Shown: positions 1 through 64,000, numbered from the stretch's first letter. The stretch is DNA of 64,000 nt from Tubiluchus corallicola (GCA_030141605.1 JAQGDQ010000017.1:1054001-1118000), one strand, 5' to 3'. Notes: generated by a model from the sequence alone, not told the origin. Translations and numbers: made by a program.

Positions 1-360
1 TTTCTCAGAAAGAAAAGTTTTGATGCATTTTACTAACATTTTCAGACTGGCAGGCACATACTGATGGGCCGTAGTGCTGAGAAAAAAATTTGTTGACATT
101 CTGTACCTATCTGAAAATATGTATTGTATATGAACAAAAATTTCCACTAATTTCCACTAAATTTCCACTTTCAACTCACTTTTGACCTTGACTCAGATAG
201 ATTTAGTCGATACTCCTAAACAAAGTTATCATGGAGCCCTTGTTTAATATATTACCAGGCAGTGATCAAAAACCTATAATCAGTTACATTTCTTGCTAGC
301 ACACCACAAATAATTTACTTATTAAAACTGCATACTGCAAGAGTGAAGTATGTCATTAAA

Positions 361-470
361 TTTACCATTGGCGTGCATAAATGCAACTAATTTCTGCAAT
401 CCAGTTTGCTGTGCAAAATAACATGGAGGTCCTAGCTGCCCTGTAGAACCATTGTGGGATTGTGATGTAG
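361..470 (+). pseudogene. Decayed fragment of sulfite oxidase cytochrome b5-domain sequence
   Basis: Aligns by eye with 937-1048 of the intact gene (tggcgtg; aaaat-aacatgg; gccctgtagaaccattgtggg vs gccctatagaacccttctggg), with indels. Confidence 0.55.
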
Positions 471-558
471 GTTTAAATGCTTGTCAAGAAAATTTGTTTG
501 TAGCCGATTATATAGTAAGATTACGTGTTAATATTGATCAAATATTTTCCAGGTCACG

Positions 559-2283
559 ATGGCATTTAGATTTCAGCAAATCTTGACCGCCTGCAGCTGC
601 TTTGCACCTGAATGGCAAACGAGAACAGCGAAACCTTTGGCAATAGCGCTCTTTCAAAAAAGATTGTTACACCATAATCAAACCACACACGAAAAAGACA
701 AAAAGTACAAATGGAGAAATGGGACAATAGCAATTGGAGCTTTAGGAATAACGGCAGGCATTACAGCTTATTACTCATTTAAAAGATCTGGACAAGCTTG
801 GGCCAATTACTGGAACAAGCAGTTAGAACTACCGACTGCTGTAGAGGCAGCGGGTGCTATTAAAATGGGGCTTCCCACTTACACCATGGCTCAAGTGCAG
901 AAACACGACACTGTAGAAAACAGGATGTGGGTGACATACCGAAATGGCGTGTATGACGTCACGGATTTCCTGCCACTGCATCCTGGAGCAGATAAAATTA
1001 ACATGGCCGCTGGCGGCCCTATAGAACCCTTCTGGGCAGTGTATGCCATCCATGAGTGCAATGAAGACATACAAGAAATGCTAGAGAAATATCGCATTGG
1101 AAACCTAGAAGCTAAAGATGTGTTAAGTAAAAGCGATTATAACAGTAATCCATTTAACAGCGAGCCGGAACGACACAAGATGCTAATTCCGTGCAGTGTG
1201 AAACCGTATAATGCAGAGACGCCACTGCATGTACTCGGAGATAATTTTATCACTCCAAATGAATTATTTTTCATTCGCAATCACATGCCAGTGCCCGATA
1301 TTGACATCAACAACTATGAACTGGAGGTGTCTGGTTCTGGCATCAGTATAAATCACAAGACACTGACACTCGAAGACATCAAGAAATTTCCAAAACATTC
1401 AGTCATCGGAGTTCTTCAGTGCGGCGGAAACCGAATGGCGGAGATGACTGCTATGAAAGCAACAAAAAGAGTTGACTGGAGCGGTGGTGCCATTGGTAAT
1501 GCAAAGTGGAGTGGTGCACGACTCTACGATGTCCTAAAGGCAACTGGATTGGAAGACGATGATACGAATGCGGTGCACGTTCATTTTGAGGGTATGGATA
1601 TCGATCCTGGAGGTTTTCCTTATGCAGCATCAATTCCCATTGAAAAAGCTATGGATCCACGTGGAGATGTACTGCTAGCATACGAGATGAATGACAAACC
1701 ATTGTCAAGGGATAACGGATTTCCTCTGCGTGTTTACATTCCTGGTGTTGCTGGCGCTCGGAATGTAAAATGGCTGTCACGGATTGTTGTGTCTATTGAA
1801 GAGAGTGATGCACATTGGCAACAAACAGATTACAAATGTTTTAGTCCCTCAGTTGACTGGGATACGGCAGATTTCTCTAAAATGGCTCCACTGCAATCGA
1901 TGCCCGTTACATCCTTAATCTGTGAACCAACTTCCGGAGATGTTGTAAAGTTAGACAATGGAGAAATTGAACTCTCTGGTTATGCTTGGTCTGGAAATGG
2001 GCAGAAAATAATCCGTGTGGATTTGACGGCTGATGGTGGAAAGACTTGGTGTGAAGCCAAGTTGGTATCACAAGATACTGCAAAGCCTCCCAGGCACTGG
2101 GCATGGACTTTGTGGACTGGCAGAGTGAAGGTGCCTAGAGGACAGAGGGAAGTTGAACTCTGGTGCAAAGCGGTTGACTCTTCGCACAATACTCAACCAG
2201 AAAGTGTCCAAAACATTTGGAACCTTAGAGGTCTAGTTTGCAACTCGTACCATCGCGTTGCTGTAAAGATAGAGCACAATTGA
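559..2283 (+). CDS. SUOX: Mitochondrial sulfite oxidase (transit/TM segment, cytochrome b5, Moco-binding and dimerisation domains); intronless CDS
   Basis: 574-aa ORF with b5 motifs (GVYDVTDF..HPG, PFW..Y..H), FFIRNH, QCGGNR (Mo-ligating Cys), GAIGNAKWSGARL, GARNVKWL, WQQTDYK, GYAWSG and IWNLRG. Acceptor ttttccag at 545-552 lies 6 nt before the ATG. Confidence 0.95.
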   Translation: MAFRFQQILTACSCFAPEWQTRTAKPLAIALFQKRLLHHNQTTHEKDKKYKWRNGTIAIGALGITAGITAYYSFKRSGQAWANYWNKQLELPTAVEAAGAIKMGLPTYTMAQVQKHDTVENRMWVTYRNGVYDVTDFLPLHPGADKINMAAGGPIEPFWAVYAIHECNEDIQEMLEKYRIGNLEAKDVLSKSDYNSNPFNSEPERHKMLIPCSVKPYNAETPLHVLGDNFITPNELFFIRNHMPVPDIDINNYELEVSGSGISINHKTLTLEDIKKFPKHSVIGVLQCGGNRMAEMTAMKATKRVDWSGGAIGNAKWSGARLYDVLKATGLEDDDTNAVHVHFEGMDIDPGGFPYAASIPIEKAMDPRGDVLLAYEMNDKPLSRDNGFPLRVYIPGVAGARNVKWLSRIVVSIEESDAHWQQTDYKCFSPSVDWDTADFSKMAPLQSMPVTSLICEPTSGDVVKLDNGEIELSGYAWSGNGQKIIRVDLTADGGKTWCEAKLVSQDTAKPPRHWAWTLWTGRVKVPRGQREVELWCKAVDSSHNTQPESVQNIWNLRGLVCNSYHRVAVKIEHN

Positions 2284-2777
2284 AGATCAAGTTTGGAGTG
2301 TTCACTGATTTAATGTAATAACTTGATAGCTTTTTATCTAATATTTTTCATTTATCAACACCTGACATTTAAAGCATGTATTCTTCATTGTTTTGAGGTA
2401 ATGGCTTAAGTATCCAAGAAGTACAGTAGGACTGAAATGGTCCTAGAAGGATTAGCAAAACGAAAGTGCCAAATAAATTCATAGGTGGCAACAGCGTTCT
2501 TGTATAAAATTAGTGCAACCCTTTTATTGCACACTAAACAGCATATTAAATATTTAACTGTAACGTATGTATGTACACTGTACATAGTGGCACGAATAAT
2601 AGGTGAAAAGAGAATTTTTTCTCGTTTTACAATTTTCACTTTTACATGTTATGAAATTGCAAAAGCAATAAAATGTACACAGTATTATGCAAGTGCAGCT
2701 GCATTTATTTGTGAATGATGTTTCAGTTTTGTTTGTGTACTGTATGGTAGCCCAAGGTCAACTCAGACATCATAGAT

Positions 2778-2895
2778 AGTCTCGGTCAACTTGAGTTGTG
2801 CCAACTTTCTTTAGTGTGCCACTGCAGGCTCTCCCCTTGTATCCTTAATCTGTGAACATGTTACAGAAGAAGTTACTAATTTATAAAGTTGAGGA
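2778..2895 (+). pseudogene. Decayed fragment of sulfite oxidase Moco/dimerisation junction
   Basis: ccactgcaggctctccccttgtatccttaatctgtgaac matches 1888-1927 (ccactgcaatcgatgcccgttacatccttaatctgtgaac); conceptual translation PLQ.LP..SLICE, frameshifted. Confidence 0.65.
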
Positions 2896-5800
2896 GTGAG
2901 GCTCCATGTTTCTTTTTTCACAATTGCTACTTGCAAGCCATTTGGTATGTAAGATTTGAGGCTGCAACACCAGCAGAAATGTTTACTTGATTAAAACAGG
3001 ACGATTGTGTAGACATTAGTTCAAAAAGTATGCTCTAAAATATTGAAAATTACTATGGTTTTCTTTTCTTAAATCGAAGCTTAGATTAAACAATAATTAC
3101 CTCGGATAGTTAAACTTTGAAAACTACGTGCGGTTTAGTGAATTCACTAAAATTGGCAATGGCATCTTTTGGGCAAATTTGCATAGCCAATAAATAGGTG
3201 CGGTACCGCGATAAGCATGATCATGTTTTGCATCGTTCATTTGTAATGTCAGCATTATGTATATTTCATTTTCGTAATATCACATCAGAGTCTTACAGCA
3301 ATCTTCACACAAACGTGCTTGGCACGCAGGGAAGATGCCTACCATTGCACAAACAGTGGTTAGTTTGTGATGTACGTGATAGCTGTGTTTGGTTGCCGTT
3401 AATCAACTTTCCAAGGTAATTATTCAAATATTAGAAACAATTGCTAACCTTTATAGGTAAGAAAATATATGTATTGTACAGTAAATTAAAATGATATTAA
3501 GTCTGCTCAATTGTACAGTTTCCTTTAAGAAAACAGCAAGTGACTTATATTCTCTACAAGGAAAACAAAGCTACTCAAAAACAACTGCAATTCATATATA
3601 TAACTTATCAAAAACTGGGAACTAAAACCTTAAAATGACACTGACCTTGCACCCAGGGATGATGCTTTTTCGCAGGATCCAATAAGCATACATTCCCATT
3701 GAATTTAATTAATATTGCTAAGTTATTTCGACAACGGTTGACCAGAAGAATAACGGCTACAACAATGACAGTAAGAACAACAGCATGTCAGAAAATTGGT
3801 GGTGCTGCTTGTCCAGTGGAGTAACAATATACAGTTGTATATGCACTTGCACGTTATGGCATTACGGTCACTGCTACCTTCATTGTGCCTTAAATGAAAC
3901 AATTTGATATCTTCCTACTCGTAAGAAGAGTTCTGAAGTCATTTGTTACACATAATTAGTTTATTGTACATAAAAAACACAAGAATACGTATATTGTATA
4001 AACACATCCTATAGTTATGGCGACCATGGCATCACAGTTCAAAGAATTCATTTTACAAATTTCTAATTTGACCTTGCATATCATAACTGTTTTTCTTTTA
4101 TTTTATATCTCTGCTAGACTTTTGTCTCTTCTTAATAGTTATCTAAATGAAATAATGGTTGTGAAACCATAGTACATCAGAATTCATTGGAACTTGAGAT
4201 CTGATAGGAACTTTAATGTTATTTAAAAATAACAAATGCAAATTAAGCAGTTCCGACCAATAAAATCTCAGTATAATTATTTTTTGTCAAAATCTTTAAA
4301 CTGGGTATAACTCAATTCAGAAACAGATAGCTGATATCTTTACACAGTAAATGTAGCCTTTTTCTAGAAGACTGTACATGCATTAATTTTGTGACTGCAT
4401 TTAAAACTGTTGAGCGGCAGTTGGTTTTAATTAGTTAAATAAATCAACAACATGAATGAAACATAATACATATCTAGACTATCAAAAAATAAAAAAATCA
4501 AGACTAGACTTAGCATAAAATATCCATACATAGCAGTAAAACTGATACATAGCATTAAATGTAAATGACACTAGAATGTTTAAAATGCTACAAGAAAGTA
4601 TTTTTCTTGAAATTCATTTTTGATCAGAATTGTTGCTCCGTTCTTTGCAATTAAATGCCAGTCCACAAATAATCATCAAGATCTTTAAGTCTCTAGATCA
4701 CATTTACACAAGATATTAGCTTATAAACTAAGAAAAACATTCACTTTAAAAACAATTTTGTTTAAGGTCACCTAGAACTTCTAATAAAAATTCCATTAAA
4801 CAGTATGATCAACAGCATTATGACTACTGAAAATCGTTCATCACATTATTATAAATAGGCCGCCATTTCAAAGACTGAAAACTAGAAACACAAAAGTGTT
4901 AGCTACAGGGTATGCTTGCAGTGACCTTTAGCAGGTCAAAAGATTTTGTGCTATTTAAGTGAAATGTGGCAAGCAAAACTCTTTAGTGAGTTCATACAAA
5001 ATTTTGAATTTTTTAGACAAATATTCTCGTGGGATACAATAAACCCAAAGTCTAAAAACAGTTAATAATTTGCTTATGCATACGATGATCAAAAACACAA
5101 AATCGCGTATGAATCTTTTCAGGCATTTCTGAAACCAATTTAGCAAAGTTCTAACGATTTTATGAGCTGTTAACAGGAAGGGAGATAAATTAAGAAGCAT
5201 GAGTTAACTGGGATGAAAATTACATAAAGACAATATCCCGCTTGTGGCAGTCTTCAAGCTTCTATAACAAGATCTTACAAACAAACAAGCAAAAGTTCAA
5301 TTACATCAGATAAAAATAGTATACAATGTGCATAAGAATGCTGCATAAATACAAAAGGATCAGCAACACTTTAAGGCGATTTTCATGTTACCAATAAATA
5401 CTGAAAGAGATGCTTATGAATCTTACCACTGGATACACATAATGCTACTGACAAGCCTTTGTCACATGCAAAAATCAAAACTGAAAAATCTACAAGGAAC
5501 ATTATGAAGAGTTCAGTCAACATACAGTCATGACACTGCCTCCAATCATCTTCTTTTGTGAACCAATTATGCATGATTCAAGTTCTTCATTGCTGCAAAT
5601 CATAAATAAATATCGCCTAAATTATACATTTTTCCACAAAGAGACCTATATACTGTATACAGACACGTATTTTTAATATAATTATGTATGTAAAGCATGT
5701 TTGACTCAAACAGTTTTTTCTTAAATTCTCGCTTACTAATTAAACTAATCTTTTTAATTTTATTTCAAGCTTTTGAGTCACACAGCCATTGCTAATAAAA

Positions 5801-6687
5801 AAAGATGAAGGCTGCTTATATTTTACTTGCACAATTCAATATGTTGTTGAGTACAGGCGATATTTTCAATATGCAATTCTACACATACCGTTTTCAATCC
5901 TGAAGGGTAACAAAGCCAATTACTTTTGCAAAAGTAATCAGTATTTTTACAAAAGTAAAATTCTCTTTTTGTGCCTTAGTAATTTGACAGTCGAAACTTT
6001 ACTGATTTTTTTTAGCAATTTTTAGAATTGAACCCGCACACTCAATAAACACCTGTCAATTCTGACCAGTTGTGGCTCATAGCTAAAATTAGTGGAAGTG
6101 CTGCTTCAAAAACTTTTTAGCCATTGTTTTGATGCTGTATAAAATGAAACAAACACATGTAATTTTAATATTGTAATTGTAATTTAAACAAACAAATATA
6201 TGAAAGTTTATACACAAACTTGATAAAATCCTAAACAAAAAATATTTGTTGCTTACTAATAGCCTAAATTGCTTTAGTTCAAGAACATAAAAGCCGGTAC
6301 ACGGTTTTTAAGTAGCTGACAACTGACAACAAACTGTGAGAGCTGTATCTAGGCACAGTATTTATAAGAGCAAGTGCAACCAACGGTGAAAGGTCATCTA
6401 TATCTAGGCAATTTAATGTTTATCTTTATTGTAAGCATAGGCCATTATTACAATATATAATAACCAACTCTTACGTAATAATGTGTAAAACAACCAACTG
6501 TTGACCTGTTGTTGTTTCAGGACAGCATGAAAAAAGTTAAGTTCTCACAATGATTTAAAAAACTGTAGCATTTCTATTATTCATTGCCATTTTTAGCTAT
6601 TAGGTTTTCAATAGTGCTTGCATGTAAGTTATGTAGACTCTGGTGTTTGCTTGTAAAACAAACAAGTTTTTTGAAAGCGTCTCATAC

Positions 6688-7231
6688 ACGCCATCTTAAC
6701 AGCATTATAGACCCAGGGAAAAGCACGGCCCTCTACCTAGATAACCCCTCACGGGAATAACAATGTAAATGGATGATAAAGTTAAACATATATTTATTGC
6801 ATTGGTACTTTCAACAAAATCGGTGTTTAGCTATTAAAAAACATGCTGTACAGCAAAGACAAATCAACACAAATGTTTGAGCAATATAAGAAACTATTCT
6901 ATTCTCTATTAACTTTTCTTTTCTACTCCTTTACTGCTCTCTTCTACTACACTCAATCCACATTATTTGGGGTGCTCTGAACAAGTAATTACTTCTTAAG
7001 TACCTCACGGGTCATTTGCAGCTTGGCATCTTGTGTACATAATAATAAATATGTTATTAAATTCTTTTACGCGCTATGCTGTAATGATCGTTGTGGATAT
7101 ATTTAATAAATAAAAAAGCTTTGAAAAACACAAATTTTAACATTGACAGCCAGTTCATATAATGATATACATATATTACCATGGGTCCCTCGGGCAACTG
7201 CCCAGCATGCCCATGCACTAAGACTGCCCTG
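6688..7231. mobile_element. Non-autonomous DNA element (MITE-like), TIR consensus about CAGGGCCGTCTTAA; copy 1
   Basis: Left end gccatcttaacagcat, right end cactaagactgccctg; about 200 bp of internal similarity to 19194-19400, and the ggcaactgccc motif is shared with about 20060-20080. Confidence 0.65.
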
Positions 7232-7309
7232 CCTCTACACTGGCAGTAGACCCAAAGGTTTCTACAATACAATACGTTAATTTGCAAGATTAGCAACAGG
7301 TGAATTAAT

Positions 7310-7468
7310 GCACTAGTAATGTATGCAATACTATACTTTTTTAATTGCTTCATTTAATACCTAGTATATGCACTAGCAATGTATGCAATACTATACTTTT
7401 TTAATTGCTTCATTTAATACCTAGTATATGCACTAGCAATGTATGCAATATTATACTTTTTTAATTGA
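7310..7468. repeat. 60-bp tandem repeat, about 2.6 copies
   Basis: gcactag(t/c)aatgtatgcaata... starts at 7310, 7370 and 7430. Confidence 0.9.
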
Positions 7469-7518
7469 TATCATATATAAATTCAATTCCTGATCAGCAA
7501 TAAGGTTACAAAATTTGG

Positions 7519-9033
7519 CTAATAATTTACCTGTGTATTGTGTTTCCTTTTCTTATGTGAGCTCAGACCACTGCGGTCATAGAACTGTTTCTCACACATA
7601 TTACAGTGATAAGGACGTTCTCCGGTGTGCGTTCTTATGTGAGTTTTTAAAATGTCTGATCGGGAAAACCTCTTCGGACACACCTCACACTCATAAGGTT
7701 TATGTCCAGTGTGCTGTCGTACATGAACTTCCAATAAACACCTTTTAAGAAAGGTCTTACCACACCATTGGCAGAAAAACATTGGTTTTGACTCAGGTTG
7801 TTCAACAACCGGATTTTTCCTTTGTTTCATAGTAGCGTCAATTCCATGGGTCTTAGTACGTCCATGAGCGTTAGTACTTGGTCCTTGTGCATGAATCACT
7901 TTTTTATGATAATTTAGCCCGCTACGGTCAGAATACTGTCTGTTACAAATGTCACATTTATAAGGCTTTATGCCGGTGTGAGTTCTTGCGTGCATCCTCA
8001 AACCATCTTCACGGGAAAACGTCTTGTGACATACTGCACACTCGTATGGCTTGTGTCCAGTATGTATTCGTTCGTGAGCAAGACATTTTGTTCTCTGTCT
8101 AAATGCTCTCTGGCAAAAGCGACAACAATGTGGTTTCTTTGGTTCTTTGCGAATCTCACTTTGTGCTGGAATGCTGTCATTCGCCGTGGATCTAGCACTT
8201 TCTGTCAGTTGCCCACGGATGCTACCAGTTCTATGTACATATTTTTTGTGGTAATTAAGACCGCTATGGTCATAGAACTGTTTGTAACAGACTTTACAAT
8301 GATACGGACGTTCCCCAGTGTGCATTCTTATGTGGATCTTGAGACCGTCCAGTCTTGCAAAGCTCTTCTCACAGACCTGACACTTGTAAGGTCTGTCACC
8401 AGTATGAATCCGTTCATGCTCCACGAGTTTTGTTCTCTGTTTGATTACCTTGTTGCACCATCGACAGGAGCGTCCACTACTGTTTCCAACGCTAACCAAT
8501 TTATGACTTTCCAAAGAAAACACCTGTTCGGCGTCATTCCGTTCCTCCATTTTATTCGATGCAGCTGAAGGTACTTCACTTACAACAGTACTATCACAGT
8601 GGAAATTGACATTGTCCTTAAACAATTCCCCATTATCATTTTCAATGTTGTCACTATTATTCAATGAATCACTACTATATGCCAATGCTATGTTTGGCTT
8701 AATATCTTGAAGATCACTGCAGTCATCATCAGTTTTGTCTTTGGTGACGTCACATGTTTCAGCATCACCTGCGAAGCTAATACTTTCAGCACAAGGTATA
8801 ACAGCATTATTAGAAATATGACTTTGTGTTGAATGTAGAGCATAATTGCTATTTTCAGAGCTGTCGTTTTCCGCATCTGCGAAATTATCTAGAAGATCAC
8901 CATCATAATTGTGTCCTTCGTTGATTAACAATTTGCAATGATTGGTTCTTGTGTGCACATAGAAACTTTCTTCGGACAGGAGGCAATTTGAGCAGGCCGT
9001 ACATTTATAATAAACAGCCGGTCCCAATTCCAT
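7519..9033 (-). CDS. C2H2 zinc-finger protein: one N-terminal finger plus three clusters of three fingers; intronless CDS
   Basis: 504-aa ORF with repeated CxxC...HxxxH fingers and HTG(E/D/H/I)(R/K)PY linkers, plus an acidic N-terminal region. Candidate acceptor (ttttcttttattag on -) at 9227-9240. Confidence 0.92.
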   Translation of the reverse strand: MELGPAVYYKCTACSNCLLSEESFYVHTRTNHCKLLINEGHNYDGDLLDNFADAENDSSENSNYALHSTQSHISNNAVIPCAESISFAGDAETCDVTKDKTDDDCSDLQDIKPNIALAYSSDSLNNSDNIENDNGELFKDNVNFHCDSTVVSEVPSAASNKMEERNDAEQVFSLESHKLVSVGNSSGRSCRWCNKVIKQRTKLVEHERIHTGDRPYKCQVCEKSFARLDGLKIHIRMHTGERPYHCKVCYKQFYDHSGLNYHKKYVHRTGSIRGQLTESARSTANDSIPAQSEIRKEPKKPHCCRFCQRAFRQRTKCLAHERIHTGHKPYECAVCHKTFSREDGLRMHARTHTGIKPYKCDICNRQYSDRSGLNYHKKVIHAQGPSTNAHGRTKTHGIDATMKQRKNPVVEQPESKPMFFCQWCGKTFLKRCLLEVHVRQHTGHKPYECEVCPKRFSRSDILKTHIRTHTGERPYHCNMCEKQFYDRSGLSSHKKRKHNTQVNY

Positions 9034-9744
9034 TATAACCCTGCCACTCTTCTCTTCACATACAATTGGTAAGAAAAAATGTATTAATTGCTCTCAAGTT
9101 GTTTTCCCTGCTGTTTTTCGTTTGAGATCAACAAATTTTGTGTTCCTGGGACTCTTACATTTTTCTGGTGCAGTCTAATCAACTGTTGTTTTTTGATGCT
9201 CATGCTATTCATCATCATAGTTTAGCCTAATAAAAGAAAACGTATTTTTTATCGTCCTCATGTATTAACATGCAATAAATGGTATGTGCATTTACGCATT
9301 TTCTTTTGACGCATTGTTTTATAATCCTTATAACTGCTGATAATTACTAATAAGTGCAAATCAAATGCTGACATAGCACATTACCTAACTGACACACAAA
9401 CCTTCCTAGCAACTGATTTTGCAAAGACTTAATAAACCTCTTTAGTTTATAAGCAGAAGCTACATTCTTTTATGTTACAATTAACAGGACATTTAGTGAT
9501 ATAAATGTAACTGTGTCTTATTTATAACTTAACTGTGTGAAACAGTAAATGCCATGTCACACATTAACAATAGATATTGTTAACGGGTAAATGCAATATC
9601 ACGGACTACCTATAAGCAACAGGAAAGCAATATGAAACCTGAATAGGTATCAACTAGCAATGATATTAATTTTTTGTTGCTACAGAAGAGCAAAAGCGAC
9701 TATTACAAGCAGGCCCTACATTACATATGTCAATCAAAATGAAC

Positions 9745-10224
9745 ACAATTTGGATTTAGAAAAAATATTCAACTGTCAATGTAATAATAAACGTAACTGA
9801 AAACTGGCAGGATAATCTCGATAAAAACAAATATGTGGCAGCAGCTTTTTTAGATTTAAGTAAAACTTATGACAGTTTATATCATAAACTACTGTTAGAA
9901 AATTTGAAAGAACTTGGATTTGAACAATCAGCATTAAAATTAATTAATGTTTGCCTACAAAATAGAAAGCAGCAGGTTAAAATAAATTCTACAACATTTT
10001 CAGATTGGGCTAATCTTCAGCGAGGTAACCCACAGGGTATGCTATTGGGACCTCTACTGTTTAACCATTACATCAGTAATATTTCTAAACATTCTACAAA
10101 TTCAAATATTATGCAATATGCAGATGGCACGACTGTTTATCTGGCTCACGAGAATATCAGCATTGCAAAACAGTACTTAGAAAAAGACATAAAGAAGATC
10201 AACATGGCATTTCATTATTATTAG
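9745..10224 (+). mobile_element. Degenerate non-LTR retrotransposon (CR1/L2-like) reverse transcriptase fragment
   Basis: QFGFRK at about 9747, FLDLSKTYD, NRKQQV, GNPQGMLLGPLLF and YADGT (degenerate YADD); truncated and frameshifted. Confidence 0.88.
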
Positions 10225-11835
10225 TAAAATAAGGATTATACTACTACTACTACTATGTGCCAAGTAGTACGAACATGGTTATTATGCATAGTAGTGCAAT
10301 CAACCACTTGATGATGTTATAAGTTTTTGCAATGGAATGATAACTAATGCATATAATTGAAAAGTTTTGGCGGCCTAAAAGTGAGATAAGTATGCCAATT
10401 CAAAGATATCATAGTTATATCATGATATACACAAGGCTCATATGTTAAAATCAGAAACAGCTCAGCCTTAAAAAACAACATAGTTTTGGCTATCATGGTA
10501 CAACTATGTTTACAATTGCTTCAAACTATGTAGAGGTAATGAGGAGCTGAAAATATCACTGCACATCACCAAGATAGCCAGTTTTTTTCTAAATTGGGCA
10601 TTATCTAACTTAACGCATTAAGAAGATTATTTTCAAAATCAGTATGTATGTATAAAGTATATATGAATGGTTTGTATAAAGTTTTCTAGAAATCTTTAAA
10701 ATACAAAAATGGTTGCTGGGACTTTAGTCGCTCTACCAAGAAACATTGGTAGGGGGAGCTGATGGCACTCGCCACAAACCAAGGTTCCCGCTACGCTTTG
10801 CAAGATATAGTACTCAATTGAATCATTCCTACTTGGCAATTCTGGTATTACAAAAAAAATCTGTTTTGCCATTAGCATAAATTAACTTAAAAGTAAGCTT
10901 AAATGGCTACTTCTTAAACAAACAGTTATACATCACAACTTAGGTAATAACTTTCCTTAGTTTCTATTGGCCATTCCAAAGTTGACAATTATCCACTGTG
11001 TTAAACATTAAAAAAATTCACTAAAGCTATTTTTCACCATGATATACAGCCTATAGTGCAGAATGAGCTACTAAGTCTTAAACTAAGAACATGTAGTGAT
11101 ACCTATACTATTGAAATGCTGGGCAGGAAAAACACAAGTACAATAAGCACAAGTGTCATAATACCAATAGTAACCTTAAAATCATCAGCACGAATATCCA
11201 GACATGAGAAAAGATGCCGCAATAGTATCAGAACCTGTCAATGAACCAAAAAAACTATTTTTATGCTTTAGGTTCATGCAATTTTTCATTGCCAAATCAT
11301 CATCATCATCTGACCATTGTCTCTACTGTAGACAGAACTTGCACCCCAGAACTCTAAAATAAAAGAAATTTGCCCTCAAGACAGGTAAACTCAGCAAGTA
11401 ATGCAGCAAAAAACTAGGCACTGCTATGTCAGTGGATTCTCAGCTTTTCTTCTTCTTCTTCTGTTCCTCTAAACATCTATTGAAAACATTGAGGCTCAAC
11501 CTTATTAGAGCACCCCAATGTTTCGTGTCTGCAGCTAAAATTTTTGACTCCCGTGAAGCTACTGTTAAGTTTGGCCTGTTGTAGATCTATATTAAATATT
11601 GATATCCAAGTTGTAATTTATAAGATATAAGATGTATTTATTTCACACTACAATACAAATTAGCCAATAATGAAACTAATTTTATAGAAGAAAATGTGAG
11701 GACAGTGTACGACTATGAGAGTCCTAAAAAACGATGCCCTTATATATTGTTCATTTTCAAAATTTAGTTTTGGTGGCTTGGCACTACGTAAAACAGGTCA
11801 TCATTAATTCATCATTAAAAAAATAATATTAATAT

Positions 11836-12614
11836 TGTCAGGAGCAGAGTAGGATACTAGCCCAAGTAGAACAATTGGCGTACATGGTATAGCCCAAGTA
11901 AGATGCGTCGTACATGTGATAGCCCAAGTAGAGCGCGTCGTACATGGGCTGCCCTAGTGGGACACTAGAGACAGGTCACGAATTGAGTCGTTAAGTCGTT
12001 AACCATAGTGGGAGTGTCTCTTGTTCTTGTTTATATAATAATATTAATAATAATTGAAAATGTCAATACATCCTACAATTTATTACACAACTGGTAAAAT
12101 AAAAGAATCTCATTCTGAGCTAGTCAAACGAGCAATATTAAATTTGGCTCTGAGATTAATCTTTTTGAAGTGAAATAAGCCTACTTTTTAGGCAATTCCA
12201 GCATTTGGTTAAGGTAGGTGAATGTGATTTTTATTTTGTCTTGCTTCACAGACAGATGATTCGCTTCACTACATGAACAAAGTGAACAAAATATGAGTTA
12301 TTTGTCTTGGAAACTGGCACTTTCTATTGATGTCAGTTTGCTCAACGATTTGGTGAAGATCATGTGTATCCACAATATGATGCCATACTGACGGGCAACT
12401 CAGCCAACAAGCACAATTTTTAAGAAAATGAAGAAACAATCACAGAATTGTTAAAAAGCTGACAAAATTCTCGATGTAAAGTTAAAAGAGTGAGAAAAAA
12501 TCGCCAGTGCCCCACTTTGGCTGCCCTTGTAAGACACTGGTTTTCCGCATATTTAGTGCATGCGCTTTAAGGTAAGTGTCCTACTTCGGCTCGTGGTGTA
12601 CTCCGCGCCCTACA
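11836..12614. mobile_element. Putative MITE with imperfect inverted ends and about 30-bp subterminal repeats
   Basis: tagcccaagta repeated at 11858, 11890 and 11920; the left end (tgtcaggagcagagtaggatactagcccaagtagaaca) resembles the reverse complement of 12576-12614. Confidence 0.5.
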
Positions 12615-15600
12615 AATATATTTTTATAGGCTTATTATAAATTTGGTTTGCCAGGAGGTTGTTTCACAGAATTTAGTACCTCATTTAATGCTAGTCTTAC
12701 TGGCATTGTTTTTAGCAATCTCACCAATCTCTCTACCCATCCTAGCCTTCTGACTTTAATTTTAGGACTCTAGAATTCGTCTTTGGTTCCGTTTATGTTG
12801 TACAGCTGCTGAATGAAATAACATGCGGCCATTTTATTTTTAGGACCTTTCTGAGCAAACCTCTCTGGAATACACCTATTTGTGTTTCCTATGTTGTAGT
12901 CAAGCGCCAAATTTCACTATTGTATGCTAAGTTGCTAGCAATATATGCTCTAAACAGTCGCAGCCTTGTTTTGAGAGGCAGTTTATTGCTGATTTTGGAA
13001 AAAAGGTACATTGTCAGCTGTCTCCTGTTTTTACATAATATTCTACTTTAAGTAGTGATCCTAAGCATTTGCATTGCTTCCTCGATTAATCTCCATCCCT
13101 TGAAGTGTTGCAATGTAAATTTGTTGTTTTACTATCAAATTTTCTGTGAAAAGTCAAAAGACGATAACAGAAATCTTCATTTGGAGCGCTGTACATATGA
13201 TTCCGTGCTTTTTATACGACCTATGCACACAATAATCTGACTGGAATGGTTAAAGAAACTCAGGATCCCGGATAAACATAGTTTTGAAAAGCTGCAGCGC
13301 AAATGTCAGTAAAAACTTTGAAAAACTGTACGTGAACGCAAATTATAAAAAATAATTACGAGAGAGATAGTTGTATGATCAAGTGGTCATGGTGTGTTAG
13401 CTTTGCGACCAAAGTTGTATCCAATGCCAGATCTGGTAACTAAAAGGATAAATAATCATCAACAGTGGTTTTAGTTGCCGCACAGTCGTCAACTGTTTAA
13501 GACACCTTGGCCAGTTTAGTGTCTCATCACAGAGGTTTGTGGAGGTAAAGTTCATGTAAAGAGCAGTTTGTCGTATCGTGTAAATCAGTTGTTTGAATCC
13601 ACTCTAGGAAACAGGTTAATGAATGAATACACAATACTTTGTATGAATGAATAATCTGTAGGCTGTTTTATTTCGCGTTCACCCTTCAGTAGGCAATTTA
13701 GCTCACCATTCCAAACGGGCTTCTTATCATGTCTATCTATTTTCTGGGCAGTCTGTATTAAGTTAGTATAGTGGCTTTCCCAGTGTTATTTATCTCCGGA
13801 AACTCCTTATCAACAATCCCGTAGCCTCATTAGAAATTGGCGTTTTATATTTACGTAGTATGTAATATAATAAACGCTTATTATATCATGAGAAATCTAG
13901 CGTATACACTTTTCTTATCGTATCACGTATTAACCGCTATTACTATAACGTAGCTAGGCCGTTTACCGTTATAGTATAGTAGGCCAACGTATCTATATTA
14001 CTATTTAGTAAAAAAATGCAAATAATCTCATGTAGTCACTGCATGTATCATGTGAATTTTTTGTAATAATTATGCGATATTTTACTATCTCTTCTTATTT
14101 ATTTTTCTCCAGATGAATGCAACAATATTAATAATTTCATATTTATCTAAGTTCAAAGACTAAGTGTATAGGTTTTTGAATTTGGAGAAAAATTTAAGCT
14201 CTAGTCTAAGCTCCCGCCTTTACGATCAAACAAATTTCAACAAATTTTTCTTTCTTTCGACAAGTTTTTTTTATTTTGGCAATGAAACTAAAATCAATCA
14301 CAGTTAAGTAAGCTCTGCTGTTGACTATTTGATCTGTGCTGTAGAGTACTAAATAGCATAGAAATAATAGTAAAAGTAGCGGCACCAATGAATAGATCTA
14401 AACACTTGTCTCTGTGAAGAAAAATTATCACTGTACTGAGTAATTTATATTGAGCCCTATAGCTTAAAAGTACAAAATTTTGCAACTTGCAGTTACGTTT
14501 TAGCTAGTTACAGTAGTTAGAAATTTCTTAGCAAAAGTAATAAACATTTTACGCTGATTTGTAGATTAATTAATGTGATTCCAATAATAACATTACTGTC
14601 TTATATTACTTTGGGAATAATCAAGATCATGTCAATACACTGATTGTACATTTCTTGTACATCTGTGTACACTGATTGTATATATCTAACCTAGAGCCTA
14701 CACTAGGTTACATATCAGGTATAGCCCCACAAACAGATGTGGGGCGCACTGTGCAATAATCATGAGAAATGTTGGTCAAACATGGACACCTACGTCAGCA
14801 AATGTCACTACAATTGTCATTACCACTATTATTAACCTGCAAGAGCTGAAGTAAATCCGGCAGTCTGAGGCTGTGGCTCCATCTCATGGAGGTATCAAAT
14901 AACGACACCGTGAAATATGCTTTCACAATAACAGAGTGTTTATAACCTGGTAAAAATTGCTTATATCCTTTATGCACAGCTTATAAAAAGCGGTTATTTC
15001 ATTAAAACCATTAAGGAAAGTAATGCATTTTGTTGGTTTACTTTTGTTAAAACAGTGATGCATGCATTGGGTTTTTAGCATTTTGGGGAGCACTAATTAA
15101 GGCAGACGAAAGTTCATAAAAATGATCAAAGCTGTAATGTGAATCTCGATGACGTGACACAGCGGCTAGAGAAAATGAATACAGAAGCAACAACTGAAAA
15201 CACTATTAAACTTAGAACTTAAACCTTTTTAAGAATAATCATGTAGGTCACAAAAATTACTTATTCATTGATATTCCGAAATGCTTTAAAGCTATTTTAA
15301 CAATATTTCGCATAAACGCTCTTAAATCAATGCTAGAAGTCGGCAGATATCATATGCCGAAAAACGCTTGTAGTACAACGAATATGAAAAATTTGTTGTT
15401 TCGCTAAAGTATATTAAGAACTGCACGTAAATTGTTCAGTGGCCATTGTCCTCTTGCACAATAAAAGAGGAAAACAGTAGTAACTCCGTCGAAACGTTTA
15501 GCCAGATTTTTAACTATGTAAAGCAAAAGTTTTAATAAAGGCGTGTTGATTAAATATTTCTAAGTGCCTGTAATAAAAAGAGGAAGAATATTATAATATT

Positions 15601-15639
15601 CTTTCAGACGTTTGTTCTAACGTTCAAGGAAGACAGGAT

Positions 15640-16080
15640 GATTTTTTATATACTATCCCATTTTCAAGTATTATAAACGTATGCATTTTAACACAGTTAA
15701 TACTGCAAAAGCGTTTCTGATAATTAAATAATACATTTAAAACTTAATTGACGACGGGCGAGCCCAACTATCGATGACATCACAAACTAACATAATTTTC
15801 AACAGCAAAAATATTCCGCGAGCATGTTGCACCTGTTTGCGAAAGCGAAAATTCAAGTACAGTGCTATTCAGTGCTAAACAAGGCAAATTTTAAGATAAA
15901 AATTCAAATTTCAAATTTACCACTATGCTCCCGCATGAGCTATCGAACGTGTGCAGTATGTAACAAACGAACACATCTAAACTGAGATGTACAACACTTA
16001 TTTTTTGCGCAATGCGTTTCCGAAATGGAGGCACTACTGCCGTCTAACTAGCGAATGGCGAAATGCATGTAACTACCAAA
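15640..16080 (+). repeat. Dispersed repeat family A, copy 1
   Basis: aatactgcaaaagcgtttct...gacgggcgagcccaac...tttcaacagcaaaaatattcc is shared with 58040-58520 (+) and 45240-45660 (-). Confidence 0.85.
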
Positions 16081-18014
16081 CATTAGTCCTATCTATAAAT
16101 CATAAAAACTACCAAAAATTAGTTCTATCTATAAATCATAAAAAAACTACCAAAAATTCACGAGTTATACATTAGAATACAGCTTAAAAAGATGAGTATT
16201 TAGTTTCCAATTCGTGCAAACTCTAATTTCAATTTGGAGCTCATTCCAGCAATTTAGAGCAATGCTTGGAAATCCTAAATCTGCAGTCTTTCTTTTTATT
16301 AAAAAGTGTTTCCAATTCGTTTGCTTTGCTAGCTCATGCGTTCCTGAAAATTATATTCATGAAAATGTAAATGATCGGTCAAGCAAGCTGGAGCTAATCA
16401 CTTTTTAAAGTATGTAATATTCTTCTTCCTCACAGCGTGCATTTTTTAAATCTTTTGTGTGTGCATGTATGCATATTTTTATGTTGTGGTTCAATAAAGA
16501 AAAACCTGTCGATAAAAGCAAGTTCTCTGCTCTAAATATTGCTAACTGAATGGGTAAAACGACATTATATCAAAGGTTCAACCTGGAAAACCGGTCAAAA
16601 AATAGTACCCATGTAGTCTACAACACAACCAATCCCACTTCTGACACTATGTGCTACCGTCCGTCATTTGTTAAGGAAAATTTCAGTATGGTTCATGCTG
16701 GCAGACACAGATGTCAAAAGGGTTTCAACAATGCTTTAACCATAACCAATACAACAAAGCCATTTTTGCCAGCTGAGGCTTACAAAGAGTGGCAGGACCG
16801 GAACCAAAGTGCTTTAACCTAACCCAGCCTTGGCTAACTTAACCTGTCAATCAAATCAGCTAAAATTAAACCACAAAGACCGTTCTATTTGTCCTTGTAC
16901 AAACTAAACAACCTAGTACGTATGTAAGTAACATGATTGGAAACAGAACGCAATGCTCAAGCTGCCAAAATAATAATATAGTCTGCAAACTACTGCTGCA
17001 TGGCCCACTGGCCATTGAAACAGACCTACCCGGAAAAGAACTATCTACGATTAACTAATAAAGCAAGAAGTTATTTGTGTTTGACTGCTGTTCACGATTG
17101 AATGGACATAATGCAAACTAATTCCGAGTCAGATACGTCTAGTGAACGAGCCAGCCCATCACGGCGTTAGCTGAAAATGTCTTCCTGGCTTTTCCTAGTG
17201 ACTACAGGCTACATTTCCAAAAATTGCCATTAAACACTACTTTGTCTTTAAAATTTAAATTAAACTAGTATTTTTAAAGTTCAATATAACACAAGCACAA
17301 AAAGAACGTAGTCTTGGAACATTGGATGAGTCTTTAATATACTACCTACAAATACATGTATCACCGTTAAAAATTTTACGAATTTATTCAAAACGCAAAA
17401 AAATTAACAACAATAAAATCACTTAAACTTCTTATTTTTTATAATTAAAGCGGTGAACATGCGCTTTTAATAACTGGAAAAACAACAAAGAACGCTCGGT
17501 GGTAAACACATCGGCCAGGCGGCTTTAATCTTTTAAATCTTCTTTTTACTAACTTCTCATCTAGACTGCAGGTAAAGAAACTGTAGCAGAGTGCTCGTTA
17601 TCTAATGTCAATGGCACAGTTATCCATGCACAGAGCTGCATCCATGCAAGTAGGTAGAGTATGTGATGACTACAGCGTACAAAATTTTCCACCATAAAGG
17701 TTCGAATTCATCGCAGGCACTGTGTTATTATTTTATGCTGTTTCGCACGTGGTTATATCTGTGCTTAATCAGTGATCGCGTTTTATTATAAATCCCAAAA
17801 ATTAGTGTTTCTGTTTTTCGCCTGAAGATTTTTCACAGCTAGTGAATATTGTCATGAATTAATTACCTTAAACTACGAAAACGTTGACTGTTACAAGTCG
17901 GTAGGTTATGGTCTAAATCGCCAGTTTTGAAGTTTATTTCGATTCCATAACGTTCTACGAGAATGAGCAGATGGTTAACAAGCACTTGTTAGTGTTAATG
18001 ACGCATGAAAACAA

Positions 18015-18152
18015 CGATAATGATGATGATAGTGGAGGTGATGATGATGATGATGACGATGATAATGAATGATGACGATGAAAATGATTATAATGATGAT
18101 CATGAGGACAATTAGGACGACGACAACGATGATGATAATAATGATGATAATA

Positions 18153-18202
<50 letters not shown>

Positions 18203-18332
18203 AATGATGATGTTGGTGGTGGTGGTGGTGATGATGATGATAATGACGATGATAATGAATGATGACGATGAAAATGATTATATAATGATGATCATGACGA
18301 CAATTATGACGACGACAACGATGATGATAATA

Positions 18333-18366
<34 letters not shown>

Positions 18367-18367
18367 C

Positions 18368-18400
<33 letters not shown>

Positions 18401-18419
18401 AATAATGATGATAATAATA

Positions 18420-18483
<64 letters not shown>

Positions 18484-18565
18484 CAACGACGATGATGATG
18501 ATGATGGTGATGATGATGATGATAATGATGATAATGATTTTGGTGGTGGTGGTGATGGTGATGAC
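18015..18565. repeat. Long imperfect (GAT)n microsatellite with an internal duplication
   Basis: About 550 bp of GAT/AAT/GAC/GGT triplets; the block gataatgaatgatgacgatgaaaatgattata occurs at about 18061 and 18251. Confidence 0.95.
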
Positions 18566-18867
18566 TAGAACATCTATATTAAACAATAAAATAAAACTTA
18601 GTGAAATTATGACTGGGTTTTCTAACACTGGCTAAACAACAATGATGCTGGAGCAGATACATGTAATAATTAGAATAATTATGTGCAATTTTTCACATGT
18701 TAACGTTGCACAGAATCAGACTATGTTTTTCCTTAAATGATTGACAATTGTTTTTTTCCTTTTTTAACATCGATTTTCGGTTTATTTTGAGTCCACTCAT
18801 TTTTAATCATTTTTGTACAAGAAGGTTACTTAATATCACATCGGTTATCAAGTATTCCTAAACTTAA

Positions 18868-18980
18868 CTGGGACCGGTTTCACAAAGCTGTCACTAAGCT
18901 AACGACGTTGTTGCTACATTTACTTAACTATTAATAACGACGTCGTCACGTTAGTGGCGGCTTTATAAAACGAGGCCCAG
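18868..18980. mobile_element. Short palindromic MITE (possibly PIF/Harbinger-like)
   Basis: ctgggaccggtttcacaaagctgtcactaa ... ttagtggcggctttataaaacgaggcccag form imperfect inverted arms. Confidence 0.55.
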
Positions 18981-19193
18981 GAATACCTGAATCTGTAGGG
19001 TATTACCGTAAAGCGAGTATTGAACCCAACCGGTAATGAATATTTTGTTGACCGCCTGGTGTCATTTTAAATGCACTGAAAGTTGTTTGACGTTTACCTT
19101 TCCTTTAATTTCTGTCTTCGCAGCCACCGTTTAAATAATAGTATTCTACATATATGCAAGTACTATTGTTTAAACTGAGGTGTAGCATATGTC

Positions 19194-20083
19194 CAGGGCC
19201 GTCTTAACAGCATGGGCCGCCAGACAAAGCAGTGCCATCGGGGCCCCCACCAACACTCAAGGGAATAAAAATGTAAATGGTTGATAAAGTTAAGCATATA
19301 TTTATTGTACTAGTACTTCCAACAAAATCAATGTTTAAACATAAAGAAACATGCTGTACGGCAAAGATTAATCAACACAAACGTTTGAACAACATAACAT
19401 GAGCCTCTAAAAACACAAAAATGCTTGCATTACGTTACGTAGTACGTAAGACACCGGTTCTCGTCTAATCACCGAAGTTAAGCAACGCAAAGCCTGGTTA
19501 GTACTTTGAAGGGTGACCGCCTAGGAATACCAGGTGCTGTAGGCTCGACACTAGGCGGAGGAGCTGCACAAGCAGCCAACGGCTAGAGGGCGGAGGAGGT
19601 CAAGTGACCCAACGGCCATGTGTAGACGAGTAAACCTTCCAAATCAGGAGTGAAGCCCCGAAGGCGTACCAGTGCAGCATGCTCACTGACTCCGGAGCTC
19701 CTGCAGCCAACCTGGTGCCATACGTATCGCTCCGCTTTCCTTAGAGAGGAAGAGAGGGGGTTCCTGTTGTCTGGGCAACTCAGGATCTCCAGGGCTTCGA
19801 GGATCGGACTGCTCAGCCACAGTCGACGCTGCAGTATAGTACATGGCATAGTATAGTACAGTATAGTATAGTATAGTATAGTATAGTATAGTATAGTATA
19901 GTATAGTATAGTATAGTATAGTATAGTATAGTATAGTACAGTATAGTATAGTATAGTATAGTATAGTATAGTATAGTACAGTATAGTATACTACAGTATT
20001 GACTGCATGTCACAACATATATAGAGTACCGTGTGGTCCCTATGCTTCTGGAGCCTCCGGGCAACTGCCCAACGTGCCCTGCA
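19194..20083. mobile_element. MITE copy 2 (same family as 6688-7231), interrupted by a SINE
   Basis: Begins cagggccgtcttaacagcat; shared internal sequence to about 19420; resumes after the SINE with ggtccc...gggcaactgcccaacgtgccc. Confidence 0.65.
19451..19990 (+). mobile_element. 5S rRNA-headed SINE with RTE-LINE-derived body/tail and (TATAG)n end
   Basis: 19451-19545 is a 5'-truncated, mutated 5S rRNA sequence; a GC-rich body follows; 19797-19832 translates SRIGLLSHSRRC (RTE ORF C-terminal motif); (TATAG)n runs from about 19833 to 19990. Confidence 0.8.
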
Positions 20084-22014
20084 TATGCTGTCAACACTCG
20101 GCTGTTCACCTCTTACATGAAAACCTGAAGGTTCTGGTTGACAACTTTTCCAACCGTTTAATGAACTGTTCATGAAAGGCGCGCAACAGAAATCACTGAG
20201 GAGGTAGAAGGGAAGTACAATCATCGGATTGTAAGGTAAAAGTTGTAATTTAACAGTTATTTTTATACAATTAATTCATTTATCTAGTGTTCATGTAATT
20301 TTCACTTGAAATAGTTTATGACCAATTGAGAATGTATTCGCTGCCATATTTGAGAGAATTTGACACGGTTTCGATGTACTTGTCTGACAGACGACAAATT
20401 CGTTTTTCTTTCTCATTCTTCTAATGCTATAAGTTAGTTTAAAATGTGTTAACCAAGTAATAAAGCAAATATTGATTTTTCAAACTGCAGAAGATGACAA
20501 ACATATCTATTAATTTTTCTTGTGTTTACCGAATGTAATAGATTTTGATCAGAATATCTTTGCAACCGATGATTTTCTTCAAGTTCTAATAAACTAGACT
20601 TATTTGATCCAGGTCATTATTTAGTGAATCTCACAGAAATTTTAAAAAGGACAACTTTATTTATTTAAAATAGTGATCCTAACCTGGAAAAGAATAAGTT
20701 TTTTGATGAATAATGAGTAGCTTTTACGGCTGACAAATATGACGTAGTGTCACATTTTGAACAATCTCTAGATGGTATCGTGAGACTCGCATTTGTCTGC
20801 TTACTATCGGTTGCGCGCAATACATGGATCGCAAATCGCATAGACAACCTGTTACCTTTCTGTCATTTCTAAAATTGCTCTTTTCTACTGATATTCTACT
20901 AAACTAGCGACTTTTCTTTTCTATTGAACTAGAGACTTGGGCAGATGGCAACATAAGAGCTATCCATGTTTGTCACCTATTATGCTGTAGCGACTTGCAG
21001 CGAGCGAGTGCTTGTGAGAATGTGTGTGTTACGTCATCAAGGTGGGCGGGACAGAACAATCTATGTATACCGCAGGGTCCAACTAGTAACACTATCTAAC
21101 AGAGAAGAGATTTCTCTTTCCAAATATCATTTCAGATTTTTGTCATGTAATCACTGAACTTGAAAACAAAGCAATTCTATAAAGTGATGAGATCCTTGGC
21201 TCATTGCATGTCTTTACTGGGGGGTGGTGAATGTTCCGGCTGCACCTTCTAGTAAGCCTTGTATTAATAATTTTTTTGTTTTTGTTTTTGCTACGTTTGA
21301 CTTGACTTAGGTCTGATTTATGATTGTGTCTTAATTTTTCTCACAATACATTTCATACTGAGCTTAGCAGGTGAATGTGCATTACACTTATTCATAGGCA
21401 CCAGGCCAACCAACCTACAGGTAATGTTATGATTACCACTTTAAACTAGGAAGCCCATAACATTACCTGCGATTGGTCAAGCAGTGCTTTCCTGTAGAAA
21501 AAAACTAACACGTGATATCATGAGTTGTCTGTGTAGTGTCCGCCAGTTGCACTTCTCCTGTCTGCCTGCCAAGTGTCGTTTGTCCTCTCAAATTTGAAGC
21601 ATTGTCATCGGGTTTTGTGTTTGCTGTTGTTGTTGTTGTTCTCAGTCGTCCCTTTTTATCTCTTAGCTCTGGCTTCGTTGTTTCTTTCTTCAATTTTCTT
21701 GGGTGCCGTTATGCAGCGCTTACCCGCCTCACAGAGTGGGTGGCCATGAGGTTCATCTACCGGGTTGAACACCGGAACAACACATTTCTGTTATTATTTT
21801 CAAAGATTGCTCGTTATTTTTACGTTACGTATATTGCTCTGTAATGCCAAACTACACGATTCTATTTTATTTTTGTTCAATTATTATAAGGACGGCCTGA
21901 TTAAGTGACAATTTTCGTCTTTTTAAACTAATGACTGCATATATGAAAAATCATAATCGTATAATGTATACGAAAAAAATTAATTTACTTACCTATGTGT
22001 CAATACTTATTTAC

Positions 22015-22110
22015 TTACTTACTTACTCACTCACTCACTCACTCACTCACTCACTCACTCACTCACTCACTCACTCACTCACTCACTCACTCACTCACTC
22101 ACTCACTTAC
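22015..22110. repeat. (ACTC)n microsatellite just upstream of the UGM splice acceptor
   Basis: About 20 perfect ACTC units flanked by ACTT units. Confidence 0.95.
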
Positions 22111-22172
22111 TACTAAATACCGTTTTACAGTATGTCTGCTTTATAATACTTTATTGCGATTATTAGGAGTCA

Positions 22173-23609
22173 ATGATGGACGCAAACATCATAATCATTG
22201 GTGCTGGACCCACTGGTTTAGGGGCTGCTCTTCAACTTCAAGATCTTGGTCACTCCAACTGGACACTTTTTGAAAGCACTGATGGTCCAGGCGGACTTGC
22301 ACGTTCCATCAGGGATGACAATGGCTTCTTCTGGGATATGGGTGGCCACGTGATCTTCTCACATTATCAGTATTTCAATGACGTGCTGGATTGTTTTGTA
22401 CCCGATTGGTTGTACCATAAGAGAGAGAGTTACGTCTGGGTCAGAGAGAGATTTGTGCCCTATCCGTTTCAGAAAAACATTCACTATCTTCCTGAAAAGG
22501 ATATGACTGCTTGCTTAGAAGGTCTAAAGGCAACAGCACAGCACAGAAACGAAGTTGAAAATCATAAACCAATTGTGACATTTCAAGACTGGATTGATAA
22601 GAATTTCGGACGAGGTTTGGCAAAAATATTCTTTAACCCGTACAACTTCAAGGTTTGGGGATACAAGCCCTGTGTAATGACGTCAAACTGGGTAAGCGAC
22701 AGGGTAGCGAAAGTTGACCTGAAATCTATCATTAATAGCATTAATAGTAAGAAAGATGATGTTACGTGGGGACCCAATTCGTCATTTCGCTTTCCGTTAT
22801 TTGGAGGGACAGGAGTAATATGGCAAAATGTTTGTGATAGTCTTCCAAATGATAACGTCAAGCTTTGTGAAAAAATTTCAAGGATTAATGTCGATACCAA
22901 ACATGTAAGCTTGGATTCCGGTGAATGTGTTCCCTACGATTATCTTATCAACACCACACCACTAGATATTTTTATACAAAATCTTAAAAGCGACAGGGCA
23001 GCTGGGCTCAAGGACTTCTTGCAGCAAGAGAATGACTTCGTGCATTCATCTAGCCATATTATTGGCTTGGGTTTGGAAGGCCAGCCAAGAGAACATTTGT
23101 CGGGGAAATGTTGGCTGTATTTCCCCGAAGAAAACTGTGATTTTTACAGAGTGACAGTATTTTCCAATTACTCGCCGTACAATGTACCACAACCGGGGAA
23201 ACAATGGTCCTTAATGCTTGAAATCACTGAAACTCCAGCCAAACCGGTCGCCGAAGACATTGTTCAAGCAGCAATACAGGGCGCCAAAAATGTTGGCCTG
23301 CTCTGTGAAAGTGACAGGATAATCAGTAAATGGCACACACGGTTAGAATATGGATACCCCACACCTTTTCTGGGAAGAGACAAACTTCTGAACGAAGTGC
23401 AACCAGTTTTGAAAAACATGGGGATTTATTCCAGAGGGCGCTTTGGCGGCTGGAAGTATGAAGTTGGCAACCAAGACCACAGTTTGATGCAGGGCGTAGA
23501 AGCCGTAAATAACATTATCCTGGGAAAGAAAGAACAGACATACTTTTTTCCTCACGATGTTAATCATATGTACAATCCCACAAGTCGGATAAAAAGTGTT
23601 GGAAATTAA
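22173..23609 (+). CDS. glf: Eukaryotic-type UDP-galactopyranose mutase (FAD-dependent); intronless CDS
   Basis: 478-aa ORF with GAGPTGLGAA (FAD binding), WDMGGHVIFSHYQYF (His loop), VPYPFQ, PYNFKVW, DRVA, WGPN..FRFP..GGTG, CWLYFPE, FYRVTVFSNYS, GYPTP and SRGRFG.W.YEVGNQDHS.MQGVEA. Acceptor AG at 22165-22166. Confidence 0.93.
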   Translation: MMDANIIIIGAGPTGLGAALQLQDLGHSNWTLFESTDGPGGLARSIRDDNGFFWDMGGHVIFSHYQYFNDVLDCFVPDWLYHKRESYVWVRERFVPYPFQKNIHYLPEKDMTACLEGLKATAQHRNEVENHKPIVTFQDWIDKNFGRGLAKIFFNPYNFKVWGYKPCVMTSNWVSDRVAKVDLKSIINSINSKKDDVTWGPNSSFRFPLFGGTGVIWQNVCDSLPNDNVKLCEKISRINVDTKHVSLDSGECVPYDYLINTTPLDIFIQNLKSDRAAGLKDFLQQENDFVHSSSHIIGLGLEGQPREHLSGKCWLYFPEENCDFYRVTVFSNYSPYNVPQPGKQWSLMLEITETPAKPVAEDIVQAAIQGAKNVGLLCESDRIISKWHTRLEYGYPTPFLGRDKLLNEVQPVLKNMGIYSRGRFGGWKYEVGNQDHSLMQGVEAVNNIILGKKEQTYFFPHDVNHMYNPTSRIKSVGN

Positions 23610-23986
23610 TAACTACATAGCTTCTTATAAACCATGGTAACGGTACTAGTCATTCGTTTGGATTGAGGTTGGATGTTGCACCTTCAACGGGTGAAAAAAT
23701 AATCATCGTAAAGGCAGGTGACTTGACCCACCTCCAACCATTTGTTCTTGAAAAAAGCGAAGGTGGCAGCACCTTCCAATGAGATATTAGCAAAGTTAGG
23801 CAATGACACATCGGCAGCTGTTACAACCATTATTATTAACACAACTGACAATTATTGCTCGCTTGTGCCGAGTTGTCTAAAATCTAATGAATAATAACTA
23901 AAATAAAACGAAATTACGGTAGCAATATTGTCTTTTGTAGCATTGCTTTATCGTTCTATATACATGTACTAGAACTCGCAATTCAC

Positions 23987-24290
23987 AATAAGCCTTTTTA
24001 TGGTTCCGGCGATTGATAATGGTCCGTGAAAAGGTCAAAGGTTAAGTGTACCAGATAACGCATTCTGTACACTTGACAACGTATCGGTACAGCAGTTTAA
24101 CAGCTAGCTAGAACATTACCTAACATTTCTCTTGTTCTCAAGCAAGATCATGCTAATAAATCACTCCACGCACAGACTAATACATAATTAAATGAAGTTC
24201 ACGTAAAACAACTAAACATACTGAACAGATGCTCTGCTTTACGCACACGTCACGTGACGGTTGTAATTAAGACGCGTTGCAGTTGGTGCA
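23987..24290 (+). repeat. Dispersed repeat family B, copy 1
   Basis: cgtgaaaaggtcaaaggttaagtgtaccaga...cttgacaacg...caagcaagatc...gcacagactaat also occurs at 59106-59420. Confidence 0.85.
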
Positions 24291-24758
24291 CGTAACCTTT
24301 GACAAACAACAACTACGCATGCGCACAACGAAACTGCGAAAAGGCTTATTATTAACAATGACCGGTAATTGAGGGCATGATAAAGTCATGTTAGAACATT
24401 TACAATATCCACAACGGCAGAACGTGACAAAACATTTGATTTATTTACTACCCCGAGTCCAAGAAACACATGAACATGAAATAAACTGCAGCCTCAGCCT
24501 GTTCTTTTTTCGTAGACTTAGTGATGTTGACTATAATAATTTGAAAAATAGAAGATGTACATTGACGAAATGGTACTTTACTGTGTCTAGGTAGGGAGTC
24601 ATACGAGTTTGCACATAAGTTAGTTGTGAGAAAGATACCCTACTGTCCTACAGTATGTTCTAATCTTTTAACAAAGCAAAACCTTTTTCAGTTAACGTAA
24701 CAGAAATACTAATTTTTTGGCGATGTAAATATTTGCGTCCCAAGGTCTTTTATTTGCA

Positions 24759-26100
24759 GACCGATGGCGTCATTAATGGCCGAAGCGAAACCGGCGCTTA
24801 AGAAAACGGAAAACCAGTATTTTCCTATTATCACTGATACTAACAATGACTTTAATTTCAAGCAGGATATATTTTTTGGAAAGTAATCTTTTGGCTATAA
24901 ATGCAATTAACGCCGTTAAAATGCGCAATTTTTTGCTACTTTTCCATTGTCTTTCATCAGAAGCATTGTTTTTTAATACGCTCAATAAATTTATTATTAC
25001 CCGTCGCTAATAACGACAGGCTGTTAATGGGTTACATGTGTTTTGGGGACAGGGACATTCGACAGTCTATTTCGACACAAACATTTTGGCGCATGGGTCA
25101 TTTGGACACTAGGGGTTTTGGGCACATAGGTCATTTGTATGCATACGACATTTGGACACACAGAACATTTAGACACAAGATAATTCGGGCACATAGGACA
25201 TTTGGGCACAAGGCAAATTGCACACATAAGACATTTGAACACAAGGTAATTTTGACACATAGGCGATATGGACATATGGTGATTTGAACAAATAGGTTAT
25301 TAAATATAGACACGTGAGCTGTTTGACACTAGGCTTATTATTTGACACACAAGACGTTTGAACACTAGACGTTTTTATATAAACTTTATCTGTTTTAAGT
25401 GAATAGACCTACAGTAATTTTACTGATCGGACTTTTTCCACTGTTGTAAACTAGGTGTTTTTCACACGGGACACTTAGAAATGTAGATAATTTGGAGTCA
25501 TTTAACTGTTTAAATACCAAACGTACCATTCGGATTTGATCGGGAGATCGTATAACAACTTATGCCAGCAGCCAAATGAATTATGACTCACTTCTTGTTA
25601 GCAAGAGGTCACATAACAACAGTCAGTAACAACACTTTTTAATTTAAGCCCGCACGATATGACGATGGCTGCATCTTTTCACAATTGTTTAGTATGTAAT
25701 GAGTAAGAATTACAATGCGTCAGTGCAGAAATTGCCTTGTGTCCAAATTTCCTATGTCCAAATAGCCAATGTGTTGTCAAAAATACCTTGTTTCCAAGTA
25801 ACCCATGCGTCCAGGTGTCTTCTGTCCAAATGACTCATGTTCCAAATTGCATAGTGTTTAAATTAACTACGCGTCGAAATAGCCGTGTATATGGCCTATG
25901 TGTGTCCAAATAGCCTATGTGTCCAAGGCACCTTGTGTCCAAATGACTTATGTATGCAAAGTACCTTGTGTCCAAATGTTTTGTGACCAAATGTCCTGTG
26001 TCCATATGTCTATGTCGAAATGTCATAGCATTATGACTATGTTAATGGCATTAACGCCTGTTACTATTAGCGATGGACCATTAATGGCCATTGATGTCCT
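24759..26100. mobile_element. Foldback-like element with long inverted arms built of degenerate tandem units
   Basis: Left arm 25029-25370 has ttt(g)gacac/gggcac units, right arm 25733-26025 has gtgtccaaat units. Outer inverted matches: 25003-25029 vs 26049-26074 and 24759-24781 vs 26075-26098. Confidence 0.65.
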
Positions 26101-27199
26101 GTCATCGTCATTTATTGCTGCTATTGTTTGTCTAGTGTTATTCAAAATATCTATTAATGTAACTTCAAGCTCTCACAGTTTTCTTAGAACGCCAACACAA
26201 TCATTTTTACTACAACAAAACAACTTAGAATGTTCTAAAAACTTATGAAGAACGAAGCCATTCTCAATTGCAGATCATGGCCCCCATGTAGGAGCTATCG
26301 CTATGATTGCATGCGCTGTTAAGGATCGCCTGCCCCATCCTGTGTAGAGAAACAATCGAATTAAAGCCGCAAAACATTATGCTTACATTAGTCAAAGAGA
26401 ATTCTGATCACAACGCACGTAGCGCCATCTATGGAGGTACGTATCTATAAATTTTGTAGATGTTTTTATATTTCGCACCTCATTTGCCATTACAACGACT
26501 TTTTTTCAGTCTGAAGGCTGTCTTGATGTTGCCGCCTCTTTTATACTTCGTTGCTATCAGCAGTTAATAACATTTCTTTGAAAATGCTTTAAAGTGATAT
26601 ATTAGAGGCTTTTTAACTTGACGAGTTCTGAACGTAACTGAATCAGAAACTAATGTTCTAGAAGAATGCAAGCCTCCTTTTAAAACTGTAGGGCGCCGTG
26701 TTTAGTGCGTTTAAATATAACCTAAAAATGAAATTATTGCACAAAAAGTATTGCAAACGAAAATTACAATAATTTTACCTCCTGGGGCCCTACCAAATGA
26801 TCAACTTCATACTCTTTGAACAAGTTTGTGTGTAGATTATATAATGTTCACTCAGAAATATCACAACTCTAGCTTTATAATTTTTGTCTAGCCTAAAAAA
26901 GTGCTATACTTTTTAGAGCACTGACAGTACTATGAGTACAGGGATGTACATTACATTACGTTACTATGGTCAAAATGAACGCGCTTAAACGTGAATGATT
27001 ATAACTTTAATTTAAGACTTTACAATTGCACAAGATGTTTATGCACTTTTGTTGCTTAATCATTCTAACATTTGTCTCGAATATTAAAAGAAGTTCAACT
27101 TTTCTTAGCGAATCTTACCTTTCTTTCAATTTAGGTTGATATAAACCATTAATAATGTTCTCCAATTGCTCAAGTAATTTTTTCTTAACATTCTGTCAG

Positions 27200-28984
27200 T
27201 TACCAGGTGCACGAGCAGGCGGTTCAGTCACTAACAGGCTTAATCCAGGAAGAAACACCATTTGCAGGCCTAATCCAGGTAATCCAATCATTAACAGGCC
27301 TAATCCATGCGGCCCACTAATTAGCAGACCTAATCCTTATGGAACGACATCGCCTACTCCAGGTGGCTTGGTAGTGCACCGACAAACACCAGTACCTAAC
27401 CATATGCTCCTAGCTGCCATCTCCTGTTGTTTGTGTTTCCGCCTTACTGGATTGGTAGCAATTTACTACGCAGCAAAGGTAAGCCCTGGTTAAAACTGTT
27501 GAGAGTACAGGTGTTAGATTTCTTACTTAGAGTTACTAATCTTACTTAGATTCGTAGATCTAATCGTCACTAATCGTAGATTCGACCACTACGAAGGGTA
27601 AACTTTATAAACCTTTTCTTCCTGGGCTTAACAAAACTCTAATGCAAAACACTTTCTTTGTCAGGACTATATCGCTTTGGAATTCTTTTCCTTCTCATGT
27701 TGTCATGGTTTCCTCTTTAACTTCCTTCAAAACCACTCTAAAAATTGTAATTTTAATAATCATCTTAAAATTTTTTCGCTATTTTAGAGAATGCTCTTCG
27801 CATAATGGTCTCTAGAATTCCAAAGTGCACACCATTGTAAATATTTATTTTACAATAGTCACTAACAATTTATATGGTTTATCTGCATGGTTGATTTATA
27901 AAATTTCGCCAAAGTGTGTTTTTCTGTTTATTGGTCGCAATTTTTTAAAGTTTTAGATGATCTAAGCTTTTAATGTACTAACCTGTGAGGTTCTTTAAAT
28001 CGTTGTCGTAAAGGTGAAAGTCGTTGTGATTTTTTTGTGTATCACATTTTTTGTGCCTTGATGGCGTTGTTGCTTCATGATTTTTAACTTTTTACTATTT
28101 ATTTGTGATGTATTACTTTGCTAAAAAAGCAAATAAAATAAGATTCAATTCAATACACTGCTGCATTACTATTCACCAGTGTACTTCAGCTGGAGTTTTT
28201 GCTTAATTTTTTGGGTTCCTTCTTTGGAAAGAGGTCTGTTTTGCCATGATATTATTCCCATAGTCGTTCTAGTTGCTCATATACAGTAATAAGTTTTATC
28301 AGTTTTTAATATTATGACGTTACAACTAATAGAATTATTCTATAGTCATGACAAAGCTAAATAGTGTTTAAAACTGACTCCTAAAAAACGGATCAGGACA
28401 ACAGTAACTAAATGGTGCTGTAAAAGACGTATCCAGCAGCTGGACAATAAAAATTCAGTAAGTGAGAACCCATAATAAGAACCCATTAATAAGGTTTCGT
28501 ATTCTGCACTAGTTAAACCTGCGGCTTATAATGTTCTAAAGACGGCAGTGATTTTATCCAAGTTCTAAAATGAGCAACTCTTGAACAACTGCCTTTTGAT
28601 CCTGTAATCAGGCAAGTAGTTAACTGTGGATTGTCAGAAACTATGCGGGTCATTTGCTCTATATTTAGTAATTATTCTCAAATGTTATAAAAAACATAAT
28701 AATTACTATGGCAACTACTCTGTAATAATACGCCAGACATATCATATAAGCTCCTAGTAATAGTCTAACAAAAGAAACTTAATGTTATTTTTTTCAAGGT
28801 TGATGAACACAATGCAACAGGAAACGCCTATGAAGCTTGGCTAGCCTCCAAAAAAGTGAAAATTTATTTTGTTATTTCCGTGGCGATAACCGCAATAAAA
28901 TATCTGGTGATCGCCATCTTGTTTTTAACATTTATGAGCAAAGAAGAAGACAAAAATGCAATTACCGTTTTATCCAATTATTAG
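27200..28984 (+). CDS. CD225/dispanin (IFITM/PRRT-like) membrane protein; exons about 27200-27478 and 28799-28984; 5' end uncertain
   Basis: Exon 1 encodes PVPNHMLLAAISCCLCFRLTGLVAIYYAAK and ends at a phase-0 donor AAG|gt. Acceptor ttttttcaag precedes VDEHNATGNAYEAWLASKKVK, a TM segment and a stop. The start may be ATG 27155 or ATG GAG|gtacgt at 26431. Confidence 0.85.
27585..27745 (+). mobile_element. 3' fragment of a CR1/L2-like LINE in the dispanin intron
   Basis: Conceptual translation KLYKP...FFVRTISLWNSFPSHVV..SSLTSFKTTLK matches the typical WNxLP tail of CR1-group ORF2. Confidence 0.6.
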
Positions 28985-30728
28985 ATTTGTACCTAAAATT
29001 AGACCTAGATTTGTATTTAGATTAGATTGTACCTAAAATTGTACTTAAAAATTATAATTTGATTACAATAAATTACATAAATTTTATCCAAAAGTAAAAA
29101 TATAATTTAAGCACCGACAAAGGACTACAGTTTTCATTATATTTATACAATTTACTTTAATTTTTTATAAATTTAGGCACACACAGCCCAAACTTAGCCA
29201 ATATATAGCATAATTGCGAGCGTCGTAGCCGTAAATCAATGCATCATGCAGCCATATCAAACCTCAAACAGACCAGATGCCAACAGTATCCAGATCTAAA
29301 TTTAATGATTATTAGAGCAAATCCAAACAATGACAAACAGCAGCAAACAAACAAAAGGCCCAACTGCAGACAATAATCATCCTGTTATTTTGTTACGTAA
29401 ATTAAGCATCATTTTTATTACAGACATTAATGATTGTTACATAACTATAACAATTATGTAACAGTTATTTATACATAATTTATTACACAGTGACTTACAA
29501 CATAACAATTTCACTATGCCGCACAGTGCCGCCTATGTTTTTCTTGCAAAGACGGAAAGCGGAAAAACTGCTGCCCAAGCTCAGCACTAATCGCAGTCAG
29601 AAAGATCTGTTTATTTCACTGCTACGGCCATGCAAAACATTATCGAAAGTCATAGAAAAGTTTAACAGTCGTGGGATTGGGGTTGTTTTGCAACAAGTAA
29701 CGTCAACCAGCCAATCAGTAGGAGGCCTGGTGCATTCCACAATACTGTACCGTATGGTATGTTCCCAGACAAAATCGCTTGTAGATCGCTGATGAAACAT
29801 ATGTTTAATTGATTGTTCTGCATAAAAGATATTATGGATTAGTATTGTGCTTTTAGTGAAAACTGATTTCTAAATATAAATATTGCTTATTTATGAGAGT
29901 GTTTACATGTGCGCTCGTATGTTTATTTATTTACAAGATTCTGTGTGCAAAGTCAATATTGGCCCAGTTAAAAAGCAACTACGTAGTGAAAGGGTTAATT
30001 CAGTGTAGTATTTCTCTTACATAATATTGTATCGTTACAAGATGAATCTTAATAGTTAACTGATTTTTGCAAGTTGTTGTAATAGAGAGGTACAAACTTC
30101 CGTGTAAAACTAAGTAAGAGCACTAATGCAATACACTCTATACACCAGTTTGCCCTTCTTGGATATTGAAACCCGTCTTAAGCATTCTCTATTTGCTATG
30201 CACAAGTTCCGGTTATTGTGAGTGTTTGTTGACACAGCAGTTGTTGGCAAGTTGCGATGAAGGACTTCAGTTAATACAGAGTTAGATAATTTAACAGATT
30301 TTATCGTAATATCATCACTTCAACTGCTAACTGATTTTCAGAAATATTACACACGGTCAGTCAGTAATTAGACTTATCGTATCTAAAATTTAAATTGATG
30401 ACAAGAAAAATCAATATCGATTTTTTTTAAATGGAGTTAAAAGTCGAGTCACAAACTCTTTATTATTATTTTTCCTTTATACATCAGAATCATTACAAAA
30501 ACAAATATGAGAGAGAATTGTTCAAGAGTAATATACATTAAGTAGGTTTGGGAGGCAAAGCTAGTTTGTGAAAATTAATGAGTCTATGAAAAGAGCATTA
30601 ATTTATTGTCATGGTTTTCTTGAGGTTGCTCACGTGTACCCAAAACGTCGTAGTTTATATATATATATATATGAACAGAAACTTTGTCTGCTCACTTCAT
30701 TCGAAAGAACAATATTCACCCATTCAAG

Positions 30729-31056
30729 CAGGGGTGAGCATCGAACATTCGAACCTAGAATTATAGATTCAATTAATTTAGTACTTCAACTACATAGTTT
30801 CTTACCATTAAAACGTTTGAACATCATGCAATTAGCACAGTTTAGCTATAATTTCTGCGCACAATTTTTAAAAAAATTATCAATAGTTTTACTGCAGAGC
30901 AAGGCAGAGCAAAATTGAGCAATGCTCGTGCATGATCTTACTTTTTACTGGTGCTTCGAAAACTTGTTCGAATATCTTTCAAACTTAATTCGAATTCAAA
31001 AGTCACAAATTCGGTTCGATTCGAATTCGCTGTGTGGTAAAGAATGCTCACCACTA
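30729..31056 (+). mobile_element. hAT-like MITE family C, copy 1
   Basis: Ends caggggtgagcat and atgctcaccacta; internal ttcgaa-rich sequence is shared with 39709-40091. Confidence 0.8.
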
Positions 31057-32907
31057 CTGTCAAGTGGCCAATAATCAACATGCCCTGGCCGGACTCCTGA
31101 ATTGTGTTAGTAAATAAAGCGCACCGAAAGAAAAGACACAAGTAATGACGCTTTTTCAATTTTCCTTGACGAAGCAATGCGCAAAATAATTAAAGTAGAC
31201 TGTAGATTATACATTGAACGTTCTTAATACTCACCATTCAAGGAGAGAAAAGCTCGAATCACTGGTTACTCACGTTTTAATTTAATTGACAGTGTCATCT
31301 AAAGACGCTTATGGTAAGCTTTAGTGGCAGTTCCCTATTTTAGTTGGTAAAATCTAATTAAATGCATCGGTAGTCTGGTGCTGTGCATTTTTTATCAGAA
31401 TTTAATCCGTGTTTCATAATCGAACAAATTTTAGCGCAGATGTGATGAAAAAGCACTTACAACGCGCTCGCAGCTTGTACAACGAATCATTTCTAAAAAG
31501 AGAACCCATCCAGCGACATGTTTGTATCTGAATATGACATGACTGGAGATTGGCTCACAACCAAGGATATCCTCTAAGATAAGTCTGTGAATTGGCAGAC
31601 GTTTTTCAACCCCGTTCTAACGTATATACATTTTCCCTGAGTCCCTCTATGAGGAAAACACTAACAGCCAAAGTGTACGAGTGATACTGTCCAGAGCAAG
31701 CCAGGATCGAACTCAAACAGCCATATGCCACTCTCCTGAAAGCGCGCTTACATATCCACTCAGTTTCGGCCACAAGCTTTGCCAAGTTATTAAACAATGG
31801 CAAATTCATTCTCGCACAACAAGAATGTCCATTTCACAAGAATCATTTTGATACCAAGCTCAAAATAATCTACCATTGCAGTTGAGATAAAACATAATCT
31901 TGAGAAAAATGTTGTTGAAGTCTGTCATTTATCCCGTTTTTACAAAAACACCTTAACAACATCGTACGAAAGAACAGTTGCTATGAACTAATTGCACCTT
32001 AAAATTACATTTAAAACACTAGATAACTTTTCCAGCTGAGGATCCACAATTTAATAGGTAAACTGTAAGCAAAATGGCTGCTTCTACGAGTTACTATCAG
32101 AGTTAAAAGATCCAAGATTTTCAAATGCAGGACTAACTTTTTAGCCAGAGGAGCAAGGAAGGGTTATAAAAGTTAAATTATTAGTATTTAAAACAGTTTA
32201 CTGGCAACTTGATGTTAGAGTATGAAATTCCAAGTTTCCAACACTATTTGCAATTATTTTGTGAAAAACAAAAAATTCATACAACCCAATTTTTGGTGCA
32301 TTCTACTTTGACGCATCATAACGTAGTTTAACTACGTGTTAATAATGTGCCAACTTATGGTCAATTTTGGTTTGCAAGCACAGAAACAGTAGGCTCCCCA
32401 TGATTTATGTCAGAATTTTAGCATTCCGAACAGTATTCAAGACTTCTACGTGTTAAAATGGTGAAAAGAGAATTTTAAATTATGTCCCAAAAAATTTTCT
32501 GTACAAATTTTATTGTTTTGCATTTTACATACTATTTGAAAGGCTTTTGTAGCTAGAATGGAAAATTTTTGGTAATTTAAAATTGTGGCTCTTTAAGCAA
32601 AACAGTATTTAGTTCTTTAAGTAATTACTAATTTTATAAAGTAGCAGTATATTTGACTGTGACACATTATCTTGTAATGTTGACATAAATACGTTATGAT
32701 TCTTGTCAATATAGTTTTATATGTCCAATGTTATGACTTTTATAAAAAACTGTTTACTCAAAAAGGCAGTTGGTTTATTTGTAGTAAACAAAACCCTAAT
32801 TGGGGTGCTAACAAGTGCTGCTTCATCCTTTTCAAAGCGGCAAATTTGTGCTTGTTATTTAAATAATTTTCTATTTTTTTCAGTAAGTAATTGATTTGAT
32901 CCAGAGA

Positions 32908-33171
32908 ATGGCTTCTTCAGCCGCTGTCAAAAAATATGGCCCAGGTCTTAGAGGATTGTTCAAAAAAGGCTGGAACGAGTTACCAGAGGTAGTCATATCT
33001 TTCGTCGGCTTTCTGGTTTTTGCTGCCGTTGCTATAGGTCACACCGAGTATAAATATAGATATGGTGATGGCCACACTCAACCGTACAGAATCAAGTACA
33101 CAGTGTACAGGCCTGGAGATCCAAGATGGGAAAAAGTTCTAAATCCAAGAAAGAGTTCCGATGATTTTTAG
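32908..33171 (+). CDS. NDUFA3: NADH dehydrogenase (complex I) subunit NDUFA3/B9-like, 87 aa; intronless CDS
   Basis: LFKKGWNELPEVV, a single TM helix, then Y...Y.VYRPGDPR; resembles the insect NDUFA3 (Drosophila CG9034) pattern as I recall it. Strong acceptor ttttttttcag at 32883; candidate upstream donor atg|gtaagc at about 31314. Confidence 0.75.
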   Translation: MASSAAVKKYGPGLRGLFKKGWNELPEVVISFVGFLVFAAVAIGHTEYKYRYGDGHTQPYRIKYTVYRPGDPRWEKVLNPRKSSDDF

Positions 33172-35195
33172 ACCTTTTGTACACCTTGTTTGTCTTGCAT
33201 AGCTTACTAGAAATTGTTCATATTCCTGAAAATGCTTTGAACATTGTTTATTTAATCAAGCATTTGTGAGATTACTTTTCACTTGGTTAGAAAGTTGCAA
33301 AAGACAAGAAAATTGCAATTTTATTTCTTTACTGTTGTTGAAACTGACTCAGACACGGTGGCATTTTATGTATAGATACACAATACAAACAACGAAGCAA
33401 GCCGAATAGTTAAAGTTAGATACAAATGTAATACACTCTGTGCAGTTTATAGAGTGTAGCAGCTACTGAACGTCCAGCGGCACAAGTTAGCAGCTGCTTT
33501 ATTTACAGTGATTTAATTTTTCTTGTGACCAGGTGCATGTCAGAACATATTTGCAAACAAGAAAAGCAATTTTTAATCAAAATTCTAGTCTGAATTTCAT
33601 TTCAGGCTATTTAGATATCAATTACTATGTTGCAGTAAACCTTAATTTGTTAAATATTATCTACTTCTTTTATTATCTTGGTTTATGTTTATTTCTTTCT
33701 TTTTATATAGTCAATTTTTTATGTCACTAAACTGTTATTTCTGTCGAAATTATTTGCGTGCTTTATGTATACAGCTATTTGGCACACAATTATCTAGTCA
33801 CTGATTAAATACTAAATCAGCAAATTATTATAATTACAAGTTAATGACAGCAGATCATGCAAGCCAGGTATTTTGACAACACTGTATAAAAGGTTTATTT
33901 GCAGACTTGCTGACATAGATAAGTTGTGCAATACAATATGTATTGGATTTTCAATGCTTCCAACATATAAGCACAATGAAGAAAACACACTAGAAAGACC
34001 ACTGCTCATTGCAGTGATACACGAAAAAAATTTTTATGTGAATCATGTCAAACTTGCTGTTGAGTCACCGCAGCCAGTAAACAGTAGAAGCGTGCAGATC
34101 AGACAAAATTTAATGAAGATGGAAATGATGAAAATATATTGTGCTTTGAATTCACACCTCATAAGTAATTATTATCTATAAGCCAATATTGTTTTAAGAC
34201 ACATAGATAGAGATAATCAGATACTCTATAGAGTTTGTCAATTTTATGTATTTTCCATTTTAATATAAAAATTAGAGAAAATTAACAATTTAAATTAATT
34301 AGTAGTTCATCTGTTTTTCAACAACTGAAATTCCAAAACCACAAATATAAAATAACTGAAAAAATGGAATTATTGAATGTTATACATGAATAGGAATATT
34401 ATTTATTATTGCGTAAATGATATTAGGATGTTGAAAAAAACAAAATCAAGGTTGCAAACTTGAGCAGTCACAAAAAGAGGTTATAAAGTTGAAGGGGACG
34501 TAGATAAAGAGCGTAATTTCGATATAAGCTGGACCCGCAACTTCAAAGATCTTTCATGTTGATTTTCTTGCTTGCATTGCAATTCGCTGGGCTGGTGAGT
34601 GGTGACGTTGTAAAAGTATTGTACATAGATCTTATTTTTTTATTTTTAGTGGAAAACAAAGTCGTCTTATTTGCTCCAGCTACTTTAAACTAAAACGTAG
34701 CTCAGGATTTTTTAGGTATTCGGCAACGTTTATGCACAACTTTGATCTAACCTCTATATTTGTAATTCATTATCACTTCAGCATGTATTTTTACATTACA
34801 ATTCGTATCATTATCTTAATAACTATTATGCTTTATAAATAGAAAATGAAATATAGTTGCAATAATTGTAACAGTATTACATTGGTATACTATAGCATGG
34901 TACAGTTAGGGAAAACGTTCCAAATATAATTACAAAAATTTAACAGAAGTGCACTAACATAGTTACTAAACTACTTAATAGTTTGTCAACAAGAAATAGA
35001 TGCTACATGGTGGTCAAGAAGCAAAGCTTGTAAGACCACCATGAAAAGTGAAAAAACGACTTAATAGACAGAGATAGAGAAAAAATGAATTAGAAAGAAG
35101 TTCAGCAGAGACACGATGCAAAAGTATGAAAATGTAAACTGTAAGGTAACCAGTCGCGGGATTTACTGTGACTATTGACAAAACCCAAAAATGCA

Positions 35196-35474
35196 TTATA
35201 AGTAAGATTTCAGCAGAAGAGATTTCATATATCTTTTAAAGCCAAATAATTTTCGATATGTTGTGACATATATTGATATTTTATTCCATAGATTTGGAGT
35301 GGTAAATTCTAAAAAGTGTCTGGCAACATTGGTCCTGCAAAATGGAATATAACATTTGATAAATCTAGTGAAGTGATGTTGGTGATTATGTACGACGGGA
35401 TTTATGAAACGCGGGGGTAATAAACTATGGTGTGTTTTGTGCAGGTAGATAGCAAGGTGGGAAGAAACTACCAT
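35196..35474 (-). mobile_element. 3' fragment of a LINE ORF2
   Basis: H.H.TR...IPFCRTN....PNLWNKI...FK..MK..LL is typical of the C-terminus of CR1-group LINE ORF2. Confidence 0.65.
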
Positions 35475-37747
35475 CGATCAATCCACGTGTTATAACTTAA
35501 GTAATAATTAATATTTCACAATAAAGCCTTTAATGTAAAAGGCAAAATGAGTTTATACGAAAGACTAAACCATCGTTTAAAAGTTAGAGAGATTGGTTGG
35601 TAGACTAGAACATAATTCATTTTAAAGGTTTATTTATCTCCAATACTATTTTCATAGGACAATTACAACAAATTATGTAAAGTTTGTAGAGATGGGGTGG
35701 TAAAAGACCAGGAGGTTATCGAGTCAGCCACACCTAGTAGCTTAAGAATAGTGCAAAAGACTGCAGAACACGTGGTTAGAAGGAAGATATGTAGTTAGAT
35801 CTTAAATGTAACAAATGAATGACATCATTTTAATATTATGATTACTGTAGATCGACAGGGCGAAGCCTATAAATTGGTTTTTGCCCATAATTGTCTCTGT
35901 TGTTAGACCTCTGTTAATTGTTTTATCACACGTTTTCTGTCTTGTGTTTTACATTTTTGCAATTTCTCTAAAGTTATCTTTAGACATAATCTAATGTATG
36001 CCGATCGTGCTTGTTCAACACTACATAGAATGTTCACATTTCACGACTTCTCAGTGTTCCCCGATGCTGCATACCACCTTGGCACATACTACCTTGCTGT
36101 GTACCATAGTACAATGTTGCCACCTTATTGTGTACTGACTCACAGTACTGCCTCGTGGTACATGATGTTGGAGTACATGGCAAAATGCCCATCTGAAGTA
36201 TAAAATTCTATTCTTATAAACTTATGTTATAATCATTACAAATTTGGTGAATTTTCTGTATATCAAAGTTTTTTTGTATTTGCCACTTTTCACGAAAATG
36301 TATTAAACAAACTGATGATCAATTGCGAACAAGGCACAACAACCGAGATTTTGCTTTCTGCTTCTGTATTGCAATTGGCAGATTGCAACGCGCTATTAGT
36401 ACGCAACTCGTGGTAAGGTGCAATATCCTGGCGAAATGGATCAATTGAGAACTGAAGCTAGTAAAGAATAATACTATTGCAGTTTTTCTTAAAGATGACA
36501 TGGAAGTACGTTGGAAGTTTTTTAATACACAATTGCGATTTCTTTTTGTACTTAGCCGCTTTGGCAGCGTCGTTACTTTAAGCGGGCCTGTGGTAACTCG
36601 TATTGCTTGCAAAGTGCGTAATTGGTAAGCGGACTTTACTATAATAGCCATTAAATAAAAAAACAGATTTAGTAATCTGAGAAACTTACACAGCTGACCA
36701 ATCACCACTGACTTAAAATGCTTTAAGCATTACAAACTTTATAATTCTTTCAATTGGAATGAAATACAATTACAAGTTCAGTTTCAGTAAAAAATTCATA
36801 TCGGCTTTGGTCTGGTATTCCACGTTAAACTGCTACTTTTATTTGGTGTTAAGTTTAGTAGCACATACAGTCTTTCAATTGAGCTTTGGTTCGGTGATAT
36901 CCAAGCATAAAAATTCAACTTTGATTTGGTCAACTGAAGAAAATGCTACTAGTACATGGAGGTGAATGTTAACTCCTTCAAGACTGTAAGTGTTTCCTGC
37001 ATCTTGCATGGGTTCATGAAAAACTGCACTCACTAAACAGAGATTATGTTATGTTTGATCATTTTTGTAGGTTTCTGCTCCTCACACAATGGATTTTGAG
37101 AAATGCATTTGCTTACCTTAGACAACTTAAAAATTGATTTTTGATGAATAAATTGAAAAAAGCTTTCAGTAACTGCAGTGTTTGCTCTGTAACAAAGTAC
37201 CGTATCGCTCGTGTGAAATCGGCTAATGCAGAAAATTTCAACTATCCAGACACAACACTCTCATACACTTCGGTCTTAAGTCTATTTTATTTTTAAGGAG
37301 AAATTCCTGTTAAAAGATGAAACTACATTAATTTCTTCTTGGCTGATTAGTTGGTTTTCCCTGGAATAGCATCAGAACTCTGTTCAGCAGACAGCAGGCA
37401 ATCAATAAAATAGAGTGCACGATCACGCAAGTGTACACCAAACTAAGCTACTCAATAGGCTAAGTTGGAGTGCTTTGCGATACATACCGCCGCAATGCAT
37501 GGTGAGGCATTACTTGGTACTGCAGTACACGGGCATGTCGAACAGCACGAACGTTCCACATAATATTCTTACGCAGCAGAAAACATGCCCATGTTTATTA
37601 TTGAAGAGTTGGATAAAACACTCAATGATGCTGCTCACGCTGCATCACTTCTGCCAACTAAGCCTCACATCAAGTTATGCTTTTACAATAAAAGCGAATA
37701 ATCGTGAAATCTCAGCCATGTAAACTGTAAACAGTTGTACTTTCATT

Positions 37748-37885
37748 CAGACTTAGATGTTAAGCCCTAATAAACGCTAATTATTTGCAATTCAAACTTG
37801 GATGTTAAGCCCTAATAAACGCTAATTATTTGCAAGTCAGACTTGGATGTTAAGCCCTATTAAATGCTAATTATTTGCAAGTCAG
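37748..37885. repeat. 45-bp tandem repeat, 3 copies
   Basis: gatgttaagccctaataaacgctaattatttgcaa occurs three times with 45-bp period. Confidence 0.92.
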
Positions 37886-38740
37886 AAGTCAGTGTTAAAA
37901 CCTATTTTTAGTACCGCAATTTTAGGTAAATGCAATGATACTGCTTACCTAACATTGTAATACATGTCAATCAAAAAACTTCATTACAATGTATTGCCCT
38001 TGTTGCTTGCAGACATATTTGTTCAAGAGCGCGTTCGATGTTGATAAATGGCACACTTCTGGGAATTAGTGCCGAAATGATGGGTGGTAATTAAACTTAG
38101 TAATACGGATATTCAGGCAATTATATATAATGACGTAAAATTCATTTCAACCCATTATCAGTTGTAAATTAGCCATCAGTAGATAAATAACAAACAGGTA
38201 CACTCGATAAAACACCTGACACCCATCGAAGTAGTTAGTATTAAAATCTTTAGATATTGGCTGTCATGCTCACGATCTCCACGGTCACGCTTGTAAATTG
38301 ACACCCAGCATTCGCATGAATCATTTGCCGCAACTAACTGAGCTGACTTAAGATCTCCCACCTTGCTAGAAAAAGATTGGCTTAATCCAGGTATTCAGCT
38401 AGCATGGCGACTTTACATCAATATAGCTTTTATGGGTATTAGTTAATCAATTAATTGTCACTTTTGCTTGTAAACAGCTCCGCCCACACTGCATTGTGTT
38501 ATGGTGTTTTTCAATTTTGTCATTTGAAGTGTGACTGCTACTGGGGCACTTTTCAGCAAACCAGCTACTCTATGTAGCTCCTCTTACATTTTGTATCGGA
38601 AACCTTACCCCCAAGAGTGAAATGAGTTTTAACGCATTTTCGATAATTTTGATGGGTAGTCCAATATCTAATCTAATCATATGATCTGGATTCTGTCCTA
38701 TTGTCTAGTCTATTGTCATAGTTAAACAACTTACGAACCA

Positions 38741-39108
38741 GTGTAGCATTTTGTATTTGTGTACATTGTGTAGCATTTTGTGTTTGTGTACATTGTGCAG
38801 TATTTTGTATTTGTGTACATTGCGTAGCATTTTGTGTATGTGTACATTGTGCAGTATTTTGTATTTGTGTACATTGCATAGCATTTTGTGTATGTGTACA
38901 TTGTGTAGCATTTTGTATTTGTGTAAATTGTGTATTTGTGTACATTGTGTAGCATTCTGTATTTGTGTACATTGTGTAGCATTTTGTGTTTGTGTACATT
39001 GTGCAGTATTTTGTATTTGTGTACATTGTGTAGCATTTTGTGTATGTGTACATTGTGTAGCATTTTGTGTTTGTGTAATTTGTGTACATTGTGTAGCATT
39101 TTGTGTTT
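38741..39108. repeat. 27-bp minisatellite (about 13 copies) abutting the SRP14 splice acceptor
   Basis: Unit gtgtagcattttgt(a/g)t(t/a)tgtgtacatt; ends in ttttgtgtttcag at 39111. Confidence 0.95.
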
Positions 39109-39134
39109 CAGGCATTGGAGTCAATGAGTTGAAC

Positions 39135-39470
39135 ATGGTACTTCTAGAAAATGATGCATTCCTATCTGAGGTGACAAAACTATTCCAGAAATCAAAGAAC
39201 ACGGGTTCAGGTTCACTGTGCATCACGATGAAGCGATACGACGGCAGGAAAAAGCCGAAGCCACGAAGTGGGTCTGCTCAAAAAGGCCCGATGCCGGCTG
39301 CGGATTACAAGTGCCTGATGAGGGCTGCGCTTGGTTCAAAGAAGATCAGTACGGTAATCAATGCCAAAGATGTTAATAAGTTTCAGATGGCTTATGCCAA
39401 CCTACTGAGAGCCAATATGGATGCACTGAAGAAAAGGGAAAAGAAATCGAAGAAAGCAAAGACGACCTAA
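39135..39470 (+). CDS. SRP14: Signal recognition particle 14 kDa protein, 111 aa; intronless CDS
   Basis: MVLLENDAFLSEVTKLFQKS...ITMKRYDGR.KP.PR...CLMRA..GSKKISTV...KDVNKFQMAYANLLRANMD.LKKR with a basic C-terminus. Confidence 0.96.
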   Translation: MVLLENDAFLSEVTKLFQKSKNTGSGSLCITMKRYDGRKKPKPRSGSAQKGPMPAADYKCLMRAALGSKKISTVINAKDVNKFQMAYANLLRANMDALKKREKKSKKAKTT

Positions 39471-39708
39471 AAACATTTTCCTAAAGTAGAAAGCTAAAAG
39501 TAGAAATGGAACTACAGATCATTTCAGCTCTCATATTATGTATATAAAGAACTGAGGGGAAGAGGAAGATGAAAACGTGTTATTCTTCGTCATTGTCGAT
39601 TTGGACTGGCATGAATTGATTTTATTGTTACTGGTAATTTATTACCTGTTTGCCCACTTACAGGTTACTTGTTATAGCATACAGGGTTGGCATGCATCGT
39701 CTGAAAAG

Positions 39709-40091
39709 TAGGGGATGATCATCGAATACGAGTATTCAATTCGAACGAGTTTTTTAGTTCGAATTCAATTTGAACTTAAAATTATAGATATTAATAAATC
39801 AGCACTTCAACCACGTACGCTCTTTATCATTAAAACATTTGAAATATCATGCAATTAGTACAATATAGCTGTGATTCTGTGCACAATTTTTAAACAAATT
39901 ATTAGTGGTTTTGCTACAAAACAAAATCGAGTAATATGGACGATCTTTGTAAAACCAGTTTTTACTGGTGGTTCGAAAATCTTTCAATCTTAATTTCATT
40001 CTAATCGAAATACTGAAATTCGGTTAGATTCGAATTCAAAAGTCACAAATTCAGTTCGAATTCGCTTTCTGGTAAAGAATGCTCACCCCTA
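39709..40091 (+). mobile_element. hAT-like MITE family C, copy 2, with a perfect 8-bp target-site duplication
   Basis: TIRs taggggatgatcat / atgctcaccccta; CTGAAAAG at 39701-39708 and 40092-40099. Confidence 0.88.
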
Positions 40092-40559
40092 CTGAAAAGT
40101 TATTACTTTATTACAACTGACTTTTGTTTGGTTGCAATATCTTTGGGATGGTTGAAATAATATTTTTGCAAAATATTTTAATGTTACTTTTTAGTCAGAA
40201 TTTCTTGACCTAACGTTAGAACTATATCATTAGCATGTGCCACCTTTCGCCTTTTGTAAAAAGAACGGCTGTATCGTTGCATGCATGCATCCATTCCGTT
40301 GTATGGAATAATAAATTAAAAAATGCACTTCCGGATTTAAAGTAAACTCTATATACAAATATTCTGCGTTAACTATGTACAGTAATGGAAAATTATAAAT
40401 TAGCTGCGTTGTTTATTATGGAACTTCGGATTTATTCACTTTGTCCATGATGATTTTCTAACCGGCGTTATAATGATTAGTCCTACAGATGGCAGCACAA
40501 GCTTAGTTGGAGTTGGAATAATGACAAATCCGCCCAGATCGTTAAATATTTTGGTGTGA

Positions 40560-40900
40560 AAAACTTTATTAAATGTTTTAGTAACCTTTCCTAACCTACA
40601 TGCTTCACTCCTTTCCTTATACAGCACAGATATGGCCAATTTGTTTGTCAAGACTTTTATAGCTACAGATTTCATTTACAATAAAGAACGTAAATTACTC
40701 ATAACAACGGAAAGAACTAGTTTCAAACCACCCTTTTCTTGAAGTCGAAACCATTTGTTCAGTAGCAACATTTCAATTGCTAAAAGTAATTGTCATTTGA
40801 TAAACAAAGTATGTTAATAATTACTTTAAAATTACATTAGAGTTTGGCTAACTAGTTAGGCAATTTCATACATAACAATATTAAGCAGGTCTATAATTAT
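40560..40900 (-). mobile_element. Highly decayed LINE RT fragment
   Basis: Minus-strand remnants NYRP, EQ.GFR (frameshifted) and TKTFNKVFH (compare SKAFDKV.H) occur in the expected order. Confidence 0.35.
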
Positions 40901-43900
40901 AATTCCTTCCCTCTGTAAGGACAGAAATTATACTACAGATGTTAACCTTTGCACTACGCAAAATATGATGCTACTTGCTAACCTGTTCTAAAAATTGTTT
41001 GCTTCCAAAAGTATTTCTTTTCATTAACTTATGTTGCTCAAGAGAGAGCGCATAATTCCCTGACTGTGTAAATTTCAGAATAGGTAGAGTTTAATTGTTC
41101 TTTTTCTCTGAAACCCTCTTTTTCGTAATACAAGCTATTTCGAGGCACAATGTTATTCTTCAAGTGCATCATATAATTTATGTGTTAGAGAAAATAAAAA
41201 CTATTTTTATAACTAAATCTAATTACTTTTGAATGGTAAAATATAAATTTAGGATGTAACATGATGCATCAACATATAACATGATATACTTACTAATGTA
41301 AACCTTTTCTAAGTTCTTTTTAACATTGGGTATCTTTATAAAAAACTCAAAAAGAGATCTGTCTCGCCGGGATTATGTTGTCGTTTTCGTTCCCATTGTT
41401 GTTCATGTAACAAGTTTTACCAATTTTTTACATTTTACTTCTAAAGTTATTCAGTATTCTGAATTTTTGCGCAAAAATGGAGTCAATGACAATGGTAACT
41501 AGTGTTCTAAATTTATGAAACATACAGAAAAAAACAATCATGACAACGGTAAATGGTGTTTTAAACGACATATCCAACCAGTTTGGCAGAAAAACTCAGT
41601 AGATGAATAACCCCTTTTTTGCACTCCAGACCAGTTTAATTATATTTATCAGTGCAGAAAGTGTTTGTAATGTGTTAGGAAAAATATTCAAGTACAATAA
41701 ATACATTGTTTTTTTGATGGATGGTAAAGTGTAAAGATATCGAATTACAGCATTAGTTGATACAATTTGCCAAAATGAGAAAGTTCATTTCTCACAGCTA
41801 GGAATATATCACTGGTGCAACACATTACAAAACCGATTTGTTTTCATAGTTCAGATCATGCTTTACAGATAATGATTCCTTTGTGGTTATTTCAGAATAG
41901 CAAGACTGTAACTAAAAGCACATCATTTTTACGAAATAATTTCTTAGCAGTTTGTCATGGTCTCTTGAGGATGCAAAATACTTTACCTGTCTGCAAACAC
42001 TTCGCTTACTCAAAATTTTTCACTCACTTCTAATAGAATTAGTTTTTTTCGCATGAATGTCATTTTTAATAACGGCAAGTTCTGAATCTTAATTACGCAG
42101 CACGGTAATTCGCACGACTAATCTAATTCCGGACGAATTTGAAAAAAGTCACTTGTATGCAAATTTTTCGCCGTGGAGCGAAATTAATAGAACAACTAAT
42201 TTACGCACATGCTCGGATGAATGGCTGAAATTGATTAAAAATGCGTAAGACATTACATGCTTGTGCTTAACATGCATTACCGAGCTGATTGTGAGCGAAA
42301 AGTAATCATGGTCGCCATTATAAGATTTATTCAACATATTTCCTTTGAAGCGTTATTTTGTCAAACCTAACAGTGTGGTTTTAACAAACAAACAACCAAT
42401 TCATACTGGTGTGTTTATTTGTAGGTTAGTCCCATGAGTGTGTATGTTAGGCACACACTGTATTGGTGTTGTAAATACATACTAGGTGCAGATCTATAAA
42501 CATACAACCAGTAAGAAACCATTCTACAAATGGTTTATTTAAACGATGTACATAAATATAAATCAGTTGTAATGGCGTAGCTACAGGATCGTCCATAAAA
42601 AACGTTCCCCCAAAACTAACACCCTTCATCATGATAAAGGCATTTGTAAAAGAGATTTGTATCATCAAGTCATTTTTTTCTTGTTTTTCCAAAGATTTGT
42701 AAATTTCTACTAAGACGTCCACCATGTTCTACTAAGATTGGCGATCGAACAACGTCCGAAAATGGGTGTTTTTTGCTCATTGCTGGAACACCGTGTAGAA
42801 AAATGTCCTAGCGGCACTTCGTGAGGGAAATTCTTGCTCTCCAGAAAGAGAAGAAACCAGGCTGCACATTGATGTCTGTTTCTTTCAGAAATACCACTGC
42901 CAGGACGAAAAGCTACAAGTTAGTTTGGGGGAGTGTTTTCTCCAGACTACCCTGTATTTTAATAATACTGAGCAAACGAATGTAGTAAATTATCTGATTA
43001 AAAGGCAAGGTACACCACTAATGGGACTGGGATTATGCAGAAACTGCACTAATGAGATTATTAACAACGGTTACCAAGTGCCCTGGACTGTTACCAAGCA
43101 AGACGCGGAGGAATGAAAAAGAATCAATATCAGTCATTAGATAGCATTATGTCAACGTAAGTGACTCTCAAGATGTATCATCATTAAAATATAATCCCCT
43201 TGCTGTCTTCTCATATTTTGCTTCTGCAACTCCGAATTTCTTCATTTGTCGACTTTGATCCGACTTGATCTGCTGTTTCTGTAACACACAGTAGATTTCA
43301 AAAGAAAGTTTAGCCTCTTTACGAAAAATTTTGTAAAACAATATAACACTGCATTAAAGTGTAAAATAGCAATCCCAATATTTGTTTGGTTTTGATTTAA
43401 AAAACTGTGTCATATCTTAAATATTAGTGCATGTTCTTAATATTTTTCACTCAAAACATAATGATCACAATAATGTTAAACTGCACGGCATAAGTTATGG
43501 CCATTACAGGCTATAGAAAGCATTCTTGTCGGCCACCTTGACATGACGACCACATTGGATACTTAAAGCCTATATCTAGATACTGAAATCATCATCTTAT
43601 CTGCTTTAGAAATCAGAACATGCAAATTAGCTAATATATTATGCAAGCAGCTAGAACCATCTTAAAATCTTAACTGAGGTGGTGTCACATGTCTTTTTAA
43701 GCATCAGATATGGATTGCTTGACCTTGAAAACCTATATTTAGACAACAAAATCGTCATCTTAACTGTTCTAAGAGTCAAGATACGGCACGAGAAAAAAGA
43801 TGGTAGAGACACCGACCATACTGTGCATATACGTAGAGACTTCTTTTATTTAATCCACAACTCATAAGCAGTTGTATAAAAAGACATTCTTTTGACAGTT

Positions 43901-45239
43901 TTTCTTAACTGCCACTTAACTTTTTTCATGTACACTTTATAAGAGTTAAACAAAACCTCTATCCGCTCTAGATTGTCAGTGGTGCAAGCACTTGAATAAA
44001 GTGTTGATACCTTTTTGCTATTTGTGGAATTACTGAGACCGTTTCCTTAAAAATCTAATCGTCTAAATTACACAATTTTTACGAAGGCATACGACAGTTT
44101 TCTTAAACAAGACCAATCAACCTGGTCACTATACACAAACAAACAATCCAGTTACTATTCGCAGAAATATACGGTGCCTTTGACGGAAATTTACATTAAA
44201 AAACAGTGTTCATGTTACATGAAAATTACCAGACATTAAACAATTATTACTGGCTAAATCTGTAGTAATTACTATTCACAAAGAAAATATAGGATTTTGC
44301 CTTCACAACGGTATGAGATATTAATTAAGCTGTGTGCAGCCATGTAATTGCAAGTCCAATTTCCCACCGCAACGAAGCCATATAACCGTAATGACAAGAA
44401 GCCACACGAATGAAAAATGCAATTTTTGAGGTAAGTCAACTACTGGCTTCACCTGCTACAATGATCGTCCCACCATCTCCGATTATTATTAGACGAACAC
44501 GCTAAACAGGTGTTGGAATCTACACAGATTCAAGTAATTTTCATTACTGCTTGCCTCTTTGAATCATTATAAAAATTCCTGACACATAAATTAAAATTTC
44601 ACACGCCACTTGGTAAGCGAAAAGAAAGTTCGCTGAAGTCAAATGCGAGTGCAATTTTGATATGCAGTTAACTCACTACATAGATTTAAATATAGTAACA
44701 GCAAATGCTAAATTTGTATAAATAGATCAGGGAAAAATCAGAATTAAAGATGAGGAAAAATTAATCTAATTAAATTGTTAAATAATTTCAGACATTTATC
44801 GTAATTATAATAATGGCAACAGCTAACAAACGAGCAGTTTTTTTAGTTTTCTTTCAATGTGAAACTTCTAAGAAATTGGTTTAAAATGCGGTGTAACAAA
44901 TGCCAAATTCTGCTTAATCTGGCAATCCCTACCAAAACAATTTATTGCTGAAGAAAACTAAGAGAGAGAGAAACTAACAAAATATTAAAATAAATATTGT
45001 TATTTTGTGTATCTATATCAACGTTGTCCAGTAGTGATATGGTTCCTGCAAGTCATAACAAGTGAAATGGATCAATCTTTGTACAATTTCATTAATTAAA
45101 AAAGCAAAACCGGAACCCAATCTTAAACTGTAGATCAAAACAATCTACTCTTTAAAATAATGAAAAGGAAGCATACTGTTTTATCAAAAACGACTTACGT
45201 GAAAGAATTATTACCACACAAACGCAATTTTGTGTTTGC

Positions 45240-45660
45240 ACCACTAGCTCTTCGGCATTTCGGAAACGCATTGCACAAAAACAGGTGCTATACCTCTCAG
45301 TTCAGAGGTGTTTTTATGACTTATTGCACATGTTCAACAGCTCATGAGTGAGCACAGCGATAAATTTAAAATATGAATTTTTATCTTAACTTGGCGAGTT
45401 TTAGTACAACACACTGAATCTGAATATCTTAAAGTAGCACTGTACTTCAATTTTCGCTTTTACAAACACGTGCAACACGCTCGTAGAATATTTTTGCTGT
45501 TCAAAATTATGTTCATTGTGATGCCATCAATAGTTGGGCTTGCCCGCCGTTAATTGAGTTTTTAATTTATAATTTAATTATCAGAAACACTTTTGCAGTA
45601 TTATTGGTGTTAAAATGTAAACTTTTTGAAATAGTATATGAAAACTTGTCCTGTCTTCCT
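45240..45660 (-). repeat. Dispersed repeat family A, inverted copy
   Basis: Reverse complement of the 15640-16030 core (gttgggcttgcccgccg; ttttgcagtatt; cctgtcttcctt). Confidence 0.8.
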
Positions 45661-46900
45661 TTAAGCTTCTAAGATGACAGCATACAGTGATATGTACAAA
45701 CTTTAGGAAAATTCAGCACAACTTTATACCAAACAAAATATCATTGTGGACACAAAGGATTTCGAGACCTGTTTTCAGTTTTTTTGGCCACAAGCACTTT
45801 GGTTTCATATATTAAAATGTTAAATAATAAAAATTTGGTTGATGCAAGGTACCGAAATGGCTAAAAACTCAGAGATGGAATTCTCGTGCGCACAGGTGAT
45901 CAGCATCCCTGTAGCAACAAAACTGCAGCAAATCCCCGCAGCACGTATAATAGGATTGCTCAGATTAGTTTGATTAATTAGCGTCAGTCAGGAAGCTGAG
46001 GCCCGCTCAGCGCTGCGGAAGCGAAACGTGATTTCTTAGAAAGCTCGTTATGCAGCCAAAATGAAAGCAAATAATTACAGCAGTGGCATAAACCTGTCTT
46101 GCTCACAGTCATTATGGCAGCATAAATTAATTTGGGAGCTTACTGGCACATGCTTAGTTTCGCAACCCTCCTAATTGTCTTATTTTCTCTTTCGGCGATA
46201 ACATCCCACCACTAATGCAAATTACTCAGCAAATAATGAAGCCATAAATTAGTTTAATGGATTACTGTTGCAACGAGTACTAATACCCATTAGTTTTATA
46301 AAGCTGGTGCAACTTTTGCTACAAAAAATTGCTTAACTCATATAAAATAAACAAGCTAAATAATGGCAAACTCATTACAATACACAAGCATCTGCTGTTT
46401 AACAGGGCCAATTCACATTAAAACAATCAAGTAAAGATATGGACTACTAACAAACTGTTAACTTTCAAATTTTTCACTACCAAGTGACATCTCTCTACAC
46501 TCGGTGCACTGTTCTGTTTGCATGTTACAGTTGCAAAGAGAGTCATTAACTGTGAAAATTATAAAGACCTAAATAAAAAATAAGTACAGTGATTGCTAGT
46601 AATTGCCTCATGAATAGCTAGTTCATTAATAAGCTTAGGGACCAATTAAGATAATCAGTTTACAATTAAAATTGAATAGCAAAAAAAATCAGAGACTAGT
46701 TTCATGAAGAGACAAATGAAAAATCAGTTTAGGTAGCTGATACAGTTGCTCATCTGACTCACCAACAATGATACATACACCGTATACAAAACTGAATTTA
46801 AATACCTAGTGTATTTGTTGATGTACTTATCTGACATACTAACGATGAAACATACACCGTATACAAAACTGAATTCAAATGGTGCTAGAAACACTTTAAT

Positions 46901-47142
46901 CTATCCACCAAATGAAGCCAGGGCTGAACAGTGAGTATCCAGAATTCCCGAAACCCCTTTGGCACCTCTTATTATCACTGAGTCACAGGCATTGTTTAAC
47001 TGAACGACAACAAATGGATCATTAAAAAACGGCTTTTTAGCAATCACGCAACCGCTAGGCAGGTCTGAACAATGAGCATCCAGATGTCTAATCCCTTTTC
47101 TTACCATTGCATCACAGGCATTGTTTAACTGAACAATGACAT
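46901..47142 (-). CDS. Candidate coding exon with an in-frame internal duplication; unknown product
   Basis: Two units of VQLNNACD...KG...LD(A/T)HCS.L; the duplicated blocks are 129 and 141 nt apart (both multiples of 3); weak acceptor at 47143-47144. Confidence 0.3.
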
Positions 47143-48001
47143 CTTGACAATAACAACTAATTCTCTAACACGTTTTTCTATTATTTTAATGAGTAAACTA
47201 TTGAAAGTACTCGGTAATTATTTTATTCAACTTTATATTTCTTCCTACTGTCTTGTGGTTACAGGACTTGACTTGCTAAATATACATTATACGGGATTTA
47301 ACATTCTCTATATCGTACTAACATACATGCATTATGTGCCTTCATGTATACCATACAAAGTAGGCATGTGAATTACCAACTCATTTCAGTAAGCTGCTTC
47401 ACTTCGATGAACGATTTTGTAAAGAAAATAACTGATAATACATTAGGATATAAGCAAAAAGCTACTTCAACAATATGTATGGAATATTTCGAAGAAATAT
47501 TTTGTACAGTAGAAACAATAACTGCTACGCTTTTCCAATAAAACGTATTTACGTGCAATATGTAAATAAAATGCGGAGAAATTCGATTATATCAATTTTA
47601 TTACATTGCAGGAAATTCCTGGGAAATAACAAGAACCAGAAATTCTGATTAAGCCATTTTTGCAATTTCTAAATGTAATTATGCAAGTACAAAAGGACAA
47701 AGACTCTTATTTACAGTCGCTGGGACAACAAACAACATTAGCCATAGGCTACTATAAGCAACTCGTAACTAACACAACAACACTGAGATGCCACAAATAA
47801 ATAATACAGATAACAATTGTTTGCGGCAATATAGGTGGTCGTAAGATTCGAACTTGGGCTGTAAGCAGAGCAGCACAAAACTTAAGAATTAGTACACAGC
47901 CTCATAATTAGCAGCACGAATTAGTTCAGTCTCATAATATAAAAATGTACTTGCTGCTCTCTAAAGCTTAGATTACTGCTAGCTAGAACTAAGGTCAACT
48001 A

Positions 48002-48433
48002 TAGGGTTCCCACAGAATTTTAAAATTAATTTCCCTGACTTTTCCCTGACCAAAATAAGCAGAAATTGTATTACCAGTATACATATTCAAACCTTTTTGT
48101 GTATGGACATTCACACATATACTGATATTTAATGTGTCAGCACAGCTGCAGGAGTGCTAACGAAATTACACTAATCACATTAAATAAACTTTCTTAATCC
48201 AATCCTTATTTTTGGAACAGAAATCGAAACTGGGGTCTGCCATAGCAAAATTTTATTTGAGCACGAATAGCTGAAAAATATGTTTGAAAAAATATCGCTT
48301 CACTGTGATTATTTTTGCAACTGTTTCCAATTTTCCAGACTTTTCGTCCCATTTTCATCACTTTCCCTGACTTTTCCATGACTTTCCAGGATAGCCTGTA
48401 TTTTCACGGATTTTCCTGACTGTGGGAACCCAG
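48002..48433. mobile_element. MITE with GGGTTCCCACAG terminal inverted repeats
   Basis: tagggttcccacag ... ctgtgggaaccc, with subterminal ttccctgac repeats at both ends. Confidence 0.75.
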
Positions 48434-51025
48434 CAACTAGTAATTCTTTAACTGTCACAAAATAAGTAATCAAAGTTAATGAAGTCTTTTTACGTCTGCA
48501 ATACATTAAATAAATTTATTTAATGCACTTTAGTAAAGTCATGCTTACAATGAGATCACAGCAAGCCTTTTGGACTACACAGTATTTATAAGAAAATGAA
48601 TTATGAGTGACTAAGACTATATTTTGACAATTTTGATAACCTTACAAATGTGATAAACTAAACTGAGATTGAACAAACATGTAAAATTAACGACCGTCAA
48701 AATCAAAGCAGCAACACTGTTCTTATAGGTCTATCACTTTTTTAGTCTCAGGTTGTTTATGAATTTAAAAAGAATATACACTAAATAGATTAAAACCAGT
48801 TTACAACAAACGTGACGCACAGAAAAATTTCGGTTACTTGTACTGCAGACATGAAAATACAGAGCAACACAGATGAAATTACTATGAAGTACATCACATG
48901 TACATAATAAACTTAACCGGCAATGGTTAGATAAGCCTATTAATACTCGCAGCTGCCGTAAGATATTCAGTCATAACGTAACAAATAATCACAGAATGGC
49001 TGAATTCCTCAATTGTACCTTTAGCAGAAAATGTCACATACTTATTACTGCTAGTGCTATGATTAAAGTTCTCTCTATGCTTGGATGCTAATTTACCACA
49101 TCAGGTAAACCTATTGTTACCATAGAAACACGTACGCTCGTCTCAATCCCTGTTGCCACAGTAACCGATGCCGCACTGATTTCGAATGGTGCTAGCTATT
49201 CAAATGACATCTACGCACCAAAGGAAATCAGGACAGCAAAGATGTACAATTTGTCAGCGCTGAAATTAAAGGAATTAGCAGATGATTTCACGCTGACTAA
49301 AAGATGCTCTGCAGTAGCTAATAAATATTGGAACTAATCTTGTGCTGTGTAAAGAAGACTTAATGTTACTTGTTAGTAATAATTACTACCAAAAAAAAGT
49401 AAAAGTAGTATTACTTAGCTAGGTTGTGGAAATTACAATAAATACGATCGCTAATCAGCAATAGAGCTACCAGGCTATATAGTTAATAAACAAAAAATGC
49501 AAATTCTAAAATAGAAACCCTGCTGCAACTGCAAGTAAAGCTGAAGTAAAAGTAAAAAAAGGAAATTAAAAGCATACAACTTAAAAAGCATACAAAAAAA
49601 ACTAATTCACTAAATGCCTAACTTTTGGTTGGTGTCATTTATGCACATTAGCCATAATAAAATTTGTCCTAAACACATTGCACTAAATCAGCAAATAATA
49701 GAAATAAGTTAAAATGTGTTCACAGGCTACAAAACTCAGTCTTCTGCTGGTGCAGAACACAACATGGCTGCCAGGCATGTGCTGCCACCTCATGCACAAG
49801 ACAGCAAAAAAAATTAAAAACAACAGTGACAGTGTTCACCAAACCATTGTACAAAAATAATAAAGACAACTTATGAATAAAATGACTTTTGAAACACAAA
49901 TTTCTATACAAGGTAGGTAAACTAATATATGTCTTAGACTTGTATTTAATAATTAATTCCAATGAAATAAAATTGCATTTCAAAGGAATAAGTTACTAAC
50001 TACGCAAGATGATATTAAATAAGAAATGCAATTATCTTTTGCAGGAAATATCAAGTAGAACCTTAATATTACTAAGATTGGTACCTCAACCATAACAGCA
50101 GCGAGGGCATTCGACCTATTCCCAGGTCTCTCACAAAAAAGACATTTAAGAATATCAAGACAAGGTCATTGATTAAAAACTCTAAGTCTGTCCTCTACTT
50201 TTCCATTCAACATGCAAAAAATATGCTCATAGCAGTAAGACTTCTCAAGAAAACTCCTTTCTTAGGGAATTAGTTTTTAACCTTTCGGAAAAACTTATAA
50301 TCAGTACATTGAACATAATCATTGAATCTTAAGACAGACAGCTACAGCAAATAGATTACTAATTCTTATTAACTTTAGAAAAGCAATAGAAGCTGCACAT
50401 GCCACATGGTGAGTATGCTAAACATTGTGCTACCAGGGAGAGTTTCAAGCCAATTTGACAGATTTTTTCAAATTGGGCACTGCGATAATTCTGCAATATC
50501 ATAATAGCAAGAGCATGAATTAAATAAGCTATTATCATTTACCCTCAACAATTTAAGCCTCTATTTGAAGTAAAAATAACCTACATTAACTGAATAAGGC
50601 ATTAATATGCTGAAATAACATTCCTTAAACTGTTTTTATAGAACTTAATAAAATAAGAAATTTATATTGTTACATTTTGCTTGTACAGAACTTTTACTGC
50701 CAGTTGATATAATTTCAGCAAAGCAGATGACAAATAAAACCACAATACGTAACTTTGTTAAAATGCATCTGAATATAGTTTTCCTAGGTCTATTTAGTAG
50801 CAGAAAGTTTTGCTTCCAGACACAAACGTATGGAATACAGACTGTAGATTACATGATTAATTTATGTTTGAAACATCAGTACCATGGCACCAACACCTGA
50901 ATAATTTGAAAATAAGGCAATGATTACACGTTTCTAACGCTGACCAAATTAAAATAATCTACAACAACCACTGTACCCTAAGTTGCTAGCCTTACATTTT
51001 CACCTTGCGAGTTCTTTCACAAGCA

Positions 51026-51784
51026 TTAAAGTGGCTGGACAGACCAATTCGAAGCAAACACACTGGCAACAGTGGCTGGCTGTTCCACATCATCAGTGGG
51101 ATTTATACTGGCACTGTCATAATAAGAGACGTTGTTGGGACTGCTGTAATAGGAGACATCTTCTGCAAAAAAATGCATGATGTTAATAACATGTTGTCTA
51201 AAAAGACTTAAACATGGTAAAATTCTAGTATTTCGACAAATGGTTAATAGTTCCAGTTGCGAATTTTTCTGACATCATCGGGCCAAACCATCCAGGTCGA
51301 TGTGCAATAACTTTATGATATTCAGCAGATTTTTCGCTGGGCTACAAGTATATAAAGATGTTCAATGTTTAATCAAGCATTCATTAGAATGCATGTTCAA
51401 TGTTCAACCAAGCCTTCATCATAATGAATGTTCAACGTCCAACCAAGCATTCACTAGAATGCATGTTCAACGTTCAATCAAGAGCTCGTCGGACCACATA
51501 CAAAGTTTCGCAGCTATCCCTAAACCATTGTAAATTGAATCTGAAAATCCATATAAAGCCAGCACGCGCATACACAATAATACGACTTCCTTTCACTGGC
51601 AACAATTTACGAGCAGCGAAAAGTGAAGCCGTATTCACTGTCGGACATTTGAACGTGATAAAAATAATTTAGAGGTTTTGCATGAGTGCGAGAATAGTTA
51701 CTGCTCACCTATACTTGATAGCTGCAAATTCAGTGTAACTGAGATGCTGACGATGGCAGCATAAACAACAGTGACATAATACAT
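51026..51784 (-). CDS. Candidate two-exon 70-aa secreted peptide (51784-51709 joined to 51162-51026)
   Basis: Acceptor ttgcag at 51796, donor G|gtgagc at 51708 and acceptor tttttttgcag at 51163. The phase-1 join gives MYYVTVVYAAIVSISVTLNLQLSSIEDVSYYSSPNNVSYYDSASINPTDDVEQPATVASVFASNWSVQPL*. No homology recognised. Confidence 0.35.
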
Positions 51785-52133
51785 TGACAGGTGTTCTGCA
51801 ATGGCGAAATCAGAGATATAAATAAATATGAAGTACTAGAATTTGCTAGGTATGCATAGCAAGTTGTATCATGTGCATCGAGCATGTTTCATTAACAACT
51901 AAAAACGAAATATACACATTGGCGTGTTAAAATTTCAAACACATGCAGGTATCCTAAAGGAAGTGTTTACAACTGTTCAGTGCAACTTACAATTTTTAAT
52001 TTTATTTTAAAATTGCAGAATGTCTCTTGAAAAACATAGTAAAATAAAATCATTTTTTTCAAAATGAATGCTGTTAAGTTCGCCATCATTGTGCTCAGAA
52101 GAAGATCTTACAAAAAACAATATTTACTTTAAG

Positions 52134-52777
52134 TAAGGTATGTCAAACAAACAAATACAATTTTGGCGATACGATAACGATAATCTATATTTTAGACGAC
52201 AGGATACGATACGATAAATTATTTCGAACGATAAAGACGATACTGAAGTTTGACAATTTATGCCACAACAGAAAAGTATCATTAATAGTTAAAATTATTA
52301 AGTGCTTCAGGGCGTTCGGTGCTGTATACTTAAACGGCTGCTAGTTATGAAACACAATGGTTCATAAATAAATCAAAAAATATTTATCTATGCAAGCTGC
52401 ACATGACCGGGAAATTGACGTTAAAAATACGGCACAGTGTATTTGGCATCCGCGCATCAGTATCAAAGTATATGGAGGGGCCTCTATACTTTGTCAGTAC
52501 AATTCAGAATGAAGATAAAGGTGAAAGTACAAAAAAATGATTCGGCATAATTCTAAATAATTCTTTTTATTTACTTTCTTGATTATTACTATAATAAATA
52601 GAAAAGCTTAGTGAAGTGATTTTATAAAAGTAAACGATAAGCAAAGATACGTGCCAAATTCGCTACAATAATGATATTCCTACAATCATATCGATACGAT
52701 AACAATAAAAACAAATTTTTTGTATCGATGCGATAATTGATAATTATCGATACATATCGTTATTGTTAACAACCCTA
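52134..52777. mobile_element. MITE with (T)AGGG-type ends and CGATA-rich subterminal repeats
   Basis: Right end gttaacaacccta; ctttaag is duplicated on both flanks (52127-52133 and 52778-52784); cgata(c/a) repeats near both ends. Confidence 0.6.
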
Positions 52778-55112
52778 CTTTAAGTTAATTAGCATTAAAA
52801 AACAAAAGTTTACAGAGCCACGTGCTTAGCAGTTTCTGCAATAAAAGAAAATACCACATTACTAGCAATCCCAAATTCCCTTTTTGCCTCTTACAAACCT
52901 CTCACACAGGCTCCAAAACTTTCGAAAACGATAATCAGCTTTTGTTCATTTACTTTTATATTAGACTTAGCTAGAAAAGGAAAATGTGCATTCATTTTTT
53001 TTCACAATCATACTTCCTAGGCTTCAATCTCACATGCTACAAATTTTTAATTTCAAAATTTAATCAGCATCAAAACACCATCAACACAAAGAACTATTCA
53101 AGAGATTGGTTCTTAAAATAAAGCACTTTTCCTAAGATACTAAAATTAAGTGATTTGACTCAACTTTTTGGCATTATGCATACAAGTTTCTTAGGAACAC
53201 AAAACAGCAAATTGGTGCCATAATGTGAATAGATTCACGAGAGAAACTGAATTTATTTACATTTTTCCGTAAATTCAACCAAAACAACTACTATTAGAAA
53301 CTTCACACCCCCCCCCCCACACACACACAAAAAAACCTGCAAAATCCTTAATGGATACATAGACATCAATTTTCAAAATCAATATTCTGCAGCTTTTACA
53401 CAAGCGCTGGCAAAGTGTTTTCCGAAAACCTCTCAACGTCGAAGAAACACTAAGACGGTATTCACCGGGGTGAAGTGGGTTGCCTAGAATGTCTGAATAA
53501 CAGATGAAATTTTTTTACCCTTTTTACCCTAAACAGAAAAGTGTGGTAAGTATACTTTTTTCAAGCCATCTCAAACCACTAAAACCATTTATAGTAAAGT
53601 GATGCTTTAGTAACAAGGTGGATCTAATGGGTGAAAAACAAAGGCACACAGAACCCCCTCATATTGAAGACCCTTATCAGGTTACTTTCTATCCCCTTAT
53701 GATTTCTTCCCGAAGCCTGGAACCGTCTCCGGTAATTACAACAAAATTTCCACCATTTATTCAGGATTACGATAAAATCTCGTCGATGTTTGCAATTAAG
53801 TTTTGCGCTGCAGGTTTAACGGGAGGCATTTACTGACAATGTTATAATTTACGGTCGCTGGATCTGCCGTAATCACCGTCAATTTTATCAATATCTGTCT
53901 TGTTGGGATAAATACTGTACTCGAATATGAATGGTAAAAAAGTAGCGGAGAATAACAACATGGAACGACTCCTCGATAAATTAAGGATAACGTTTTGGCG
54001 AACCGCTACACAGATTTTTCATTTGTGTGCTTGCAAACCAAAATCGTCCATAAGTCGGCATAGTTAAAACTACGTTATGATGCTTCAAAGTAGATTGCAC
54101 CAAAAATTTGGTCAAATGTTAATTTTTTGTTTGTTATAAAAACAAATGTTAAATATATTGGATTTTTATATTCTAGCATCAAATTATCAAGAAAATGCCC
54201 AAAAAATACTAAAAAATTTAACTTGATAACCCCTTCCCTACTTTTCTGGCTAGAAACTATTACTGCAATTATAAAAAACTGCTATTTTCAAACTCTGATA
54301 GAAGCTCATGGAAGCAGTCATTTTGCTTCAGGTTTTTTTCTATTGATAAGCCATCTACTGGATTTAAACATAACTTCAATGTGCTCTTGTAAAGTCCATA
54401 GGAACCACACTTTCGTGCGGTTGCTAAGTATTTTGTAGAGACGCGACAAAAAACAATGGCTGACTTTAACAAAGATTTTCTAAATATTATGCTTTTCAAT
54501 GCATAGCTTGCACCTCAAAACTTCAACATGGATTATCTCAGCTTAGAAATAACATAGAGTGATGAGTTCGGTATCAAAATGAAGATTCAGAATATATGAA
54601 TAACTAGAAAAGTGTAATTGCCGACAAACGGACGATTTTGCTATGTAGCGCACATTTTTTTCTATAGATAAATTATCACTGAATGATTTTCAAGTTTACA
54701 GGAAAAATAATTACAAAAGAGCGTTTTAATTTCCTACACAGTAAAATGGGGTAATCCTGTAAACACACACAGAGTAATACCAAATTAGAAAATCTGAAAA
54801 ATTTTGCAATCCACTGGGATGTGAACCCAACACCTTCTGCTCTCCACACGGCTAACCTTTATACCAAAGAGGTCACTGACCATTCAGATTTAGAAAAATA
54901 AGAAGGAAGATGAAGCAAGAGAAATTTCTAATGAAAGCTGTATTATTATTGTATTCTCTAGTCAACAATTATCACATGCCTGATTTAAAATTCTTGTACA
55001 ACCATTACAGAAGAAGTTGGAGTGGACAGTCACAGCTTGACCAGAGTAGGTTTAGGAAGGCAACCAGAAAATGGTAACTTGGTGGTAAATGGCAATAAAA
55101 ACTCCAACACAA

Positions 55113-55172
55113 GTGGGATTCGAACCCAGATCATCTGAATCGGCAACCTAGTGCAGTAATTCTTGGCCACCG
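55113..55172 (-). repeat. tRNA-derived SINE-like fragment
   Basis: B-box GGTTCGAATCCC on the minus strand with an upstream GGTGGCCAAG A-box-like motif; no full cloverleaf. Confidence 0.4.
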
Positions 55173-58039
55173 CGACAACCCCTTCATTACAGAAAAAGGG
55201 GGAAAAACGTTAATCTTGTTGAAATACAAACAACTTGAAAATTTTTACTTTTGTGGGCTGCAGTAAAAGAACTATAAATCTGAAAATGTCAAAAAAACCG
55301 AACTTTTATTTTTCAGAACTAACTCTAAAATAAAACGAAAAAAGTTTGAACTTCAGAAGTGTTCATCGTCTCATACTGTGTAAAAAGCAGACGGGGCTTT
55401 ACGACAAAAATCCTTACAACTCAAGCCACAAGTAAAGTGCCGAGCCAATTTCTAAGCTTTCAATCATCTTCGTTCACAATACGACATTAAATGTTACCCG
55501 GAAATTATCGACAACACTAACACGGCACCTGTATGCTATTCACACTTTTCATCAATACGCTCCGTTTTTCAATTTGTCCACAAAACCTCAATCCTTATGC
55601 ATCGATCTCGGCTCACGCTCGAAAATTGCCAGTTTGGAAAGCTTTTTGTGCAGGGTTGAGAAAACCCATGTGTATGTTTACGACGTTTCTTTCAGATGTG
55701 AAACGTCTGATTGCAGATAATGTGTCACTATTACAGCAAACTCCAACAAAGAAGAACAAAGAAAAAAGTAGAACAATGTTAAAAAAACACTTTTTATCTT
55801 AAAATAAAAACCAAGCTCTCTAGGTGGTTAGGCTTATTTCTATATTCGCGAAAAATGTTAGAAGGGTTTAGTAATTAAACTGAAATAAGTGCCTCATGTA
55901 ACTAGTAAAATCACTTTAAAGTCGCGATCACTTCATGATTGGGTGCTCCCACTTTCAACGCCAATTCTTCTTCCAAGGATATCTTTCGTCTTGAAGAAAA
56001 GTAGTGCACTGTCAATCTTCATCAAAAGTATGTTAAGTTTTCACAAAAAAATTAGATAGCTTATTTTGTAACATTTTTGCGTAAATATTATGTAAGCTGC
56101 AGAAGTTTGAATTAGTTTAAGCAGCGCGTGCTCACGGAAAGCCATGAAGTCTCCCAGTTACGTCAAGCTTTACAAGTGAATGGTGGCAACAACCACACCT
56201 GAAAATTTCTATTCAGAGGTAGTATATTTTAGATTTATGCTTTATAGGCAGTTTTTTGCAAATTTCCTTGCTATATTTTGTTAAGTTTAAGTGATAACAG
56301 TAAAATAAACTCATCATACTGAGTGACCTGTTCTTTCCTTTCAACCTGTTACATCAGATTGGAATATTTTACGCCATCTACAATAATTCACAAAAAATCT
56401 CACTAGGCTCACTAATATGCTGCAAAGATGGCTCACTTGCTTTAAATCACTGACCCTGGTGAATCATCATCATTAGCACCAATTCACTGCCACTGCCGTC
56501 ATCACCACCATTGTCATCAGCATTAATATCACTTTCGTTTTCGTCTACTCGCATCTGTTTGCTTTACTCCATTTAATGCATTTATTGTTTGTTTATATCA
56601 TAATTAAGGCCTATCCACGTTGAGCGTAGCTTATAAGTTAATTTCCATAGCTCATAGTACTGCAATGCATTGTTAATTTGTAATTGTACAACTTGTATTT
56701 TGTAGTACTATGCTAACCGGATGAATAAATAAATCTAAAAAAATCTAAAATCTAGATATAAGATTGCTACTAATACTACAAAACGGGCTTGTTGATTCTT
56801 AAGGAGTATAATCATACTAGTACCTTAAATTTAGGCACAAAGTCACAAATAATTAAACGAACAATACGTGAAAGGTTTCTCTTTTTCGCATGTTTAACTA
56901 ACGATGACGAATTTTGATGCCACACAATCTAGTAATTCCATTACGTCAGCAGCCGTAAAATTTTGCACAATTTTCAAATCCCAGAAACATAATTATAATT
57001 TTTATAGGTCTTCCACAAGATATAGTAAAATCCTAAAGCAATTCCTATTACCTACCTTTATTATGCTTTTGAGTTTCGACAGTGAACAAGCAAAACACAA
57101 AATAATAAGCTGCCTTTCTTGAAAATGAAAGATAGAAATCATTTCCAGTCCAAGCATTCAAATTAATAATGCATAGAGCTTAATTTACAATACTACAGTT
57201 TACTACAATACTACTAATAGTTACGCTTTACAAGGCTACACAATATTTTGCCCATGTGAGATGGTTAAATTTAACTGTTCAAAGCAATAATGAAAAAGCA
57301 GGAATGTTTTAAGCAATAAGGTGCATGCTTCCCTTAAGAAAGCTAAGCATTACCATATGAGAAGTCAAGACGGATGCTATTTGTTATTTATAGCAATAAA
57401 AGTAATTCTACTACATGTTAAATTATCTGATGAAAGAATAAATGAATCAAATAAATAAATGGTAAACAGTAAGCAAGGAATGTAAGCAAAAGGTCACCAT
57501 ATTAACTGCTGATTAGAAAAACAGATGTGGGCAATCAAAAAGGACGTATTCATCTAACATGCACTTCCATACAATTAACTATTAACGTCGGCCATTCAGC
57601 TTTTATACACTCAACTTAGGTCACATGACTTAGACTGGCTTTTTATAGAATACACAAAATATTAATGCAAATACAAGGTAAATCATTGAAAGGAATCAAA
57701 ATTTGGCCGACATTACCCCTATTTTCAATTTCGCAGCTTCTCTTAATGGCTCTAGCTTTCGGGAACTGGCCGTTCAACAAACCTGTTCCAAAGATCAACT
57801 GCACTTACAACTTCTCCTCCTTATGATGTCGTGGACATTCATAAAAACAAAAGCCTCTTATTCTACCTGCTTATTCTGTCTTAAACGTTACGTCTCTGAA
57901 ACACACTGTCGGCAGCTTGTTTCCCTTTGTCAAAAGTGTCCTTTAATTACGAAATCACCAACAGATACCTGCACACGATTTCTCTCTCTACCTTCTCTTT
58001 TTTCTTCTGTTTTCGCGGCTGTTGTATAGAGTGAGTTAT

Positions 58040-58520
58040 ACAGGATGATTTTTCATATACTACCCCATTTTCAAGTACGGTAAAAAGTATAGATTTTAAC
58101 AAAAATAATACTGCAAAAGCGTTTCTCATAATTAAATAATAGATTAAAATCTTAATTAACGGCGGGCGAGCGCAAACAGTGAACATCACAAACGAACATA
58201 ATTTTCAACAGCAAAAATATTCCACAAGCATGTTGCGGGAAGCGTGTTGTGTCTGAGAAAGCGAAAATTTAAGTACAGTACTACTAAGCAATTCAGTGTT
58301 TTGTAATAAAACTCGGCAAGTTTTAAAATTAAAATCAAATTAAGATTAAAATTCAAATTTACAGCTTTGTTGACGCATGAGCTGTCGAACGTGTGTAGTT
58401 CGCCACAAACTAACACATCAGAACAAACAGGTACAGAACCTATTTTTTGCGCAATGCCTTAGCAAAATTCAGGCGCTTAGCACCCGCCTAACTAGCAAAT
58501 GACTAAATGCATGTAACAGC
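58040..58520 (+). repeat. Dispersed repeat family A, copy 3
   Basis: Collinear similarity with 15640-16080. Confidence 0.85.
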
Positions 58521-59105
58521 GAACAACTAGAGAAGCGAATGTGAAATTGCGTTTGGGAGGTAATAATTATTTTACGTAAGTCGGCATTTTTGAAAAAATA
58601 GTATGTTTCCTTTCAATATTTTAAAGAATAGGTTGTCTTGACCTACAGTTTAACATTGGATCCAGTTTTGCTTTACTGTAATATTGTATGACTAAACATT
58701 AAACAGACGTCCATAGCTATAAATTTAAAAATGACAGTTAGCGCCCACTTAAAAAAAGACATGGTGTTTATTCAGACACAACACCAGCAAATCTGCTATA
58801 AATTTAATATGCATAGAAATACTGTAAAAATAAGATTGTGACTGTTTTGCTACTATACTGCAGCTGCAGCTTCTTTATGATACTGTAGAACAGTACCATA
58901 GCTATGTACCTTAATTGCTACCATCATACATAGATATAATTATGATGTTGCACATAATTATGTGTGGTGAAGCGTCATCTGACATCACAGAATTGCTTCA
59001 AACAGTATGTGCATTCATGAGTATAAACTATTAGTTGAAAGATTTCATTGTAGTTGTTCCATACCATGAAGCCTCCACTACATGACAACAATTAACAATC
59101 TACTC

Positions 59106-59420
59106 AATAAGCCAATAAGCCTTTTCACAGTTCCAACGAGTGATGATGATCGTGAAAAGGTCAAAGGTTAAGTGTACCAGACAATGCATTCATGTAAACT
59201 TGACAACGCCTTGCAGTCCATGGTATTGTAATAGTAACAGTTTTAACAGCCTTACCTAGTTCATTTTTTTCTTGCCCCCAAGCAAGATCCTGCTATGCAC
59301 AGACTAATGCATAATTAAGTGAAGTCCTCGTAAAACAACAGAAGTTACTGAACTGATGCAGCAGAGGGCCTTGCTTTATCTGCACATCATGCGACGGTTG
59401 TAGCTAAACTGCATTGCTGA
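59106..59420 (+). repeat. Dispersed repeat family B, copy 2
   Basis: Collinear similarity with 23987-24290. Confidence 0.85.
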
Positions 59421-62033
59421 TTATGTAATGAAAATAAGGTAAAAACGACAAAAAACACTGGAAACTCGGCTAGTTAACCCAGAAAATGTGACATAATAAT
59501 TAGTTTTTAAGGTAAAGCTCAAATTTGTAAGTTGAGTTCCCGGTACTAACTACATGCTTGTAGAACTGCATGCTTGTCTGAAACTCAACAAATACCTGTA
59601 ATTTTGTTGCCTACAGTTATGTACAGCACTTACTCATTTTGGGGGTACAATCGTGTGGATTAAGTTACGTAAGCATTTCAAATTTGCTGCTAACTGATCA
59701 GATGACTATTCTTACATAGACACAATTAAGCACAAAGATTTAGTCAGCTAGAATAGCGACACTGCTGAATGAACGGCAAAAGCTTTGTTATGCATGCTTT
59801 GGTGCAATCCATTAGCTTGCGCCATTTTTTTTCAAATATGCCCGCAGGGAGGTTTCATTTGGCTGGAGATGCGAATGATTGGAACTTCCTTTAAATTTTT
59901 AAGCAAGAATTCTTATACGCGTCTATTGCGCTGTAATTTCGGCATTTGTAATTATATATCAAACTACAATGAATGTTGTTTGAGTGTTGGCTTTTCCTTT
60001 AATGACCATAAGACAAACATTTTAAACTCAGGAAATTCTACTTGCCATAAATTGGTGATCACACACAAATACATCCAAATTTTACACAGACACGTCACTT
60101 GAAGCGAATAGTAGACAAAAAGAAATCCGGACAGATCACAGAACACAACTACACCTATATGACCACCAACATTTGACGAGGAACACAAAAACTAGCCATA
60201 TGGATGCACAGGCAGCAGCACAAAATGCACACGCAGCACACACATTTCAAGGAAGCTGACAATGAAGGCTTCATCTCTTACAGGAAGAAGCCAGCATCTT
60301 CGCTGTATATGACCAAGTCTATCAGCAGTGCGCTGATCAATACAAGAAACGAGTCTTCACCGCTGTGCATCCGTCCATCGTTAATCATGTGCATTCCCCA
60401 CGTCCCCAATCATACAGTGCCGAGTGCGCCACCGAGGCGCGATAACGAGACCGAGGGAGAGTTATGTACACAAGCGGAGAAAGCCTGCATTCTCCATTCA
60501 CTGTCAGTTATTAGGGCAAATAGTAGCCAATCGTACGGCAGGAAAGAGTTAAGTAAACAGACGGAATAATTGCTGCAGACAAATAAGCTGGTACCGAATC
60601 GACATGCGATGTTTCATCAAGATTATAAATCATTTTCAGCGACAGAGGAAATTATGTATACTGTAAAAGCCTAAAAGCGATTTATGACATGCCGTTAAAC
60701 ACGATGCGATTCTACCTTCGAAATAACAATTCCAGAATAACCCACAAAATTCATGTCACATTATACGCATTGAATACAATCACAATTGCAAAATATCATT
60801 TAAATGTGCCGCAGAAATGTCTCCAAAGCAGGAAATGCCTATTAAGCAGAAATAAAACTAGAGAAGGCAACTTTAAACTAATGCTAGAAAAACAAAACAG
60901 ATTAAATAGAAGGCCCCAAGAATCAAACAAAGGCCCTAAGACGAGGACGTAGCTACACCCACTAGCCACGATTAGACAAAATCATTACTTTTAAAGTTTT
61001 AACTCATAAAAAATAGAAGTTTTGTTTTACTGATCATGGAAGACAGTTTTCTTGTACAGTATGATGTATCTACGTTGTACAATTTTCAAATATGGTTTGC
61101 TTAAAAAACGTGAATTTTGAAAATTGAAATATCATCCAACTTCAAGTATGGCATAGGAAGCCAACAGGTATGCACATACAATTTTAGACTTGGGGAATTT
61201 TCATGTTACAACGCATTTGAAATTAGTGATTCTATAACATGACCTTTGAACATCAACCAAGGTGATACGTGACATCTCCACTGGAACTCCCAACATGGCT
61301 TCCCATGTGCAGATACATGTGTAATTTCAAAGGACACTTATTTGAAAAAGTCACCTGAATCATCTAGCGGAATCACTTACGGATCGACTGGCCCAAAATA
61401 CAATTACTGAGCGTTCATAGTCTTCCCATTCATGGAATTTTTGAGGTGATCTTTTACGAAGTTGTTTACGCATCACCTGTCACCGAAATCATACCTTTTT
61501 GAAGAAAAATATAAATTTTAACCTTGTAGGCTTGAGCTCTCGAGGGAGATGATATTCATTAACAAAAACACAGACACACAAACATACAGACAGACATAAA
61601 TTAGGAAGATTATTTATAAAGCTTGGCTCTCCAGGGGCACTAAGTCAACTGTAACAAGTGACAGAATAACAGTTTAGTAGAACAGTGCACGGTAGCTAAT
61701 AGCTAACAAGGTAAACATATTCAGTAATCATTCTCCATATTTAACAGTAAAACAGCTATAGGTAATTAACGTAAGGCAGAAAGTATCAAAAAATTTCATA
61801 CTAAAAAGGCACGCTGCCATTGCAATAACATGAAAAAATGACGAAATCAAAGTTTGTTTTTTGTTTCAGAAACCATCCTCAAAAAATCACCTTCTTGAAG
61901 ACAATAACTTTAAACAAAAACCACGAGGACTTGAGCAAAATGATCAGTGATCACCGAAGCGAAAGTTGCCAAAATAGTGGATAATTCTGAAGACATGCAC
62001 CAATAGAATGCTTAACTACAGGCTAATTCAAAT

Positions 62034-62035
<2 letters not shown>

Positions 62036-62083
<48 letters not shown>
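62036..62083. repeat. (CA)n microsatellite
   Basis: About 24 perfect CA units. Confidence 0.97.
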
Positions 62084-62085
<2 letters not shown>

Positions 62086-63033
62086 CATAAATAGCAGTCA
62101 GAGTACACAAGTTAGAGAGGCAACCGTCCAATAGGCATTACCAGTAATGTTAATAATGGATCGGAAACTGATTATTTAGCTTTAATTTAATAGGCAAATA
62201 GTGAGCGTGTGTACTATTAGAGAAGGGTACGTAAGGTGAGTAGACAGCAGTCGCTCAACGACATGTGATGCAATGAAAGAAAACGACTATTTGAAGAAAA
62301 AAGTGCCACATGTCGGTACTGTAAAATGAAATAAAAAACCAATTTTAGGCACTTTTTGTTTTTTTAAACGATCACATTCCTGTTGATTATGAGGATTCAG
62401 AGAGACACTCCAATAATGACATTAGTCATTTAGATTAATCTAAATCATTAGAAATGGCAGTGAGACTTTTGGCACCATAGGAAGTGAGAAGTGAATTCTG
62501 AACCAGTTAGACTTGGAAAGCATCAGTAAAGTAACGACCCTTGAGGTGACTTGATACAGACAAGCAAAAAACAAGCTAGAAAAAACAGAGCAAATGAATT
62601 AATTCCGTACGAGCTGGTCAGACGAAAAGCTTTGTCCGGAAAAATTAGCAATAAAAGTAAAACGAAAAAAGCAAAGAGCAAAAGTGCAGTTACAGTGCCT
62701 GTGATAGAAAGTAGTGACGATGTGGTTGGTGCAGACAGCCCTTCCCAGCCTTTAGCCATTAAGATGTAAAGCAAGGTAACTTGGGTAAGCCACAGCAAAC
62801 CACAAACTCAACAATTATCAAGCCAGAACCAGGAGTGTACATTTAGACAATAAAATAAAGAAGGGCAGAAAGACAGATCAACCAGATCGCTTAAAAGCAA
62901 AAACATGAAAACTTCTAATCAGTTCTAAGTGAGAAAGCGTGAACATGCATCCGCATAACAATAAAAAGCAAATGTTACTTAACTCGTAAAGACTTGTTTT
63001 TGTTTAAGACTTAAAAACCTGTCTAGGAATAAA

Positions 63034-63330
63034 TAAGGGTGAGCATTCGCTACCAGAAAACCAATTCAAATTCAGTTTTAAAGATTTTCGAATCACTAAT
63101 AAAAAGCAATCTCACAAAGGTCGTGCAAATTACTTGATTGTTTTGCAGTAAAAACCACTAATAATTTGTTTAAAAATTTGTGCACAAAAATCGCTACTAA
63201 AGTATGCTGATTGCATGATGTTTCAATCACTTTAATACTAAAGAACGTATGTATTGAAGTGCTGAATTATACGAACGCATAATTATAGGTTCGAATCGAA
63301 TTCGAACTAAAGAAACTTGTTCTCACCCTA
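63034..63330 (-). mobile_element. hAT-like MITE family C, copy 3 (inverted)
   Basis: agggtgagcatt ... ctcacccta; the interior is the reverse complement of the 39709-40091 interior (aatttgtttaaaaatttgtgcaca). Confidence 0.8.
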
Positions 63331-63899
63331 TCAATAAGACACACCTCCATGTCAGGCATCGTCTATAGGTAGAAAATCTGTGCACCTCTTTTTACATGAC
63401 ACTCCTCCTTTTAACTATAGCTCACTTACTCAAGTAATAAATTTATTTAAGTGCGGTGGTACTTGTGAGAACATTGAAACTGATTTTAAGTACATATATA
63501 CCTGGGAATACATCAAACAGCAAACTTAAACATAAAAACAGGTTTTCCTTCGCAGCGGTGAGAGTAAAGTTAGTTTACATTATAGGCTCCTTACAGCATA
63601 ATCTATCGTAAAGTGGCTTTCATTTACGTTTATCTTCTCCGGGGGACCCTGTAAAATTAAATTAACTCAGCAGGCAACAGCAATGCATTGTGGCGTCTCA
63701 GAATGAACTGAAAGTTATATTAGCAGGAAGGAAAGATAATAAAATGTTTCTTGAAAATAAAAAATAATCTATTAAGTAAGAACCACTCTAGTATGAGCGA
63801 TCTAACATTGAAAATGCTGAATTTGGTTGGCCAGTTACAACGGATAACTTTTGGACAGACTATCTAGGAACCAATGACCTTGACCAATGAGGAATGAAC

Positions 63900-63957
63900 T
63901 GGCTTATTGGTCTCGGGCGTATGCGAGCAGACAGTCCCTGGTTCAAATCCCGGGTTT
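63900..63957 (+). repeat. tRNA-derived SINE-like fragment
   Basis: A-box-like tggcttattgg and B-box ggttcaaatccc at tRNA-like spacing; degenerate stems. Confidence 0.4.
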
Positions 63958-64000
63958 GTAACATCATTTCTTGCAGCATTTTCAAAAAAAACAGTTAATG

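What the first reader, a model, noticed from the sequence alone, without database searches (positions are those of the whole stretch)
22173..23609. Intact protist/fungal-type UDP-galactopyranose mutase in an apparent arthropod: candidate galactofuranose pathway
Seen: a full-length ORF with all motifs carrying the catalytic and substrate residues of eukaryotic UGMs (GGH loop, YPFQ, KVW, RVA, WGPN, WLYFP, FYR, GYPTP, GRFG, YEVGNQDHS). Established: UGM makes UDP-galactofuranose, the donor for Galf glycans of bacteria, fungi, trypanosomatids and nematodes (C. elegans glf-1, surface coat); it is absent from mammals and not known from Drosophila. As I recall them, GGHVIFSHYQYF and the C-terminal motifs match trypanosomatid/fungal enzymes better than nematode GLF-1. 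Inference: horizontal acquisition or patchy ancient retention, implying unrecognised Galf glycans (cuticle, gut, secretions) or use of dietary fungal Galf in this animal. No UDP-Galf transporter or Galf transferase is visible in the window.
Basis: partly seen in the sequence, partly recalled or inferred. Interest (0 to 1): 0.9.

Follow-up and report, generated by a model that had tools for sequence, protein, structure and literature searches.

The report
Priapulid-type galactofuranose mutase in an arthropod
This animal, likely a non-insect arthropod, carries an intact gene predicted to make the sugar donor UDP-galactofuranose, usually linked to microbes and roundworms; its closest relative is an unnamed gene of the marine worm Priapulus, so it is likely an old animal gene lost in most arthropods rather than a recent transfer from a fungus.

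Summary
The ORF is real: 478 aa, intact, 19 of 20 published active-site residues kept, predicted fold TM 0.93 to T. cruzi UDP-galactopyranose mutase (UGM). Runs from three studies hold it; in two, contig depth matches the flanking host DNA, so contamination is unlikely. Its best hit is not fungal or trypanosomal but an uncharacterised Priapulus caudatus protein (60% identity, next 54%), its sister in 6 of 6 trees. Grouping with prokaryotes (AU p 0.004), fungi (0.03) or a nematode-type stand-in (0.02) is rejected; grouping with kinetoplastids (0.08 alone, 0.23 with Priapulus) or sponges (0.10) is not. Long-form UGMs also turned up in a sponge, bdelloid rotifers and a sea cucumber, and not as one clade. 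Best reading: an old ecdysozoan gene, separate from nematode GLF-1, likely feeding surface-glycan galactofuranosylation. Host class, expression, activity, transporter and transferase are untested. This scan reported long-form UGMs before only in bacteria. None of my paper searches found a priapulid or arthropod long-form UGM.

The parts
22173..23609 (+). Single-exon CDS, long-form (eukaryote-type) UDP-galactopyranose mutase, 478 aa
22200..22217 (+). GAGPTG, FAD-binding Rossmann motif (aa 10-15)
   Evidence: Pfam NAD_binding_8 on aa 8-74
22341..22349 (+). GGH histidine loop (His59 = AfUGM His63)
22701..22703 (+). Arg177 (= AfUGM Arg182, mobile loop I)
22767..22778 (+). WGPN mobile loop II (Asn202 = AfUGM Asn207, the eukaryote-type residue; Phe in bacterial UGMs)
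23112..23150 (+). WLYFP...FYR (Trp314, Tyr316, Arg326 = AfUGM Trp315, Tyr317, Arg327; R327A is inactive in AfUGM)
23352..23480 (+). GYPTP and GRFG-GWK-YEVGNQDH (Tyr395, Arg423, Tyr429, Asn433, Gln434, His436)
22120..22130 (+). Candidate splice acceptor (pyrimidine run + CAG) 42 bases before the ATG; inferred 5'-UTR intron or trans-splice site, as seen before three neighbouring host genes; not confirmed by RNA
23902..23907 (+). First AATAAA downstream, candidate polyadenylation signal
24034..24303 (.). High-copy host repeat with 20-bp terminal inverted repeats (MITE-like), about 420 bases after the stop; marks the flank as host DNA
   Evidence: inverted repeat I18; summed depth hundreds of times that of the gene

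Best explanation
The ORF is an intact gene in the animal's own DNA that encodes a long-form UDP-galactopyranose mutase, predicted to turn UDP-galactopyranose into UDP-galactofuranose in the cytosol, and it likely descends, together with its Priapulus sister gene, from a gene of an early ecdysozoan that most arthropods lost. Mechanism (established for the A. fumigatus enzyme; inferred here from conserved residues and fold): reduced FAD attacks C1 of galactose through N5; Arg177 and Arg326 position the diphosphate and the sugar; the His59 loop and the WGPN loop close on the substrate; the ring reopens and closes as the furanose. Downstream steps are inferred from other eukaryotes: a nucleotide-sugar transporter would carry UDP-Galf into the Golgi and an unidentified transferase would add Galf to secreted or cuticle-surface glycans, as GLF-1 does for the nematode surface coat. 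This gene is not the orthologue of nematode GLF-1. Odds by step: UGM family 0.97; host-integrated 0.95; active enzyme 0.85; common descent with the Priapulus gene inside animals 0.6; used to build Galf glycans 0.7.
For: Family: 19 of 20 residues of the AfUGM active-site table are identical; the exception is M159 to Phe154, also Phe in the nematode-type row and Leu in Priapulus. 12 of 12 further residues are identical. AlphaFold model pLDDT 89.5; TM 0.93 and rmsd 1.9 A to 4dsg, against TM 0.74 or less for protoporphyrinogen oxidases. Host integration: in run X2 the gene's contigs have depth 148-165, against 145-192 for the six other listed pieces, including those over the CD225 and NDUFA3-like genes. 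In X3, a second study, it is 7-16 against 5-16. Contigs run 129 bases past the stop (X1, X2) and start 53 bases before the ATG. A run of a third study holds diverged pieces, 157 of 163 and 273 of 296 letters alike. GC3 is 0.43 against 0.36-0.53 for four host genes; the codon-usage correlation with host genes (0.60) equals that between two host genes (0.58). Of 13 listed variants in the CDS 7 are silent and 6 change a residue, none at the 32 mapped sites. Ancestry: Priapulus scores 673 bits and 60% identity; the next hit 592 bits, and no other listed hit exceeds 54%. The two are sisters in 6 of 6 trees (99, 99, 95, 96, 99/96, 92). They share 12 rare residues, against 7 or fewer for any of the other 511 rows. 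AU tests reject pair+prokaryotes (p 0.004), window+fungal clade (p 0.03) and pair+nematode-type rows (p 0.02). They do not reject pair+sponges (p 0.10) or an opisthokont-like grouping with sponges and fungi (p 0.50). The single exon is no sign of transfer here: four ordinary host genes in the window also have uninterrupted ORFs.
Against: Vertical descent needs many losses: among the named entries in the best 120 hits of each of two searches no arthropod appears, though most entries carry no name. Deep branches are weak: 88/92 for the clade with sponges, 92/75 above it, and the sponge grouping is not recovered. Window+kinetoplastids (p 0.08) and pair+kinetoplastids (p 0.23) are not rejected. 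All animal long-form UGMs as one clade is strongly rejected (p 2e-61), so animals did acquire this enzyme more than once. The window-Priapulus distance (1.14 changes per site) is shorter than the distance from the host's sulfite oxidase to its nearest arthropod row (1.6), which a later transfer would also give. The nematode stand-in P0367 is unnamed: it is typed only by an Atlas lead and lies on a long branch. The Priapulus gene lies on a 27.7-kb contig whose context I could not read. No UDP-Galf transporter or transferase was seen among 96 window ORFs scanned. The tool warns that contig depth is not copy number, and no listed contig bridges the gene to another host gene.
Confidence: 0.55

Rival explanations
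1. Same enzyme, but horizontally acquired: two separate transfers from one unsampled protist lineage (gut symbiont, parasite or food) into the host and into Priapulus, or one transfer followed by animal-to-animal transfer.
For: The pair's nearest rows include unnamed, probably eukaryotic sequences (P0257 and P0003 groups). Kinetoplastid groupings are not rejected. The rotifer copies nest among non-animal-looking rows with 100/99 support, and all-animal monophyly is rejected, so repeated acquisition is shown for this family. No other named arthropod carries it in the lists.
Against: No donor closer than 54% was listed among the best hits from 5.8 billion proteins, 80 GTDB loci or 80 metagenome loci. 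The two animals are each other's nearest relatives in every tree. Prokaryote and fungal donors are rejected. Codon usage is host-like.
Confidence: 0.27
2. The host is not an arthropod but another ecdysozoan (a scalidophoran or similar), so the gene is simply the orthologue of the Priapulus gene in a related phylum.
For: The sulfite oxidase is on a long branch (0.95), only 58% identical to its closest row, and attaches outside the sampled groups in a tree with no outgroup. One of two mir-29-family mature sequences occurs in Trichinella papers (listing only).
Against: Every named entry among the best 120 sulfite oxidase hits is an insect or crustacean, and no priapulid, mollusc or vertebrate is listed. 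The NDUFA3-like ORF matches the Drosophila complex I subunit (E 5e-8) and no mammalian chain. The other mir-29 sequence matches mosquito miR-285 over the 19 bases searched.
Confidence: 0.1
3. The enzyme works in the degradative direction or on another sugar: it converts salvaged dietary Galf nucleotide back to UDP-Galp, or acts on UDP-arabinose or UDP-GalNAc, and the animal makes no Galf glycans.
For: No transporter or transferase was seen nearby. The equilibrium favours the pyranose (recalled, about 11:1).
Against: The sugar-contact residues equal those of AfUGM (Asn202, Asn433, Trp314, Arg177, Arg326). Salvage would need a route from free Galf to UDP-Galf, and none is known to me in animals. 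Pathway genes of animals are rarely clustered, so absence from 64 kb says little.
Confidence: 0.12
4. Contaminant or chimeric assembly: the ORF belongs to a protist or fungus co-sequenced with the animal.
For: No listed contig spans from the gene to another host gene; the genome was not available; X1, X2 and X4 are one sample that may be the assembly's source.
Against: Depth matches host pieces in two studies; the alleles differ by point changes between samples; contigs run into both flanks; a host MITE-like repeat follows 420 bases after the stop; GC and codon usage are host-like.
Confidence: 0.03

Closest known systems
Priapulus caudatus LOC106818898 (XP_014679054.1), annotated 'uncharacterized protein'
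   Same: 478 aa, 60% identity, sister in all six trees, 19 of 20 active-site residues, same single deviation site (AfUGM M159)
   Different: Another phylum; never characterised; its exon structure and genomic context were not checked
Trypanosoma cruzi UGM (PDB 4dsg/4dsh) and Aspergillus fumigatus UGM (3uka, 3ute)
   Same: Long-form fold (TM 0.93 and 0.90-0.92), catalytic and substrate residues, no signal peptide
   Different: 49% identity to T. cruzi, 43% to A. oryzae; lacks the fungal insertion near aa 340; separate clade; animal host
Nematode GLF-1 (C. elegans glf-1, Brugia bmugm)
   Same: Animal long-form UGM; surface-coat or cuticle role is the model for function (PMC11304992 and PMC5244609, passages read)
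   Different: Only 36% identical to the nematode-type stand-in P0367, which groups with the sea-cucumber clade side of the tree; common clade rejected at p 0.02
Ciona, Mytilus and Notodromas UGMs (PMC13390645, passages and supplement search)
   Same: UGM genes in non-nematode animals; the Ciona genes are single-exon
   Different: Those are bacterial-type (IPR004379) and called recent bacterial transfers; this protein scores 22.6 bits against the TIGR00031 cut-off of 303.75, so such a domain survey would miss it
Long-form UGMs of Ephydatia muelleri, Rotaria spp. and Apostichopus japonicus (database entries, unannotated)
   Same: 20 of 20 active-site residues; animal records, the sponge and sea-cucumber ones on 10-Mb and 20-Mb scaffolds
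   Different: Sponge copies lie near this gene with weak support; rotifer and sea-cucumber copies lie in other clades

Membership tests
Long-form (eukaryote-type) UDP-galactopyranose mutase, EC 5.4.99.9 | N-terminal GxGxxG FAD-binding motif and GGH histidine loop | tested here: met
   GAGPTG at 10, GGH at 57
Long-form (eukaryote-type) UDP-galactopyranose mutase, EC 5.4.99.9 | Active-site residues of AfUGM (Table 2 of PMC3322874), including Arg182, Arg327, Asn207, Trp315, four tyrosines, Asn457, Gln458 | tested here: met
   19 of 20 identical, mapped through A. oryzae UGM, which has the AfUGM residue at all 20 numbers
Long-form (eukaryote-type) UDP-galactopyranose mutase, EC 5.4.99.9 | Three-domain UGM fold, about 470-510 aa | tested here: met
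   Model pLDDT 89.5; TM 0.93 to 4dsg
Long-form (eukaryote-type) UDP-galactopyranose mutase, EC 5.4.99.9 | Cytosolic location (no signal peptide or membrane span) | tested here: inconclusive
   Highest 19-residue hydropathy 1.35, at the first Rossmann strand, as in T. cruzi UGM (1.31); no dedicated predictor was run
Long-form (eukaryote-type) UDP-galactopyranose mutase, EC 5.4.99.9 | UDP-Galp/UDP-Galf interconversion with reduced FAD | not testable with these tools
   Needs an assay
Bacterial-type UGM (Glf, TIGR00031) | Score above the curated cut-off; about 370-380 aa; Phe at the AfUGM Asn207 position | tested here: not met
   22.6 bits against 303.75; Asn202
Orthologue of nematode GLF-1 | One clade with nematode UGMs | tested here: not met
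   AU p 0.02, with unnamed stand-ins P0367 (nearest Atlas cluster is Nematoda) and P0394 (untyped); long branches, so moderate strength
Protoporphyrinogen oxidase (label on many hits) | TIGR00562 cut-off and fold match | tested here: not met
   21.1 bits against 97.85; TM 0.74 or less and 14-16% identity
Complete eukaryotic Galf pathway | UDP-Galf transporter and galactofuranosyltransferase in the genome | not testable with these tools
   No genome held; none among 96 window ORFs scanned with Pfam (5; 91, most of them from the 326 candidates)
Recent horizontal transfer from prokaryotes or fungi | Nesting inside a donor clade and foreign composition | tested here: not met
   AU p 0.004 (prokaryotes) and 0.03 (fungal clade); host-like GC3 and codon usage

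The most novel reading that the evidence does not exclude
A long-form UGM was present in the last common ancestor of ecdysozoans, perhaps of all animals (sponge copies), and survives in priapulids and at least one arthropod lineage. Nematodes use a different, separately acquired copy. Galactofuranose would then be an ancient, overlooked component of animal cuticle or surface glycans, made with transferases still unidentified in any animal, and this arthropod would be the first shown to make it.
Probability: 0.35. Interest if true: 0.75.

Novelty: new member of a known kind. Interest (0 to 1): 0.55.

Why it matters
Galactofuranose is treated as a microbial and nematode sugar. UGM is an antiparasitic and antifungal target, and Galf a fungal diagnostic antigen, on that basis (PMC5244609 passages; PMC5583699 abstract start). 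A review calls nematode Galf a horizontal acquisition (PMC11304992 passage). An intact UGM shared by a priapulid and a likely arthropod, plus unannotated copies in a sponge, rotifers and a sea cucumber, suggests the pathway is scattered across invertebrates and hidden by labels such as 'amine oxidase' or 'protoporphyrinogen oxidase'. It gives a direct test (glycan analysis, knock-down) of whether Galf belongs to an old ecdysozoan cuticle chemistry, and a phylogenetic profile for finding the animal Galf transferase. The enzyme itself is well known; the news is where it occurs.

Tried and rejected
No whole genome is held, so paralogues, transporter and transferase could not be sought; tblastn finds no second copy in the window. 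Expression: no RNA holder listed; the one guessed RNA run, X6, covered only repeats of the stretch laid and not the NDUFA3-like gene either, so it says nothing. Single-sequence scans of genome and viral contigs found nothing; alignment scans found 586 prokaryotic stretches (80 kept, 44-52% identity) and 3 viral loci (35-50%), none near the gene in the 513-row tree. Atlas neighbours of the protein are bacterial clusters, which the tool says is no sign of transfer. No named nematode GLF-1 was returned by any search, so an unnamed stand-in was used. The host class could not be fixed: the sulfite oxidase hit list holds no named chelicerate, myriapod or non-arthropod to root the tree. 'Single exon means transfer' was rejected because neighbouring host genes share the trait. 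Papers: of 10 searches, UGM+Priapulus, galactofuranos+priapul (96), CeUGM (59) and Galf+UGM+arthropods+absent+animals (98) gave 0 papers; searches listed none whose title or abstract start concerns an arthropod or priapulid long-form UGM; one search concerned the microRNAs. The myriapod HGT supplement (5 files searched, one of them cut when stored, one further file unreadable) and the sea-spider genome text hold no mention of a mutase. Two key reviews (PMC3946560, PMC1151986) were not held; most subscription journals and bioRxiv supplements are not searched, so 'not in print' is limited to these searches. Trees left rows out: rows covering under 330 profile positions were dropped, and the 105- and 51-row sets were hand-picked from the 513. 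No complex prediction was run.

Full report
Observation. The window holds an uninterrupted ORF at 22173-23609 (+) of 478 aa. Against PDB sequences the 14 best matches are T. cruzi and A. fumigatus UDP-galactopyranose mutases (E 2e-156 to 1e-129), and the next protein is at E 1.5e-5. Pfam reports only generic flavoprotein families, and the bacterial UGM model TIGR00031 gives 22.6 bits against a cut-off of 303.75. This explains why relatives are labelled amine oxidase or protoporphyrinogen oxidase.

Enzyme. I took the 20-residue active-site table of A. fumigatus UGM from PMC3322874 (passages read) and mapped it through A. oryzae UGM, which has the same residue at all 20 numbers. The window protein keeps 19 of 20; Met159 is Phe here, Leu in Priapulus and Phe in the nematode-type row. 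It keeps 12 of 12 further residues, 11 of them named in the passages read and His460 recalled. The AlphaFold model (pLDDT 89.5) matches 4dsg at TM 0.93 and rmsd 1.9 A, and protoporphyrinogen oxidases at TM 0.74 or less. Activity is inferred, not shown.

Is it host DNA? No genome is held. Four runs hold the stretch, three of them with half its words or more, from two studies. In X2 the gene's contigs have depth 148.5 and 164.6, and the six other listed pieces 145-192, among them the pieces over a CD225 exon (152.5) and the NDUFA3-like gene (178.8). In X3, from another study, the figures are 7-16 and 5-16. The tool cautions that such depths are not copy numbers, and X1, X2 and X4 are one sample that may be the assembly's source. 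Contigs extend 129 bases past the stop and begin 53 bases before the ATG, but none listed reaches another gene. X5, a third study with next to none of the sampled words, still laid two pieces inside the CDS with 6 of 163 and 23 of 296 letters different, which suggests a diverged relative with the same gene. The 13 listed CDS variants are 7 silent and 6 replacement, none at a mapped site, and no indel in the CDS is listed; both tables were cut. GC3 (0.43) and codon usage (r 0.60 with two host genes, against 0.58 between those two) are host-like. A high-copy element with terminal inverted repeats follows at 24034-24303. A pyrimidine-CAG acceptor lies 42 bases before the ATG, as before the sulfite oxidase, NDUFA3-like and SRP14 ORFs. 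Those three and a C2H2 zinc-finger gene are all single-exon ORFs, so the lack of introns is a host trait here.

Host. The sulfite oxidase (559-2283) has only insects and crustaceans among its named best hits, at 47-59% identity over the list. In a 31-row tree it lies on a long branch outside insects plus malacostracans (96/94) and weakly outside copepods (85/64), with no outgroup. The ORF at 32908-33171 matches a Drosophila complex I subunit (chain A3). Two mir-29-family hairpins lie at 46863-46927 and 49170-49237. One mature sequence matches mosquito miR-285 over the 19 bases searched; the other occurs in two Trichinella papers (listing only). The host is thus an ecdysozoan, likely an arthropod outside insects and malacostracans; its class is open.

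Relatives. Of 7977 proteins scored as hits among 7999 candidates, the best is Priapulus caudatus XP_014679054.1 (60%, 673 bits); the next scores 592 bits and none listed exceeds 54%. Look-ups of 30 proteins named, among others, long-form UGMs in the sponge Ephydatia muelleri, the sea cucumber Apostichopus japonicus, Ceratiomyxa, Leptomonas and aspergilli. A profile search added Rotaria sordida, R. magnacalcarata and two trypanosomes. The family is also common in prokaryotes: 586 confirmed stretches, 80 kept, at 44-52% identity, as earlier notes of this scan said.

Trees. Window and Priapulus are sisters in six trees: FastTree on 269 and 513 rows (99, 99), IQ-TREE C20 on 105 rows (95), on 51 rows quick and careful (96; 99/96), and LG+G on another alignment (92). 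They share 12 residues that occur in under 5% of rows, against at most 7 for any other row. In the careful tree they sit with sponges and unnamed rows (88/92), next to fungi plus kinetoplastids (92/75); these deep branches are weak, and one search leaves them open. Eight AU tests on the 51-row set gave: pair+prokaryotes p 0.004; pair+nematode-type rows p 0.02; window+fungal clade p 0.03 and window+kinetoplastids p 0.08; pair+kinetoplastids p 0.23; pair+sponges p 0.10; pair+sponges+unnamed neighbours+fungal clade p 0.50; all animal rows together p 2e-61. The groups were chosen after seeing the first trees and no correction for multiple tests was made, so the 0.02 and 0.03 results are moderate. 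The nematode stand-in P0367 is unnamed; its nearest Atlas cluster is Nematoda, a lead only.

Reading. The data exclude a recent bacterial origin, disfavour a fungal one, and tie the gene to a priapulid gene. The simplest account is one gene in an early ecdysozoan, inherited from earlier animals or acquired once from a protist, kept in Priapulus and this lineage and lost in most arthropods, while nematodes, rotifers and sea cucumbers carry copies of other origin (0.55 with the functional steps included). Parallel or serial transfer remains the main rival (0.27): the family has demonstrably entered animals more than once, and no other named arthropod copy was listed. The functional model, UDP-Galf supply for cuticle or secreted glycans, rests on analogy with nematode GLF-1 (PMC11304992 and PMC5244609, passages). 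No transporter or transferase was seen in 96 window ORFs, and expression is untested.

Literature. PMC13390645 (passages and supplement search) reports bacterial-type UGMs in Ciona and notes the IPR004379 domain in only six animals, among them Mytilus and the ostracod Notodromas; its supplement does not mention Priapulus. Searches for UGM or galactofuranose with Priapulus and for Galf, UGM and arthropods gave no paper. Two older reviews were not held and may list further animals. PMC8092308 and PMC8724618 (passages) add nothing on arthropods.

Verdict. This is a new member of a known enzyme family in a lineage where my searches found no report of it, and it points to a wider, unannotated spread of the galactofuranose pathway in invertebrates. 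Interest 0.55; 0.75 if the ancient-ecdysozoan reading and Galf glycans are shown.

Noticed in passing
window 559-2283 (+), 7519-9033 (-), 32908-33171 (+), 39135-39470 (+): Sulfite oxidase, a C2H2 zinc-finger gene, an NDUFA3-like gene and SRP14 all have uninterrupted ORFs; three have an AG acceptor 3-23 bases before the ATG. The genome looks intron-poor in coding regions despite many repeats; 5'-UTR introns or trans-splicing are both possible.
   Followed up: partly
window 49170-49237 (-) and 46863-46927 (-): Two mir-29-family hairpins 2.3 kb apart on one strand; one mature form is miR-285-like, the other matches a form listed in Trichinella papers.
   Followed up: partly
window 19423-19545 (+): Isolated 5S rRNA match, 62.8 bits, 2.6 kb upstream of the UGM; gene or pseudogene.
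   Followed up: no
window 27155-27478 and 28798-28981 (+): Two-exon CD225/dispanin-like gene with a proline-rich repeat N-terminus; GT donor and AG acceptor visible.
   Followed up: partly
window 25001-26076: About 1.1-kb element with long inverted arms made of 15-33-bp subrepeats (foldback-like), low to moderate copy depth.
   Followed up: no
window 9760-10221 (+): Reverse-transcriptase fragment (PF00078, E 1e-14), probably a decayed LINE.
   Followed up: no
proteins P0409/P0408, P0479, P0428, P0441: Unannotated long-form UGMs in Ephydatia muelleri, Apostichopus japonicus and two Rotaria species, in three different clades; the three aligned keep 20 of 20 active-site residues.
   Followed up: partly
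proteins P0274, P0316, P0258, P0268, P0043, P0256: Fused forms: several UGMs of 730-975 aa share a C-terminal domain ending in an HYxER-like motif (not identified); P0043 is fused to a GT2 glycosyltransferase (Pfam labels); P0256 holds two UGM domains. The fused partners are leads to Galf transferases.
   Followed up: no
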